From: Clostridia bacterium
GTDB taxonomy: Bacteria; Bacillota; Clostridia; Oscillospirales; CAG-272
DNA length: 45,246 bases
Assembly: GCA_017466625.1 (NCBI GenBank)
Contig: JAFTTT010000047.1
Location: 1 to 45,246, forward strand
Direction of reading: 5' to 3'
In this document: one piece after another, positions 1 through 45,246 of the stretch
How positions within the stretch are numbered: the first letter of the stretch is position 1
How the letters are laid out: each line of letters begins with the position of its first letter
Translations under genes and position numbers: made by a program
Notes under the pieces: model-generated
Told to the model about the DNA's origin: nothing
What the model saw: the letters and a program-made list of their open reading frames with translations, nothing else
Database searches by the model: none

Positions 1-2
1 AA

Positions 3-137
3 AAGAATTTTGAAATGCCTACCCTGACCACGGTAGTATTTGAAAACGAAGACGTTATTACAAGCTCCGGAGTACTTAACTATCTCTTCAGCTTCGGAAG
101 AAACGCGCTTCCCGCGCTTAATCCTTTCGGAGAGTAA
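3..137 (+). CDS. short RiPP-like precursor peptide, probably 5'-truncated (KNFEMPTLTTVVFENEDVITSSGVLNYLFSFGRNALPALNPFGE)
   Basis: Hand-translated open frame from base 3 to tandem TAA TAA (135-140). Has an (F/Y)xxPxL motif plus EDVITS, is followed by a strong terminator and lies upstream of a PqqD/peptidase operon. In-frame ATG at 15, but the true start is probably just outside the window. Confidence 0.7.
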   Translation, partial: KNFEMPTLTTVVFENEDVITSSGVLNYLFSFGRNALPALNPFGE

Positions 138-148
138 TAACAAATAGG

Positions 149-178
149 AAAAGCACCTGCTTCGGCAGGTGCTTTTTT
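149..178 (+). terminator. intrinsic terminator
   Basis: AAAAGCACCTGC-TTCG-GCAGGTGCTTTTTT; perfect stem, UUCG loop, U tract. Confidence 0.9.
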
Positions 179-257
179 GCGTATGGCGGCGATATTACTT
201 GTACGTTTACAATGTTGCACTTTTTTTATTTACTCTATTGTTTATTTTATTTTGCTG

Positions 258-266
258 TGTTATAAT
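258..266 (+). promoter_or_regulatory. extended -10 promoter (TGnTATAAT)
   Basis: TGTTATAAT about 30 bp upstream of the 296 ATG in an AT-rich spacer. Confidence 0.5.
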
Positions 267-295
267 AACTTATAAAGAATTAAAATGGTGGTATT

Positions 296-1000
296 ATGGA
301 GTTTTGCGTCTCATTGGCGGGCATACCTGTCCGCGTCGTACACAAATATGAGCATATACGCGCATTATGCGACGGATATCTTACCGACGAGGAACCGATC
401 ATTACCGTTTCCGCTACCGACGAGGAGATAGAGGCGGAAAGTGCGATAAACAACGGCGAATATCCGCTCCCGATATGTGAGGGAACCTGTATTCACCGCG
501 CCGCAACAAATGCGCTCGTGAAGCACGGAGTCATTCTGATACATTCGGCGGTAGTAACCGTTGACGGTGAGGCGTACGTGTTTATGGCAAAGAGCGGCGT
601 CGGAAAATCGACGCACATCGGGCTTTGGCAAAAGGTGTTCGGCGACCGCGCCGTCGTTCTTAACGGCGATAAGCCGTATTTCACCTACGAAAACGGGACT
701 TTGACCGCACACGGCACGCCCTGGCGCGGAAAGGAATTCCTCGGCTGCAACATGAAGGCACCCGTTCGCGGAATTTGCATACTGCACCGAGGAGTTGAAA
801 ACGAGATCATGCCTGCAACGTCATCAGACGCCGTCGGGCAGATATTCCATCAGGTGCTTCTCCCGAGAGACGGTGACGACCTTGCCGTTTTCATGGGCAT
901 GCTGGATAAGATAATAAAGAACGTGCCTATTTATAACCTTTACTGCAATATGGAAGACGACGCCGCGCGCGTCGCGTATAACGGAATGAAGGGGAACTGA
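296..1000 (+). CDS. HPr-kinase-like P-loop protein (ScmC / HPr-rel-like)
   Basis: IHSAVV, Walker A AKSGVGKST, LNGDKP and GTPWRG motifs. Confidence 0.8.
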   Translation: MEFCVSLAGIPVRVVHKYEHIRALCDGYLTDEEPIITVSATDEEIEAESAINNGEYPLPICEGTCIHRAATNALVKHGVILIHSAVVTVDGEAYVFMAKSGVGKSTHIGLWQKVFGDRAVVLNGDKPYFTYENGTLTAHGTPWRGKEFLGCNMKAPVRGICILHRGVENEIMPATSSDAVGQIFHQVLLPRDGDDLAVFMGMLDKIIKNVPIYNLYCNMEDDAARVAYNGMKGN

Positions 1001-1001
1001 T

Positions 1002-1268
1002 ATGAAGATCAAAGAGGGATTTGTTTTGCACTCTGTCGGAGACGAGAACGTAGTCGTTGCGATCGGAAAGATGACGACGAAGTTCCGCGGAATGATACGG
1101 CTCAACTCAACGGGCGCGTTCATCTTCCGCCAGCTCGAAAAGGAGACCGACGAAAAGGGCGTGATCGACGCGCTGATCGCCGAATACGGCATTGACGAAG
1201 CAACGGCTTCGACTGCCGCAAGCGGCTTTATCGCGCAGCTCAAGGACGCGGGTGTACTCGATATATGA
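1002..1268 (+). CDS. PqqD family protein (RiPP recognition element)
   Basis: 88 aa; MKIKEGFVL..VG, LNSTGAFI, L..EY.ID and FIAQL...G.L pattern. Confidence 0.88.
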   Translation: MKIKEGFVLHSVGDENVVVAIGKMTTKFRGMIRLNSTGAFIFRQLEKETDEKGVIDALIAEYGIDEATASTAASGFIAQLKDAGVLDI

Positions 1269-1729
1269 CCGATAATTTCAGCGCAGAAACGAAGCGAACG
1301 ACCGTGAGGGAGGAGCTTGAAAACGGCAGAAGCGTGACGTTTTTCACCGTCGGATGCTCAATGCAGCCGCTCCTTTTCGAGCGCCAGACGCACGTTATGC
1401 TCTCTCAGATAAAGGACGGCGTCAAGAAGTACGACATCGTTCTTTACATTCGCCCCGACGGCACGCACGTTTTGCATAGATGCGTCAAGGTAGAGGACGG
1501 CTACTGCCTTACGCGCGGAGATAATACGTATTATCTTGAGCGCGTTGAAAACAGCACGATAATAGGCGTAGTTACGCATATTTACCGAAAGGGTAAAATG
1601 ATAGACGTAAACAAGAACGGCGCTTACCGTTTTTATTCGGTCGTTTGGAACGCAACTTATCACGTAAGACACTTTATTTTAAGAGCAGGACGGAAGATCA
1701 GAAAATGGATGAGAAAATCAAAAAAATAG
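1265..1729 (+). CDS. S24/S26 family peptidase without N-terminal membrane anchor
   Basis: GCSMQP catalytic Ser box, HR and GDN motifs; ATGA overlap with the PqqD gene. Confidence 0.85.
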   Translation: MTDNFSAETKRTTVREELENGRSVTFFTVGCSMQPLLFERQTHVMLSQIKDGVKKYDIVLYIRPDGTHVLHRCVKVEDGYCLTRGDNTYYLERVENSTIIGVVTHIYRKGKMIDVNKNGAYRFYSVVWNATYHVRHFILRAGRKIRKWMRKSKK

Positions 1730-2868
1730 ACGCCGCCTGTGATATGCTTCGGCTTTGCGCCCTGGCTCTTACGGGACGCGGCGGCGATAAGGTCAATAGG
1801 AGCACAGTGTCGCTTTACGGGATCTATCACGTAAGCGCGTATAACGGACTTGCGGCGCTCGTAAGCGAGGGGATCGACAAGCTCGGAGTCGAAAGAACCG
1901 AGGAAAACGCTCCCGTTCTCGACGCATTCGCGCAAACGCGCGCAATGTCTATCCGTAAAAACATTCTGCTTGATGCCGAGCGCGAGACGATCTTGTCGCA
2001 TCTTGAGGAAAAGGGAATATGGTACATGCCGCTCAAGGGCGCCATACTCAAGGATATGTACCCGAAGCTCGGACTTCGCCAGATGTCGGATAACGACATT
2101 CTTTTCGACGGTGAATACCGCGAATATATCAGAGACTATTTCGTTTCGCAGGGATATACGATCAGTCAGTACGAGGTCGATTTCCACGACGTCTATCACA
2201 AGGAGCCGATATTCAATTACGAGATGCACGTCGAGCTTTACAGCGAGGTAAGAACGCTGCTTCACAAGTATTATCAGAACGTGAAGGACCGTCTTATCAA
2301 GGACGACGACCGCGAGTACGGGTATCATTTTACCGACGAGGATTTTTATATCTACCTCGTCCTTCACGCCTATAAGCACTTCACTTTCAGCGAAACGATA
2401 GGTGCGAAGCACCTCGTTGACGTTTACGTTTATCTGAACAAGAAGCCGGAGCTTGACTTTGCATATATTGAAAGGGAGCTTCGGAAGATCAAGGTGTGGA
2501 AGTTCGAGCGCGACTGCCGTGCGCTCGTAAACGAGATATTCGATGATCCGGAAAGCTTCGATATAGCAAACCTTTCGGACGATAACAGAAGACTTCTTGA
2601 GGACTTTATGCTCAATATGCTGAATGCCACCGAGGACGGCAGGATCGAAAACGGTATTCGAAAGAAGGGCAAATTCGGCTACATTATGAGCAGACTTTTC
2701 CCGAGCATTGAGAATATGAGAAACTACAGACCGTTTTTCGCAAAATGGTATCTGTTGCCGTTTGGCTGGATATACAGAGCGTTCGATATTCTCTTTACCC
2801 GTCTCGGAAAGAGCATAAAGGAGCTGAAGGCGATCGCCAAAACGAAGCAGGACAAAGACGAAAAATAA
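1705..2868 (+). CDS. nucleotidyltransferase family protein (NTP_transf_5-like)
   Basis: PLKG..L...Y....R.MSDNDIL, EMH, H..KH and D motifs; start placed at MDEKIKK (1705). Confidence 0.85.
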   Translation: MDEKIKKIDAACDMLRLCALALTGRGGDKVNRSTVSLYGIYHVSAYNGLAALVSEGIDKLGVERTEENAPVLDAFAQTRAMSIRKNILLDAERETILSHLEEKGIWYMPLKGAILKDMYPKLGLRQMSDNDILFDGEYREYIRDYFVSQGYTISQYEVDFHDVYHKEPIFNYEMHVELYSEVRTLLHKYYQNVKDRLIKDDDREYGYHFTDEDFYIYLVLHAYKHFTFSETIGAKHLVDVYVYLNKKPELDFAYIERELRKIKVWKFERDCRALVNEIFDDPESFDIANLSDDNRRLLEDFMLNMLNATEDGRIENGIRKKGKFGYIMSRLFPSIENMRNYRPFFAKWYLLPFGWIYRAFDILFTRLGKSIKELKAIAKTKQDKDEK

Positions 2869-2898
2869 AAAGATCCGCGAGTTATCGCGGATCTTTTT
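2867..2898. terminator. bidirectional terminator
   Basis: AAAAAGATCCGCGA-GTTA-TCGCGGATCTTTTT between convergent genes. Confidence 0.9.
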
Positions 2899-2901
2899 GC
2901 T

Positions 2902-3840
2902 TCAGAAGTGTCCCTTTTCGGTAGCTTCGTTTAAGAAGTAGGAAAGCTCTTTTTTGCATCTTTCCTCGTCGACGACGAAGCTCATACCGTGAGTGGCGTT
3001 TTCAACGCTTACGAGACGGCTGTTTTCGGGACGGGAATTGTACGCAAGAACGCTCATTTCGTGCGGAACGAAGTCGTCGGCGAGTCCGTGTACGAACAGA
3101 ATCGGAAGCTTACTTTTTTTGACGGCATCTATAGTCGACGCCTCCTTGAGTCCGAAGCCGCAAAGTAGCTTGACGGTCGGTATCATGAGGTAAAGAAGCG
3201 GAAATTTCGGAATGTGCATATCGCGTCTCGCGACCTCGGTCACGATGTCCCAGGGAGAGGTGAAGCCGCAGTCGGCGATTACGCCCTTGACGTTATCGGG
3301 GAGATCGAGCCCCGACGCCATGAGGACCGTCGTAGCACCCATCGAGAGACCGTCGAGAATGATCTTTATGCCGTCTCCGAAGGCGGAAATGAGGTAATTA
3401 CACCAGGAAAGCGCGTCGTAGCGCTCCTTTACGCCGAATGTTATCCATTTGCCCTCGCTCCCGCCGTGCGCGCGCTGATCGACCGAAAGAACGTTGTATC
3501 CCTGGCTCATAAAGAAGCCCATCGCACATGTGAAATCCTCACCCGACGAGCGGTAGCCGTGCATACAGATTATGTATTTGTTCGTTTCACCCTCGGCACG
3601 GTATAGCCGACCGACGAGGTGCAGACCGTCGTGCGAGGTTATCGAGTGCTTCTCGAACGGCATATTTGCAAGCTCGTTCTTGCCTTCCTCAATGCGGTCA
3701 AGCTGGCCGGGGCTGTCCTTTAGGACCTCGTCGAGCTCGTATACCTTTCCGCCGCGCGCAAAGGTTTTGTTTGCAAAATAGCATAAAACTGTTGCCGCGA
3801 TCACCGGAATCGCGGCGATTACAATTATCGCTGTAACCAT
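2902..3840 (-). CDS. membrane-anchored alpha/beta hydrolase
   Basis: N-terminal TM segment, HGY, GLSMG nucleophile, HG..DDFVP, HG. Confidence 0.88.
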   Translation of the reverse strand: MVTAIIVIAAIPVIAATVLCYFANKTFARGGKVYELDEVLKDSPGQLDRIEEGKNELANMPFEKHSITSHDGLHLVGRLYRAEGETNKYIICMHGYRSSGEDFTCAMGFFMSQGYNVLSVDQRAHGGSEGKWITFGVKERYDALSWCNYLISAFGDGIKIILDGLSMGATTVLMASGLDLPDNVKGVIADCGFTSPWDIVTEVARRDMHIPKFPLLYLMIPTVKLLCGFGLKEASTIDAVKKSKLPILFVHGLADDFVPHEMSVLAYNSRPENSRLVSVENATHGMSFVVDEERCKKELSYFLNEATEKGHF

Positions 3841-3973
3841 AATTTGCCTCGTAAAATTTGATAACCTAATTTTATCACACACATAATTATTTTGCAAGGA
3901 CGTAATTTCCTATTTACTAAACTTTAACAATGTGTTATACTGAACTTACATCAAAAAAGGAACAGGGAAAGAT

Positions 3974-4363
3974 ATGTTTTTTGAAATAAAGGACGAAATG
4001 CTGCTTTCGGGTACCTCGCTTGCGTATCTCGGCGATGCGGTCTTTGAGCTGATAACGAGACAATACTTGCTTTCAACCGGTGTGACCGACGTCGGAAAGC
4101 TCAATAAAATGGCGCTATCGTTCGTTCGCGCGACCGCTCAAAGCGACGCGGTCGAAAGGATGCTTCCGCATCTTAGTGAGGAGGAAACGCAGATATATAA
4201 GCGCGGCAGAAACGCAAACGGTATTTCGATCCCGAAAAGCGCCTCTGCACCGCAGTACCGCCGCGCAACAGGGCTTGAAGCGCTCTTCGCTCACCTCTAC
4301 GCGCAGGGTAAAAAGGAACGTCTCCGCGAGCTGTTTATAATAGGATTTTGCTCTGAGGAATAA
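3974..4363 (+). CDS. mrnC: Mini-ribonuclease III
   Basis: LAYLGDAVFEL, KRGRNA, YRRATGLEAL. Confidence 0.92.
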   Translation: MFFEIKDEMLLSGTSLAYLGDAVFELITRQYLLSTGVTDVGKLNKMALSFVRATAQSDAVERMLPHLSEEETQIYKRGRNANGISIPKSASAPQYRRATGLEALFAHLYAQGKKERLRELFIIGFCSEE

Positions 4364-4364
4364 T

Positions 4365-4394
4365 AAAAATCCGCCCGTTTGGGCGGATTTTTTT
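4365..4394. terminator. bidirectional terminator
   Basis: AAAAATCCGCCC-GTTT-GGGCGGATTTTTTT. Confidence 0.88.
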
Positions 4395-4585
4395 CATTTG
4401 CACATATCGGTCATCATATTCTTCATCCTGCAGCCGAGCTCCTTGCAGCGACCTTGGTCGAAGCCGTAGCAGCGCCCGAGGAAGCCCTTTTGCCCTGCGC
4501 AAGGCGTTACGGTTATGATGCCGAGAATGACCGCAAGAAAGGCGATCATCATCAATATCTTGAGTTCAATACATAAAGTTTTCAT
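4394..4585 (-). CDS. small single-TM hypothetical protein downstream of spoIIP
   Basis: ATG 3 bp after the spoIIP stop; ends at the terminator; one hydrophobic helix. Confidence 0.55.
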   Translation of the reverse strand: MKTLCIELKILMMIAFLAVILGIITVTPCAGQKGFLGRCYGFDQGRCKELGCRMKNMMTDMCK

Positions 4586-4588
4586 TTT

Positions 4589-5692
4589 TTACTCCCCGTA
4601 AAGCGGAACGCCCGACAGTATCATTCCGCTTAAAACCTCACCCAAGATCTCCGTCGCCGCCTTTGCCTCGGCGAGGGTATTCACACAGGTGCCGACCTCG
4701 ATAAGCGCTCCGATGGGAGCGTAATGCTGATTATAGGCAGACCGTCTTATAGACATGGGCCTTGCTATATTGTTGAGTCGGCTTATGAGAAAATGTTGGG
4801 CATTTACGGCGAAAGAGAGATTTCTCCGCCAGCTCTTGTTCGCGGCTCCGGCTTCATCGGTGCCGACGACGAACATAAGCTGCGCTGTCGGCGTGCTTTC
4901 GTCGTATGTAAGGGTCTTGTAGACGACGCTTTCACCAACGAGGGCGTCGCGGTGTATGTCAAAGGCGTACTTTATCGACGGATATTTTTTAAGATATTCC
5001 TTGACGCTTTTTGCGGAATTCGTATAGGCGGTGTTGTAGGAGCCGTTATCGTGCATCGTTTCGTCGTGAACGGTCGGAATGCCGTTTGCGTTAAGTATGT
5101 CAGCAAGGTACTTGCCGACGGCAACGACGTTTTTGCTCGTATCGGTCGAGCGGGGAAGATTCGAGGCGGAATAGGAGACCTTGCCCTCCTCGGCGTAGCC
5201 CTCTGTTCCGTGAGTGTGATATATGAGAACGAGCGGCTGTGACATATCAAATTCGTTTTTTGATGCTTCAAGCGACGCGCCGTAGGCGGTCAGAAAGTCG
5301 GATATGCTTATGTCGTAGGCGGTCTTGTTTTTGAAATATATCTGATCGGGCATCGGATTTTTGCTCAGATCTGTGCTCGAAATTTTAAGCTCGCCCTTGG
5401 GGACGGTTACCGTTTCATCGGCAAATATCGTGTCGTAAATACCGAGACCGAGCGGATATTCGCGCTCGAAAATGATGTCGCGGAAGGCAGGCGGAAGCTC
5501 CTCGGCTCCCGCTTCAAGCTCATCGAGTGTGGGCTCTTTGCTTTCGGGCGAAAAGGCGAAAAGCCGATCAAAAGAGCTGTAGACCATTATAAATACGGCG
5601 AGAAGCAGGATCGCCGCCTTTGCGCAGAGGTCAAAAACCACTCCGAAATTAACTTTTTTGCCGAGCACGGCAGACAGATTTATTTTTTGCAT
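4589..5692 (-). CDS. spoIIP: stage II sporulation protein P
   Basis: IYHTHGTE, DIHRDA, YNQH and LIEVG motifs; downstream of gpr. Confidence 0.93.
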   Translation of the reverse strand: MQKINLSAVLGKKVNFGVVFDLCAKAAILLLAVFIMVYSSFDRLFAFSPESKEPTLDELEAGAEELPPAFRDIIFEREYPLGLGIYDTIFADETVTVPKGELKISSTDLSKNPMPDQIYFKNKTAYDISISDFLTAYGASLEASKNEFDMSQPLVLIYHTHGTEGYAEEGKVSYSASNLPRSTDTSKNVVAVGKYLADILNANGIPTVHDETMHDNGSYNTAYTNSAKSVKEYLKKYPSIKYAFDIHRDALVGESVVYKTLTYDESTPTAQLMFVVGTDEAGAANKSWRRNLSFAVNAQHFLISRLNNIARPMSIRRSAYNQHYAPIGALIEVGTCVNTLAEAKAATEILGEVLSGMILSGVPLYGE

Positions 5693-5736
5693 AACTGCCC
5701 TCCTTTTTTTATAATTGTATTTAGGAGGGAAGCTTT

Positions 5737-6618
5737 TTATACCGTCAAGGCGACGTTTATCGCCCGCGATATGAGCTTGGACGTTTCGCTTATCACGGTG
5801 TCTGCGTCCTTCAGCGTCACGAAAAAGCTTTTTCCGTTCTCAAGCTCCTTTTCGAGCGGCTCCGAGATATCTGTAACTCCGGCACGCTCAAGGACGTTGA
5901 ATACGAGCGTCGATGAATCAACGACGGTCGGAACGCCGATCGATATTACGGGAACGCCGAGCGTCTGACGGTCAACGGCGCTTCTTCGGTTGCCGATGCC
6001 CGAGCCGGGCATGATGCCGGTGTTCGATATCTGCACGGTCGTTCCGAGGCGGTCAACGCTTTTTGACGCGAGAGCGTCGACGGCAATTACCGCCGAAGCT
6101 CCGGAAGCGCGCACGGCACCGAGAACGATATCGGACGCCTCAAGCCCCGTTTCGGCGCTTACACCGGGCGAAAGCGCACAGGTGCAGAGGGATCCGAGCT
6201 TGTCAAAAAGCTCGGGATCGCTTTCCTTTACGTGTCGGTTTGCCGTTATGCCCTTGACGGTAAGAGGGCCGACTGCGTCGGAGATCATGTGACGGTTTCC
6301 GAGTCCGACGACGAGAACGGTATTTACGTCGCCGAATGAATAGAGAAGCGCTTTTATCTCCTCGCCTATCGCAAGCGCCGTTTTCCTTTGATCCTCGTCG
6401 CAAAGGAGCCATATCTTCCCGACCGAAAAGGTCAAATACCGTCCTATCGGCTTGTTAAGCAGCGACGCGCCTTCTTCGTTCAGAATAGATATTTCGGTAA
6501 CGGGAACGCCGTACCTTTCATATTCGCGAGCCGAAATTCCGCGGTAAGCGCCGTTTTCCTCATTCGGACACGCTTCAAGCGCCATATCTGTTCTTACGTA
6601 TTTCCGAAAACGGTCCAT
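5737..6618 (-). CDS. gpr: GPR germination endopeptidase
   Basis: RTDMALEA, VGLGN...SDAVGP, AVDALA, PGSGIGN, IGVPTVVD. Confidence 0.93.
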   Translation of the reverse strand: MDRFRKYVRTDMALEACPNEENGAYRGISAREYERYGVPVTEISILNEEGASLLNKPIGRYLTFSVGKIWLLCDEDQRKTALAIGEEIKALLYSFGDVNTVLVVGLGNRHMISDAVGPLTVKGITANRHVKESDPELFDKLGSLCTCALSPGVSAETGLEASDIVLGAVRASGASAVIAVDALASKSVDRLGTTVQISNTGIMPGSGIGNRRSAVDRQTLGVPVISIGVPTVVDSSTLVFNVLERAGVTDISEPLEKELENGKSFFVTLKDADTVISETSKLISRAINVALTV

Positions 6619-6650
6619 TTTGCTTTCTCCCGAGAAGTGCTTTTTGATGT

Positions 6651-6679
6651 TAGTATTTCGCGGACTGAGAAAATAATGC
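6651..6679 (-). promoter_or_regulatory. candidate forespore (SigF/SigG-type) promoter of gpr
   Basis: minus strand GCATT-N17-AATACTA; gpr is SigF/SigG-controlled in Bacillus. Confidence 0.4.
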
Positions 6680-6763
6680 ATGACAAAATGCACAAAAAAA
6701 TAAATCTCGCGTTGTACAAACAGCCAAAACTTGGGTTTTCAAAAAAATAGCTCGAAAATGTTG

Positions 6764-6792
6764 TTGATAAAAATAAATAAAAGTGCTATAAT
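6764..6792 (+). promoter_or_regulatory. SigA promoter
   Basis: TTGATA-N17-TATAAT with TG extension. Confidence 0.7.
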
Positions 6793-6857
6793 GTATAGGT
6801 AATAAAATAGGTAAGCTATAGCTATGCCTATATACTCTCATGGGGGATCTCACGAAA

Positions 6858-8579
6858 ATGAAAAAATTATTTGCAGTAATTCTCTCTCTTTTGATGGTGC
6901 TTCCGCTTTTTGCGGGCTGTGCAAAAGACAGTGATAACAAAAAGGGCGGTCCTACGATTCCCGTATATATCTCGGGCGAGGTGACTAACTTCGACCCCGC
7001 GTACGGAAATCTCGACCAGACCGCGCAGAAGCTCATGTCGCTTCTTTACGAGGGACTTTTCAAGTACGACAGTAACGGAAAGGTCGTAAAGGCGCAGGCG
7101 AAGTCGATAAAGAAGCTCGATAAGCCGAGTAAGAATTACTACGCAATAGAAATCACTCTTAAAAATACGGGTTGGTCCGACGGTATTCCGGTACAGGCGT
7201 CCGACTATATCTACGCTTGGAAGCGTATCCTCGAGTCCGACTTCAGAGGTGAAGCTGCAAGCATGCTCTTCTGCATCAAGAATGCAAGAAAGGTGCATGA
7301 CGGCGACGCAACCATTGACGATCTCGGTATTACCGACGTTTCGTCGAATGTGCTCCGCATCGAATTTGAGGGTAAGACCGATTATAATCAGTTCTACGAG
7401 TACCTCGCGAGCCCGATGCTCGTTCCGCTCCGCGAGTTCCAGGTAGGACGCGTTCCCGAGGACTGGTCCTCTAACTCGACCATTATGGTATCGAACGGCC
7501 CGTACGCAATTCGTGCGTACACCCCCGGCGAATCGATGCTTCTCCAGGCAAATGCAAACTATCACGGTAAGGTAAAGGCGTTCCGCCTCAGCGTTACCTT
7601 CGCAACCAATAAGGTCCTCGACGACGCTGCGGTTCTCAAGCGCTTTGAAAACGGCGAGATCGTATACGACGGCGAGATCCCGCTCAAGAAGAGAGCGGAG
7701 CTTCTCAAAGCAAAGAAGGTCAAGGTCAAGGATACGATGTCGGTCCTCTCCTGCATCTTCAATACCGAGACCGAGCTCCTTTCCGACCCCGACGTAAGAC
7801 GCGCTCTTTCGCTCGCGGTCGACAGAGAAGAGATAGCAGATATACTTACCTTCGCGAAGCCCGCAAAGGGACTTATCGCATCCAAAGTATTCAATACCTC
7901 AAACGGTAAGGGAAAGGCGACCTTCCGTAAAAAGGGAGAAACGCTTCTCGATTCGAAGGCAAAGCTTTCCGATGCAAAGTCGCTCCTTTCCGGTAAGACC
8001 CTCGGCGAGATCAACCTCGTTATCCGCGACGACGAAGCGGATATCGCGGTCGGCGAATACCTCAAGAAGACCTGGGAAGCTCTCGGCTTCACGGTCAACG
8101 TGACACCTCTCGGAAGCGTTGAATACGAGGGACCGAATGAAATGCCGCTTATGGACGATCAGTACCTCGACGCATACGAAAGTAAGAGCTTCGACGTTAT
8201 CCTCGTCGACTATATGATGTTCTCGACAGATGCGTTCGGAAACCTCGCATCCTTTGCTACGACCTTCGCGGGCGGCGCAATGGATATGACGACCGGTAAG
8301 TACGAGCTCGAGCCCCATATCAGCGGATATTCAAATCCCGAGTACGACGCTCTCATCGAGCAGGCGTACGCAGAAAAGAGTGCATCAAAGAGAGCAGAGC
8401 TTCTCCATAAGGCGGAAAAGATGCTCCTGAACGATATGCCGATAATGCCTCTCGTTGAGCTTCAGAACGCATACCTTGTAGGCAAGGACCTCAAGGGCGT
8501 CAAGACGAACTATTTCGGCATGCCCGACTTCACGGGCGCGACCCTTAAGAACGCAAGCAAGTACCAGGTAGGACAGTAA
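6858..8579 (+). CDS. oppA: oligopeptide ABC transporter substrate-binding lipoprotein (OppA-like)
   Basis: lipobox FAGC, FDP, LYEGL, WSDG.PV.A.D, NGPY, VRRALSLAVDR. Confidence 0.88.
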   Translation: MKKLFAVILSLLMVLPLFAGCAKDSDNKKGGPTIPVYISGEVTNFDPAYGNLDQTAQKLMSLLYEGLFKYDSNGKVVKAQAKSIKKLDKPSKNYYAIEITLKNTGWSDGIPVQASDYIYAWKRILESDFRGEAASMLFCIKNARKVHDGDATIDDLGITDVSSNVLRIEFEGKTDYNQFYEYLASPMLVPLREFQVGRVPEDWSSNSTIMVSNGPYAIRAYTPGESMLLQANANYHGKVKAFRLSVTFATNKVLDDAAVLKRFENGEIVYDGEIPLKKRAELLKAKKVKVKDTMSVLSCIFNTETELLSDPDVRRALSLAVDREEIADILTFAKPAKGLIASKVFNTSNGKGKATFRKKGETLLDSKAKLSDAKSLLSGKTLGEINLVIRDDEADIAVGEYLKKTWEALGFTVNVTPLGSVEYEGPNEMPLMDDQYLDAYESKSFDVILVDYMMFSTDAFGNLASFATTFAGGAMDMTTGKYELEPHISGYSNPEYDALIEQAYAEKSASKRAELLHKAEKMLLNDMPIMPLVELQNAYLVGKDLKGVKTNYFGMPDFTGATLKNASKYQVGQ

Positions 8580-8594
8580 TCAAGATCAATACGC

Positions 8595-8624
8595 GCGGGG
8601 AAATCCTATGTAGGATTTCCCCGT
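8595..8624 (+). terminator. hairpin / probable terminator
   Basis: GCGGGGAAATCCT-ATGT-AGGATTTCCCCGT; weak U tail. Confidence 0.55.
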
Positions 8625-8659
8625 AATTATCCCAAAATCGGAAAAACAAGGAAAAAGAA

Positions 8660-9211
8660 ATGCAAAGCCAGCTTCGCGATAAGAATGATATAAAAATTTT
8701 TATATTGCATCTTTTGCGCCACATAAGCTATCCGCTCGACTTCGTCAGTATAAACGACATAGTCGTACAGGATGGCTTTGTCGGCTATTTCGATTTTGTC
8801 GAATGCTTTGCAGAGCTTCTTGAAACGGGAAACGTTCTTGAGCTTCCCGTGGGGGAGAGCGGCGAGGAGCTTTACGAGATAACGCCGCAGGGCGCTATCG
8901 TTGCAGAAACGCTCGACAGCCGGATCCTTCCGACGATAAGAGAGAAGAGCTTGAAAAGCGCATTGCGCTTTTTGTCGTTCCGCGAGCGCGGCGCAAAGGT
9001 CAAGTTCGATTTCGAGCCGCTCCCGAACGGACGGTTCATCGCAAACTGCATCATTACCGAAAAGGACAAGGAGCTCCTTAACGTAAAGGTCGCGGTCGAA
9101 AGCAGCACGCAGCTTGAGCGGATCAGACGTAATTTTTACGATAAGCCGGAGGTCGTCTACCGCGGGATCATGGCGGTTTTGACGGGCGAGGTCAATTATC
9201 TTATAGAGTGA
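8660..9211 (+). CDS. DUF4364 family winged-helix protein
   Basis: IKIFIL.LL, GYFDF...F.EL, YEIT..G pattern; host-like codon use. Confidence 0.75.
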   Translation: MQSQLRDKNDIKIFILHLLRHISYPLDFVSINDIVVQDGFVGYFDFVECFAELLETGNVLELPVGESGEELYEITPQGAIVAETLDSRILPTIREKSLKSALRFLSFRERGAKVKFDFEPLPNGRFIANCIITEKDKELLNVKVAVESSTQLERIRRNFYDKPEVVYRGIMAVLTGEVNYLIE

Positions 9212-9371
9212 AGGGGGACTCCCCCTTTTTTCTTTTTCGTTTGTGAACACGAAACGACAGAATTTGTCGAAATTCAACAGAAAAAATCGTGATTTTGGCA
9301 AAAAAATCTCGTAATTTTATGTTTATTATTAACAAAATCGGCGGAAAAGTTAAAAAATTGTGAAATATGTA

Positions 9372-9399
9372 TTGACAAACTGTTCTTTAGTGGTATAAT
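9372..9399 (+). promoter_or_regulatory. SigA promoter
   Basis: TTGACA-N16-TATAAT with TGn extension. Confidence 0.8.
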
Positions 9400-9426
9400 T
9401 ATTGTAACCATTGTCGGAGGAGTACG

Positions 9427-9966
9427 TTGTTTCCCGAACTCATTTTAGCAGCAAAAAACGGCGATGAAGGCGCGTTTTCAGAGCTTTGCGATAAGTATAA
9501 GCCCCTGATTGAGAATATGACCGACAGATACATTGCGCGTCTGAACGCTATAATCCAAGACAAGGACGACCTGCGCCAGGAGGCGACGGTTGCCTTTTAT
9601 CGCGCCGTGACGACCTACGATATGAGTCAGGACAAGGTGTCCTTCGGGCTTTATGCAAAGATCTGCATAAAGAACAGAATGGTTTCGCTTATACGCCGTG
9701 CAAACAAAAAATCGTCGCCCAAAACGGTCAGCTCCCAAAAGGAAGAGGGAAAGCGTATCGGAGACAGGTTTTTTGATTTCGGCGAGCTTATTTCCGTGTC
9801 GGAGCGGATAATGAGCAAAAGGGAAGCGCTCGTGTTCTCCCTTTACATCGGCGGTAAGACGTATAAAGAAATATCCGAGCTTCTCAAGGTATCCGAGAAG
9901 TCGGTCGATAACGCGCTGTTCCGCGCCAAGTCGAAGATCAAGAGATACTATTCTGATATGCCCTGA
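9427..9966 (+). CDS. sigH: RNA polymerase sigma factor, SigH-like
   Basis: AKNGD..AF, DDL.QEA, SF..YA..CI, G.TYKEI..., KSVDNAL.R; TTG start with GGAGG RBS. Confidence 0.72.
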   Translation: MFPELILAAKNGDEGAFSELCDKYKPLIENMTDRYIARLNAIIQDKDDLRQEATVAFYRAVTTYDMSQDKVSFGLYAKICIKNRMVSLIRRANKKSSPKTVSSQKEEGKRIGDRFFDFGELISVSERIMSKREALVFSLYIGGKTYKEISELLKVSEKSVDNALFRAKSKIKRYYSDMP

Positions 9967-10094
9967 TAGCTTAAGTAAAGCGTTGTATCAATTTTGAATT
10001 TTTAGTTTTAATTTTTTGAATGTTGAAGCAAAGATGGCGGTGACACCCCGTCCGAGGGCAAAAAATATTTACCACATTAAAGCGAGGTAGCAAA

Positions 10095-10370
10095 ATGTAC
10101 GAAGACAAGACTCTTAAGTGTAAAGACTGCGGAAACGAGTTCGTTTTCACCGCAGGCGAGCAGGAGTTCTATGCAGAGCGCGGCTTCCAGAACGAGCCGC
10201 AGAGATGCAAGCCCTGCCGTGATGCACGAAAGAATGCCGGTCAGGCAAGAAAGGAATACTTCACTGCTGTTTGTGCAAACTGCGGCGGCGAAGCAAAAGT
10301 TCCGTTCGAGCCCAAGAACGACAGACCCGTATACTGCAGCGAGTGCTACGCTGCCATGAAGCAGCAGTAA
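10095..10370 (+). CDS. zinc-ribbon protein (zf-trcl plus CxxC-x17-CxxC)
   Basis: DKTLKCKDCG.EF.FT.GEQEFY, PQRCKPCR, CANCG...VPF.P...RPVYCSEC. Confidence 0.92.
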   Translation: MYEDKTLKCKDCGNEFVFTAGEQEFYAERGFQNEPQRCKPCRDARKNAGQARKEYFTAVCANCGGEAKVPFEPKNDRPVYCSECYAAMKQQ

Positions 10371-10413
10371 TTGCCTCATTCCGGGTGTCCCGAAGAACAA
10401 TGTTTTTCAAGAT

Positions 10414-10444
10414 AGAATCCGACCTCGGTCGGATTTTCTCTTTT
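10414..10444 (+). terminator. intrinsic terminator
   Basis: AATCCGACC-TC-GGTCGGATT followed by a T-rich tail. Confidence 0.75.
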
Positions 10445-10447
10445 CTA

Positions 10448-10476
10448 TTGCATTTTTTTGATAAATGTTATATAAT
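10448..10476 (+). promoter_or_regulatory. SigA promoter
   Basis: TTGCAT-N17-TATAAT. Confidence 0.65.
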
Positions 10477-10522
10477 GTTACGGTAGCCCCGCATGGGCAA
10501 TATTGAAAGGATCGCTTTTCAA

Positions 10523-11341
10523 ATGGCTAAAAGAAACAGAAATATAAATTACGGTCCGATTCTCCTTTCCTTTACGGCAATATTCGCCGTTATCGGAATG
10601 ATATTCGAGACCTTGGCAATACTTTTCGGATACGACGCAAATATGCGCGTTTTCAAGCTCGGAAGCAAGGTTGCGACTGCATCGGTCGCGGCGCTGTTCA
10701 TTCTTTCGATCGCTACGATAACGCTTGCAATATGCGTCGGAAAGCTCGGAAAGATGAAAACGAGAGTGCCCAACAGCGGACTTGCAGACGTCATTTCCAC
10801 CGTCGGTGGCTTTGCGCTGGCGGCTTCGTCGGTGCTGCTGCTTGCAGAGTCGTGGGGATCAAAGATAGACGAAGCGGGAGCGCTCAGGGCCTTTACCGTC
10901 ATTCTCGTCATAGTTTCTATCCCTACTGCGCTGTACTTCGTGCTCGGAACGGAGCGAAGAGACCGTCTTTCGACCTTCCTTTCCTTCTTCCCGCCGCTTT
11001 GGAACGCCGCGTGTCTTATCCGCCTTTACTTCGACTCCGAGACGGCAGTCAACGACCCGGTAAGAATACTTCTTCAGATCACACTCGTTGCCGTTATGCT
11101 CGCGCTTATGTATGAGCTCAAGCTTAAGGTGAGAGGAACGGGACATATTATGCTCACAGTTACCGCGCCGGTCGCAACCGTGCTTTCCTGCGCGTCGTTT
11201 ACGTCGATAATACTTCTTTACCTCATCGTGAAGGTCGGAAGCGTGGCAAACGTGCTCCTTTCGGCAGGTACGCTTCTTCTTTCGCTCTACCTTATGACGC
11301 GTCTTGGCGCATACTACGAGTTGCCAAAAGACAGAGACTAA
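10523..11341 (+). CDS. multi-pass membrane hypothetical protein
   Basis: about 8 hydrophobic segments; start MAKRN after a GAAAGG RBS. Confidence 0.78.
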   Translation: MAKRNRNINYGPILLSFTAIFAVIGMIFETLAILFGYDANMRVFKLGSKVATASVAALFILSIATITLAICVGKLGKMKTRVPNSGLADVISTVGGFALAASSVLLLAESWGSKIDEAGALRAFTVILVIVSIPTALYFVLGTERRDRLSTFLSFFPPLWNAACLIRLYFDSETAVNDPVRILLQITLVAVMLALMYELKLKVRGTGHIMLTVTAPVATVLSCASFTSIILLYLIVKVGSVANVLLSAGTLLLSLYLMTRLGAYYELPKDRD

Positions 11342-11343
11342 TT

Positions 11344-11673
11344 AAAAATCCACCCATAACGGTAGTTGCGATAAGGGATTATCGCAGCTACAATGAAATA
11401 TTACCTAACGGTAATATGAAATATTTCCTTGCGGAAATGTGAAATATTGCTATCGCAATATGATATATGCCCTTCGGGCATATTATGGTAAAAAATGATC
11501 CGTTGCATTTTTGCAACGGATCATTTTTATTCCTTAATATTTTCGCGGAAAATATTTCATAGGCGAAGCCTATTTCATACGACGCCAGTCGTATTTCATC
11601 AATTTGCTTTGCAAATTGATTTCATTGTAGGTTGAGCTTGTTCTTAAGCTCAACCTACTAAGGGTGGATTTTT
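11344..11673. repeat. 330-bp composite palindromic element: two inverted five-hairpin modules around a central hairpin
   Basis: outer inverted repeat AAAAATCCACCC/GGGTGGATTTTT; each arm is GTAG-hairpin-CTAC-AAT followed by 4x(GAA + hairpin). Confidence 0.85.
11491..11528. terminator. bidirectional terminator at the centre of the element
   Basis: perfect 17-bp stem AAAAATGATCCGTTGCA-TTTT-TGCAACGGATCATTTTT. Confidence 0.75.
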
Positions 11674-11690
11674 TGTACTTTTAACGTTGA

Positions 11691-12671
11691 TTACGGCTTT
11701 TTATTCTCCTTGCGCCATTTTGATGGCGAAACTCCGTAGCGCTCGCGAAAACGTCGATGGAAAAAGCTGTTGTTGTCGTAACCGACGGCCTCGGCGATTT
11801 CAGTCACGGGGAGCTCCGAATGGAGAAGCAGCTGCTCGGCTTCGGAAAAACGCCGCTCGCAGACGAGCTCGGTAAAGGTCGCGCCAAACATCTCCTTTAT
11901 GCGCTTGCTGACGTACGGCTCTGACATCGACAAGCTCGATGCAAGCTCGGAAAGCGACGCGCTTTTGTAAAAGCTCTGAACGTACGCGCCGATCTTCTCT
12001 CTTATCGGATCGCGCTCAAGTCCGCCCGACGAGGAAAAGATCAGCATTTCGGGCTTCGCTTCAAAATGACGGAGCAAAAGCGAAAGCGTCTCGCGGAGTA
12101 TGCCCTTCGGCGTGTCGGCCTCAAAGACGCTCTGGCAGATGAGGTTTTCGATAAGCACCTTCGCGTACGGGTTACTGTCAACGTCGTATATGAGAAAACG
12201 GCCGTCACCGTTTTCCCTTTCCTCCTGCTCGGCAAAATCACGGAGTGACGGGTCGCCCCTGAAGCGCGCCGCCGCAATGCCGACGTAATCGGAGGAAACT
12301 ATGAGATTTACGGCAATATCGTTCTCACCCGACGCCTTTATTGCGTGGGAAAGATGGCGGTTCATCATAATAAGCTGACCCTCCTTTACCGAGAAGGTCT
12401 TTCCGCTTATTAGATGGATTATCTCGCCGCGGACGACGTACATTATCTCAATATAGTTGTGTGAATGGATCGGTATGTCGATAAAGCGCGTGTGAGGACG
12501 CGCGGAGACGGTCTTTGACGGGTCGATGACGTTGTAAATATAATCGCGTCGGCGGAGAGGCATATTGGCAAATACCGCCTCGGCGCCTGATGCCATGTCG
12601 TGATCCTTCGATAAGACCGACATTTCGTTTTCGCTGATAGCGGAAAGCCGTCTGATGATGCTGTCCTTCAT
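11691..12671 (-). CDS. AraC family regulator (cupin plus HTH), probable rhamnose regulator
   Basis: HSHNYIEIMYV cupin; IAEAVGYDNNSFF.R.F...YG.SP..WR; divergent from rhaBAD. Confidence 0.9.
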   Translation of the reverse strand: MKDSIIRRLSAISENEMSVLSKDHDMASGAEAVFANMPLRRRDYIYNVIDPSKTVSARPHTRFIDIPIHSHNYIEIMYVVRGEIIHLISGKTFSVKEGQLIMMNRHLSHAIKASGENDIAVNLIVSSDYVGIAAARFRGDPSLRDFAEQEERENGDGRFLIYDVDSNPYAKVLIENLICQSVFEADTPKGILRETLSLLLRHFEAKPEMLIFSSSGGLERDPIREKIGAYVQSFYKSASLSELASSLSMSEPYVSKRIKEMFGATFTELVCERRFSEAEQLLLHSELPVTEIAEAVGYDNNSFFHRRFRERYGVSPSKWRKENKKP

Positions 12672-12827
12672 TTTTTCCTCCCAAAGTGCTTCTGAAGCCA
12701 TTTTACCACACGCGGACGCCAATATCAACAGGAAATATTAAAAAAGAACGTAAAAAAGCGTAAAATATGTTCTTTTATATTATTTTCGTTATGGTATACT
12801 TAAAGTAGAAATAACTCGGAGGACGGT

Positions 12828-14216
12828 ATGTATTATCTTGCGATAGACATCGGAGCGTCGAGCGGACGACATATTATAGGAACCTATGAAAACGGGAAAA
12901 TAATAACGGAGGAGCTCTACCGCTTCCCGAACGGCATGAAAAAGAACGAAAGCGGCACTCTTGTCTGGGATACTGAATCGCTTTTTCAACATATAAAAAC
13001 GGGCATAAAGGCGTGCGTTGCCAAGGGTAAAAGCCCCGATTATATAGGCATCGACACCTGGGGCGTCGACTTCGTTCTGCTCGATAAGGACGGCAAAAGG
13101 GTATCAGACGCGGTCGGTTACAGGGATAAACGTACCGAGGGAATGGATGCGGAGCTATATAAGACGGTTCCCGAAAAGGAGCTTTACCGGCGCACCGGAA
13201 TACAGAAGGCGATATTCAATACGGTGTATCAGCTTCAGTATCTTAAGACCAACTGCCCCGATCAGCTTGAAAAAGCCGAAACGTTTCTTATGATGCCCGA
13301 TTATCTGTCGTATCTCATGACGGGAATTGCCTGCTCGGAGTATACGAACGCAACCACGGGTCAGCTCGTGCGAGCAGGAGAAAAGGACTGGGATTACGAG
13401 CTCATTGAGCGTATCGGGATCCCGACTAAAATATTCGGAAGCTTGAAAATGCCGGGTCATATCGTCGGAGCTCTCAGTGACGAGGTGAAGGAAGAAACGG
13501 GCGCGCTGAACGCGAAGGTGATCCTTCCCCCGACTCACGACACCGCGTCAGCCGTCGCGGCGGTTCCGAGTAATGAGGAGGATATAATCTATATCAGCTC
13601 GGGAACCTGGTCGCTTATCGGCGTTGAGAGAAGCGATCCCGACTGCTCCGAGCGCAGTATGAGACATAATTTCACAAACGAGGGCGGCATCTTCGGCCGT
13701 TACCGTTACCTCAAAAACATAACGGGACTGTGGATGATACAGTCGATGAAAAAGGAGCTCCCCGATGGTTATACCTTCGACAAGCTCTGTAATATGGCGA
13801 AGGAATACGATAATACGCCTCTGCGCCTCGATCCGAACGACGCGCGCTTCACGGCACCCGAGAGCATGATAAACGAGGTCAAAAACGCTCTCGGCAAGCC
13901 CGATATTTCGCTCGGCGAAATGTTCGCGGCAGTCTATCACAGTCTCGCCGACGCCTACAAAAAGGCATCAGACGAGCTCGAAGAACTGCTCGGACGGGAA
14001 ATGAAGGCAATACATATCGTCGGCGGCGGAAGCAAGGACGAATACCTCTGCGCTCTTACCGCATCGGCAACGGGCAAGCCCGTTTACGCAGGCCCGTCCG
14101 AGGCGACGGCAATAGGAAACCTCATTTCCCAAATGCTGTCAACGGGAGTTTTCGGGTCACTTTCCGAGGCGAGAAACGCAGTATATGAAAGCTTTAACGT
14201 AAGGAGAATAATATGA
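12828..14216 (+). CDS. rhaB: rhamnulokinase
   Basis: LAIDIGASSGR, GIDTWGVD, HDTASAV, SSGTWSL, FTNEGG. Confidence 0.95.
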   Translation: MYYLAIDIGASSGRHIIGTYENGKIITEELYRFPNGMKKNESGTLVWDTESLFQHIKTGIKACVAKGKSPDYIGIDTWGVDFVLLDKDGKRVSDAVGYRDKRTEGMDAELYKTVPEKELYRRTGIQKAIFNTVYQLQYLKTNCPDQLEKAETFLMMPDYLSYLMTGIACSEYTNATTGQLVRAGEKDWDYELIERIGIPTKIFGSLKMPGHIVGALSDEVKEETGALNAKVILPPTHDTASAVAAVPSNEEDIIYISSGTWSLIGVERSDPDCSERSMRHNFTNEGGIFGRYRYLKNITGLWMIQSMKKELPDGYTFDKLCNMAKEYDNTPLRLDPNDARFTAPESMINEVKNALGKPDISLGEMFAAVYHSLADAYKKASDELEELLGREMKAIHIVGGGSKDEYLCALTASATGKPVYAGPSEATAIGNLISQMLSTGVFGSLSEARNAVYESFNVRRII

Positions 14217-15460
14217 GTACAGTTTATGAAGCGGCAAAAAAACGCTACGCGGAATTCGGCATCGATACCGAAAAGGTAATGTCTGACCTTGCAAAAGCCG
14301 AGATATCGGTGCATTGCTGGCAGGGAGACGACGTCGGCGGCTTTGACAGTCCCGACGCGCTTTCGGGCGGCATTCAGGCAACGGGAAACTATCCGGGTAA
14401 GGCAAGAACGCCCGACGAGCTTATGGCGGATATCGACAAGGCGCTTTCCCTCGTCCCCGGCGCGCATAAGCTTAATCTTCACGCCTGCTACGCAATATTT
14501 GAGGACGGCGAATTTGCAGACAGAGACGCCCTCGAGCCCAAGCACTTCAAAAAATGGGTCGATTTTGCAAACGAAAGAGGTCTCGGTATCGACTTCAACC
14601 CGACCTTCTTCTCTCACCCCAAGGCGGCAGAATTTACGCTTTCCTCGCCCGACGAGGAGATAAGAAAATTCTGGGTGCGCCACGGCATCGCGTGTATAAG
14701 AATATCGGAATATTTTGCCGAAATGACGGGCAAGGTGTCGGTCATGAATATATGGATCCCCGACGGCTATAAGGATATTCCCGCTGATCGAATCGGCCCG
14801 CGTGCGCGCTTCAAGAAGTCGCTCGACGAGATCATCGGCTGCGGCTACGACAAGGAAAAGGTCTACGTCTGCCTTGAAAGCAAGGTGTTCGGCATCGGTC
14901 TTGAGTCCTATACGGTCGGCTCGGCTGAATTTACGCTCGGCTACGCGCAGGCGAACGGACTCGTACCGCTTATGGATAACGGTCACTACCACCCGACCGA
15001 GGTCGTGTCTGATAAGATATCGTCGCTTCTGCTTCTTAATAAGAAGCTCGCGCTCCATATAACGAGAAGCGTACGCTGGGACTCCGACCACGTCGTCCGT
15101 TACGACGACGAAACGAAGGAGATCGCAAAGGAGATCGTTGCAAGCGGAAGAATGGGTGACATCGCAATGGCACTCGACTTCTTCGACGCGTCGATAAACC
15201 GAATTGCCGCATGGGTCATCGGCATTCGCTCCTTCCGTAAGGCGCTCTTAAGCGCTATGCTGACGCCGCACGCGGCATTTACCGAGCTTCAGAACAAAGG
15301 CGAAATGACGAAGCTTATGATGCTCCAGGAGGAGATAAAGATGCTTCCCGTGGGCGCAGTTTGGGAAGAGTTCTGCCGACGCAATAACGTTCCGGCAGAC
15401 GCTTCATGGTTTTGCGAGATAGAAAAATACGAAAAGGAAGTCCTTTCAAAGAGGGGATGA
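14213..15460 (+). CDS. rhaA: L-rhamnose isomerase
   Basis: HCWQGDDV.GF, TGNYPGKAR, DFNPTFFSHP, RWDSDHVV, LDFFDASINR. Confidence 0.96.
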   Translation: MSTVYEAAKKRYAEFGIDTEKVMSDLAKAEISVHCWQGDDVGGFDSPDALSGGIQATGNYPGKARTPDELMADIDKALSLVPGAHKLNLHACYAIFEDGEFADRDALEPKHFKKWVDFANERGLGIDFNPTFFSHPKAAEFTLSSPDEEIRKFWVRHGIACIRISEYFAEMTGKVSVMNIWIPDGYKDIPADRIGPRARFKKSLDEIIGCGYDKEKVYVCLESKVFGIGLESYTVGSAEFTLGYAQANGLVPLMDNGHYHPTEVVSDKISSLLLLNKKLALHITRSVRWDSDHVVRYDDETKEIAKEIVASGRMGDIAMALDFFDASINRIAAWVIGIRSFRKALLSAMLTPHAAFTELQNKGEMTKLMMLQEEIKMLPVGAVWEEFCRRNNVPADASWFCEIEKYEKEVLSKRG

Positions 15461-15470
15461 GGATAAAGAT

Positions 15471-16286
15471 ATGAAAAACATTTTAGAAGCACCGTTTATT
15501 TGCGAAATGAGAAACACCACCGCCAATATGTACCGTCTCGGCTGGGACGAGCGCAACGGCGGAAACATAAGCTGTCTGCTCACCGAGGACGAGGTCGGAG
15601 AGTATCTTGACACCGATAAGGTGATAAGAACGATTCCGATCGGCTTCAAGGCAGACGAGCTCATCGGAAAATATTTCCTCGTAACGGGCACGGGAAAATA
15701 TTTCAAGAACGTTGACGGCGATCCCGAAAACAACCTCGGAATCATCCGTATAGCGAAGGACGGAGAGACGGCAGAGCTTCTTTGGGGCTATAAGGACGGC
15801 GGACGCTTCACGAGCGAGCTTCCCGCGCATCTTATGTCGCATATTGAGCGTCTCAAGGCGGATCCCGAAAACCGCATCGTAATGCACACTCACCCGACGA
15901 ATACCGTCGCCATGACCCATATCCATTCCCTTGACGATAAGGAGTTCACACGCACGATCTGGGGAACCTGCACCGAGTGTATAGTGGTATTCCCCGAGGG
16001 CATCGGCGTGCTTCCGTGGATGGTCTGCGGAAACAACGAGATAGGCGTTGCGACGGCTGAAAAGATGAAGGATTACCGCCTTGTCGTCTGGGCACAGCAC
16101 GGCATCTACGGCGCAGGCAAGACCTTCGACGAGACCTTCGGTCTTATCGAGACCGTCGAAAAGGGCGCAGAGCTTTATATGAAGTACGCGCTTTTCCCGA
16201 TCGTAAACAGAATCACCGACGACGACCTTCGCGCACTCGCGAAGCAGTTCGGACTCAATTACAGAACCGATTTTCTTGATGAATGA
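15471..16286 (+). CDS. rhaD: rhamnulose-1-phosphate aldolase
   Basis: GWDERNGGNIS, TSELPAH, MHTHPT, W..HG, FGLIETVEK. Confidence 0.96.
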   Translation: MKNILEAPFICEMRNTTANMYRLGWDERNGGNISCLLTEDEVGEYLDTDKVIRTIPIGFKADELIGKYFLVTGTGKYFKNVDGDPENNLGIIRIAKDGETAELLWGYKDGGRFTSELPAHLMSHIERLKADPENRIVMHTHPTNTVAMTHIHSLDDKEFTRTIWGTCTECIVVFPEGIGVLPWMVCGNNEIGVATAEKMKDYRLVVWAQHGIYGAGKTFDETFGLIETVEKGAELYMKYALFPIVNRITDDDLRALAKQFGLNYRTDFLDE

Positions 16287-16288
16287 TT

Positions 16289-16319
16289 AAAAGCCATTCG
16301 CTACTGCGAATGGCTTTTT
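16289..16319. terminator. bidirectional terminator
   Basis: AAAAGCCATTCGC-TACT-GCGAATGGCTTTTT; overlaps the stop of the convergent ORF. Confidence 0.82.
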
Positions 16320-16609
16320 CTTTTATGTTCTTTGATTCCGCATTCAAGCGCAAGGCAGATCGGCCCGAGTGAAAACAGCATAAGAAAGGGAAGGACTGCG
16401 CGTTTAAGATACACGGGAAGCGACATTATGAAGGTCTTGGACGGTCTTTCCTTGCTGACGCCGTTGATGCTGTTATCGACGACGTTTTCGTCCTTTTCGA
16501 CGGTCAATTCGCGGTCTATGACCTTATCCTCGGTCAGATGCATGGCGTAAGTCGGCAAGGCGAGGGCGAAAATCAAAATAAAGGGGATAATAAGCTTAAT
16601 CATCTTCAT
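16301..16609 (-). CDS. small hypothetical protein (signal peptide plus C-terminal TM)
   Basis: GGAGG RBS; overlaps the end of the upstream membrane gene. Confidence 0.6.
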   Translation of the reverse strand: MKMIKLIIPFILIFALALPTYAMHLTEDKVIDRELTVEKDENVVDNSINGVSKERPSKTFIMSLPVYLKRAVLPFLMLFSLGPICLALECGIKEHKRKSHSQ

Positions 16610-17672
16610 TTTCGTATACCTCCGTTTTCTCAGATCCGGTCAGAAACGGCATTTCAGCCGATATTACGATCATTATGAGCGAGGCGGAAACAAGAAGCAT
16701 CGAAATATCCTTGAAGCCGATGAAAAGCGAGAGCGTTTGACCGAGATATGAGGACGCCGACATTATGGCAAATGAAAACGCGGGATGCTTCGGCATAAGC
16801 CGGGTAAACGCCGTAACGGTCGGTGCAAGCGACATTGAAAGCAAGAACAGTCCGAGAAGCGAAAGCCGCTTGTCGTCGGAGCAGAAGAAGATGAGCAGCG
16901 TTCCTCCGAAGGCGGATGCGGCGACGGTCGTGACGCGCCCGATAAGGTCGGAAATGAATCCGCCGATGGCGCGTCCGAGCCCCATCATAAGGAGGAGCTG
17001 AAACTGCGTCTTGAAGTACACGTTCCAGGTGAAATGGAACGACGAAAATTCGTAGGAAAGGAATAGATACGCGAGGGGCAAAAACAGAAGAGAGAGATGC
17101 AAAAACGGCACTTTTTCGGCAGTTTTTTGCTCGTAAAACACCGTTTTCGTGCCGTTTTCGGGCGCATTTTCGTACTTATCCGAGGGTATCGCGAAAATCA
17201 TAAGCAGAGGCGCGAAGAAGTGACCCGCGAAGCCGGCGAAGCTCGCGCAGGCGATGCCGATACCGCTTCCGCCGAGAAGGAGCCCAATCTCGCGGCTTTT
17301 CCCTTGTGAGCGCGATAGGATAGACGAGGACGCGAATGCGTAAAAGCACGCGCTTCCGAGTCCGAGAAGCACGACCTTAAGATCTATCCCGAAATCGGTC
17401 GGCAGATAGTATCCGAGCACGGTGAGCAGCGCTGAAAGACGGACGCCCGTGTGCTTATTTTCGACCTTTTCGGCAAAAACGGAGAATAAGCTCATCATTC
17501 CGACTGATACTATGTTGAAAAGTATTATCAGCATAGATCTGCGGTCGTAGCTTATCTTATCCGAAAGATGGTCGAATATCACTGCGTGGCATACCGACGA
17601 GAGGCACAAGCTCATAAGAGCATACCGCAGAGCTATTGATGAATTTGACGTTTTCGGTTTGTATGCTTTCAT
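16596..17672 (-). CDS. MFS-like multi-pass membrane protein
   Basis: about 12 TM segments in two halves; GGFISDLIGR resembles MFS motif A. Confidence 0.72.
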   Translation of the reverse strand: MKAYKPKTSNSSIALRYALMSLCLSSVCHAVIFDHLSDKISYDRRSMLIILFNIVSVGMMSLFSVFAEKVENKHTGVRLSALLTVLGYYLPTDFGIDLKVVLLGLGSACFYAFASSSILSRSQGKSREIGLLLGGSGIGIACASFAGFAGHFFAPLLMIFAIPSDKYENAPENGTKTVFYEQKTAEKVPFLHLSLLFLPLAYLFLSYEFSSFHFTWNVYFKTQFQLLLMMGLGRAIGGFISDLIGRVTTVAASAFGGTLLIFFCSDDKRLSLLGLFLLSMSLAPTVTAFTRLMPKHPAFSFAIMSASSYLGQTLSLFIGFKDISMLLVSASLIMIVISAEMPFLTGSEKTEVYENEDD

Positions 17673-17699
17673 GCTCGACCTCCTCTTTTTGATAGGAAT

Positions 17700-17728
17700 A
17701 TTATACATAAACCGTTCGGTTTTGTCAA
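17700..17728 (-). promoter_or_regulatory. consensus SigA promoter
   Basis: minus strand TTGACA-N17-TATAAT. Confidence 0.82.
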
Positions 17729-17787
17729 CACGGCGTATATATTGCGTAAATTTATATTATAAAGTTTATTAAGTTAATATAAAAGTG

Positions 17788-17816
17788 TTGAAAATGCGGG
17801 GAAATTGGTGTATAAT
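17788..17816 (+). promoter_or_regulatory. SigA promoter of the upp operon
   Basis: TTGAAA-N17-TATAAT. Confidence 0.75.
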
Positions 17817-17827
17817 CAAGAAGATAA

Positions 17828-18966
<1,139 letters not shown>

Positions 18967-19052
18967 CCGAATCCGTTGCGTTCGGAAAACCCCGAAGATC
19001 TGACGGCGGTGAAATAACTGCAACATCAATATTAAAATCGGTCGTATGACCT

Positions 19053-21323
19053 ATGTATCAGGTAGAAAAAATGAAAGAATTATTTAAGAAAAACGGCACC
19101 CCAACAAAGAAGGAGTATATACGCAACCTTGCCTTAATGCTCCTGTTTTTCCCTATTGCCGTTTTTTATCTTGAAATGGTCGTCCGTCTTCGTACGATAG
19201 GCGCGCCGACGAGGATCGAGCTTACGAATATTTTCTTCTTCTCGTTCTCGTTCGGAGCATTTATATCTTTTATCCTGTCGTTTATCAAGAATCGGACCGC
19301 GCTTCGCATAACGGCGATCGTTCTGACCGTCGTTCTCGCGCTCGTTCTCGGCTCGCAGATGATATACTTCCAGATATTCAGAGTATATTACAGTCTTGAA
19401 AGCACGTCGATGGCGGGCGAAGCAATAACCGATTTCAGCACCGTAATGTGGAACACCATCGGAAACAACTTCTTCTATATTCTGCTTCTTGCCGTTCCGA
19501 CGATACTCATGGCGGTGTTCAGCGGAGTCCTTTCGAATTACCCCGCAAAGCGCCTGCCGCCCATACTTAACTATTTCTGTGCGTCGGTAATGGCGTTCTC
19601 CTTTATCTGCGGAGCGGTGTCGGTCGCAAGCGACAATGGCGATTACGGCTCGCTTCATTACTACAAGTACCACGATTCGACCGAGAGCGCAAACAAGCTC
19701 GGACTTCTCACCTCGACGCGTATCGCGCTCCAGGGATATCTTTTCGGCGAGCTTGAGGAAAAGGTCGTCGTTGAATCGGGAATGAACGATATCCATAATC
19801 CCTTTGAAAGCGATGGAGACGGAACGACGGGCCCCGACGGAACGACGCCCCCTGACGGAACTACGAATCCGGGAGGAACGACAAACCCCGGCGGAACCAC
19901 CGAACCCGGCGGAACCACGAACCCGGGAGATACCACTGAACCCGGCGGTACCACAACTCCTCCGCAAATTGACTACGGCTACAACATTATCGAGGGACTC
20001 GATTTTTCACATTCGAGCGGAAAGATAGGCCAGCTTAACGAGTATTTTACCGCGCTTACTCCCACGAAGAAGAATCAGTACACGGGAATGTTTGAAGGAT
20101 ATAATCTTATATTCCTTACCCTCGAGGGCTTCTCGCATCACGTTATAGATCAGCGGCTCACGCCGACCCTTTACATGATGGCGAACGAGGGCTTCGTTTT
20201 CGAGAATTTCTACAACGGCACCTGGGGCGGCTCGACCTCAACGGGCGAGTACGCGAACCTCACGGGCAATTTCTACAACAGCACCGACTGTATGCAGAAG
20301 CTTCTTCCGAAGACCTATCAGCCCTTCGTTCTCGGAAATCAGTTCAAGAAGCTCGGTTATACGACCAAGGCGTACCACGCATGGACCTACACCTACTATA
20401 ACCGCGACGAATCGCATCCGAAGCTCGGCTACGAGTGGATAGCGTATAATAAAAACAAAGTCAGCGGCTATTCGGGACTTGAGAATTTCACGTTTGATGA
20501 CGGAACGAAGATGAAGTTCCCCTGGGTGCCGTCCGACCACGATACCGCAAGAATAACGATCAACGACTTTGTTGATAAGGAACCGTTCCACGTTTACTAT
20601 ATGACGATAAGCGGTCATACAAATTATAACTGGACGGGAAACGCAATGTGCAAGAAGCACAAGTCGTTTATCAACAGCTACTGCCAGCAGTACGGTCTTG
20701 ACTACTCGGAAAAGGTAAAGGCGTATCTTGCCTGCCAGTACGAGGTCGAGCTTATGTTGACTGAGCTTGTAAACGGTCTCCGCGATGCGGGAGTTCTTGA
20801 CAGAACCGTCTTTGCAATGGGCGCAGACCACTATCCTTACGGAATGTACGACGATAAGGAAGGCAACAAGTATCTGGCGGAGCTTTACGGCCTTCCCGAA
20901 AGCGGTATAAACGGAAACTTCGAGCTTTACAGAAACGCGTTCATTATCTGGAACTCCGCAATGAAGGAGCCGATAAAGATCGACACTCCCTGCTCGGCTA
21001 TCGACATTCTGCCGACGCTTTCCAACCTCTTCGGTCTCGAATACGATTCGCGTCTTATGGCGGGAACCGACGTTCTTTCGGGCGAAGAGCCGATAGTTAT
21101 ACTGAACTTCGACAAGGGAGCCGGCTCCTGGAACTGGCTGACCAGATACGGTACCTATAAGACCTCAACGAAGAAATTTACCCCCGCAGAGGGCTTCAGC
21201 GCGACCGATGACGAGATAGCGGCTTACGTCAAGAGCGTAAATCAGCTCGTTTCGGCAAAGAGAAAATACACCTTCTACGTAATAGAAAACGACTATTACT
21301 CATACGTATTCGGAAAGAAATAG
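19053..21323 (+). CDS. LTA synthase family / sulfatase-like membrane protein
   Basis: 5 N-terminal TM segments, NLIFLTLEGF, TPTL, STSTGE, TISGH, GADHYPY; alternative start at 19071. Confidence 0.85.
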   Translation: MYQVEKMKELFKKNGTPTKKEYIRNLALMLLFFPIAVFYLEMVVRLRTIGAPTRIELTNIFFFSFSFGAFISFILSFIKNRTALRITAIVLTVVLALVLGSQMIYFQIFRVYYSLESTSMAGEAITDFSTVMWNTIGNNFFYILLLAVPTILMAVFSGVLSNYPAKRLPPILNYFCASVMAFSFICGAVSVASDNGDYGSLHYYKYHDSTESANKLGLLTSTRIALQGYLFGELEEKVVVESGMNDIHNPFESDGDGTTGPDGTTPPDGTTNPGGTTNPGGTTEPGGTTNPGDTTEPGGTTTPPQIDYGYNIIEGLDFSHSSGKIGQLNEYFTALTPTKKNQYTGMFEGYNLIFLTLEGFSHHVIDQRLTPTLYMMANEGFVFENFYNGTWGGSTSTGEYANLTGNFYNSTDCMQKLLPKTYQPFVLGNQFKKLGYTTKAYHAWTYTYYNRDESHPKLGYEWIAYNKNKVSGYSGLENFTFDDGTKMKFPWVPSDHDTARITINDFVDKEPFHVYYMTISGHTNYNWTGNAMCKKHKSFINSYCQQYGLDYSEKVKAYLACQYEVELMLTELVNGLRDAGVLDRTVFAMGADHYPYGMYDDKEGNKYLAELYGLPESGINGNFELYRNAFIIWNSAMKEPIKIDTPCSAIDILPTLSNLFGLEYDSRLMAGTDVLSGEEPIVILNFDKGAGSWNWLTRYGTYKTSTKKFTPAEGFSATDDEIAAYVKSVNQLVSAKRKYTFYVIENDYYSYVFGKK
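19818..19961 (+). repeat. 8 x 18-bp in-frame tandem repeat encoding (D/G)GTTxP
   Basis: DGTTGP DGTTPP DGTTNP GGTTNP GGTTEP GGTTNP GDTTEP GGTTTP. Confidence 0.9.
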
Positions 21324-21327
21324 TAAA

Positions 21328-22098
21328 ATGAAAACAGTAATCAAGGTAGGAACGTCGACCGTCGCTCACGACGGCGGTCGGCTTAACATCAGACGCGTCG
21401 AGGAGCTTTGCAAGGTCCTTTCCGATCTTAAGAACGCAGGACACGAGGTCATTCTCGTTTCGTCGGGCGCTATCGGAATGGGCGTCGGAAAGCTTGGGCT
21501 CAGTAAACGTCCGACCGATATGCCGACAAAGCAGGCGGCTGCTGCTGTCGGTCAGTGCGAGCTTATGTATACCTACGACCGTCTCTTTTCGGAGTATAAC
21601 CACACCGTCGCGCAGATACTTCTGACCGCGTCGGACGTTAAGAACGAGCATCGTCACGAGAATTTCAAGAACACCCTTAACCGTCTTATCGAGCTCGGCG
21701 TTCTTCCCGTTATAAACGAGAACGACACGATAGCGACCGAGGAGATCGCGGTCGGTGATAACGATACGCTTGCGGCTATCGTTGCCGAAAGTGCCGACGC
21801 CGATCTGCTCGTTCTTCTCTCGGATATCGACGGGCTTTATACCTCCGACCCACACAAGGATGAGAGTGCCGTGCTTATTCCGACGGTCAGCGAGCTGACC
21901 GAGGAAATACTCGCTCTCGGCGGTGAAAAGGGAAGCGATCTCGGCACGGGCGGAATGAAAACGAAGCTTTCTGCCGCAGTTATCGCGACCGAGGCGGGAT
22001 GCGATATGATAATTGCAAACGGCGCAGATCCGAAGATACTTTACGATATCTTCGACAACAAGAGCGTAGGAACGAGATTTTTGGGCAAGAAGAAATGA
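21328..22098 (+). CDS. proB: glutamate 5-kinase (no PUA domain)
   Basis: [33 protein letters not shown]. Confidence 0.96.
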
Positions 22099-23354
22099 CC
22101 ACGAAAGAAATACTTATAAAAGCAAAAAACGCGAAAAACGAGCTTCTTCTCCTTTCAACGGAGGAGAAAAACAAGGCGCTTGACGCTATGGCGCAGGCGA
22201 TACTCGAAAATGAAGACGAGATCCTGCGTGAAAACGCGCTCGACCTTGACGCGGCAAGAGGGGTCATCTCCGACGTTATGCTTGACCGTCTTGCGCTAGA
22301 TCACAAGCGGGTGAGCGATATGGCGAAGGGCGTTACGGCGCTTATTGCGCTTCCCGATCCCGTCGGGCGCGTAATATCGGAGCATACGCTTGAAAACGGA
22401 CTGACGGTGAAAAAGACGTCGGTGCCGATGGGCGTAATTGCGATAATCTACGAGAGCCGTCCGAACGTTACCTCCGATGCGGCGGCGCTGTGCCTTAAGA
22501 GCGGAAACGTCGCGGTCCTCCGCGGCGGCAAGGAGGCGTTCAGAACCTCTTACGCTATCGTTCGTGCGATGAAAAAGGGGCTTGAGGCCGTTGGAATGAA
22601 CCCCGATCTTATCAATATCGTTACCGATACGACAAGAGAAAGTGCAAACGAGCTTATGACCGCGGTCGGCTACGTAGATCTTCTCATTCCGAGAGGCGGC
22701 AAGGGACTTATACGTGCTTGCACCGAGAATGCGACCGTGCCGTGTATTGAAACGGGAACGGGAATTTGCCATATATTCGTCGACGAGTTGGCTGACCTTG
22801 ACAAGGCGCTGACGATAATCGAAAACGCAAAGACACAGCGTCCTTCGGTATGTAACGCCGAGGAGGTGTTGCTCGTTCACGAGGACGTAGCAGGGGAATT
22901 TTTGCCGAAGCTGAAGGAGCTTCTTGTCGACGGACGCAAGGCAGAGGGAAAGCCCCCCGTCGAGCTTCGTCTTGATAGCAAGGCGGCGAAGATAATTGAC
23001 GGCGTGCCTGCTCGTGATACCGATTTTGACACGGAGTTTCTTGACTATATTCTCGCAGTTAAGGTCGTTTCGGGAGTTAAGGAAGCGGTAGAGCATATCA
23101 CGCTCCACTCGACTCATCACAGCGACGGTATAGTTACCGAAAACGAAAACAACGCGCTTTATTTTACGACGGTCGTCGATTCGGCGGCGGTGTACGTTAA
23201 CGCGTCGACGCGCTTTACCGACGGCGGACAGTTCGGGCTCGGCTGTGAGATGGGAATTTCAACCCAGCGCCTTCACGCAAGAGGTCCGATGGGTCTTAAC
23301 GAGCTGAACACATATAAATATATTATTACGGGTAACGGACAAGTAAGAAAGTAA
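22095..23354 (+). CDS. proA: glutamate-5-semialdehyde dehydrogenase
   Basis: [35 protein letters not shown]. Confidence 0.96.
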
Positions 23355-23355
23355 T

Positions 23356-24153
23356 ATGAGAATTGGATTTATCGGTTGCGGAAATATGGGCTCGGCGCTC
23401 GCGCGCTCGGTCATGAAGAGCGTTTCCGCGTTTCACATTGTAATAAATGACGTAAACAAGGAAAAGGTCGACGCGTTCTGCTCCGAAACGGGAGCGATGT
23501 TCGGCGACCTTGACGAGATCGCCTCGGACTGTAAGTACATATTTATTGCGGTTAAGCCGCAGATGCTCGCCGCTCTTGCGTCTGAGCTCCGTCCGATGCT
23601 TGCGGAAAGAAGGGACGGATTTGTCCTCGTTTCGATGGCGGCGGGAGTTACTACGTCGCGCCTAACTGAGCTTTTCGGAAGCTGTCCGACGGTAAGAATA
23701 ATGCCGAATCTGCCCGTTTCCGTAGGAGAGGGTGTCGTTCTTTATACCGCGACGGAGGGCGTGACCAAGGCAGACCTTGACGGATTTCTTGACATGATGA
23801 AAAACGCCGGTACTCTTATGCGCCTTGACGAAAAGCTTATCGACGCGGGAACGTCGGTCTCGGGCTGCGGACCTGCCTTCGTTTGCCGGGTCATTGAAGC
23901 GCTCGCGCGCGGCGGTGAAAAGTGCGGGCTTTCCTACGAGGACGCGCTCGTTATGGCGGAGCATACGCTCATCGGAACGGCAAAAATGCTTGCCGAGACG
24001 AAGGGCGATCCGATCGTTCTTTGCCGCGCCGTTTGCTCGCCCGGCGGAAGCACCATCGAGGGAGTGAAAACGCTCGAGAACGGCGGTGTTGACCGTCTGT
24101 TCGGTGACGCGGTCGAGGCGTCATACAAGAGAAACATCGAGCTTGGAAAATAA
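23356..24153 (+). CDS. proC: pyrroline-5-carboxylate reductase
   Basis: GFIGCGNMG, AVKPQ, RIMPN, SGCGPAF, VCSPGGST. Confidence 0.95.
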   Translation: MRIGFIGCGNMGSALARSVMKSVSAFHIVINDVNKEKVDAFCSETGAMFGDLDEIASDCKYIFIAVKPQMLAALASELRPMLAERRDGFVLVSMAAGVTTSRLTELFGSCPTVRIMPNLPVSVGEGVVLYTATEGVTKADLDGFLDMMKNAGTLMRLDEKLIDAGTSVSGCGPAFVCRVIEALARGGEKCGLSYEDALVMAEHTLIGTAKMLAETKGDPIVLCRAVCSPGGSTIEGVKTLENGGVDRLFGDAVEASYKRNIELGK

Positions 24154-24162
24154 GAGGTATAA

Positions 24163-24615
24163 ATGAAAACAGTAAATATCTATACCGACGGTGCTTGCAG
24201 CGGTAATCCCGGCCCCGGCGGATACGGAGCGATACTCGTTTATCACGAATACGAAAGAGAGCTGTCCGAGGGCTTTGCCGAGACCACGAACAACCGAATG
24301 GAGCTTCTCGGCGCGATAAAGGCGCTCGAGCTTCTCAAGGAGCCGTGTCGGGTGCTTCTGACATCGGACTCGAAGTACCTTGTCGACGGAATAAACCTCG
24401 GTTGGGCGAAGAAGTGGAAGAGTAACAACTGGTTCAAGCCCGATAAGAAAAAGGCGCAGAATACCGACCTTTGGGAGCAGCTTCTCGTCTTGGGTGAGCG
24501 TCACGATATCACCTACGTTTGGGTGAAGGGCCACGCCGGCCACCCCTATAACGAGCGTTGCGACCGTCTTGCTGTTGAGGCGATCGAAAGAATAAAGAAC
24601 GAAATATCAGAGTAA
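24163..24615 (+). CDS. rnhA: ribonuclease HI
   Basis: [35 protein letters not shown]. Confidence 0.96.
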
Positions 24616-24647
24616 AATAACCGAGAGAGACCCTCTCGGCTATTTTT
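24614..24647 (+). terminator. intrinsic terminator
   Basis: AAAATAACCGAGAG...CTCTCGGCTATTTTT. Confidence 0.7.
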
Positions 24648-24654
24648 ATAAATA

Positions 24655-24683
24655 TTGACTTTTTAGGATCTTTGTGTTATAAT
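24655..24683 (+). promoter_or_regulatory. SigA promoter
   Basis: TTGACT-N17-TATAAT with TG extension. Confidence 0.78.
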
Positions 24684-24727
24684 GTTTACATTGATAACCT
24701 TTCAATCCCCGTGTTAAGGAGAAAAAT

Positions 24728-26416
24728 ATGGCTAAATACAACACGAATTTTGTGTACGAGACCGAGGAAGTTACGACTATAAGAGAGCTTATCGAGCGCT
24801 CCGCGTCGCTTTACGGAGAGCGTCCCGCTTTTCTTACAAACGAGAACGGAGAAGTGAAGGAGATAACCTACGGTGAGGTGCTTAAGCGCGTCAAGGCGCT
24901 TGCGACATATCTGCGCAGTAAGCTTCCCGAGGGCTGTAAGATCGCAGTAACGGGTAAAAACTCGCATAACTGGGTAATTTCATACCTCGCGGTCACCTCG
25001 GGCGTCGGCATTATCGTTCCGATAGATAAGGATCTTCGCGGTGAGGAGATCGCGGATCTTATAAAGGACGCGGAGGCGGATGCAGTCATTTATTCTCCCG
25101 AGCAGGAGGAGAAGATGGCTCTTGTTCCGGGTAGCGTTATGAAGTTCAGTATGGACGGTATGGACGCTTACGTTGAGGAGGGAAATGCCCTTATCGAAAA
25201 TGGGGATCGCTCCTATGCCGACCACAAGATAAATCCTCACGCGCTCGGCTCGCTTCTTTATACGTCGGGAACTACGGGAGTTGCAAAGGGAGTTATGCTT
25301 TCGCAGTACAATATCTGCTTTGACCTGACGCATGCGCTCCGCCGTGTAAAGATATATCCCTCCGACGTGATCCTTTCGGTCGCGCCGCTTCATCATACCT
25401 ATGAGACGACCGTCGGCTGCCTTCTCGTTATGTATTCGGGAAGCGCGATCGCTTATAACAGCTCGCTCAAGCGTCTGCAGGCAGAGCTTAAGCTTTACCG
25501 TCCGACCGTTATGGCGGTCGTTCCGCTAATTCTCGAGACCTTCCGCAACGCGATCCTCAAGAAATACAAGAAGATCAAGGGCGGTAAGCTGATATTCTCG
25601 CTCCAGAGAGCGGCGTCCGACGTGACGGGCAATAAGGCGGGTAAAAAGATATTCAGCATCATAAGTGAGACCTTCGGCGGACGGCTTCGCCTTATGGTCT
25701 GCGGTGCCGCGCTTCTTGCTCCCGAGGTGTTCCGCGATTACGAGCGCTTCGGTATAAAGCTTATGATCGGCTACGGTCTTACCGAGACGGCGCCTATTTC
25801 GCTCATGCATAACGATTTCTACACCTGCCCCGACGACATCGGTTATCCCGTTTCGGGCGTTTCGGTCAAGCTTGACGACGTGAACGAGGAAGGCGTCGGT
25901 GAGCTTCTTGTCAAGGGCCCGAACGTAATGCTCGGCTATTACAAGAATCCCGAGGAGACGGCTCGCGTTATGACCGAGGACGGTTATTTCCGCACGGGCG
26001 ACCTCGCACGCCGTAAACCGAACGGTGCGTATCAGATCGCGGGACGCGCAAAGAGCATGATAGTTTCTCCCGGCGGAAAGAAGATATTCCCGGAGGAGCT
26101 TGAGCTTTACCTCGAAAAGAGCGAGTACGTCAAGGAAAGCTTGGTTTACGAGGAAAATGACGAGGACGGCAGAAGAATAGCCGCCGCGCTTATTGCGGAT
26201 GACGAAAACGTCGCGTCGAAGCTCGGAATGAAGCCCGAGGACGAGGGCTACCTTGACGCCGAAAGGGAGCTGTTCGAGAAGATCGTCAAGGACGTAAATT
26301 CTCAGTTCCCGAACTACAAGCATATCGCTAAGGTCTACGTAAGAAAGACCGATTTCATTAAGACAACGACGAAAAAGATCAAGAGAAACGCCCCCGAAAA
26401 TCTTGAAAATAAGTAA
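24728..26416 (+). CDS. long-chain fatty acid-CoA ligase (AMP-binding)
   Basis: YTSGTTG.AKG, GYGLTET, TGDL, GR.K. Confidence 0.9.
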   Translation: MAKYNTNFVYETEEVTTIRELIERSASLYGERPAFLTNENGEVKEITYGEVLKRVKALATYLRSKLPEGCKIAVTGKNSHNWVISYLAVTSGVGIIVPIDKDLRGEEIADLIKDAEADAVIYSPEQEEKMALVPGSVMKFSMDGMDAYVEEGNALIENGDRSYADHKINPHALGSLLYTSGTTGVAKGVMLSQYNICFDLTHALRRVKIYPSDVILSVAPLHHTYETTVGCLLVMYSGSAIAYNSSLKRLQAELKLYRPTVMAVVPLILETFRNAILKKYKKIKGGKLIFSLQRAASDVTGNKAGKKIFSIISETFGGRLRLMVCGAALLAPEVFRDYERFGIKLMIGYGLTETAPISLMHNDFYTCPDDIGYPVSGVSVKLDDVNEEGVGELLVKGPNVMLGYYKNPEETARVMTEDGYFRTGDLARRKPNGAYQIAGRAKSMIVSPGGKKIFPEELELYLEKSEYVKESLVYEENDEDGRRIAAALIADDENVASKLGMKPEDEGYLDAERELFEKIVKDVNSQFPNYKHIAKVYVRKTDFIKTTTKKIKRNAPENLENK

Positions 26417-26431
26417 GGATGATAAGTCACT

Positions 26432-27007
26432 ATGAGAACGGCTAACGAAGCAAACAAGGAAAAATTTCTGAAAGCGGCGGTAAGCGAGCTTGAGGAGCAC
26501 GGTATTGCCGACTTTTCGATACGCCGCGTAGCGAAAAAGTGCGGTGTTTCCTGCGCCGCGCCGTATAAGCATTTTGAAAGCAAGACCGATCTTCTTGCCG
26601 AGGTAATGCGTTATATAGGGAAAAAATGGAACGACGTCCTTACCGATACCGTCGAAGCGCATAAGGATGAGCCGATAAGAGATCAGCTCGTTGCGATCTG
26701 TATGGCTTATATCGCTTTCCTTTGCACCTATCCCGAGTATCAGACGATACTATATATGAGCGACAGAGTTTTTCAGCCGGACGTCCTTGCCGAAAAGAGC
26801 AAGGTGTCGATCACTACCTCCGAGCTTATATCGGAATACTGCCGACTGATAGAGATCGACGAGGAGACCAAAAGGCGAAAGGTCTTCGTCGTGCGCTCGC
26901 TTCTTTTCGGCGGCGCGATAATGATAAATTCCGGTATGCTGCCCTTTGACGGCGGAACGATGGATATGATAAAGGCGAATATCATAAGAGAATTTGATAT
27001 AGCGTGA
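26432..27007 (+). CDS. TetR/AcrR family regulator
   Basis: FSIRRVA..CGVS.AAPYKHF.SK HTH. Confidence 0.9.
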   Translation: MRTANEANKEKFLKAAVSELEEHGIADFSIRRVAKKCGVSCAAPYKHFESKTDLLAEVMRYIGKKWNDVLTDTVEAHKDEPIRDQLVAICMAYIAFLCTYPEYQTILYMSDRVFQPDVLAEKSKVSITTSELISEYCRLIEIDEETKRRKVFVVRSLLFGGAIMINSGMLPFDGGTMDMIKANIIREFDIA

Positions 27008-27015
27008 ATTTCTTG

Positions 27016-27044
27016 AAAAACAGAGCCGAATGGCTCTGTTTTTT
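27016..27044 (+). terminator. intrinsic terminator
   Basis: AAAAACAGAGCC-GAAT-GGCTCTGTTTTTT. Confidence 0.85.
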
Positions 27045-27055
27045 CGTTTTGGCTC

Positions 27056-27084
27056 TTGATATAGTGACAAAAATTTGTTATAAT
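27056..27084 (+). promoter_or_regulatory. SigA promoter
   Basis: TTGATA-N17-TATAAT with TG extension. Confidence 0.7.
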
Positions 27085-27126
27085 ATATAATTGATATAAT
27101 ATAAATATCTATAAAAGGAGATCACC

Positions 27127-28413
27127 ATGAAAATTCAGGAGCTTATAACCAAAATTTCCGAGGGATATCTCGATTCTGCTTTCACCTCGCTTTACGGCGA
27201 AGAAAACGTAAGTGCTGAGAGAGCGCGTTACACCGACGCGGTAAAGGAGTTTGCCGCGATCTACGGTGATGATAGAGACGTAAACCTCTTCTCTGTTCCC
27301 GGAAGAAGCGAAATTTCGGGCAACCATACCGACCACAACCGCGGATGCGTCATCGCTGCCGCTATCGACCTTGATATCATCGCAGTCGCTTCAATGAGCG
27401 GAAACGATACTGTAAGAGTAAAGAGCAAGGGCTTCCCCGAGGACATAGTTACCTGCCGTCCCGAAAAGCCCGACGAGAAGCTTTTCAATTCCTCGTCGTC
27501 CCTTATCTCGGGCGTTTGCGCCGGGTTCACTAACCGCGGATATAACGTTTGCGGCTTCGACGCTTATACGACCTCTAACGTCCTTAAGGGCTCGGGAATC
27601 TCCTCTTCCGCTGCTTTTGAGGTCATGATCGGAAATATCCTCAACTATTTCGTGAACGACGGAAAGATATCGAATCCCGTAATTGCAGAGATCTCGCAGT
27701 ACGCTGAGAACGTTTACTTCGGTAAGCCGTCGGGACTTATGGATCAGACCGCTTGCGCTGTCGGCGGATTCTCCTACATAGACTTTGCCGATCCTAAGGC
27801 GGCAAAGATCGAAAAGCTCGGCTTCGACCTCAGCGCCGAGGGCTACTCCCTCTGCATCACGAACACGGGCGGAAACCACGCTGACCTTACCGGCGACTAT
27901 GCGGCAGTTCCCGCTGAAATGAAGGCAGTTGCAAAAGAGTTTGGTCAGGAGGTCCTTCGCGGTCTTGATAAGGATGCTCTTCTTTCCCGCGCAGGTGAGC
28001 TTCGTGAAAAGGTCGGCGACAGAGCGCTTCTCCGCGCATTCCACTTTATCGGTGAAAACGACCGCGTAAAGGTGCTTGCAGAGTGCCTTCGTAACGGAGA
28101 CCTTAACGGCTTCTTCAACGGCGTTAAGGATTCGGGACGCTCGTCCTTCATGTGGCTCCAGAACGTATACACGACAAAGAACGTCGAGGAGCAGGGCCTT
28201 TCCCTCGCTCTTGCAGTGACAGAGTACGCGCTCTCGAACACCGCTCGTCCCTCCGCTTGGAGAATCCACGGCGGCGGCTTTGCGGGAACCATTCAGGCGT
28301 TCGTTCCGAACGAGGACGTGCCTTCCTACAAGAAGGAGATCGAAAGAGTATTCGGCGAAAACTCCTGCACCGTTCTTAAGGTCAGAAAAGACGGAGCTAT
28401 CAAGGTTCTTTGA
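27127..28413 (+). CDS. galK: galactokinase family (GHMP) kinase
   Basis: PGRSEISGNHTDH, GSGISSSAA, GLMDQ, GGGFAG. Confidence 0.82.
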   Translation: MKIQELITKISEGYLDSAFTSLYGEENVSAERARYTDAVKEFAAIYGDDRDVNLFSVPGRSEISGNHTDHNRGCVIAAAIDLDIIAVASMSGNDTVRVKSKGFPEDIVTCRPEKPDEKLFNSSSSLISGVCAGFTNRGYNVCGFDAYTTSNVLKGSGISSSAAFEVMIGNILNYFVNDGKISNPVIAEISQYAENVYFGKPSGLMDQTACAVGGFSYIDFADPKAAKIEKLGFDLSAEGYSLCITNTGGNHADLTGDYAAVPAEMKAVAKEFGQEVLRGLDKDALLSRAGELREKVGDRALLRAFHFIGENDRVKVLAECLRNGDLNGFFNGVKDSGRSSFMWLQNVYTTKNVEEQGLSLALAVTEYALSNTARPSAWRIHGGGFAGTIQAFVPNEDVPSYKKEIERVFGENSCTVLKVRKDGAIKVL

Positions 28414-28478
28414 TGGAAATTCGAACTTGAGCAGCTAAGTGAATTTCTGCTTGTTGCTAAAATTGCAATGTTGCCAAT

Positions 28479-28555
28479 CGGGTCGTCGAAGGCGCCGACC
28501 CCTACCGCGCAACGTCCAAGTGCCCTTGGTAGGGGCTGGCGCCTACGACAGCCCG
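28479..28555. repeat. inverted doublet of 27-nt GTAG-type REP-like palindromes
   Basis: GTAGGGGTCGGCGCCTTCGACGACCCG (-, 28479-28505) and GTAGGGGCTGGCGCCTACGACAGCCCG (+, 28529-28555). Confidence 0.8.
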
Positions 28556-28595
28556 CACCAACCCAATGCAACCAATAATTTTAACGAGGGTAGAT

Positions 28596-30755
28596 ATGTA
28601 CATAGAATCCCTACAAATAACGTCCTTTGCCGGGATAAGCGGATACGAGCTCTCCCTCACAAACGGCGTTAATATCGTTCGCGGAAGCAACGAGGCGGGC
28701 AAAAGCACGATAGCGGAATTTATCCGTTACGTTCTTTACGGCTTCGGAGGCAAGAGCGACCGCGAAAGATATATCGGTTTTTCATCGAACAACGTTGCGG
28801 GAAGCATCGTTATCGTTTATGATGATCGCAGATACAGAATAGAGAGAAGAACGGTCGGAACGAAGGACAACGTGTCGGTCTACGACCTTGAGACCGGAAG
28901 CACCTGTTACGAGGGTAAGGTTCCGGGTGAGGTGTTCTTCGGTATGCCGTCGGGGCTTTTCGCGAGTACCGCGTTCGTCGGACAGACGAGCGGAAGCCGC
29001 ATAAACGGTAAAGACACCTCTGAGCTTCTCGATAATCTTCTTTTCGCCGCCGACGAGGGCGTTAACGTCAAAAAGGCGCTAAAGCGTCTTGACGATGAAA
29101 GAGTTGCGCTTCTTTACAAGAACAAGAAGGGCGGAAAGATCTTTGAGCTTGAAAACGAGCTTTCGCGTCTTGATACCCGCGCCGAAAAGGCGAGAAACGA
29201 CGGAAAAGAGCTTCTGGTTATCGAAAACAAGCTGAAGGAAAACGAGATCACCCTCGATAGCGACAGAACGATACGCGATAAGTTCGCGTCAAACATCGAC
29301 GATTATCAGCTTTCAAAAAGCCGTGAGAGCAAGGAGCGTCTGCGTCAGCTTGAGGAAAATTATCAGAATGCGACCGATGCGCTTGCAGAGCATAGGACGG
29401 CGTATACGAGAAAGAATTTCTTTCCCGATTCCGCCTACCTTCAGTCGCTCCGCGACTGCGCAAGTGAGGTCGCAAACTGCGATACGAGGATAGAGGGCGT
29501 TGAAAGACGTCTTGAAAACCTTAACCGCGAAATGGAGATCAACCGCCGTGAGCGGGAGGAAGCTCTGCGGATAAACAACTTGAAAAAGAAGAAGGCGGTA
29601 TCGAAAAGAGGTATCGTGGCGGCGCTCGGCGTCGTTTGTATACTTCTTCTCATTCTCTCGGCGGCGTTCTGCGCATGGATGTTTATAAGCGGAAGCAAGG
29701 GCGCCGGAATTGCGCTCGGAATCCTTGCCGCTGTTTGCCTTTCGGGAATGATCGGTTCGTTGTCCTTTGTCAAGGAATTGTCCGATAAGATAAAGGATCT
29801 TGAGACCGAAGCGCTCGTTCATGACGACGGCTACGAGGCGAAGCTCGATATCATACGCGGAGACCTCGAGGAGCATAGGAGCGAACGTGCAAGGTTCTCA
29901 AAGGCGCTGAACGATCTTTGTGCGAGATGGGATATTAAGTATTCAAGAGCAGTGCTCACCGAGATGGTCGAGGTAATAAATACCGCAAACAAGCTTGAGA
30001 CCGAAATGGAGCACGCACGCATCGCTTACGTTCAGATGAAGAGCGAGGCGGAGGAGCGCCGTCCATACGAGCCGATAGACGACGGACGTGAGCTTAACGT
30101 TCCCGAGGATTTCGATTACCGTGACGCCGATCGCAAGCTGAAGCTTGCAGAGGAGTCGATTCGACTCAAGGAGGGCATCAAGCATAATCTTGAGGTTCGC
30201 CGTGCCGAATTATCGGTCACGTCCGAGCATCCTTACGACGTGGACGAGCTTATAAAGCAGACGCAGGCGGAAAGGACCGCCTTGACAGAGCGCCTGAATG
30301 CGTTCTCGCTTGCTTATTCGATGATAGAAACGGCGTCCGACAATATGCGCCGTTCGGTATCGCCGCGGCTTTCGCGCGGTGCGTCGGAGAAAATGGCGTC
30401 GCTTACCGACGGTAAGTACGACGAGATAGGTGTTGACGGCGAATTTTCCCTCACCTTCCGTCCGATAAGCGGAGAGGGAAGAGTGACGAAGGACGAGACC
30501 TATATGAGTGCAGGAACGTCGGACATTACCTACGTTTCCTTGCGCCTTTCGCTTTCGGAGCTTATTTCGGGCGGTAAACAGATCCCGACCGTCTTTGACG
30601 AGAGCTTCTCGCGTCTTGACGATAAGCGTCTTACCAATATGCTGAAGCTTCTGTCGAATGAAAACGGACAGGTGATAGTTCTCACCTCAAACGGCAGGGA
30701 AGAAGAAATACTGAATAAAGAAGGCATTTCTCACAACTTTGTGAATTTGGGATGA
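28596..30755 (+). CDS. SMC/Rad50-like AAA ATPase (YhaN-like)
   Basis: G.NEAGKST Walker A, coiled coil with central TM pair, MSAGT signature, VFDESF..LD Walker B. Confidence 0.88.
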   Translation: MYIESLQITSFAGISGYELSLTNGVNIVRGSNEAGKSTIAEFIRYVLYGFGGKSDRERYIGFSSNNVAGSIVIVYDDRRYRIERRTVGTKDNVSVYDLETGSTCYEGKVPGEVFFGMPSGLFASTAFVGQTSGSRINGKDTSELLDNLLFAADEGVNVKKALKRLDDERVALLYKNKKGGKIFELENELSRLDTRAEKARNDGKELLVIENKLKENEITLDSDRTIRDKFASNIDDYQLSKSRESKERLRQLEENYQNATDALAEHRTAYTRKNFFPDSAYLQSLRDCASEVANCDTRIEGVERRLENLNREMEINRREREEALRINNLKKKKAVSKRGIVAALGVVCILLLILSAAFCAWMFISGSKGAGIALGILAAVCLSGMIGSLSFVKELSDKIKDLETEALVHDDGYEAKLDIIRGDLEEHRSERARFSKALNDLCARWDIKYSRAVLTEMVEVINTANKLETEMEHARIAYVQMKSEAEERRPYEPIDDGRELNVPEDFDYRDADRKLKLAEESIRLKEGIKHNLEVRRAELSVTSEHPYDVDELIKQTQAERTALTERLNAFSLAYSMIETASDNMRRSVSPRLSRGASEKMASLTDGKYDEIGVDGEFSLTFRPISGEGRVTKDETYMSAGTSDITYVSLRLSLSELISGGKQIPTVFDESFSRLDDKRLTNMLKLLSNENGQVIVLTSNGREEEILNKEGISHNFVNLG

Positions 30756-30760
30756 AAATT

Positions 30761-30800
30761 CAAACAAATGTTTGACTTTTTGAACCGAATGTGATATACT
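30761..30800 (+). promoter_or_regulatory. SigA promoter overlapped by a candidate LexA (Cheo) box
   Basis: TTGACT-N17-TATACT (30772-30800); palindrome CAAAC-AAAT-GTTTG at 30761-30774. Confidence 0.62.
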
Positions 30801-30831
30801 GTATTCAGTAAGTAAAAAGGGGGAACACAAT

Positions 30832-31344
30832 ATGGAATATTCCCCCGACACCTGCGCCTGCTTCACGGGACACAGAGCAATGACCGAATCGGAGATCAAG
30901 GATGCGGCGGTGCTCGTTTCGGAGCAGATAAAAAAGCTTTACGTAAGAGGTGTGAGAAATTACTTTGCCGGCGGAGCCATCGGCTTTGACCTCGCGGCGG
31001 CGGTGACGGTGCTTAATATGAAGCGCGTATACCCCGATATAACCCTTAACCTCGCGCTTCCTTGTCCCGAATATCAAAGTAAATGGACGAGGGCGGAGAT
31101 AGAGCTTTTCAATCGGGTGAGATCGCGTGCCGACAGTGAGGTCTACGTGAGCGAAAGCTACCATAGGGGCTGTATGCAGATGCGTAACAAGTATATGGTG
31201 GATAAAAGCGTATTCTGTATCGCTTATTTGAGAGAAAAGAGGGGCGGGACCTATAATACCGTTGCCTATGCTCTCAAAAAAGGTATTGAGGTCATAAACC
31301 TTACCGATGTTCCGATAACGGATCAGATCAGCTTTGATTTTTGA
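30832..31344 (+). CDS. SLOG family protein (DUF1273/YspA-like)
   Basis: CFTGHR, GGAIGFD, RNKYMVD, GGT.NTV.YA. Confidence 0.88.
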   Translation: MEYSPDTCACFTGHRAMTESEIKDAAVLVSEQIKKLYVRGVRNYFAGGAIGFDLAAAVTVLNMKRVYPDITLNLALPCPEYQSKWTRAEIELFNRVRSRADSEVYVSESYHRGCMQMRNKYMVDKSVFCIAYLREKRGGTYNTVAYALKKGIEVINLTDVPITDQISFDF

Positions 31345-31355
31345 TAAGAGATAAT

Positions 31356-31945
31356 ATGAAAAGAATTTTAGTTTTACTTCTTTCACTCGCTTTGGCGGTG
31401 TCGGTGCTTTCCTGCAGTAAGCCGAAGCCGCTTAAGATAAGCGAGGAGGAAGCGTATGAGGTGCTTTGCGACCTGTACCGCGTTCTCATGAATTTAACGT
31501 TATATTTTTCGGAGAGGGGCTTCCTCACGAGGACGGTGAATATGACGACACGACCTACGTCGAGGTCGATCCTGCGCAAAGCAGATACGGCTCGATAGCC
31601 GAGATCAAGGCCGAGGTCGAAAGGGTATATTCAAAAAGATATCTGAAATCTATCTATATAAATATGTTCGTCGGCTCGAAAACGACGAGCAAGGACGGGC
31701 TTCTCGATAACGACGTCAGTCCCCGCTACAAGGTCATTGGCGGAAAGCTGATGATCGACGCAAGCTACGACGAGATCGATATTATGGGTAAATTGACCGT
31801 GATATCAACGAAGGTCGCAAAGAAGACGCCGAAATACGTCAGCGTTGACGCAGTCTGTTCTGACGAAAGCGGAAACGAGATAAATAAGCGCTTCTTTTTA
31901 ACGTATGAAAACGGAGTCTGGCTGCTTGACGGCCCGACTTACTGA
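31356..31945 (+). pseudogene. lipoprotein split by a -1 frameshift near 31473 (pseudogene or sequence error)
   Basis: lipobox VLSC in one frame; the protein continues as VPRSHEFNVIFF...WLLDGPTY in the other; adding one base joins them. Confidence 0.7.
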
Positions 31946-31961
31946 TAAGGAGAATAAAAAC

Positions 31962-33056
31962 ATGGCTAAAGCAACACCTAAAAAGCCGGTAGAAATGCCC
32001 GGCACCGATGCTGAAAAGAAAAAGGCACTTGACGTTGCAATAACACAGATCACAAAGCAGTACGGACAGGGAGCGATCATGCGCCTCGGCGAGAACAACG
32101 CCATGAGCGTAAGCGCTATCCCGACCGGCTCTCTCACCCTCGACCTCGCGCTCGGTATAGGCGGAGTTCCGAAGGGAAGAATCGTAGAGATCTACGGTCC
32201 CGAGTCCTCGGGTAAAACCACGATCGCGCTTCACATTGCGGCAGAAGCGCAGAAGCAGGGCGGAGTTGCGGCTTTCGTTGACGCGGAGCACGCGCTCGAT
32301 CCCGTTTACGCGAAGGCGCTCGGAGTTGATATAGACAACCTTCTCGTTTCTCAGCCCGACAGCGGTGAGCAGGCGCTCGAAATTACCGAGGCGCTCGTTC
32401 GCTCGGGTGCGGTCGACGTGCTTGTGGTCGACTCTGTTGCGGCGCTCGTTCCTCAGCAGGAGATCGACGGCGATATGGGTGACTCTAACGTCGGCGTTCA
32501 CGCGCGTCTTATGTCGCAGGCAATGCGTAAGCTTTCGGGTGCTATCTCGAAGTCGAACGTCGTTGTTATCTTTATAAACCAGCTTCGTCAGAAGATCGGC
32601 GTTATGTACGGTAATCCCGAAACGACGACGGGCGGTACCGCGCTTAAGTTCTACGCGTCGGTTCGTATCGACATCCGCCGCTCCGAGGTCCTCAAGAACG
32701 GTAGCGAGCCCTACGGAAGCCGTACCAAGTGTAAGATAGTTAAGAACAAGGTCGCTCCCCCCTTCAAGACCGCGGAGTTCGACATAATCTACGGTAAGGG
32801 AATCAACCGTTCGGGTGAGATCATGGATATCGGTACCGAGCTCGGAATCATCGAAAAGGGCGGCTCGTGGTTCTCCTATAACGGAACACGTCTCGGACAG
32901 GGACGCGACAACGCGCTTGCATTCCTTGAAAGCAACCCCGATATGTTCGCGGAAGTAGAGGAAAAGATCAAGAAGGCGCTGACGGGCGACGAGCAGTCGA
33001 ACGAGGTTTCGCTCGACGAGGACGACTTCGAGTTCGATCTTGACGACGATGTATAA
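31962..33056 (+). CDS. recA: recombinase A
   Basis: [36 protein letters not shown]. Confidence 0.99.
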
Positions 33057-33540
33057 AAAACGCAAGGCGCCTGTCACATCCGACCCCGAAAAGGCGTACG
33101 GTGCGGCGCTTCGCACGGCGATGAACATCGTCGGATACAAGGATAATACGCTCTATCAGTTAAGAACGAAGTTACTTGAGCGCGGTTATTCCGAAACGAC
33201 GGTAGATGACGTTTGCGAGTTTATGACCTCAAAGGGATACGTGAACGACTCGCGAATGATCTTCCGCTTCGCGCGTTCCCTTGCGCTGAACAAGCTTTAC
33301 GGCAAGCGCAGAATAATGCGTGAGCTTTCGCTTAAGAAATTTACCGACGAGGCGTACGATGCGTTTACGTTTGACAGCGACGAGCTTGATGACGTTGACT
33401 TCGTTGAGGTATGTCTTAAGCTCTTGAAGAAAAAGGGCGGAGCGCGAGACGACAAGACGTTTGCCTGTCTTATGCGCTACGGACATTCGCCGTCGGATAT
33501 TAAGGAAGCATACAGAAGACTTGAAAATGAGGATGAATAA
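33049..33540 (+). CDS. recX: regulatory protein RecX
   Basis: directly after recA; L..KL..RGY, GY.ND, G.RRI..EL, L.RYG. Confidence 0.82.
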
Positions 33541-33792
33541 ATGACGAAACACGAATATAAAACAAGCGGTACCTGCTCGCGCAAGATAATCTTCGAGCTT
33601 GACGACGAGGGCAAAGTACACAACGTAGTTTTCGAGGGCGGTTGCCACGGAAATCTCCAGGGCATCGGCAAGCTCGTCGAGGGCATGGACGCTGCCGAGG
33701 TAATTAAGCGCGTCGAGGGCATCAAGTGCGGCTTCAAGCAGACCTCTTGCCCCGATCAGCTTTCAAAGGCGCTGACCGAGGCGGTTAAGTAA
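33541..33792 (+). CDS. stand-alone TSCPD-domain protein (TIGR03905-like)
   Basis: GTCS..I, F.GGC.GNL.GI, GI.CG...TSCPDQL. Confidence 0.92.
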   Translation: MTKHEYKTSGTCSRKIIFELDDEGKVHNVVFEGGCHGNLQGIGKLVEGMDAAEVIKRVEGIKCGFKQTSCPDQLSKALTEAVK

Positions 33793-33801
33793 GGGAAATA
33801 A

Positions 33802-33883
33802 CGCGGGGAGAAACTTTTTGAAAAAAGTTTCTCCCCGCGCCCCTTTTCAAAAACTTTTGTAAGCCCGAAACTCCGTTTCGGGC
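33802..33883. repeat. 18-bp perfect palindrome plus second hairpin (probable terminator)
   Basis: CGCGGGGAGAAACTTTTT-GA-AAAAAGTTTCTCCCCGCG; GCCCGAAAC-TCC-GTTTCGGGC. Confidence 0.75.
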
Positions 33884-33919
33884 GGTGTTTTTGTGAGGAA
33901 ATGTCGGAATGCCCATTTG

Positions 33920-34169
33920 CCTCGCCCTTCGGGAGAGGTGGTCCAAAGGACCGGAGAGGGGGCCTTCCTCTTGGGGAAGGGTGTCTAAGAGGTAAACCTC
34001 GGACGGATGAGGTGTAGCCGTAGCAGACGGCGTTATACCTTCTCGGCGGGAGAATGGTGCAAGTGGCAAGCCACGGTCGGACGAGGTGTTCGGGTATGAT
34101 GTTACATCGCTTCGAGACACCTCATCCACCGCTGACGCGGTCCCCCTTCTCCCGCTGGAGAAGGTATAA
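33920..34169. repeat. cluster of four related two-hairpin extragenic repeats (three +, one -)
   Basis: units of form CCT(T)C..GA(A)GG, hairpin, GGAnGAGG at about 33920-33960, 33963-34014, 34038-34088 and inverted 34118-34164. Confidence 0.72.
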
Positions 34170-34229
34170 TATCGCTCGAAGCATTAAGACGTGCCTATAG
34201 GGGCGACCGTTAAGAAACGATCTATATAC

Positions 34230-34264
34230 AAAAACAGACCTCCGCGTTTGCGGAGGTCTGTTTT
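34230..34264. terminator. bidirectional terminator
   Basis: AAAACAGACCTCCGC-GTTT-GCGGAGGTCTGTTTT. Confidence 0.88.
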
Positions 34265-34283
34265 ATGTGTATTTTCTTCCTTA

Positions 34284-34886
34284 TTATATATATGACTTAT
34301 CGCTGCGCATTTTTTTGCCGATCAGAATGATCCTGTGAGCGACCGTCGAGAAGATGAGGCAAATGCCGAGCTCAACGAAGAAGTTAGCACCGATGAGTGT
34401 CAGGAATACGAAGGAGATCATATCTGCTCCCGCACCGGTTGCCCAGCCCTTGATTCCGGGAAAGAAGACAGTAAATGATGCAAGCGTGAAGACTGCGGTA
34501 TTTACAACGGGGCAGAGAATTGACGAGGTGATGATCGCGGCAAGCGAGTTTTTCTTTTCGATCAGCTTGAACATAAGTCCGCTAACCCAGCCCGCAAGCG
34601 CGCCTTTCAGAAGAACAACTATCACGGTCTGAACTACGCCGAATGCGTAGAACGCCGATGCCTGTCCCGTTACGATGACGACAAGCCCGAAGATGAAGCC
34701 GAGCCAAAGTCCTGCGACCGGACCGAGCATCGCAGCACCGATAACTATCGGAACGAGCGCGAACGCCCCAACGTTAAATCCGATCGGTATTATAAGTCCT
34801 ATACACTGAAAGACTGCAACAAGCGAGGTCATAAGTGCGAGAAGAGTTAAGTTTTTTACGTTTGTTATGGATCTTGCTTTTTTCAA
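34284..34886 (-). CDS. ECF transporter S component (PanT-like)
   Basis: 6 TM segments, VPIVIGA...GP..G...G..FG, P.VNT..F, NF..E; TTG start with AAGGA RBS. Confidence 0.82.
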   Translation of the reverse strand: MKKARSITNVKNLTLLALMTSLVAVFQCIGLIIPIGFNVGAFALVPIVIGAAMLGPVAGLWLGFIFGLVVIVTGQASAFYAFGVVQTVIVVLLKGALAGWVSGLMFKLIEKKNSLAAIITSSILCPVVNTAVFTLASFTVFFPGIKGWATGAGADMISFVFLTLIGANFFVELGICLIFSTVAHRIILIGKKMRSDKSYI

Positions 34887-35041
34887 TTTTGTCGCTTCCT
34901 TTCGCGGATTTGGAATAACAATATAATATCACCTCGTTAGTTAAAAGTCAAGAAACGGGGACGAAAAAATTCGATTTTGCAGGAAAATATATGAATAAAT
35001 TGTAAATTATTTCGAAGTTCAAAATTTCCTGCATTTTCCTA

Positions 35042-35070
35042 TTGCTTTTTACTAATTTATAGTATATAAT
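35042..35070 (+). promoter_or_regulatory. SigA promoter of the S10 operon
   Basis: TTGCTT-N17-TATAAT. Confidence 0.72.
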
Positions 35071-35076
35071 TGAAAA

Positions 35077-35459
35077 GCTTGATGTGCGTTGAAGCGGAAG
35101 GTTGCTCCGAAGACACCTACAGTTCAGTCGGAGGAGGTAATTTCCGTGGAGTATGTCCGTGTCCAAGTCAGCTTTTCGTCAAGGAAACCGGTCTATCCGG
35201 GTAATATCGGACAGGCTGAGATATCTTGGCGGCGGTTTGCCGAGGACTACAAACGGGCGGATGGAAATCGGACTGTGATGGATCGAAGGATCCCGCGTGC
35301 TGCTCACGGCGCGCGTTCCGAAGGGTTTTTATGCAGGATTGCATGCTGAAAAAACTTCGGGTTTAATTTAGGCCGAGTGAAGAAACACCCGGCTGAGTGT
35401 TCAGATTTTCGCCCCATTTTAGTTGCATCAGCAGCAATATTAAAAAGGAGGCAAAAACG
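35077..35459 (+). promoter_or_regulatory. long structured 5' leader of rpsJ (ribosomal protein leader candidate)
   Basis: GC-rich 380-nt UTR; GATG..GGAAGGTTGC..ACACC opening resembles Firmicute S10 leaders (from recall); several hairpins. Confidence 0.6.
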
Positions 35460-35768
35460 ATGGCAGTACAGGAGAAACTCAGAGTCAGACTCAAGAGCTA
35501 TGATCACTTCCTCATCGACCAGGCAGCAGAGAAGATCGTAGAGACCGCAAAGCGCAACGGCGCAACGGTTTCGGGTCCTATTCCGCTTCCTACCGAAAAG
35601 GAGATCATCACCATTCTTCGCGCAGTTCATAAGTATAAGGACAGCCGCGAGCAGTTTGAACTCAGAACTCACAAGAGACTCATTGACATAATCAAGCCCT
35701 CTGCGAAGACCGTGGAAGCGCTTATGAGTCTGGAGCTCCCCGCAGGCGTTCAGATCGACATCAAGTAA
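35460..35768 (+). CDS. rpsJ: 30S ribosomal protein S10
   Basis: [24 protein letters not shown]. Confidence 0.98.
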
Positions 35769-35883
35769 TCCTTAATAAATAAGGATAGATCGAACCCGAG
35801 GGAAAGCCCCGAGGTTTTATGTCAAGTTGAGGCACACGGCCTTGCGTGCTTCAACCAATAACTAAAATCAGGAGGAAAACACA

Positions 35884-36513
35884 ATGAAAAAAGGCATTAT
35901 CGGCAAGAAGATCGGTATGACCCAGATCTTCGATGCAAACGGCAACGTGATCCCCGTTACGGTGATCGAAGCCGGCCCCTGCACGGTCACTCAGAAGAAG
36001 ACCGTGGAGACTGATGGTTACGATGCGATCCAGCTTGGATTCATGGACGTAGCCGAAAAGAAGCTTACCAAACCCGAAGCAGGTCACTTTGCAAAAGCTG
36101 GCGTTTCCTGCAAGAAGCACCTTAAGGAATTCCGTCTTGATGACATTTCCGGATTTAACACGGGCGATACCGTCACCGCTGACATCTTTGCAGCAGGTGA
36201 AAAGGTCGACGTTACCGGAATCACCAAGGGACACGGATACTCCGGTGTTATCAAGCGTTGGAACCACCACCACCTCAGAATGACTCACGGTACCGGCCCT
36301 ATCCACCGTCAGCCCGGTTCTATGGGCGTTATCGACCCCGCACACATCTTCAAGAACAAGAAGATGGCAGGTCAGTACGGTAACGAGCAGGTAACCGTTC
36401 TCAATCTCAGCATCGCCAAGATCGACGCGGAAAAGAACATCATCGCAGTTAAGGGCGCAGTTCCCGGAGCTCGCGGCGGTATCGTCTTCATCCGCAACGC
36501 CGTCAAGGCCTAA
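35884..36513 (+). CDS. rplC: 50S ribosomal protein L3
   Basis: [22 protein letters not shown]. Confidence 0.98.
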
Positions 36514-36533
36514 TCGGAAGGAGGAAATTAACG

Positions 36534-37157
36534 ATGCCGAATGTAAAGGTTGTTAATATGAAGGGCGCCGAAGTCGGAACCATTGATCTTTCCGAAAAGG
36601 TATTTGGCGCAGAAGTAAACGGCGCAGTGCTTCACACTGCAGTTCGTGCTTACCTTATGAATCAGAGACAGGGTACTCAGTCTGCTCTTACCCGTACCGA
36701 GGTTTCGGGCGGCGGAAAGAAGCCCTGGCGTCAGAAGGGAACCGGCCGCGCAAGACAGGGCTCGACCCGTGCTCCTCAGTGGACACACGGCGGCGTAGTC
36801 TTCGCTCCCAAGCCCCGTTCCTACAGAGTTACTATCAACAAGAAAGTTAGACAGCAGGCACTTATGAGCGCTCTCTCCGCTAAGGTTGCAGCTAACGACC
36901 TCGTAGTCGTTGACGCTATCGTAGCTGAAGAGTACAAGACCAAGGTAATGGCAGACATGCTTACCGCAGTCGGCGCAAAGAAGAAGGTGCTCGTAGTTCT
37001 CGCTGATAACGACGCGAAGGTAATCGGTTCTCTCGCTAACATCGAGGGCGCTAAGACCGCGCAGACCAACGCTATCAACGTTTACGACATCCTCAATGCA
37101 GATACTCTTGTAATTGCAAAGGGTGCTGTTGAAAAGATCGAGGAGGTGTACGCATAA
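36534..37157 (+). CDS. rplD: 50S ribosomal protein L4
   Basis: [15 protein letters not shown]. Confidence 0.98.
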
Positions 37158-37453
37158 TGAAGAACGTATACGATATTATCCGTCGCCCCGTCATCACCGA
37201 GGAATCTATGACTCTCGCATCCGAGAAGAAGTACGTCTTCGAGGTAATGAAGAGCGCAACCAAGCCCGAGATCGCAAATGCGGTCGAAACCGTTTTCGAA
37301 GGCGTTAAGGTCGCTTCCGTAAACACTATCAACATGAAGAAGAAGCCCAAGAGACTCGGAGTCCACTTCGGTTACACTTCCGAATGGAAGAAGGCAATCG
37401 TAACCCTGACCGAAGACTCCAAGACTATCGAGTTCTTCGATGGCATGTATTAA
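37157..37453 (+). CDS. rplW: 50S ribosomal protein L23
   Basis: [20 protein letters not shown]. Confidence 0.97.
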
Positions 37454-37468
37454 GAAGGAGTGATATAA

Positions 37469-38302
37469 ATGGCAGTAAAAACATTTAAGCCGACTACTCC
37501 GTCGAGAAGAAACATGTCTGTACCCTCTTTCGATGAGGTGACCAAGAGCACCCCCGAAAAGAGTCTTATAGTTACTAAGAAGAAGCATGCCGGACGCAAC
37601 AGCTACGGCAGAATCACCGTTCGTCACCAGGGCGGCGGTAACAAGCTTAAGTACAGAATCATCGATTTCAAGAGAGCTGAGACAAACGAGCCCGCAACTG
37701 TTATCGGCGTTGAGTACGACCCTAACAGAACCGCGTACATCGCACTTCTCCAGCACGCAGACGGTCACAAGAGCTACATCCTCGCTCCCGCAGGTGTAAC
37801 CGACGGCGACAAGATCTACTCCGGCGCTGATTCCGATATCAAGCCCGGTAACACTCTTCCGATTGCCAACATTCCCGTTGGTACTCTTATCCACAATATC
37901 GAGCTTTACCCCGGCAAGGGCGGCCAGCTCGTCCGTACCGCAGGCGCAGCTGCACAGCTGATGGCTAAGGAAAACGGCATGGCTCAGGTTCGTCTTCCTT
38001 CCGGTGAGGTAAGACTTGTTCGTCTTGACTGCAAGGCAACTATCGGTCAGATCGGTAACATCGAGCATGAGACCATCAAGATCGGTAAGGCCGGTAAAAA
38101 GCGTCACATGGGCATTCGTCCTACCGTTCGCGGTTCCGTCATGAACCCCTGCGACCACCCTCACGGTGGTGGTGAGGGCCGTGCGCCCATCGGTAGACCG
38201 GGACCTGTAACTCCTTGGGGCAAGCCCGCCCTCGGTTACAAGACCCGTAACAAGAAGGCCAAGACCAATAAGTTCATCGTAAAACGCAGAAACGGTAAAT
38301 AA
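37469..38302 (+). CDS. rplB: 50S ribosomal protein L2
   Basis: [23 protein letters not shown]. Confidence 0.99.
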
Positions 38303-38315
38303 GGAGGCAACATAA

Positions 38316-38597
38316 ATGAGCAGAAGCCTGAAAAAGGGACCTTTTGTCGAAGAGAAGCTCTTCACTCGCATCGAAGCGATGAACGCAGCTAACGACAAGA
38401 AGGTAATCAAGACATGGTCAAGAGCTTCCACAATATTTCCCGAGTTCGTTGGACACACGATCGCAGTTCACGACGGTAAGAAGCACGTTCCGGTATACAT
38501 CACCGAGGACATGGTAGGTCACAAGCTTGGAGAGTTCGCTCCTACGAGAACCTTCAAGGGACATGCCGGCTCCAAGACGTCCAATAACGGTAAATAA
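38316..38597 (+). CDS. rpsS: 30S ribosomal protein S19
   Basis: [17 protein letters not shown]. Confidence 0.98.
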
Positions 38598-38611
38598 TGG
38601 GGGTAACAATA

Positions 38612-38953
38612 ATGGAAGCAAAAGCTAAGGTTCAATTTGTAAGGATCTCCCCCCGCAAGGTCAAGATCGTTCTCGACCTCGTAAGAGGCAAGAAGGTCGC
38701 TGACGCTGCGGCGATCCTTAAGCACACTCCTAAGGCGGCTTCGGAGTACGTATATAAGCTCGTTAAGAGCGCAGCCGCAAATGCTGAAAACAATTTCGGC
38801 ATGGATCCCGAAAAGCTCTATGTTTCTGAGTGCTACGTTTGCCCCGGTCCTACTCTCAAGCGCATGATGCCGAGAGCAAAGGGCAGCGGCGACAGAATAC
38901 TCAAGAGAACGAGCCACATCACGCTTGTCGTGAAGGAAAAAGAAGTTAAGTAA
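38612..38953 (+). CDS. rplV: 50S ribosomal protein L22
   Basis: RISPRKV, SAAANA, KRTSHIT. Confidence 0.97.
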
Positions 38954-38967
38954 AGGAGGCAGAGCAA

Positions 38968-39795
38968 GTGGGTCAGAAAGTTAATCCTCACGGTTTCCGT
39001 GTTGGAGTTATTAAAGACTGGAACTCGAGATGGTTCACCAAGGACGAGTCCTTCGGCGACACCCTCGTTTCAGACTACAACGTAAGAAAGTTCCTTAAAG
39101 AAAAGTATAAGGAATCCGGCGTACCGAAGATCGAGATCGAGCGCGACAACAAGCGCGTAAGAGTCTTCCTTCACTGCGCTAAGCCCGGACTTGTGATCGG
39201 TCGCGGCGGTGCCGAGATCGATAAGCTCAAGCTCGAGCTCGAGGCAATGGTCGGCATGCCTGTCCTCGTAAACGTAGTCGAGGTTAAGAACCCCGACGTA
39301 AATGCACAGCTCGTTGCTGAAAACATCGCTAAGCAGCTCGAGGGAAGAGCGTCCTTCCGCCGCGCAATGAAGATGTCCATTCAGCGTACCATGCGTATGG
39401 GTGCAAAGGGTATCAAGGTTACTTGCTCCGGACGTCTTGCAGGCGCCGAGATCGCAAGAACCGAGCACTACCATGAAGGTTCTATTCCGCTTCAGACTCT
39501 CCGTGCCGATATCGACTACGGCTTCGCTGAGGCAAACACCACCTACGGTAAGATCGGCGTAAAGACGTGGGTCTACAAGGGTGAGGTTCTCCGCGACACC
39601 GGAAAGAAGACACGCTTTGCAGAAGCAAAGATCGAGGCTCCCAAGCAGGAAAGACGCGGCGACCGCCGCGACCGCAAGCCCGGCTTCAAGGGCGACCGTA
39701 AGCCCGGATTCAATAAGAATCAGGGCAACCGTCAGGGCGGCTACAAGAACAACCGTCAGGGCGCACCCGCGAACAAAGAGGGAGGCGACAAATAA
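38968..39795 (+). CDS. rpsC: 30S ribosomal protein S3
   Basis: [31 protein letters not shown]; basic low-complexity tail. Confidence 0.98.
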
Positions 39796-40223
39796 TGTTA
39801 ATGCCTAAGAGAGTAAAGTTCAGACGTGTTCAGCGCGGCAGAATGAAGGGTACAGCCCACCGCGGTAACACTCTGGCATACGGTGATTTCGGTCTCGTGG
39901 CAACACAGCCCGCATGGATCACCTCTAACCAGATAGAAGCTGCCCGTATCGCGATGACTCGTTTCACCAAGCGTTCCGGACAGGTTTGGATCAAGATATT
40001 CCCCGATAAGCCCGTAACTGAGAAGCCCGCTGAGACCCGAATGGGTTCCGGTAAGGGTTCGCCTGAGTACTGGGTAGCAGTTGTTAAGCCGGGACGTATC
40101 ATGTTCGAGATGAGCGGTGTATCGGAAGCTGATGCAAAGGAAGCAATGCGCCTTGCATCTCACAAGCTCCCCATCAAGTGCAAGTTCATCACCAAGAACG
40201 ACACTATTTCCGAGGAGGAATAA
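39795..40223 (+). CDS. rplP: 50S ribosomal protein L16
   Basis: MLMPKR.K.R, RMGSGKG. Confidence 0.98.
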
Positions 40224-40226
40224 GCC

Positions 40227-40415
40227 GTGAAAGCATACGATATCAGAAATATGTCTTCCGAAGAGCTCGAAAACAAGCTCAAGGAGCTCAAGAACGAGCT
40301 TTTTAACCTCCGTTTCCAGAATGCGATCAACCAGCTTGAGAACCCCCACCGCATCGGTGAGGTCAAGAAGGACATCGCACGCGTTATGACCGTTCTCAAC
40401 GAGAAGAACGCATAA
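40227..40415 (+). CDS. rpmC: 50S ribosomal protein L29
   Basis: [18 protein letters not shown]. Confidence 0.97.
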
Positions 40416-40442
40416 TGAGAAAGCGAGAGGAGTAAAAGCCCT

Positions 40443-40699
40443 ATGGAAGAAAGAAATCTTAGAAAAACCAGAGTCGGCATGGTCGTAAGCACCAAGATGG
40501 ATAAGACCATCGTAGTTGCTATCGCCGACAACGTTAAGCACCCAAGTATGGCAAGGTCATCAAGCACACCGTCAAGATCCACGCTCATGACGAAAACAAT
40601 GAGTGCGGTGTTGGCGATAAGGTTGAGGTAATGGAGACCCGTCCCCTTTCCAAGACCAAGAGATGGCGCCTTGTTAACATTATCGAGAAAGCAAAATAA
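40443..40699 (+). CDS. rpsQ: 30S ribosomal protein S17, with an apparent -1 frameshift at about 40541-40543
   Basis: [15 protein letters not shown], then [40 protein letters not shown] in the other frame. Confidence 0.92.
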
Positions 40700-40768
40700 C
40701 AGTCGGAAACAGCAGAGCGGGAATATTCCCGTGCAAGCCAAGGTTCGACTCAAAGGAGGATTTGCACA

Positions 40769-41137
40769 TTGATACAGCAGCAGTCATATATGAAGGTTGC
40801 CGATAACACCGGCGCCAAAGAGATTATGTGTATCCGCGTGCTTGGTGGCTCCGGACGCCGTTATGCAAATATCGGCGACGTCGTAGTAGCAGCCGTTAAG
40901 AAGGCAGCTCCCGGCGGACAGGTAAAGAAGGGTGACGTCGTAAAGGCAGTTATCGTTCGTTCTGTTAAGGGTCTCAAGAGAAACGACGGATCGTATATCA
41001 AGTTCGATGAGAACGCAGCGGTTATTATCAAGGAAGATAAGAACCCCGTAGGAACCCGTATATTCGGACCGGTAGCAAGAGAGCTTCGTGAGAAATCTTA
41101 CCTCAAGATCCTCTCCCTCGCTCCCGAAGTACTTTAA
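40769..41137 (+). CDS. rplN: 50S ribosomal protein L14
   Basis: [26 protein letters not shown]; TTG start. Confidence 0.98.
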
Positions 41138-41149
41138 GACGGAGGTATC

Positions 41150-41485
41150 GTGAAAATGGAAAAGCTTCATGTTAAAAAGGGCGATACAGTCGTCGTAGTA
41201 TCCGGTGACGATAAGGGCCTCAAGGGCGAAGTTCTTGAAACTTCTCCCAAGGAAGGCAAGGTTATCGTTAAGGGCGTTAACATCGTAACCCGCCACGTAA
41301 AGCCCCGCAAGCAGGGTGACCAGGGCGGCATCGTTAAGGTAGAAGGCGCTATGTACGCCTGCAAGGTCCAGCTTTACTGCCCCAAGTGCGACAAGGGCAT
41401 CCGTCCCTCCGTCGTTTACAAGACAGATAAAGATGGCGTTAAGACTAAGGTCCGCGTTTGCAAGTGCGGATATGAATTCGAGTAA
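41150..41485 (+). CDS. rplX: 50S ribosomal protein L24
   Basis: KKGD.V.V.SG.DKG KOW motif; C-terminal cysteines. Confidence 0.97.
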
Positions 41486-41499
41486 GGAGGAACTTGGTA

Positions 41500-42039
41500 A
41501 TGGCAAGAATTAAAACAGTTTATAATTCCGAGGTTGCTCCTGCACTCATGAAGAAGTTTGAGTATAAGAGCCCCATGCAGATCCCGCGCCTTGATAAGGT
41601 CGTTCTTAACATCGGCGCAGGCGATGCAAAGGAAAATGCAAAGGTTATCGATACCATCATCGCTGACCTCACTCTTATCACCGGTCAGAAGGCCGTTCCT
41701 ACGTACGCAAAGAAGTCCGTCGCTAACTTCAAGCTCCGTGCAGGACAGAAGATCGGCGCAAAGGTTACTCTTCGCGGCGAGAGAATGTACGAGTTCATCG
41801 ACCGTCTCTTCAACCTCTCCCTCCCCCGTGTCCGTGACTTCAAGGGTATCAACCCCAACGGCTTCGACGGACGTGGTAACTACTCTCTCGGACTTAAGGA
41901 ACAGCTTATATTCCCCGAGATCGAGTACGATAAGGTAGAGAAGATCCGCGGTATGGACATCGTTTTCGTAACTACCGCTAAGACCGACGAAGAAGCAAGA
42001 GAGCTCCTTTCCCTTATGGGCGCTCCCTTCGCTAAGTAA
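41500..42039 (+). CDS. rplE: 50S ribosomal protein L5
   Basis: [25 protein letters not shown]. Confidence 0.98.
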
Positions 42040-42056
42040 GAGAAGGAGATAACGAG

Positions 42057-42242
42057 ATGGCAAGAAAAGCTATGAAACTCAAGCAGCAGGCACCCCAGAA
42101 GTACAGTACCCGCGAGTACAACAGATGTAAGATCTGCGGACGCCCGCATGCTTATCTTCGTAAATTCGGAATTTGCCGTATCTGCTTCAGAGAGCTCGCA
42201 TACAAGGGCGAGATCCCCGGAGTAAGAAAGGCATCGTGGTAA
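42057..42242 (+). CDS. rpsZ: 30S ribosomal protein S14, type Z (Zn-binding RpsN)
   Basis: 61 aa; CKICGR...CRICFR. Confidence 0.97.
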
Positions 42243-42310
42243 GCAGAACTGTCTGTGACAAATACTGACAAGTCACAAGCAAAGCTGGTTTACAAAGGAG
42301 GAAATATTAA

Positions 42311-42706
42311 ATGCAGATGTCAGACGTAATTGCGGATATGCTCACAAGAATCCGCAACGCAAGTAATGCAAAGCATGAAACAGTTGATATTCCCGCCTCC
42401 AACATGAAGAAGTCCATCGCGGACATCCTCGTAAAAGAGGGTTACGTAAAGGGCTACAACATCGTTGAGGACGGCAAGCAGGGAATCATCCGCGTAACGC
42501 TTAAGTACAACGGTAAGGACAAGGCGATCAAGGGTCTCCGCAGAGTCTCCAAGCCCGGTCTCCGTATTTACGCAAGCTGCGAGGATATGCCCCGCGTAAT
42601 GAACGGCCTCGGAGTCGCTATCGTATCCACCTCTAAGGGTGTTATGACCGACAAGGAAGCTCGTAAGAACAACATCGGCGGCGAAGTTCTCGCCTTCGTA
42701 TGGTAA
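42311..42706 (+). CDS. rpsH: 30S ribosomal protein S8
   Basis: [23 protein letters not shown]. Confidence 0.98.
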
Positions 42707-42724
42707 TATCAGGAGGGAAAGAAT

Positions 42725-43264
42725 ATGTCAAGAATAGGCAGACAGCCCATCGTTCTTCCCGCCGGTGTTACCGTTACCGTTGGTGAAGACAATCTCGTAA
42801 CCGTAAAGGGCAAGCTCGGCGAGCTTTCCGAGCAGATCCGCCCTACTATCACAGTTAAGGTTGAAGGCAACGAAGTTCACGTTACTCGTGCTAACGACGA
42901 GAAGGAATGCAGAGCACTTCACGGCCTCAGCCGTACCCTTATCAACAACATGGTCATCGGTGTAACCGAGGGTTACTCGAAGAAGCTCGAGATCATCGGT
43001 GTTGGTTACCGTGCGCAGAAGCAGGGCAACAAGCTCGTGCTCAACCTCGGCTACTCTCACACGATCGAGTTCGTAGAAGAGAACGGAATCACCTTTGAGG
43101 TTCCGGACCAGACCAACGTAATCGTTAAGGGTATCTCGAAGCAGTCCGTTGGACAGATCGCGGCACAGATCCGTGAGAAGAGACCCCCCGAGCCCTACCT
43201 CGGCAAGGGTATCAAGTACTCCGGTGAATACATCCGCCGCAAGGCCGGTAAGACCGGTAAATAA
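42725..43264 (+). CDS. rplF: 50S ribosomal protein L6
   Basis: MSRIG, GVGYRA, PEPY.GKGI. Confidence 0.98.
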
Positions 43265-43282
43265 AGAAGGGAGTAGACATAA

Positions 43283-43642
43283 ATGGTTAGCAGAAAAGAC
43301 GCAAACATTCAGCGCCAGAAGAGACATAAGCGCATTCGTGCGAAGATCTCCGGAACTCCCGAGTGTCCTCGCCTCTGTGTCTACCGTTCTCTCAAGAACA
43401 TTCAGGCACAGATCATTGACGACGTTAACGGCGTGACCCTTTGCTCCGCTTCGACCCTCGGTAAGGGCTTCGAAGGCAACGGCGGCAACAAGGCAGCAGC
43501 AAGAGAAGTCGGCAAGAAGATCGCAGAGATCGCTCTTTCCAAGGGCATCGAAAACGTAGTATTCGACCGTGGCGGATACATCTATCACGGACGCGTGCTT
43601 GAGCTCGCTGAAGGCGCCCGCGAGGGCGGCCTCAAGTTCTGA
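43283..43642 (+). CDS. rplR: 50S ribosomal protein L18
   Basis: PRL.VYRS, FDRGGY.YHGRV. Confidence 0.98.
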
Positions 43643-43660
43643 GGATAACGGAGGTTTATT

Positions 43661-44158
43661 ATGGAAAAGAAATTCAATCCGAATACCGGTGACCTTCAGG
43701 AAAAGCTCGTTGTCGTAAACCGTGTATCCAAGACCGTAAAGGGCGGACGTATCGCACGTTTCGCAGCTCTTATGGTTGTAGGTGACGGAAACGGTCACGT
43801 TGGCTACGGCCTCGGCAAAGCAGCCGAAGTTCCGGAAGCTATCCGCAAGGGCATCGAAGATGCAAAGAAAAACATGATCACCGTATCTCTTAAGGGTACT
43901 ACCATTCCCCACGAGGTTCTCGGTGTATACGGCGCAGGTAAGGTTCTTCTTAAGCCCGCTTCTGAAGGTACCGGACTTATCGCCGGCGGCACTGCAAGAA
44001 AGGTTCTTGAGATGGCGGGAGTCCGCGATGTCAGAGCTAAGTGCCTTCGTTCCAACAACCCCGTAAACGTAGTTAAGGCAACCTTTGAGGGCCTTAAGGC
44101 GCTTCGTACTGCTGAAGAGGTCGCAAAGGCCCGCGGCATCGAAGTAGCTGATCTCTGA
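43661..44158 (+). CDS. rpsE: 30S ribosomal protein S5
   Basis: [21 protein letters not shown]. Confidence 0.98.
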
Positions 44159-44175
44159 TAAACGGGAGGTTAAAA

Positions 44176-44358
44176 ATGGAAAACGTAAAGGTAACGCTCG
44201 TAAAGAGCACAATCGGCGTGAAGCCCAATCAGAAGGCAACCGCTAAATCGCTCGGACTTGAAAAGATCGGTGACAGCATCGTACACGCAGACGACGCAGT
44301 TCTCGCCGGTAAGGTCAAGGTAATTTCTCACCTTGTTAAGGTTGAGAAGCAGGGCTGA
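44176..44358 (+). CDS. rpmD: 50S ribosomal protein L30
   Basis: VTLVKS.IG, SLGL.KI, HLV.VE. Confidence 0.95.
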   Translation: MENVKVTLVKSTIGVKPNQKATAKSLGLEKIGDSIVHADDAVLAGKVKVISHLVKVEKQG

Positions 44359-44384
44359 TTCTATACTAATAAGGAGGAACTCCA

Positions 44385-44825
44385 ATGAAGCTCCATGAAC
44401 TTACACCGGCTGAAGGATCTGTAAAGAACGCATGGCGTAAGGGCAGAGGCCCCGGCTCCGGAAACGGCAAGACTGCCGGTAAGGGACACAAGGGTCAGAA
44501 TGCTCGCTCCGGCGGCGGCGTACGCCCCGGCTTCGAAGGCGGACAGATCCCGCTTTACAGAAAGCTCCCTAAAAGAGGTTTCAAGAACAGATTTGCAAAG
44601 GAATATACCACAGTAAATATCTCGGCGCTTAATTGCTTCGAGGACGGTGCGGTGATCGATCACCAGCTCCTTCTCGACGCTGGCCTTGCTCGCAAGGCAA
44701 ATGACGGTCTTAAGGTTCTCGGAAACGGCAACGTAGAAAAGAAGCTTACCGTTCGCGCCGCCGCATTCACCGCGGCTGCGAAGGAAAAGATCGAAGCAGC
44801 AGGCGGAAAGTGCGAGGTGGTCTAA
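44385..44825 (+). CDS. rplO: 50S ribosomal protein L15
   Basis: GRG.GSG.GKT.G.G.KGQ, FEGGQ.P. Confidence 0.98.
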
Positions 44826-45050
44826 GTGTTCAAAACAGTAGTAAACGCTTGGAGAACGCCGGAACTTAAGAAAAAGATAGTATTCACTCTCGTGATACTC
44901 CTTCTTTACCGTCTTGGTTCCTGCATCCCCGTGCCCTACGTTAACGCACTTGTAGTCGAATCTTCCTTCAGTGCTCTTTCGGGCTCTATCTTCGATTACC
45001 TGACGATGCTTTCGGGTACCGGCTTTGCTCAGGCAAACCTGTTTGCACTG
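44826..45050 (+). CDS. secY: preprotein translocase SecY, N-terminal part only
   Basis: GTG start right after rplO; ELKKKIVFTL..LLLYRLGS.IPVP...NLFAL; SecY resemblance stops at about 45050. Confidence 0.88.
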
Positions 45051-45246
45051 CCTCCACTGAGCTTCATCCCCGCATTGGCGAGTCTGAACTCTCCTCTGCT
45101 GGAAGGTATGCTTTACGCAGCACTGTGTATGTTAAACGGTGTCCCTTTCATCTTGGCGCTGGGTATGAATACAACAACATCTGGTGAAGCTTTTGGTTCT
45201 GCATTGATCACAACAGTTGCATTCTACGCTTGTGTAGTATTCGTAT

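Follow-up and report, generated by a model that had tools for sequence, protein, structure and literature searches.

A Probable LPP-Type Peptide Maturation Cassette with Dispersed Precursor Genes in an Uncultured Gut Clostridial Bacterium

Introduction

Clusters directing the synthesis of linear polyphosphorylated peptides (LPP) were recently described from the lppA-K-B-S-D-N genes of Paenibacillus alginolyticus DSM5050 (Popov et al., Nat Commun, May 2026, PMC13381572). This paper reports biochemical proof that the leader is cleaved by an SpI-like peptidase in an RRE-dependent way and that an HprK-like kinase polyphosphorylates a Ser located beside the cleavage site. The LPP product is described as a linear peptide that has lost its leader and carries a polyphosphorylated Ser. 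The NTP transferase of the cluster showed no detectable activity, and the authors state that the biological role of LPPs and their final product are unknown. According to the same source, the precursor LppA carries the motif YxxPxVLxHQxIxFETxxS followed by a variable C-terminus, the catalytic Ser-His-Asp of the peptidase LppS are S29, H68 and D93, and the set of peptidases considered numbers 199. The PF14907 enzyme has also been linked to phosphate decoration in phosphorylated lasso clusters (PMC7533575, PMC13381572).

The locus analysed here lies at the beginning of a window of 45,246 nucleotides from an uncultured gut clostridial bacterium. Its most probable interpretation (probability about 0.8) is that positions 296-2868 form an LPP-type maturation cassette, lppK-lppB-lppS-lppN, and that positions 3-137 are one of the ten lppA-like precursor genes that it serves. 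The initial annotation of this DNA had presented it as an undescribed system; this is not so, since the same gene set has been published as the LPP family (PMC13381572).

The Cassette and Its Four Genes

The source genome is a MAG of 1.56 Mb that is 87% complete. The first base of the window is also the first base of the contig, so that the frame at 3-137 lacks its 5' end. As the contig breaks within the peptide gene, the genes upstream of this latter are out of sight. Bases 1-180 belong to a multi-copy repeat present at six further sites of the same genome with 87-100% identity. The peptide and the four tightly coupled genes previously claimed at 3-2868 are all located as announced; two hairpins accompany them:

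3..137, + strand: lppA-like precursor peptide gene, 5'-truncated (44 of 46 codons and the stop present)
149..176, no strand given: terminator hairpin of the peptide transcription unit, 12 pairs, T run at the end of the 3' arm
296..1000, + strand: lppK-like kinase gene, 234 aa, predicted HprK/PEPCK-fold P-loop peptide kinase
1002..1268, + strand: lppB-like gene, discrete PqqD-type RRE, 88 aa (PqqD E 8.7e-15)
1265..1729, + strand: lppS-like gene, soluble archaeal/ER-type signal peptidase I homologue, 154 aa
1705..2868, + strand: lppN-like gene, PF14907 (NTP_transf_5), 387 aa from ATG 1705 (E 1.6e-37)
2867..2898, no strand given: cassette-ending hairpin, 14 pairs, common to a convergent alpha/beta-hydrolase gene

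The kinase and RRE genes are separated by 1 base, the RRE and peptidase genes overlap by 4 bases, and the peptidase and NTP_transf_5 genes by 25 bases. Comparison with L102, one of the three closest relatives (L102-L104, kinases 84-85% identical), favours ATG 1705 over TTG 1645 as the start of the lppN-like gene. The HMM scans proposed along with the initial annotation give strong matches for PqqD and NTP_transf_5, and weak ones for the signal peptidase and the HprK-like protein.

The families, folds and conserved catalytic residues of these proteins are shown by the present analysis. The kinase has no Pfam match, and its weak NCBIfam matches fall far under cut-off: ScmC (TIGR04249, from SynChlorMet; E 5.5e-5, 22.6 bits for a cut-off of 125 bits) and HprK_rel_A (TIGR04352; E 7.8e-4, 18.6 bits for a cut-off of 200 bits). 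No radical SAM gene is found within the cassette. The P-loop residues S100, G101, G103, K104 and T106 are invariant in 21 of 21 kinase sequences, and the AlphaFold model (pLDDT 96.1) matches HprK/P (E 3.5e-6, probability 1.0) as well as PEP carboxykinase. In the RRE, N35 is conserved, and position 72, which is Asp in most relatives, is Ala. The peptidase weakly matches archaeal-type signal peptidase I (TIGR02228, E 8.7e-5), and its model (pLDDT 90.6) matches SpsB, human SEC11A/C and LexA. Its N-terminus is helical, its C-terminus forms a basic amphipathic helix, and there is no signal anchor. All 16 peptidase sequences keep G30, S32, M33, H71, R72, G85, D86 and E92 unchanged; either D86 or E92 may match D93 of LppS.

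The Probable Precursor Peptide Family

The frame 3..137 translates as KNFEMPTLTTVVFENEDVITSSGVLNYLFSFGRNALPALNPFGE. Its leader reads (M-E-)K-N-F-E-M-P-T-L-T-T-V-V-F-E-N-E-D-V-I-T, and its predicted core is S-S-G-V-L-N-Y-L-F-S-F-G-R-N-A-L-P-A-L-N-P-F-G-E. Intact paralogues, preceded by an RBS, encode a product of 46 aa starting with MEKNFEM. The genome contains ten paralogues of this family, each with its own RBS and with an equivalent terminator hairpin downstream, and in seven of them the core is nearly identical too. In the window, the hairpin is separated from the kinase gene by an AT-rich spacer of 119 bp, which indicates that the peptide has its own transcription end, without translational coupling to the cassette.

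Among the 37 sequences of the EDVIT peptide family, whose precursors measure 30-56 aa, D19 and S24 are invariant and P8, I21 and T22 near-invariant, whereas the tails vary. Leader and core meet at the motif EDVITxS (FExEDVITxS). Queried with the peptide profile, the PDB chains gave no LppA leader chain and a single chance match (E 0.47), while a full-text literature search for EDVIT and variant motif strings returned unrelated words only.

Distribution of the Cassette and of the Peptides

The kinase-RRE-peptidase (K-B-S) triad comes back more often than by chance, in 15 of 20 loci of the same family and in 53 of 80 loci from gut and rumen Clostridia. The PF14907 gene adjoins it in just 3 of the 20 family loci and 16 of the 80 wider loci. 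One scan with the kinase alignment matched more than 582 loci, and 51 of 100 other genomes of the family carry the kinase. The LPP-type machinery is very widespread among uncultured Clostridia of gut and rumen, and about half of this family's genomes possess it.

A genome-wide link between peptides and cassette was observed in the same sample of 100 other genomes of the family. A strong kinase match is present in 37 of the 39 genomes with a peptide match (E<=0.01) and in 14 of the 61 without one (Fisher p 1.8e-13, a value that overstates the link because kin are not independent). These 14, out of 51 kinase-bearing genomes, have no peptide match. Six of the 51 family genomes with the kinase place a peptide upstream of it at a distance of about 1.5 kb or less. 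Within 7 kb, it occurs in 14 of the 80 wider loci, abutting the kinase twice and the peptidase twice. The survey of neighbourhoods for short leader-type ORFs, proposed earlier as a check, gives a divided answer: adjacency recurs in several genera, but 66 of the 80 wider loci have the cassette without a nearby peptide. The precursors of the cassette are usually encoded elsewhere in the genome.

In the same way, L102-L104 have no peptide upstream of the kinase; their syntenic loci carry an M23 peptidase gene at this place, and glycosyltransferases lie downstream of the cassette in L102. The peptide cannot be seen as the private precursor of the cluster, as first supposed: it is one of ten dispersed paralogues, normally located behind large surface-protein genes.

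Pairing of the RRE with the Leader

Covariation between the RRE and the aromatic residue of the leader was also observed. An RRE with the Tyr-binding Asp is associated with a Tyr-leader in 17 genomes and a non-Asp RRE with a Phe-leader in six genomes belonging to four lineages; the exceptions are one Asp/Phe genome and no non-Asp/Tyr genome (Fisher p 5e-5, overstated here also by the relatedness of the genomes). This covariation of Asp/Tyr versus Ala/Phe extends the published structural rule for the choice of leaders by RREs. On the strength of this covariation, of co-occurrence and of repeated adjacency, the upstream peptide family is very probably the substrate of the cassette.

The co-fold of the peptide with PqqD, which had been suggested as a check, adds weak support, with a score of 0.37 compared with 0.08 for the best of three controls. 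At least 80% of the contacts are shared between runs, and the partner has a pLDDT of 51 or more. Of 80 solved complexes, 58 reach the mark, as do 2 of 110 mismatched pairs; with the score at 0.60 or lower, those that reach it are just 7 of the solved complexes and both mismatches. Like complexes have already been solved, so that the pass may come from the predictor's memory of them.

Proposed Maturation Pathway

Three elements of the scheme are carried over by analogy from the Paenibacillus system: cleavage that depends on the RRE, polyphosphorylation of a Ser, and the sequence in which the steps occur. The LppB-like RRE would take up the leader, with its (F/Y)xxP motif at the N-terminus, as an additional beta-strand. 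The HprK-like kinase would phosphorylate the junction Ser, probably repeatedly, the predicted site being the invariant Ser24. The RRE would also present the peptide to the soluble Ser/His signal-peptidase homologue, for which a cut after the near-invariant Thr22 (DVIT/xS) is predicted. The PF14907 enzyme (LppN) may attach a further group to the phosphate. As no cyclase exists, the product would remain linear. All ten paralogues would presumably be matured in trans by this single cassette.

This scheme keeps the RRE-guided, cyclase-free maturation proposed in the initial annotation, in favour of which co-occurrence, adjacency and covariation now argue. It departs from it on the order of the steps. 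Cleavage had been placed first, followed by phosphorylation, whereas the evidence published for LPPs points to phosphorylation before or together with cleavage, not after (PMC13381572). As for the nucleotidylation of the peptide, it remains a guess, since the NTP transferase of the LPP cluster proved inactive in the published assays.

Peptide Genes, Giant Surface Proteins and Alternative Explanations

Most of the ten paralogues sit behind a gene for a secreted protein of 1,200-1,650 aa. Such a gene, in the same orientation, precedes all eight paralogues whose 5' flank is assembled, the remaining two being cut by contig ends. In other genera, 8 of the 18 peptide genes inspected follow ORFs of at least 860 aa. 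The giant proteins encoded upstream in the genome of the window are mostly of the metallophosphoesterase-lectin type, and those of other genera carry GDPD, BspA-LRR, cohesin/dockerin or SLH domains, or no Pfam domain. A metallophosphoesterase domain as general partner of the peptides was considered and rejected, since the domains differ across genera; because of this variation, only "large surface protein" generalises.

A speculative and doubtful explanation is that the LPP-type peptides of gut and rumen Clostridia are dedicated companions of giant surface proteins and not free-standing natural products. Each lppA-like gene would be co-transcribed with the gene for a secreted protein of 1,000-1,700 aa, and a central K-B-S(-N) cassette would mature all the copies in trans. 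The phosphorylated peptide would then act at the cell surface with its neighbour as substrate, regulator or anchor. If true, this would provide the first functional lead for a RiPP class of unknown role. In this window and its relatives, the precursor genes are systematically attached to those of giant surface proteins.

The same gene order could also mean that the peptide family is unrelated to the cassette and consists of small partners (chaperones, anchors or regulators) of giant surface proteins, the copy in the window having come to lie beside the cassette by an accident of rearrangement. This would account for the upstream genes of the eight flank-assembled paralogues and of 8 of 18 peptide genes in other genera, for the terminator of the window copy, and for the closest relatives without a peptide upstream of the kinase. 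However, it is improbable given that the kinase is present in 37 of 39 peptide-bearing genomes compared with 51 of 100 overall, that adjacency to the kinase or peptidase gene arises independently in several genera, that Asp/Ala in the RRE covaries with Tyr/Phe in the leader, and that the leader motif is similar to the one published for LppA. The two roles are compatible: a peptide matured by the cassette could also act with the surface protein.

The main substrates of the cassette could lie outside the EDVIT family, among proteins such as the small lipoproteins whose genes directly precede the kinase gene in many relatives; EDVIT peptides would then be minor or regulatory ligands. Roughly 12-15 of about 100 loci have a lipoprotein gene that adjoins or overlaps that of the kinase, and the C-terminal motif of the lipoprotein resembles the C-terminus of the EDVIT peptide of the same genome in two cases. 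This proposal is nevertheless very improbable: these lipoproteins bear Sec/lipobox signal peptides and lack a (Y/F)xxP leader, signal peptides are absent from the cassette proteins, no such lipoprotein gene is found in the window, and the covariation concerns the leader of the EDVIT peptides.

Macrolactam formation uses an Asp or Glu at core positions 7-9. That the cassette would be the tailoring part of a normal lasso cluster of paeninodin type, with cyclase, B2 and true precursor past the contig start or on another contig, has hardly any probability: an HprK-like kinase, PqqD and PF14907 are described as standard accessories of Firmicutes lasso clusters (PMC7533575), the contig breaks at base 1 and the RRE profile scores lasso RREs highest, but the genome (87% complete) has no PF13471 match above cut-off, its only strong Asn_synthase is a glutamine-hydrolysing AsnB (start MCGICG) beside a lipoprotein, PF13471 exceeds the cut-off in 1 of 101 family genomes, which lacks the kinase, the three syntenic relatives have no lasso genes within 7 kb and an M23 peptidase gene upstream, and the sole acidic residue of the core is its last one, leaving no Asp or Glu at positions 7-9. 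No lasso cyclase, which the initial annotation likewise did not see in this DNA, and no B2 above cut-off was found in the whole of this 87% complete genome. The Asn synthase just mentioned, located beside a transglutaminase-like gene, was examined as a lasso cluster and rejected, being an MCGICG-type AsnB whose neighbour is an Ig-like/Transglut_core lipoprotein.

Comparison with Known Systems

The LPP clusters, as published, share with the present cassette an HprK-like kinase, a discrete RRE, a soluble archaeal-type SpI with a Ser/His dyad and a PF14907 enzyme in identical order, without cyclase (PMC13381572). The invariant S32 and H71 of the peptidase are 39 residues apart, which is the spacing of S29 and H68 in LppS, and N35 and position 72 of the RRE are 37 residues apart, like N33 and D70 in LppB. 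The precursors of both systems combine an aromatic-x-x-Pro leader at the N-terminus with a junction at which Thr and Ser are conserved. This junction is FExEDVIT-x-S here and xIxFET-x-x-S in LPP, so that the conserved Ser would be at +2 instead of +3 if the cut follows Thr. Furthermore, the aromatic residue of the leader is Phe and the Asp of the RRE is replaced by Ala, whereas LPP has the Tyr/Asp pair. In sequence comparison, the RRE does not stand nearer to LppB than to the lasso RREs (profile matches in the PDB: TbiB1 2.8e-10, PbaB1 3e-8, TfuB1 1.2e-7, LppB (9x8z) 1.5e-5).

Other differences concern the genetic context. The MsbA-like exporter LppD of the LPP clusters is absent from the present cassette: no exporter gene lies between or beside the four genes, and among 80 related loci only 3 have an ABC-type ORF at 4 kb or less from the kinase. 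The precursors are ten dispersed copies, mostly behind giant surface-protein genes, whereas the LPP clusters described contain one to three copies. The host is a gut clostridial MAG and not a member of the Bacilli, and the cassette lies outside a capsule locus, unlike the published LPP cluster.

The paeninodin/pseudomycoidin-type clusters, as described in the literature, share the HprK-like Ser kinase, a PqqD-type RRE reading a (Y/W)xxP leader and the PF14907 enzyme. In contrast to them, the present system has no macrolactam cyclase and no transglutaminase-like B2, its leader peptidase is an S26 serine enzyme, and its core has no ring-forming acidic residue.

As for the organisation of the precursors, prochlorosins are encoded by many scattered genes that share a conserved leader and are modified in trans from one locus. 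The clostridial family differs from them in that seven of its ten cores are near-identical and its copies are tied to genes for large secreted proteins.

Organization of the Cassette

The four-gene cassette at 296-2868 of the window is a system of the same kind as that of the linear polyphosphorylated peptides (LPPs) of Paenibacillus (PMC13381572). The peptide frame lies as the initial annotation had described it, and so do the four genes, which are coupled to one another by overlaps or a 1-base gap. The frame is cut at its 5' end because the window starts at base 1 of its contig (C39). The genome comprises 1.56 Mb in 130 contigs and is 87% complete.

Features at the start of the window
3..137, + strand: lppA-like peptide frame, reading KNFEMPTL...NPFGE
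149-176: 12-pair hairpin after the peptide frame
296-1000, + strand: kinase gene (lppK-like), 1-base gap to the PqqD gene
1002-1268, + strand: PqqD gene (lppB-like, RRE), 4-base overlap with the peptidase gene
1265-1729, + strand: peptidase gene (lppS-like), 25-base overlap with the NTP_transf_5 gene
1705-2868, + strand: NTP_transf_5 gene (lppN-like)
2867-2898: second hairpin, closing the four-gene unit

In family profile searches, the PqqD (E 8.7e-15) and NTP_transf_5 (E 1.6e-37) matches are clear. The first gene gave no match in the Pfam search and only weak NCBIfam matches (ScmC and HprK-related kinase A), while the third weakly matched archaeal-type signal peptidase I; the folds agree with the kinase and peptidase already proposed in the initial annotation. 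The P-loop and the NGDKP motif of the kinase are both invariant in an alignment of 21 orthologues, and its AlphaFold model (pLDDT 96.1, pTM 0.91) matches HprK/P and PEP carboxykinase, i.e., the known HprK/PEPCK kinase fold. The peptidase, whose G30, S32, M33, H71, R72, G85, D86 and E92 are kept in 16 orthologues, has a model (pLDDT 90.6) matching SpsB, human SEC11A/C and LexA. It has an N-terminal helix and a basic C-terminal helix, and no signal anchor.

Past the cassette (2902-6693) lie genes for an alpha/beta hydrolase (minus strand, convergent), a mini-RNase III, SpoIIP and the germination protease GPR. Such ordinary spore-former genes indicate a spore-forming clostridial bacterium.

A lasso cluster is rejected: PF13471 has no match above cut-off in the genome, whose sole strong asparagine synthase is AsnB, starting MCGICG. 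Among 101 genomes of the family, PF13471 exceeded the cut-off in one. Together with its neighbour, this synthase (L088, G000:C58, 301-3231) could be mistaken for a lasso C/B2 pair; the reading was rejected, as the enzyme is glutamine-hydrolysing and the neighbour a lipoprotein with Ig-like and Transglut_core domains.

A Dispersed Family of Probable Precursor Peptides

Bases 1-180 of the window are repeated at six other places of the genome with 87-100% identity. Searches by tblastn and profiles found ten family members, seven near-identical (contigs C39, C92, C46, C68, C12, C50 and C62) and three divergent (C78, C11 and C30). An AGGAG-type ribosome-binding site and an ATG precede every copy with an assembled 5' end, and a terminator hairpin follows all ten. 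Four copies (C46, C50, C11 and C30) lie directly behind complete genes for secreted proteins of 1,260 to 1,657 aa and three behind the visible 3' end of such a large gene at a contig edge; one comes after a 146-aa ORF that is in turn preceded by an ORF of more than 408 aa, and two are cut by contig ends. A Metallophos domain occurs in five of the six large neighbour proteins tested, three of which also carry Laminin_G_3.

The protein database holds 100 relatives (30-66 aa), none with a functional name; the sole label from any source is "hypothetical protein". Drawn from 37 sequences, the consensus reads M-x-x-x-(Y/F)-x-x-P-E-x-E-x-x-x-F-E-x-E-D-V-I-T-x-S, after which comes a variable tail that is acidic in most cases. 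D19 and S24 never vary; P8, I21 and T22 are conserved in at least 90%. Of 18 peptide genes from other genera, 8 lie directly behind ORFs of at least 860 aa and two more share operons with such genes, the domains of these neighbours including GDPD, BspA-LRR, cohesin/dockerin and SLH.

The giant secreted proteins often end, right before the stop, in a similar helix-like motif (LLRALYDLNEAYR, NLIAATYNYGAATAKFAS, LLEATLTYADSAKAYF, LLNALYQWNVAVANAN), which may be a shared C-terminal module (loci L012 2261-6043, L010 5567-10540, L011 2092-5928, L092, L095, L101, L103 and L104). A precursor subtype with Cys-rich cores lies just behind, or 1.8 kb behind, lppS in L106, L107 and L108 (record titles: Eubacteriales, Acetatifactor, Candidatus Faecalibacterium gallistercoris), with Ala replacing the leader Pro (Y-x-x-A-E-A-E-V-I-L-F-D-N-S-D-V-I-T-T-S-G...).

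Co-Occurrence of Peptide and Kinase

Among 100 other genomes of the family, spanning 97 genera, 58 gave a kinase match (E<=0.001). Six genomes were left out for a best match that was partial, in an HprK-size frame, and weaker than 1e-20, as was G089 (2.1e-23, partial, 308-aa frame), which leaves 51 with a strong match. The 37-sequence profile found the peptide (E<=0.01) in 39 genomes, 37 of them among these 51; the exceptions are G089 and G095, the latter with a match (E 0.0016) inside a 627-aa frame. The resulting table (37/14/2/47) gives a Fisher p of 1.8e-13, which overstates the association since the genomes are related, despite the 97 genera. Copy number reaches 12 (G003), 9 (G099) and 7 (G012) matches.

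Covariation of the RRE and the Leader

According to Popov et al. (PMC13381572), D70 of LppB forms a hydrogen bond with the leader Tyr, and the Pro kink is held by N33. The window RRE has N35 and, 37 residues on, Ala72, the same spacing as N33 to D70. Across 84 RREs, the first column is Asn in 79 and the second Asp in 63.

RRE residue in the Asp column and leader aromatic residue
Asp, leader Tyr: 17 genomes
Not Asp (A, N or S), leader Phe: 6 genomes of four lineages (G000, L103, L104, L158, L155, G077)
Asp, leader Phe: 1 genome (G043)
Not Asp, leader Tyr: 0 genomes

L121/L041, with Glu in the Asp column, was left out because its peptide match is weak (E 5e-3) and the aromatic residue is missing. 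This covariation (Fisher p 5e-5) is the strongest sign that the peptides are the RRE's own ligands.

Co-folding of the RRE with the peptide scored 0.37, and the best of three controls 0.08; at least 80% of contacts agree between runs, and the partner has a pLDDT of at least 51. Of 80 solved complexes, 58 reach this mark, as do 2 of 110 mismatched pairs; among those reaching it, no more than 7 solved complexes and the two mismatches score 0.60 or less. The co-fold gives weak support, and the pass may reflect likeness only, as RRE-leader complexes have already been solved.

Cassette Neighbourhoods in Related Bacteria

Species genomes scanned with the kinase alignment yielded more than 582 loci; the best 80, which were retained, belong to Clostridia of the gut and rumen (Eubacteriales, Oscillospiraceae, Acutalibacteraceae, Ruminococcus flavefaciens, Lachnospiraceae). 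Kinase, RRE and peptidase genes form a triad in 53 of these 80; an NTP transferase occurs in 16 and a peptide within 7 kb in 14, and in three an ABC-type ORF lies no more than 4 kb from the kinase. Peptide and kinase genes are immediate neighbours in L147 and L174; in L106 and L108 the peptide gene comes after that of the peptidase. In six of the family genomes (G024, G065, G058, G080, G020 and G051) it lies upstream of the kinase at a distance of at most about 1.5 kb.

The closest relatives are L102-L104, whose kinases are 84-85% identical to that of the window and to which the window aligns over roughly bases 215-2878. The gene upstream in these loci is for an M23/G5 peptidase, and the peptide is absent there. 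Directly downstream of lppN, L103 and L104 have a secreted-protein gene (824 or 999 aa) and then a peptide gene, where L102 has glycosyltransferases instead, indicating that the module of big protein plus peptide moves around the cassette.

Other neighbours recur. A small lipoprotein gene abuts or overlaps lppK in about 12-15 of some 100 kinase loci, including L039 (G096:C97), L063 (G058:C1), L040, L047, L112, L127, L159, L149, L167, L174 and L148. These lipoproteins combine a long linker rich in Thr, Ser, Asp and Pro with a short C-terminal aromatic/Pro motif (for example ...DPDGEGWTGFYPL or ...APIELPFIPAG), which the C-terminus of an EDVIT peptide of the same genome resembles in G096 and L174 (...DPDGEGWTDFIPLSSPGR and ...GPIKLPFIPADQS). 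A membrane protein of about 220 aa, ending ...YVRDYLVxNRxYLxxKMxxYVxxNIxKF, is encoded directly upstream of lppK in L044, L109, L110, L115, L119, L137 and L145 and is possibly another component of the system. In L069 (G065:C38, 1605-1700), the LppA-like gene and lppK are separated by a 19-codon mini-ORF (MKEHYVTPDEIELPEIPLE) that resembles the start of a leader joined to a tail motif. Among the 80 best loci, L142 and L154 (order S-B-K or B-K) belong to MAGs labelled Bacteroidales and Prevotellaceae, which could be explained by horizontal transfer or by a binning error.

Comparison with the Published LPP System

The mechanism proposed in the initial annotation was largely right, but the system is not undescribed: it matches the LPP clusters of Popov et al. 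(Nat Commun 2026), the only paper on LPPs that a literature search found. In that paper (PMC13381572), which covers 199 peptidases, the clusters comprise lppA, lppK (HprK-like), lppB (RRE), lppS (archaeal-type SpI; S29, H68, D93), lppD (MsbA-like) and lppN (NTP transferase). The leader carries the motif YxxPxVLxHQxIxFETxxS, cleavage after T-1 is RRE-dependent, S3 is polyphosphorylated, and the precursor without phosphate is cut poorly. Deletion of lppN gave no detectable change, and its authors regard the final product and function as unknown.

Compared with this system, the window cassette lacks an exporter, its RRE is by sequence no closer to LppB than to lasso RREs, and the peptide junction motif differs, the conserved Ser being one residue nearer the Thr. 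The aromatic residue of the leader is Phe, and the RRE carries Ala. Whereas LPP clusters include lppA, the precursor genes here are scattered over the genome in multiple copies and tied to the genes of giant surface proteins. The interest lies in this clostridial variant, whose multi-copy precursors are encoded in trans and coupled to surface proteins, and in the covariation of RRE and leader.

Follow-up and report, generated by a model that had tools for sequence, protein, structure and literature searches.

The closest described counterpart of the element reported here is Gut-1, an orphan 'sRNA' that entered Rfam in 2010 under the class 'Gene; sRNA' and has had neither host nor function. In the part of the original report considered here, Gut-1 is a candidate noncoding RNA rated 'RNA? 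Y; cis-reg n; switch n' and listed as 'Human gut only', from environmental sequence only (Weinberg et al. 2010, Genome Biol 11:R31, PMC2864571). Besides that paper, the literature we searched names Gut-1 only as a structure-prediction example. A second system of interest is the PF05635 protein family, whose members are regarded as Avd-like and are in some cases encoded in 23S rRNA intervening sequences, according to the portion of the source used here (PMC10053308). Below we connect these two systems through a locus in an uncultured member of the Clostridia. The feature at this locus probably belongs to a dispersed repeat, ~300 nt long and without genes, in which two inverted Gut-1 arms surround a built-in bidirectional terminator and the whole unit sits inside the loop of a host terminator. 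The arms belong to a known Rfam family; what would be new, as far as literature searches show, is the whole unit as a repeat that inserts into terminator loops.

The window, by which we mean the whole 45,246-nt stretch of DNA that was analysed, comes from a 1.56-Mb metagenome-assembled genome (MAG) of 130 contigs that is 87% complete (G000). Its nearest named relatives are uncultured 'Clostridia' and 'Eubacteriales' MAGs from the guts of deer and other animals. The feature occupies the 349-nt stop-to-stop gap between two convergent genes, one encoding a 282-aa protein and the other an AraC-family regulator (Table 1). Window positions 9427-11341 hold an ECF-type sigma factor gene (Sigma70_r2/r4), small ORFs and then the 282-aa gene, whose product may be an anti-sigma or membrane partner of the sigma factor.

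We folded each part of the feature separately under RNA and under DNA parameters, each time for both strands, and compared the folds with 200 shuffles. The 11 hairpins that an earlier note on this DNA had placed between 11344 and 11673 were borne out, five in each arm and a central one of 17 bp. Z-scores across all folds lay between -7.4 and -11.4, and on either strand, with either parameter set, none of the 200 shuffles was as stable. The ATGAAAT junction words and the unlike, self-pairing stems of the two arms were also as that note described them; the likeness of left and right arm is limited to the words and the basal hairpin. The same note had treated the entire interval as one element, and here only the hairpins stood: the outermost inverted repeat is the stem of the host terminator and lies outside the element. 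The element proper begins at the left basal hairpin, finishes CTAC-TAA-G, and has a G+C content of 35%, compared with 49% for the genome.

The central hairpin is preceded by an A-run and followed by a T-run, and its stem includes A5/T5 runs; either strand reads as a stem plus a U-run. By sequence and fold, it has the properties of a bidirectional intrinsic terminator. It was not flagged in a simple consensus terminator scan, the rule of which requires the T-run to lie outside the stem. All full copies of the element keep this hairpin, with a variable loop.

Table 1. Coordinates of the element, its parts and the flanking genes in the window.
Feature	Position	Strand	Support
Upstream convergent gene, 282 aa, no Pfam match	10493..11341	+	Stop codon 3 nt before the terminator; adjoins ECF-type sigma factor gene
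Host terminator stem, left half: A-run + GC stem	11344..11355	.	Same stem without insert in L022/L023; X4 contig bridges to the right half
Host loop remnant ATAAC	11356-11360	.	Between left stem half and element
Inserted repeat element, 302 nt	11361..11662	+	Absent from the ~99%-identical X4 allele; ends ambiguous by 3 nt (GGT at both junctions)
Left arm: 13-bp hairpin + four array hairpins	11361-11485	+	RNA MFE -50.8 kcal/mol, z = -7.6
Left basal hairpin hp0, 13 bp, loop contains GGGA	11362..11391	+	Fold; compensatory changes at 4/13 pairs among 9 left arms
Left Gut-1 motif, hairpins between (A/G)UGAAAU words	11391..11471	+	RF01706, 62.5 bits, E = 7.8e-12, full model 1-77
Left array hairpins	11398-11417, 11421-11440, 11444-11461, 11465-11483	+	Fold
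Central hairpin, perfect 17-bp stem	11491..11528	.	Inverted repeat I1, 100% complementary; -25.2 kcal/mol, z = -7.4
Right arm, mirror set of hairpins	11536-11658	-	MFE -50.5 kcal/mol, z = -9.7
Right array hairpins	11598-11620, 11577-11594, 11559-11573, 11536-11556	-	Fold
Right Gut-1 motif	11549..11627	-	RF01706, 53.1 bits, E = 1.8e-9, model positions 1-77
Right basal hairpin hp0'	11627..11658	-	Inverted repeat I4, 100% complementary; compensatory changes at 4/13 pairs among 16 right arms
Conserved element end TAA-N	11659-11662	.	Directly after the right basal hairpin
Host terminator stem, right half + T-run	11663..11673	.	Complementary to 11344-11355 (inverted repeat I2); present in empty orthologous sites and the X4 allele
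Downstream convergent gene, AraC-family regulator, 345 aa	11691..12728	-	HTH_18 E = 1.6e-22, plus AraC_binding

A scan against Rfam 15, which the earlier note had proposed, placed both arms above the 50-bit gathering score of Gut-1 (RF01706). The motif is therefore already catalogued, an outcome that the earlier note had itself listed as refuting its reading, and the suggestion of an 'undescribed' element had to be given up in that respect. Other Rfam matches, among them snR83, IS605-orfB-I (E = 0.71), and precursors of miRNAs, were located on the central hairpin or across the arms, and we take them as chance because all are far below their gathering scores. When the whole genome containing the window was scanned, Gut-1 gave seven matches above the cut-off and two near it, and all nine lie within copies of the element. 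The Gut-1 motif is here one arm of a repeat, and the repeat is gained or lost as a unit. Of 41 relatives, 27 carry the motif at E <= 0.001; a single genome has up to 34 matches, which very often face each other in +/- pairs. At E <= 1e-6, the motif occurs in 28 of the 151 genomes sampled across the class. In two genomes from different families of the order (G031 and G036), a tRNA-Tyr-linked and a tmRNA-linked Gut-1 array (L009/L012) are near-identical over ~190 nt. Intergenic DNA of genomes so far apart would be expected to be much less alike, which suggests that the arrays were transferred or are strongly constrained. We found no printed description of a two-armed terminator-loop repeat in a literature search that covered sources other than the supplement of the 2010 paper.

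Is this repeat an insertion? The earlier note had called for a comparison of orthologous loci, and this comparison yielded empty alleles at the window's own site (site 1) and at two more. At site 1, the six closest orthologous loci (L021-L026) are syntenic, with AraC proteins 76-86% identical. In two of them (L022 and L023), the stop codons are separated by a simple bidirectional terminator alone, with a 4-nt loop and a stem that is the sequence flanking the element in the window. Three others (L021, L024, and L025) have other simple terminators. Moreover, a 1315-nt contig from an independent metagenome DNA run (X4) has flanks ~99% identical to those of the window and lacks the 302 nt from 11361 to 11662. 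Since GGT is present at both junctions, the cut in X4 can slide by 3 nt. Together, the empty stem of L022/L023 and the X4 allele assign the outer inverted repeat to the host terminator rather than to the element. The X4 allele need not be a never-filled site, since slippage between the GGT repeats could have deleted the element from it.

The remaining locus at site 1, L026, carries between 3980 and 4500 an unrelated structured insert of ~440 nt with long GC-rich inverted repeats and no simple terminator. Judging from this insert, the site-1 terminator may be a recurrent landing place.

At site 2, a plain terminator is present in five genomes (G015, G004, G000, G012, and G003; loops AAT, AAAT, GTTT, and AATT), and the site is filled in G001 and G010. 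Site 3 is filled in G010 and empty in G008, which is the sole empty reference, the other genomes of the genus having 3-4 kb of extra genes between the flanks. A separate locus at site 2 (L160, G011:C10, ~35943-35982) holds the element's central hairpin alone, 95% identical, with neither the arms nor the native stem; it may be a remnant or a conversion product.

At all three filled sites, the 5' end of the element adjoins an A-rich loop remnant (ATAAC, GAAA/AAAA, or AGAAAA), and the 3' end is CTAC-TAA-N with at most one host loop base left beyond it. There is no consistent target-site duplication at the junctions, which share 0-4 nt of G-rich identity that varies between copies. We also considered a duplication or guide-like match, for which the first bases of hp0 were compared with the host stem that follows the element. 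The prefix identities were 3, 3, and 4; the 4 needs a one-base shift, and four other copies gave 0-1. Because both sequences are G-rich, this identity is not robust, and we rejected the idea. A classical MITE was set aside as well, given the asymmetric ends (hp0 right at the 5' end, CTAC-TAA-N at the 3' end) and the lack of a fixed-length duplication. Likewise, integron attC-like core sites in the basal hairpin amounted to a degenerate 7-mer match of which ~0.6 is expected by chance.

A repeat search located further copies in the same genome and in sister species, as the earlier note had anticipated. In the MAG containing the window, at least four loci are 91-95% identical; the listed copies are on contigs C39, C19, C82 (two copies), and C121, along with a 67-nt end on C87 whose flank duplicates the C82 flank. 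Three copies in this genome are interrupted by contig ends, and the repeat explains contig breaks in such MAGs. Across the genus, 8 of 19 genomes have matches to the element, including 9 matches in G000 and 24 in G001, an incomplete MAG (79%) that has more copies than any other sister genome; G007 has none. Full copies with 87-92% identity are present in the sister species G001 and G010 at other terminators, and many half copies in the genus consist of one arm plus the central hairpin. Among 15 copies with ORFs on both sides, the flanking genes are convergent in 10 cases, tandem in 5, and divergent in none. The element is an insertion/deletion unit with exact ends, present in multiple copies within and between species, and found only in terminator hairpins downstream of genes. 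The filled and empty sites thus support the mobile-DNA behaviour that had been suspected from the window alone.

How would such an element spread? In our preferred reading, that of a gene-less repeat living in terminator loops, the window copy would have landed at the boundary between the A-rich loop and the descending stem of a terminator formerly common to both convergent genes, the stem halves of which now flank it. The element would be selfish, non-autonomous DNA. Its spread would take place at the DNA level, through recognition of a folded hairpin tip in single-stranded or cruciform DNA, and a mobilising enzyme would act in trans; no transposase or other mobilising gene is linked to the element. 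A trans-acting protein probably uses the arms as recognition modules. At its 3' end, each convergent mRNA would carry one arm, read in the GAAAU sense, followed by the central terminator, an arrangement that the earlier note had foreseen and that the geometry supports. The central terminator would restore termination for both genes, and an insertion that brings its own terminator would therefore be nearly neutral. The repeat targets the loops of terminator hairpins, and carrying its own terminator would be a neat route to harmless selfish DNA.

The stems themselves carry information about the level at which selection acts. The earlier note had called them 'fully covarying'; selection for hairpins holds up, and the comparison between the two arms does not, since the arms are different modules and not aligned positions with compensated changes. 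A whole-arm MAFFT alignment of left against right slid the modules and was unusable for between-arm covariation. Covariation was assessed in homologous arms, 9 left and 16 right, from six genomes. Compensatory changes were found in 10 of 88 predicted pairs in these 25 arms, and 9 of the 10 are within the 13-bp basal hairpins; the four array hairpins are nearly invariant within the subfamily. Between the orthologous copies at site 2 (G001 and G010), both basal hairpins show double changes that compensate each other, indicating that the fold was maintained after insertion or refreshed by conversion.

Among 69 unique hairpins between UGAAAU words, we counted 391 Watson-Crick, 4 G-T, 5 A-C, and 5 other pairs. 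The strand test on these hairpins, G-U against A-C, thus gave no G-U excess and no strand signal. The near-pure Watson-Crick stems and the equal folding of both strands fit a constraint at the DNA level and are unusually 'DNA-like' for a structured RNA. The loops are asymmetric: 48 of the 69 read T..C in the sense of the word, which is GNA or GNNA on the opposite strand. Mini-hairpins of the C-GNA-G type are especially stable in DNA. In each arm, one hairpin has a conserved U-G pair at its outer edge, in 13 of 16 right arms and 6 of 9 left arms. The U-G pair, the asymmetric loops, and the RNA-library contigs discussed below leave room for a role as RNA. In two copies (L096 and L103, at G003:C56 and G003:C66), the right basal loop reads ATCCCT, and the same strand of all other copies has AGGGAT. 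The loop is flipped and its palindromic stem unchanged, as expected from inversion of a hairpin at the DNA level. More generally, these observations are a warning that 'RNA' calls based on covariation can be DNA repeats.

The original interpretation of Gut-1 would make each arm an sRNA gene, with an inward promoter in the basal hairpin driving a four-hairpin RNA of ~110-130 nt that ends at the central terminator. The usefulness of this sRNA, acting for instance as a multivalent decoy of an RNA-binding protein, would then account for the spread of the repeat. We think this unlikely. The Rfam classification and the published rating, which in the part of the source used here places Gut-1 among noncoding RNAs with no cis-regulatory role (PMC2864571), both speak for an RNA gene, as do the strand-asymmetric loops and the U-G pair in each arm. 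Inward promoter-like sequences are present on both sides (TTGCGA-17-TACAAT at 11366-11394 on the + strand and TTGAGC-18-TACAAT at 11653-11624 on the - strand, 9/12 each). However, such sites number 3 compared with 1.5 +/- 1.4 in shuffles, which is not significant, and the -10-like hexamer is CCCAAT or CACAAT in most left arms, where it forms part of a hairpin stem. The metatranscriptome X19 contains short contigs on the arms only, but these are 47-158 nt long and 88-95% alike, come from other copies, and could reflect DNA carry-over. In two further RNA runs (X15 and X20), contigs cover the upstream gene only, leaving the element without cover; the three runs are compatible both with transcription of the element and with its absence. 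The lack of a G-U excess also argues against an RNA gene, and an sRNA gene leaves the precise insertion within terminator loops unexplained.

If the element moves as DNA, a natural candidate for its relatives would be the REP/REPIN-type elements or the IS200/IS605-type elements (PATEs), both of which an HUH Y1 transposase mobilises in single-stranded form. Several features point this way. Both ends carry subterminal hairpins, insertion occurs beside a short A-rich motif at a hairpin tip with no clear duplication, the TAA-N right end resembles the left target RAA(A/C), and the placement at gene 3' ends and between convergent genes is REP-like. Nevertheless, we regard membership in either group as very unlikely. 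The earlier note had taken GTAG plus a hairpin as the REP/RAYT signature, and this did not survive comparison of the copies. GGTAG begins the left arm of the window copy only, other left arms starting with GGGGG, GTGG, GTGAG, GGGAG, or TGTGG, and the GTAGG with which right arms mostly begin consists of paired stem bases. Given the lack of GTAG conservation and of pairing between the arms, membership in REP/RAYT fails. A REPIN consists of two inverted REPs that pair into one long hairpin, and the mutually non-complementary arms form no such structure. The PATE comparison is mixed: hairpins and an A-rich 5' motif are present, but the end hairpins are mirror images, and IS200/IS605 ends would be same-strand copies. 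The distribution of the enzyme is also at odds with this idea. Genes for Y1_Tnp (PF01797) are found in 7 of 19 genus genomes, but their presence is unrelated to element copy number: there were no matches in G000 and G001, the two genomes richest in copies and both incomplete MAGs (87% and 79%), and there were matches in G007, which has no copy.

A different source of a trans-acting protein is suggested by the genes near Gut-1 arrays elsewhere. Genes for PF05635 proteins are present in 26 of the 41 relatives, and between a tRNA gene and the PF05635 gene there is first a terminator, then an array of words and hairpins in two arms, and also a promoter-like site. It is possible, though on balance doubtful, that orphan copies such as ours derive from, and are still served by, a cassette of this kind located after a tRNA or tmRNA gene (terminator, two-armed array, promoter, PF05635 gene), with the protein binding the words of the arms. 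Among the 12 best Gut-1 loci in relatives, 10 directly follow different tRNA or tmRNA genes and their terminators, and 23 of 30 PF05635 loci have a tRNA gene 190-450 nt upstream on the same strand. Each of the 18 gaps that were read consists of a two-armed word array, and such an array was also present in the majority of 10 additional upstream regions and in 12 of 12 extra ones. The two features also co-occur, both in the order sample (both 22, Gut-1 only 4, PF05635 only 3, neither 11) and in the class sample (both 23, Gut-1 only 4, PF05635 only 24, neither 98; odds ratio 23, Fisher p = 2e-10), although related genomes are not independent and the p-value therefore overstates the association.

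The match between proteins and words is less favourable to the cassette. The array word varies by lineage, with at least nine words, including AATGATG, GTGAAGT, GTTATAT, ATGTAAT, TGAATTG, GTTATGA, GCTAAAT, and TCGATATG. A genome with UGAAAU-type orphans should then encode a PF05635 gene behind a UGAAAU array; such a cognate pair was clear in one of six genomes (G001) and possible in another (G003). In G000, G010, G004, and G015, the UGAAAU-type orphans are present, but the assembled contigs hold no PF05635 gene with a UGAAAU array, only with other words, which speaks against a simple master-orphan model. Furthermore, the protein is a 120-aa helical bundle without known nuclease or recombinase activity; it matches PDB 2RLD, an entry with five chains.

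The genome containing the window has several loci of this type. One PF05635 gene follows tRNA-Arg behind an AATGATG-word hairpin array (L134, C79:9840-10421). A second is part of a Val-Asp-Phe-Gly ... Cys tRNA operon and is preceded by mirrored runs of ATTCA words without hairpins (C103:2014-2650). After tRNA-Trp and its terminator there is a hybrid array (C82:5023-5330), with GAAAU words in the forward arm, CAUCAU words in the reverse arm, and a promoter-like site. This array is followed by a membrane-protein gene; G001, G002, and G010 have a PF05635 gene after tRNA-Trp. The C82 array looks like a cassette minus its gene.

Taken a step further, Gut-1-type arrays and PF05635 genes would together form a hitherto unrecognised type of selfish element in gut Clostridia, comparable to the 23S rRNA intervening sequences that carry genes. 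It would home to hairpin tips, with a protein that reads 7-nt words and with gene-less copies as its non-autonomous offspring. This reading is speculative, and we consider it quite improbable. Its targets would lie after tRNA and tmRNA terminators and inside the loops of mRNA terminators, that is, at the ends of highly transcribed RNAs; the words would be displayed four to five times per arm, and words and proteins would diversify together. In either form, the cassette association names the Avd-like PF05635 family as a testable candidate for the protein partner.

How does the terminator-loop repeat compare with systems already described? It resembles the REP, BIME, and REPIN elements that RAYT proteins mobilise in Proteobacteria in being a short, structured, gene-less repeat that occurs many times per genome, in inverted pairs, at gene 3' ends and in gaps between convergent genes, and both could stabilise or terminate transcripts. 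Unlike them, it has no conserved GTAG, its arms do not pair, and no RAYT was found in the window's genome; instead, it has a modular array of words and hairpins, a built-in terminator, and a place of insertion inside the terminator loop. Among intergenic repeats, the BOX elements of Streptococcus pneumoniae and the Correia elements of Neisseria are likewise modular and MITE-like; their internal modules, which vary in number, form stable stem-loops, and the elements are co-transcribed with their neighbours. Their modular, stem-loop-forming design recalls the element described here, but both have defined terminal inverted repeats, in Correia elements with a TA duplication. We know of neither terminator-loop targeting nor a constant-word, variable-stem design in these two families.

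The 23S rRNA intervening sequences that carry PF05635 genes are similar in another way. As presented in the portion of the source used here, they are extra folded DNA at the hairpin tip of a highly transcribed RNA gene, and the same small four-helix-bundle family is associated with them and with Gut-1 elements (PMC10053308). In contrast, the window copy is gene-less and sits in an mRNA terminator, and its link to PF05635 runs through co-occurrence and tRNA-linked cassettes only.

The nearest relative remains the Gut-1 RNA motif, to which each arm of the window copy is a full-length match with three to four small hairpins between (G/A)UGAAAU words, again in gut bacteria. Gut-1 as published, in the part of the report considered here, is a stand-alone noncoding RNA known from human-gut metagenomes only (PMC2864571). 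At this locus it makes up one of the two arms of a multi-copy insertion unit that also includes basal hairpins and a central terminator, and the terminator loops in which it is located belong to identifiable Clostridia MAGs of animal-gut origin. Gut-1 thereby gains named hosts, uncultured Clostridia from both animal and human guts.
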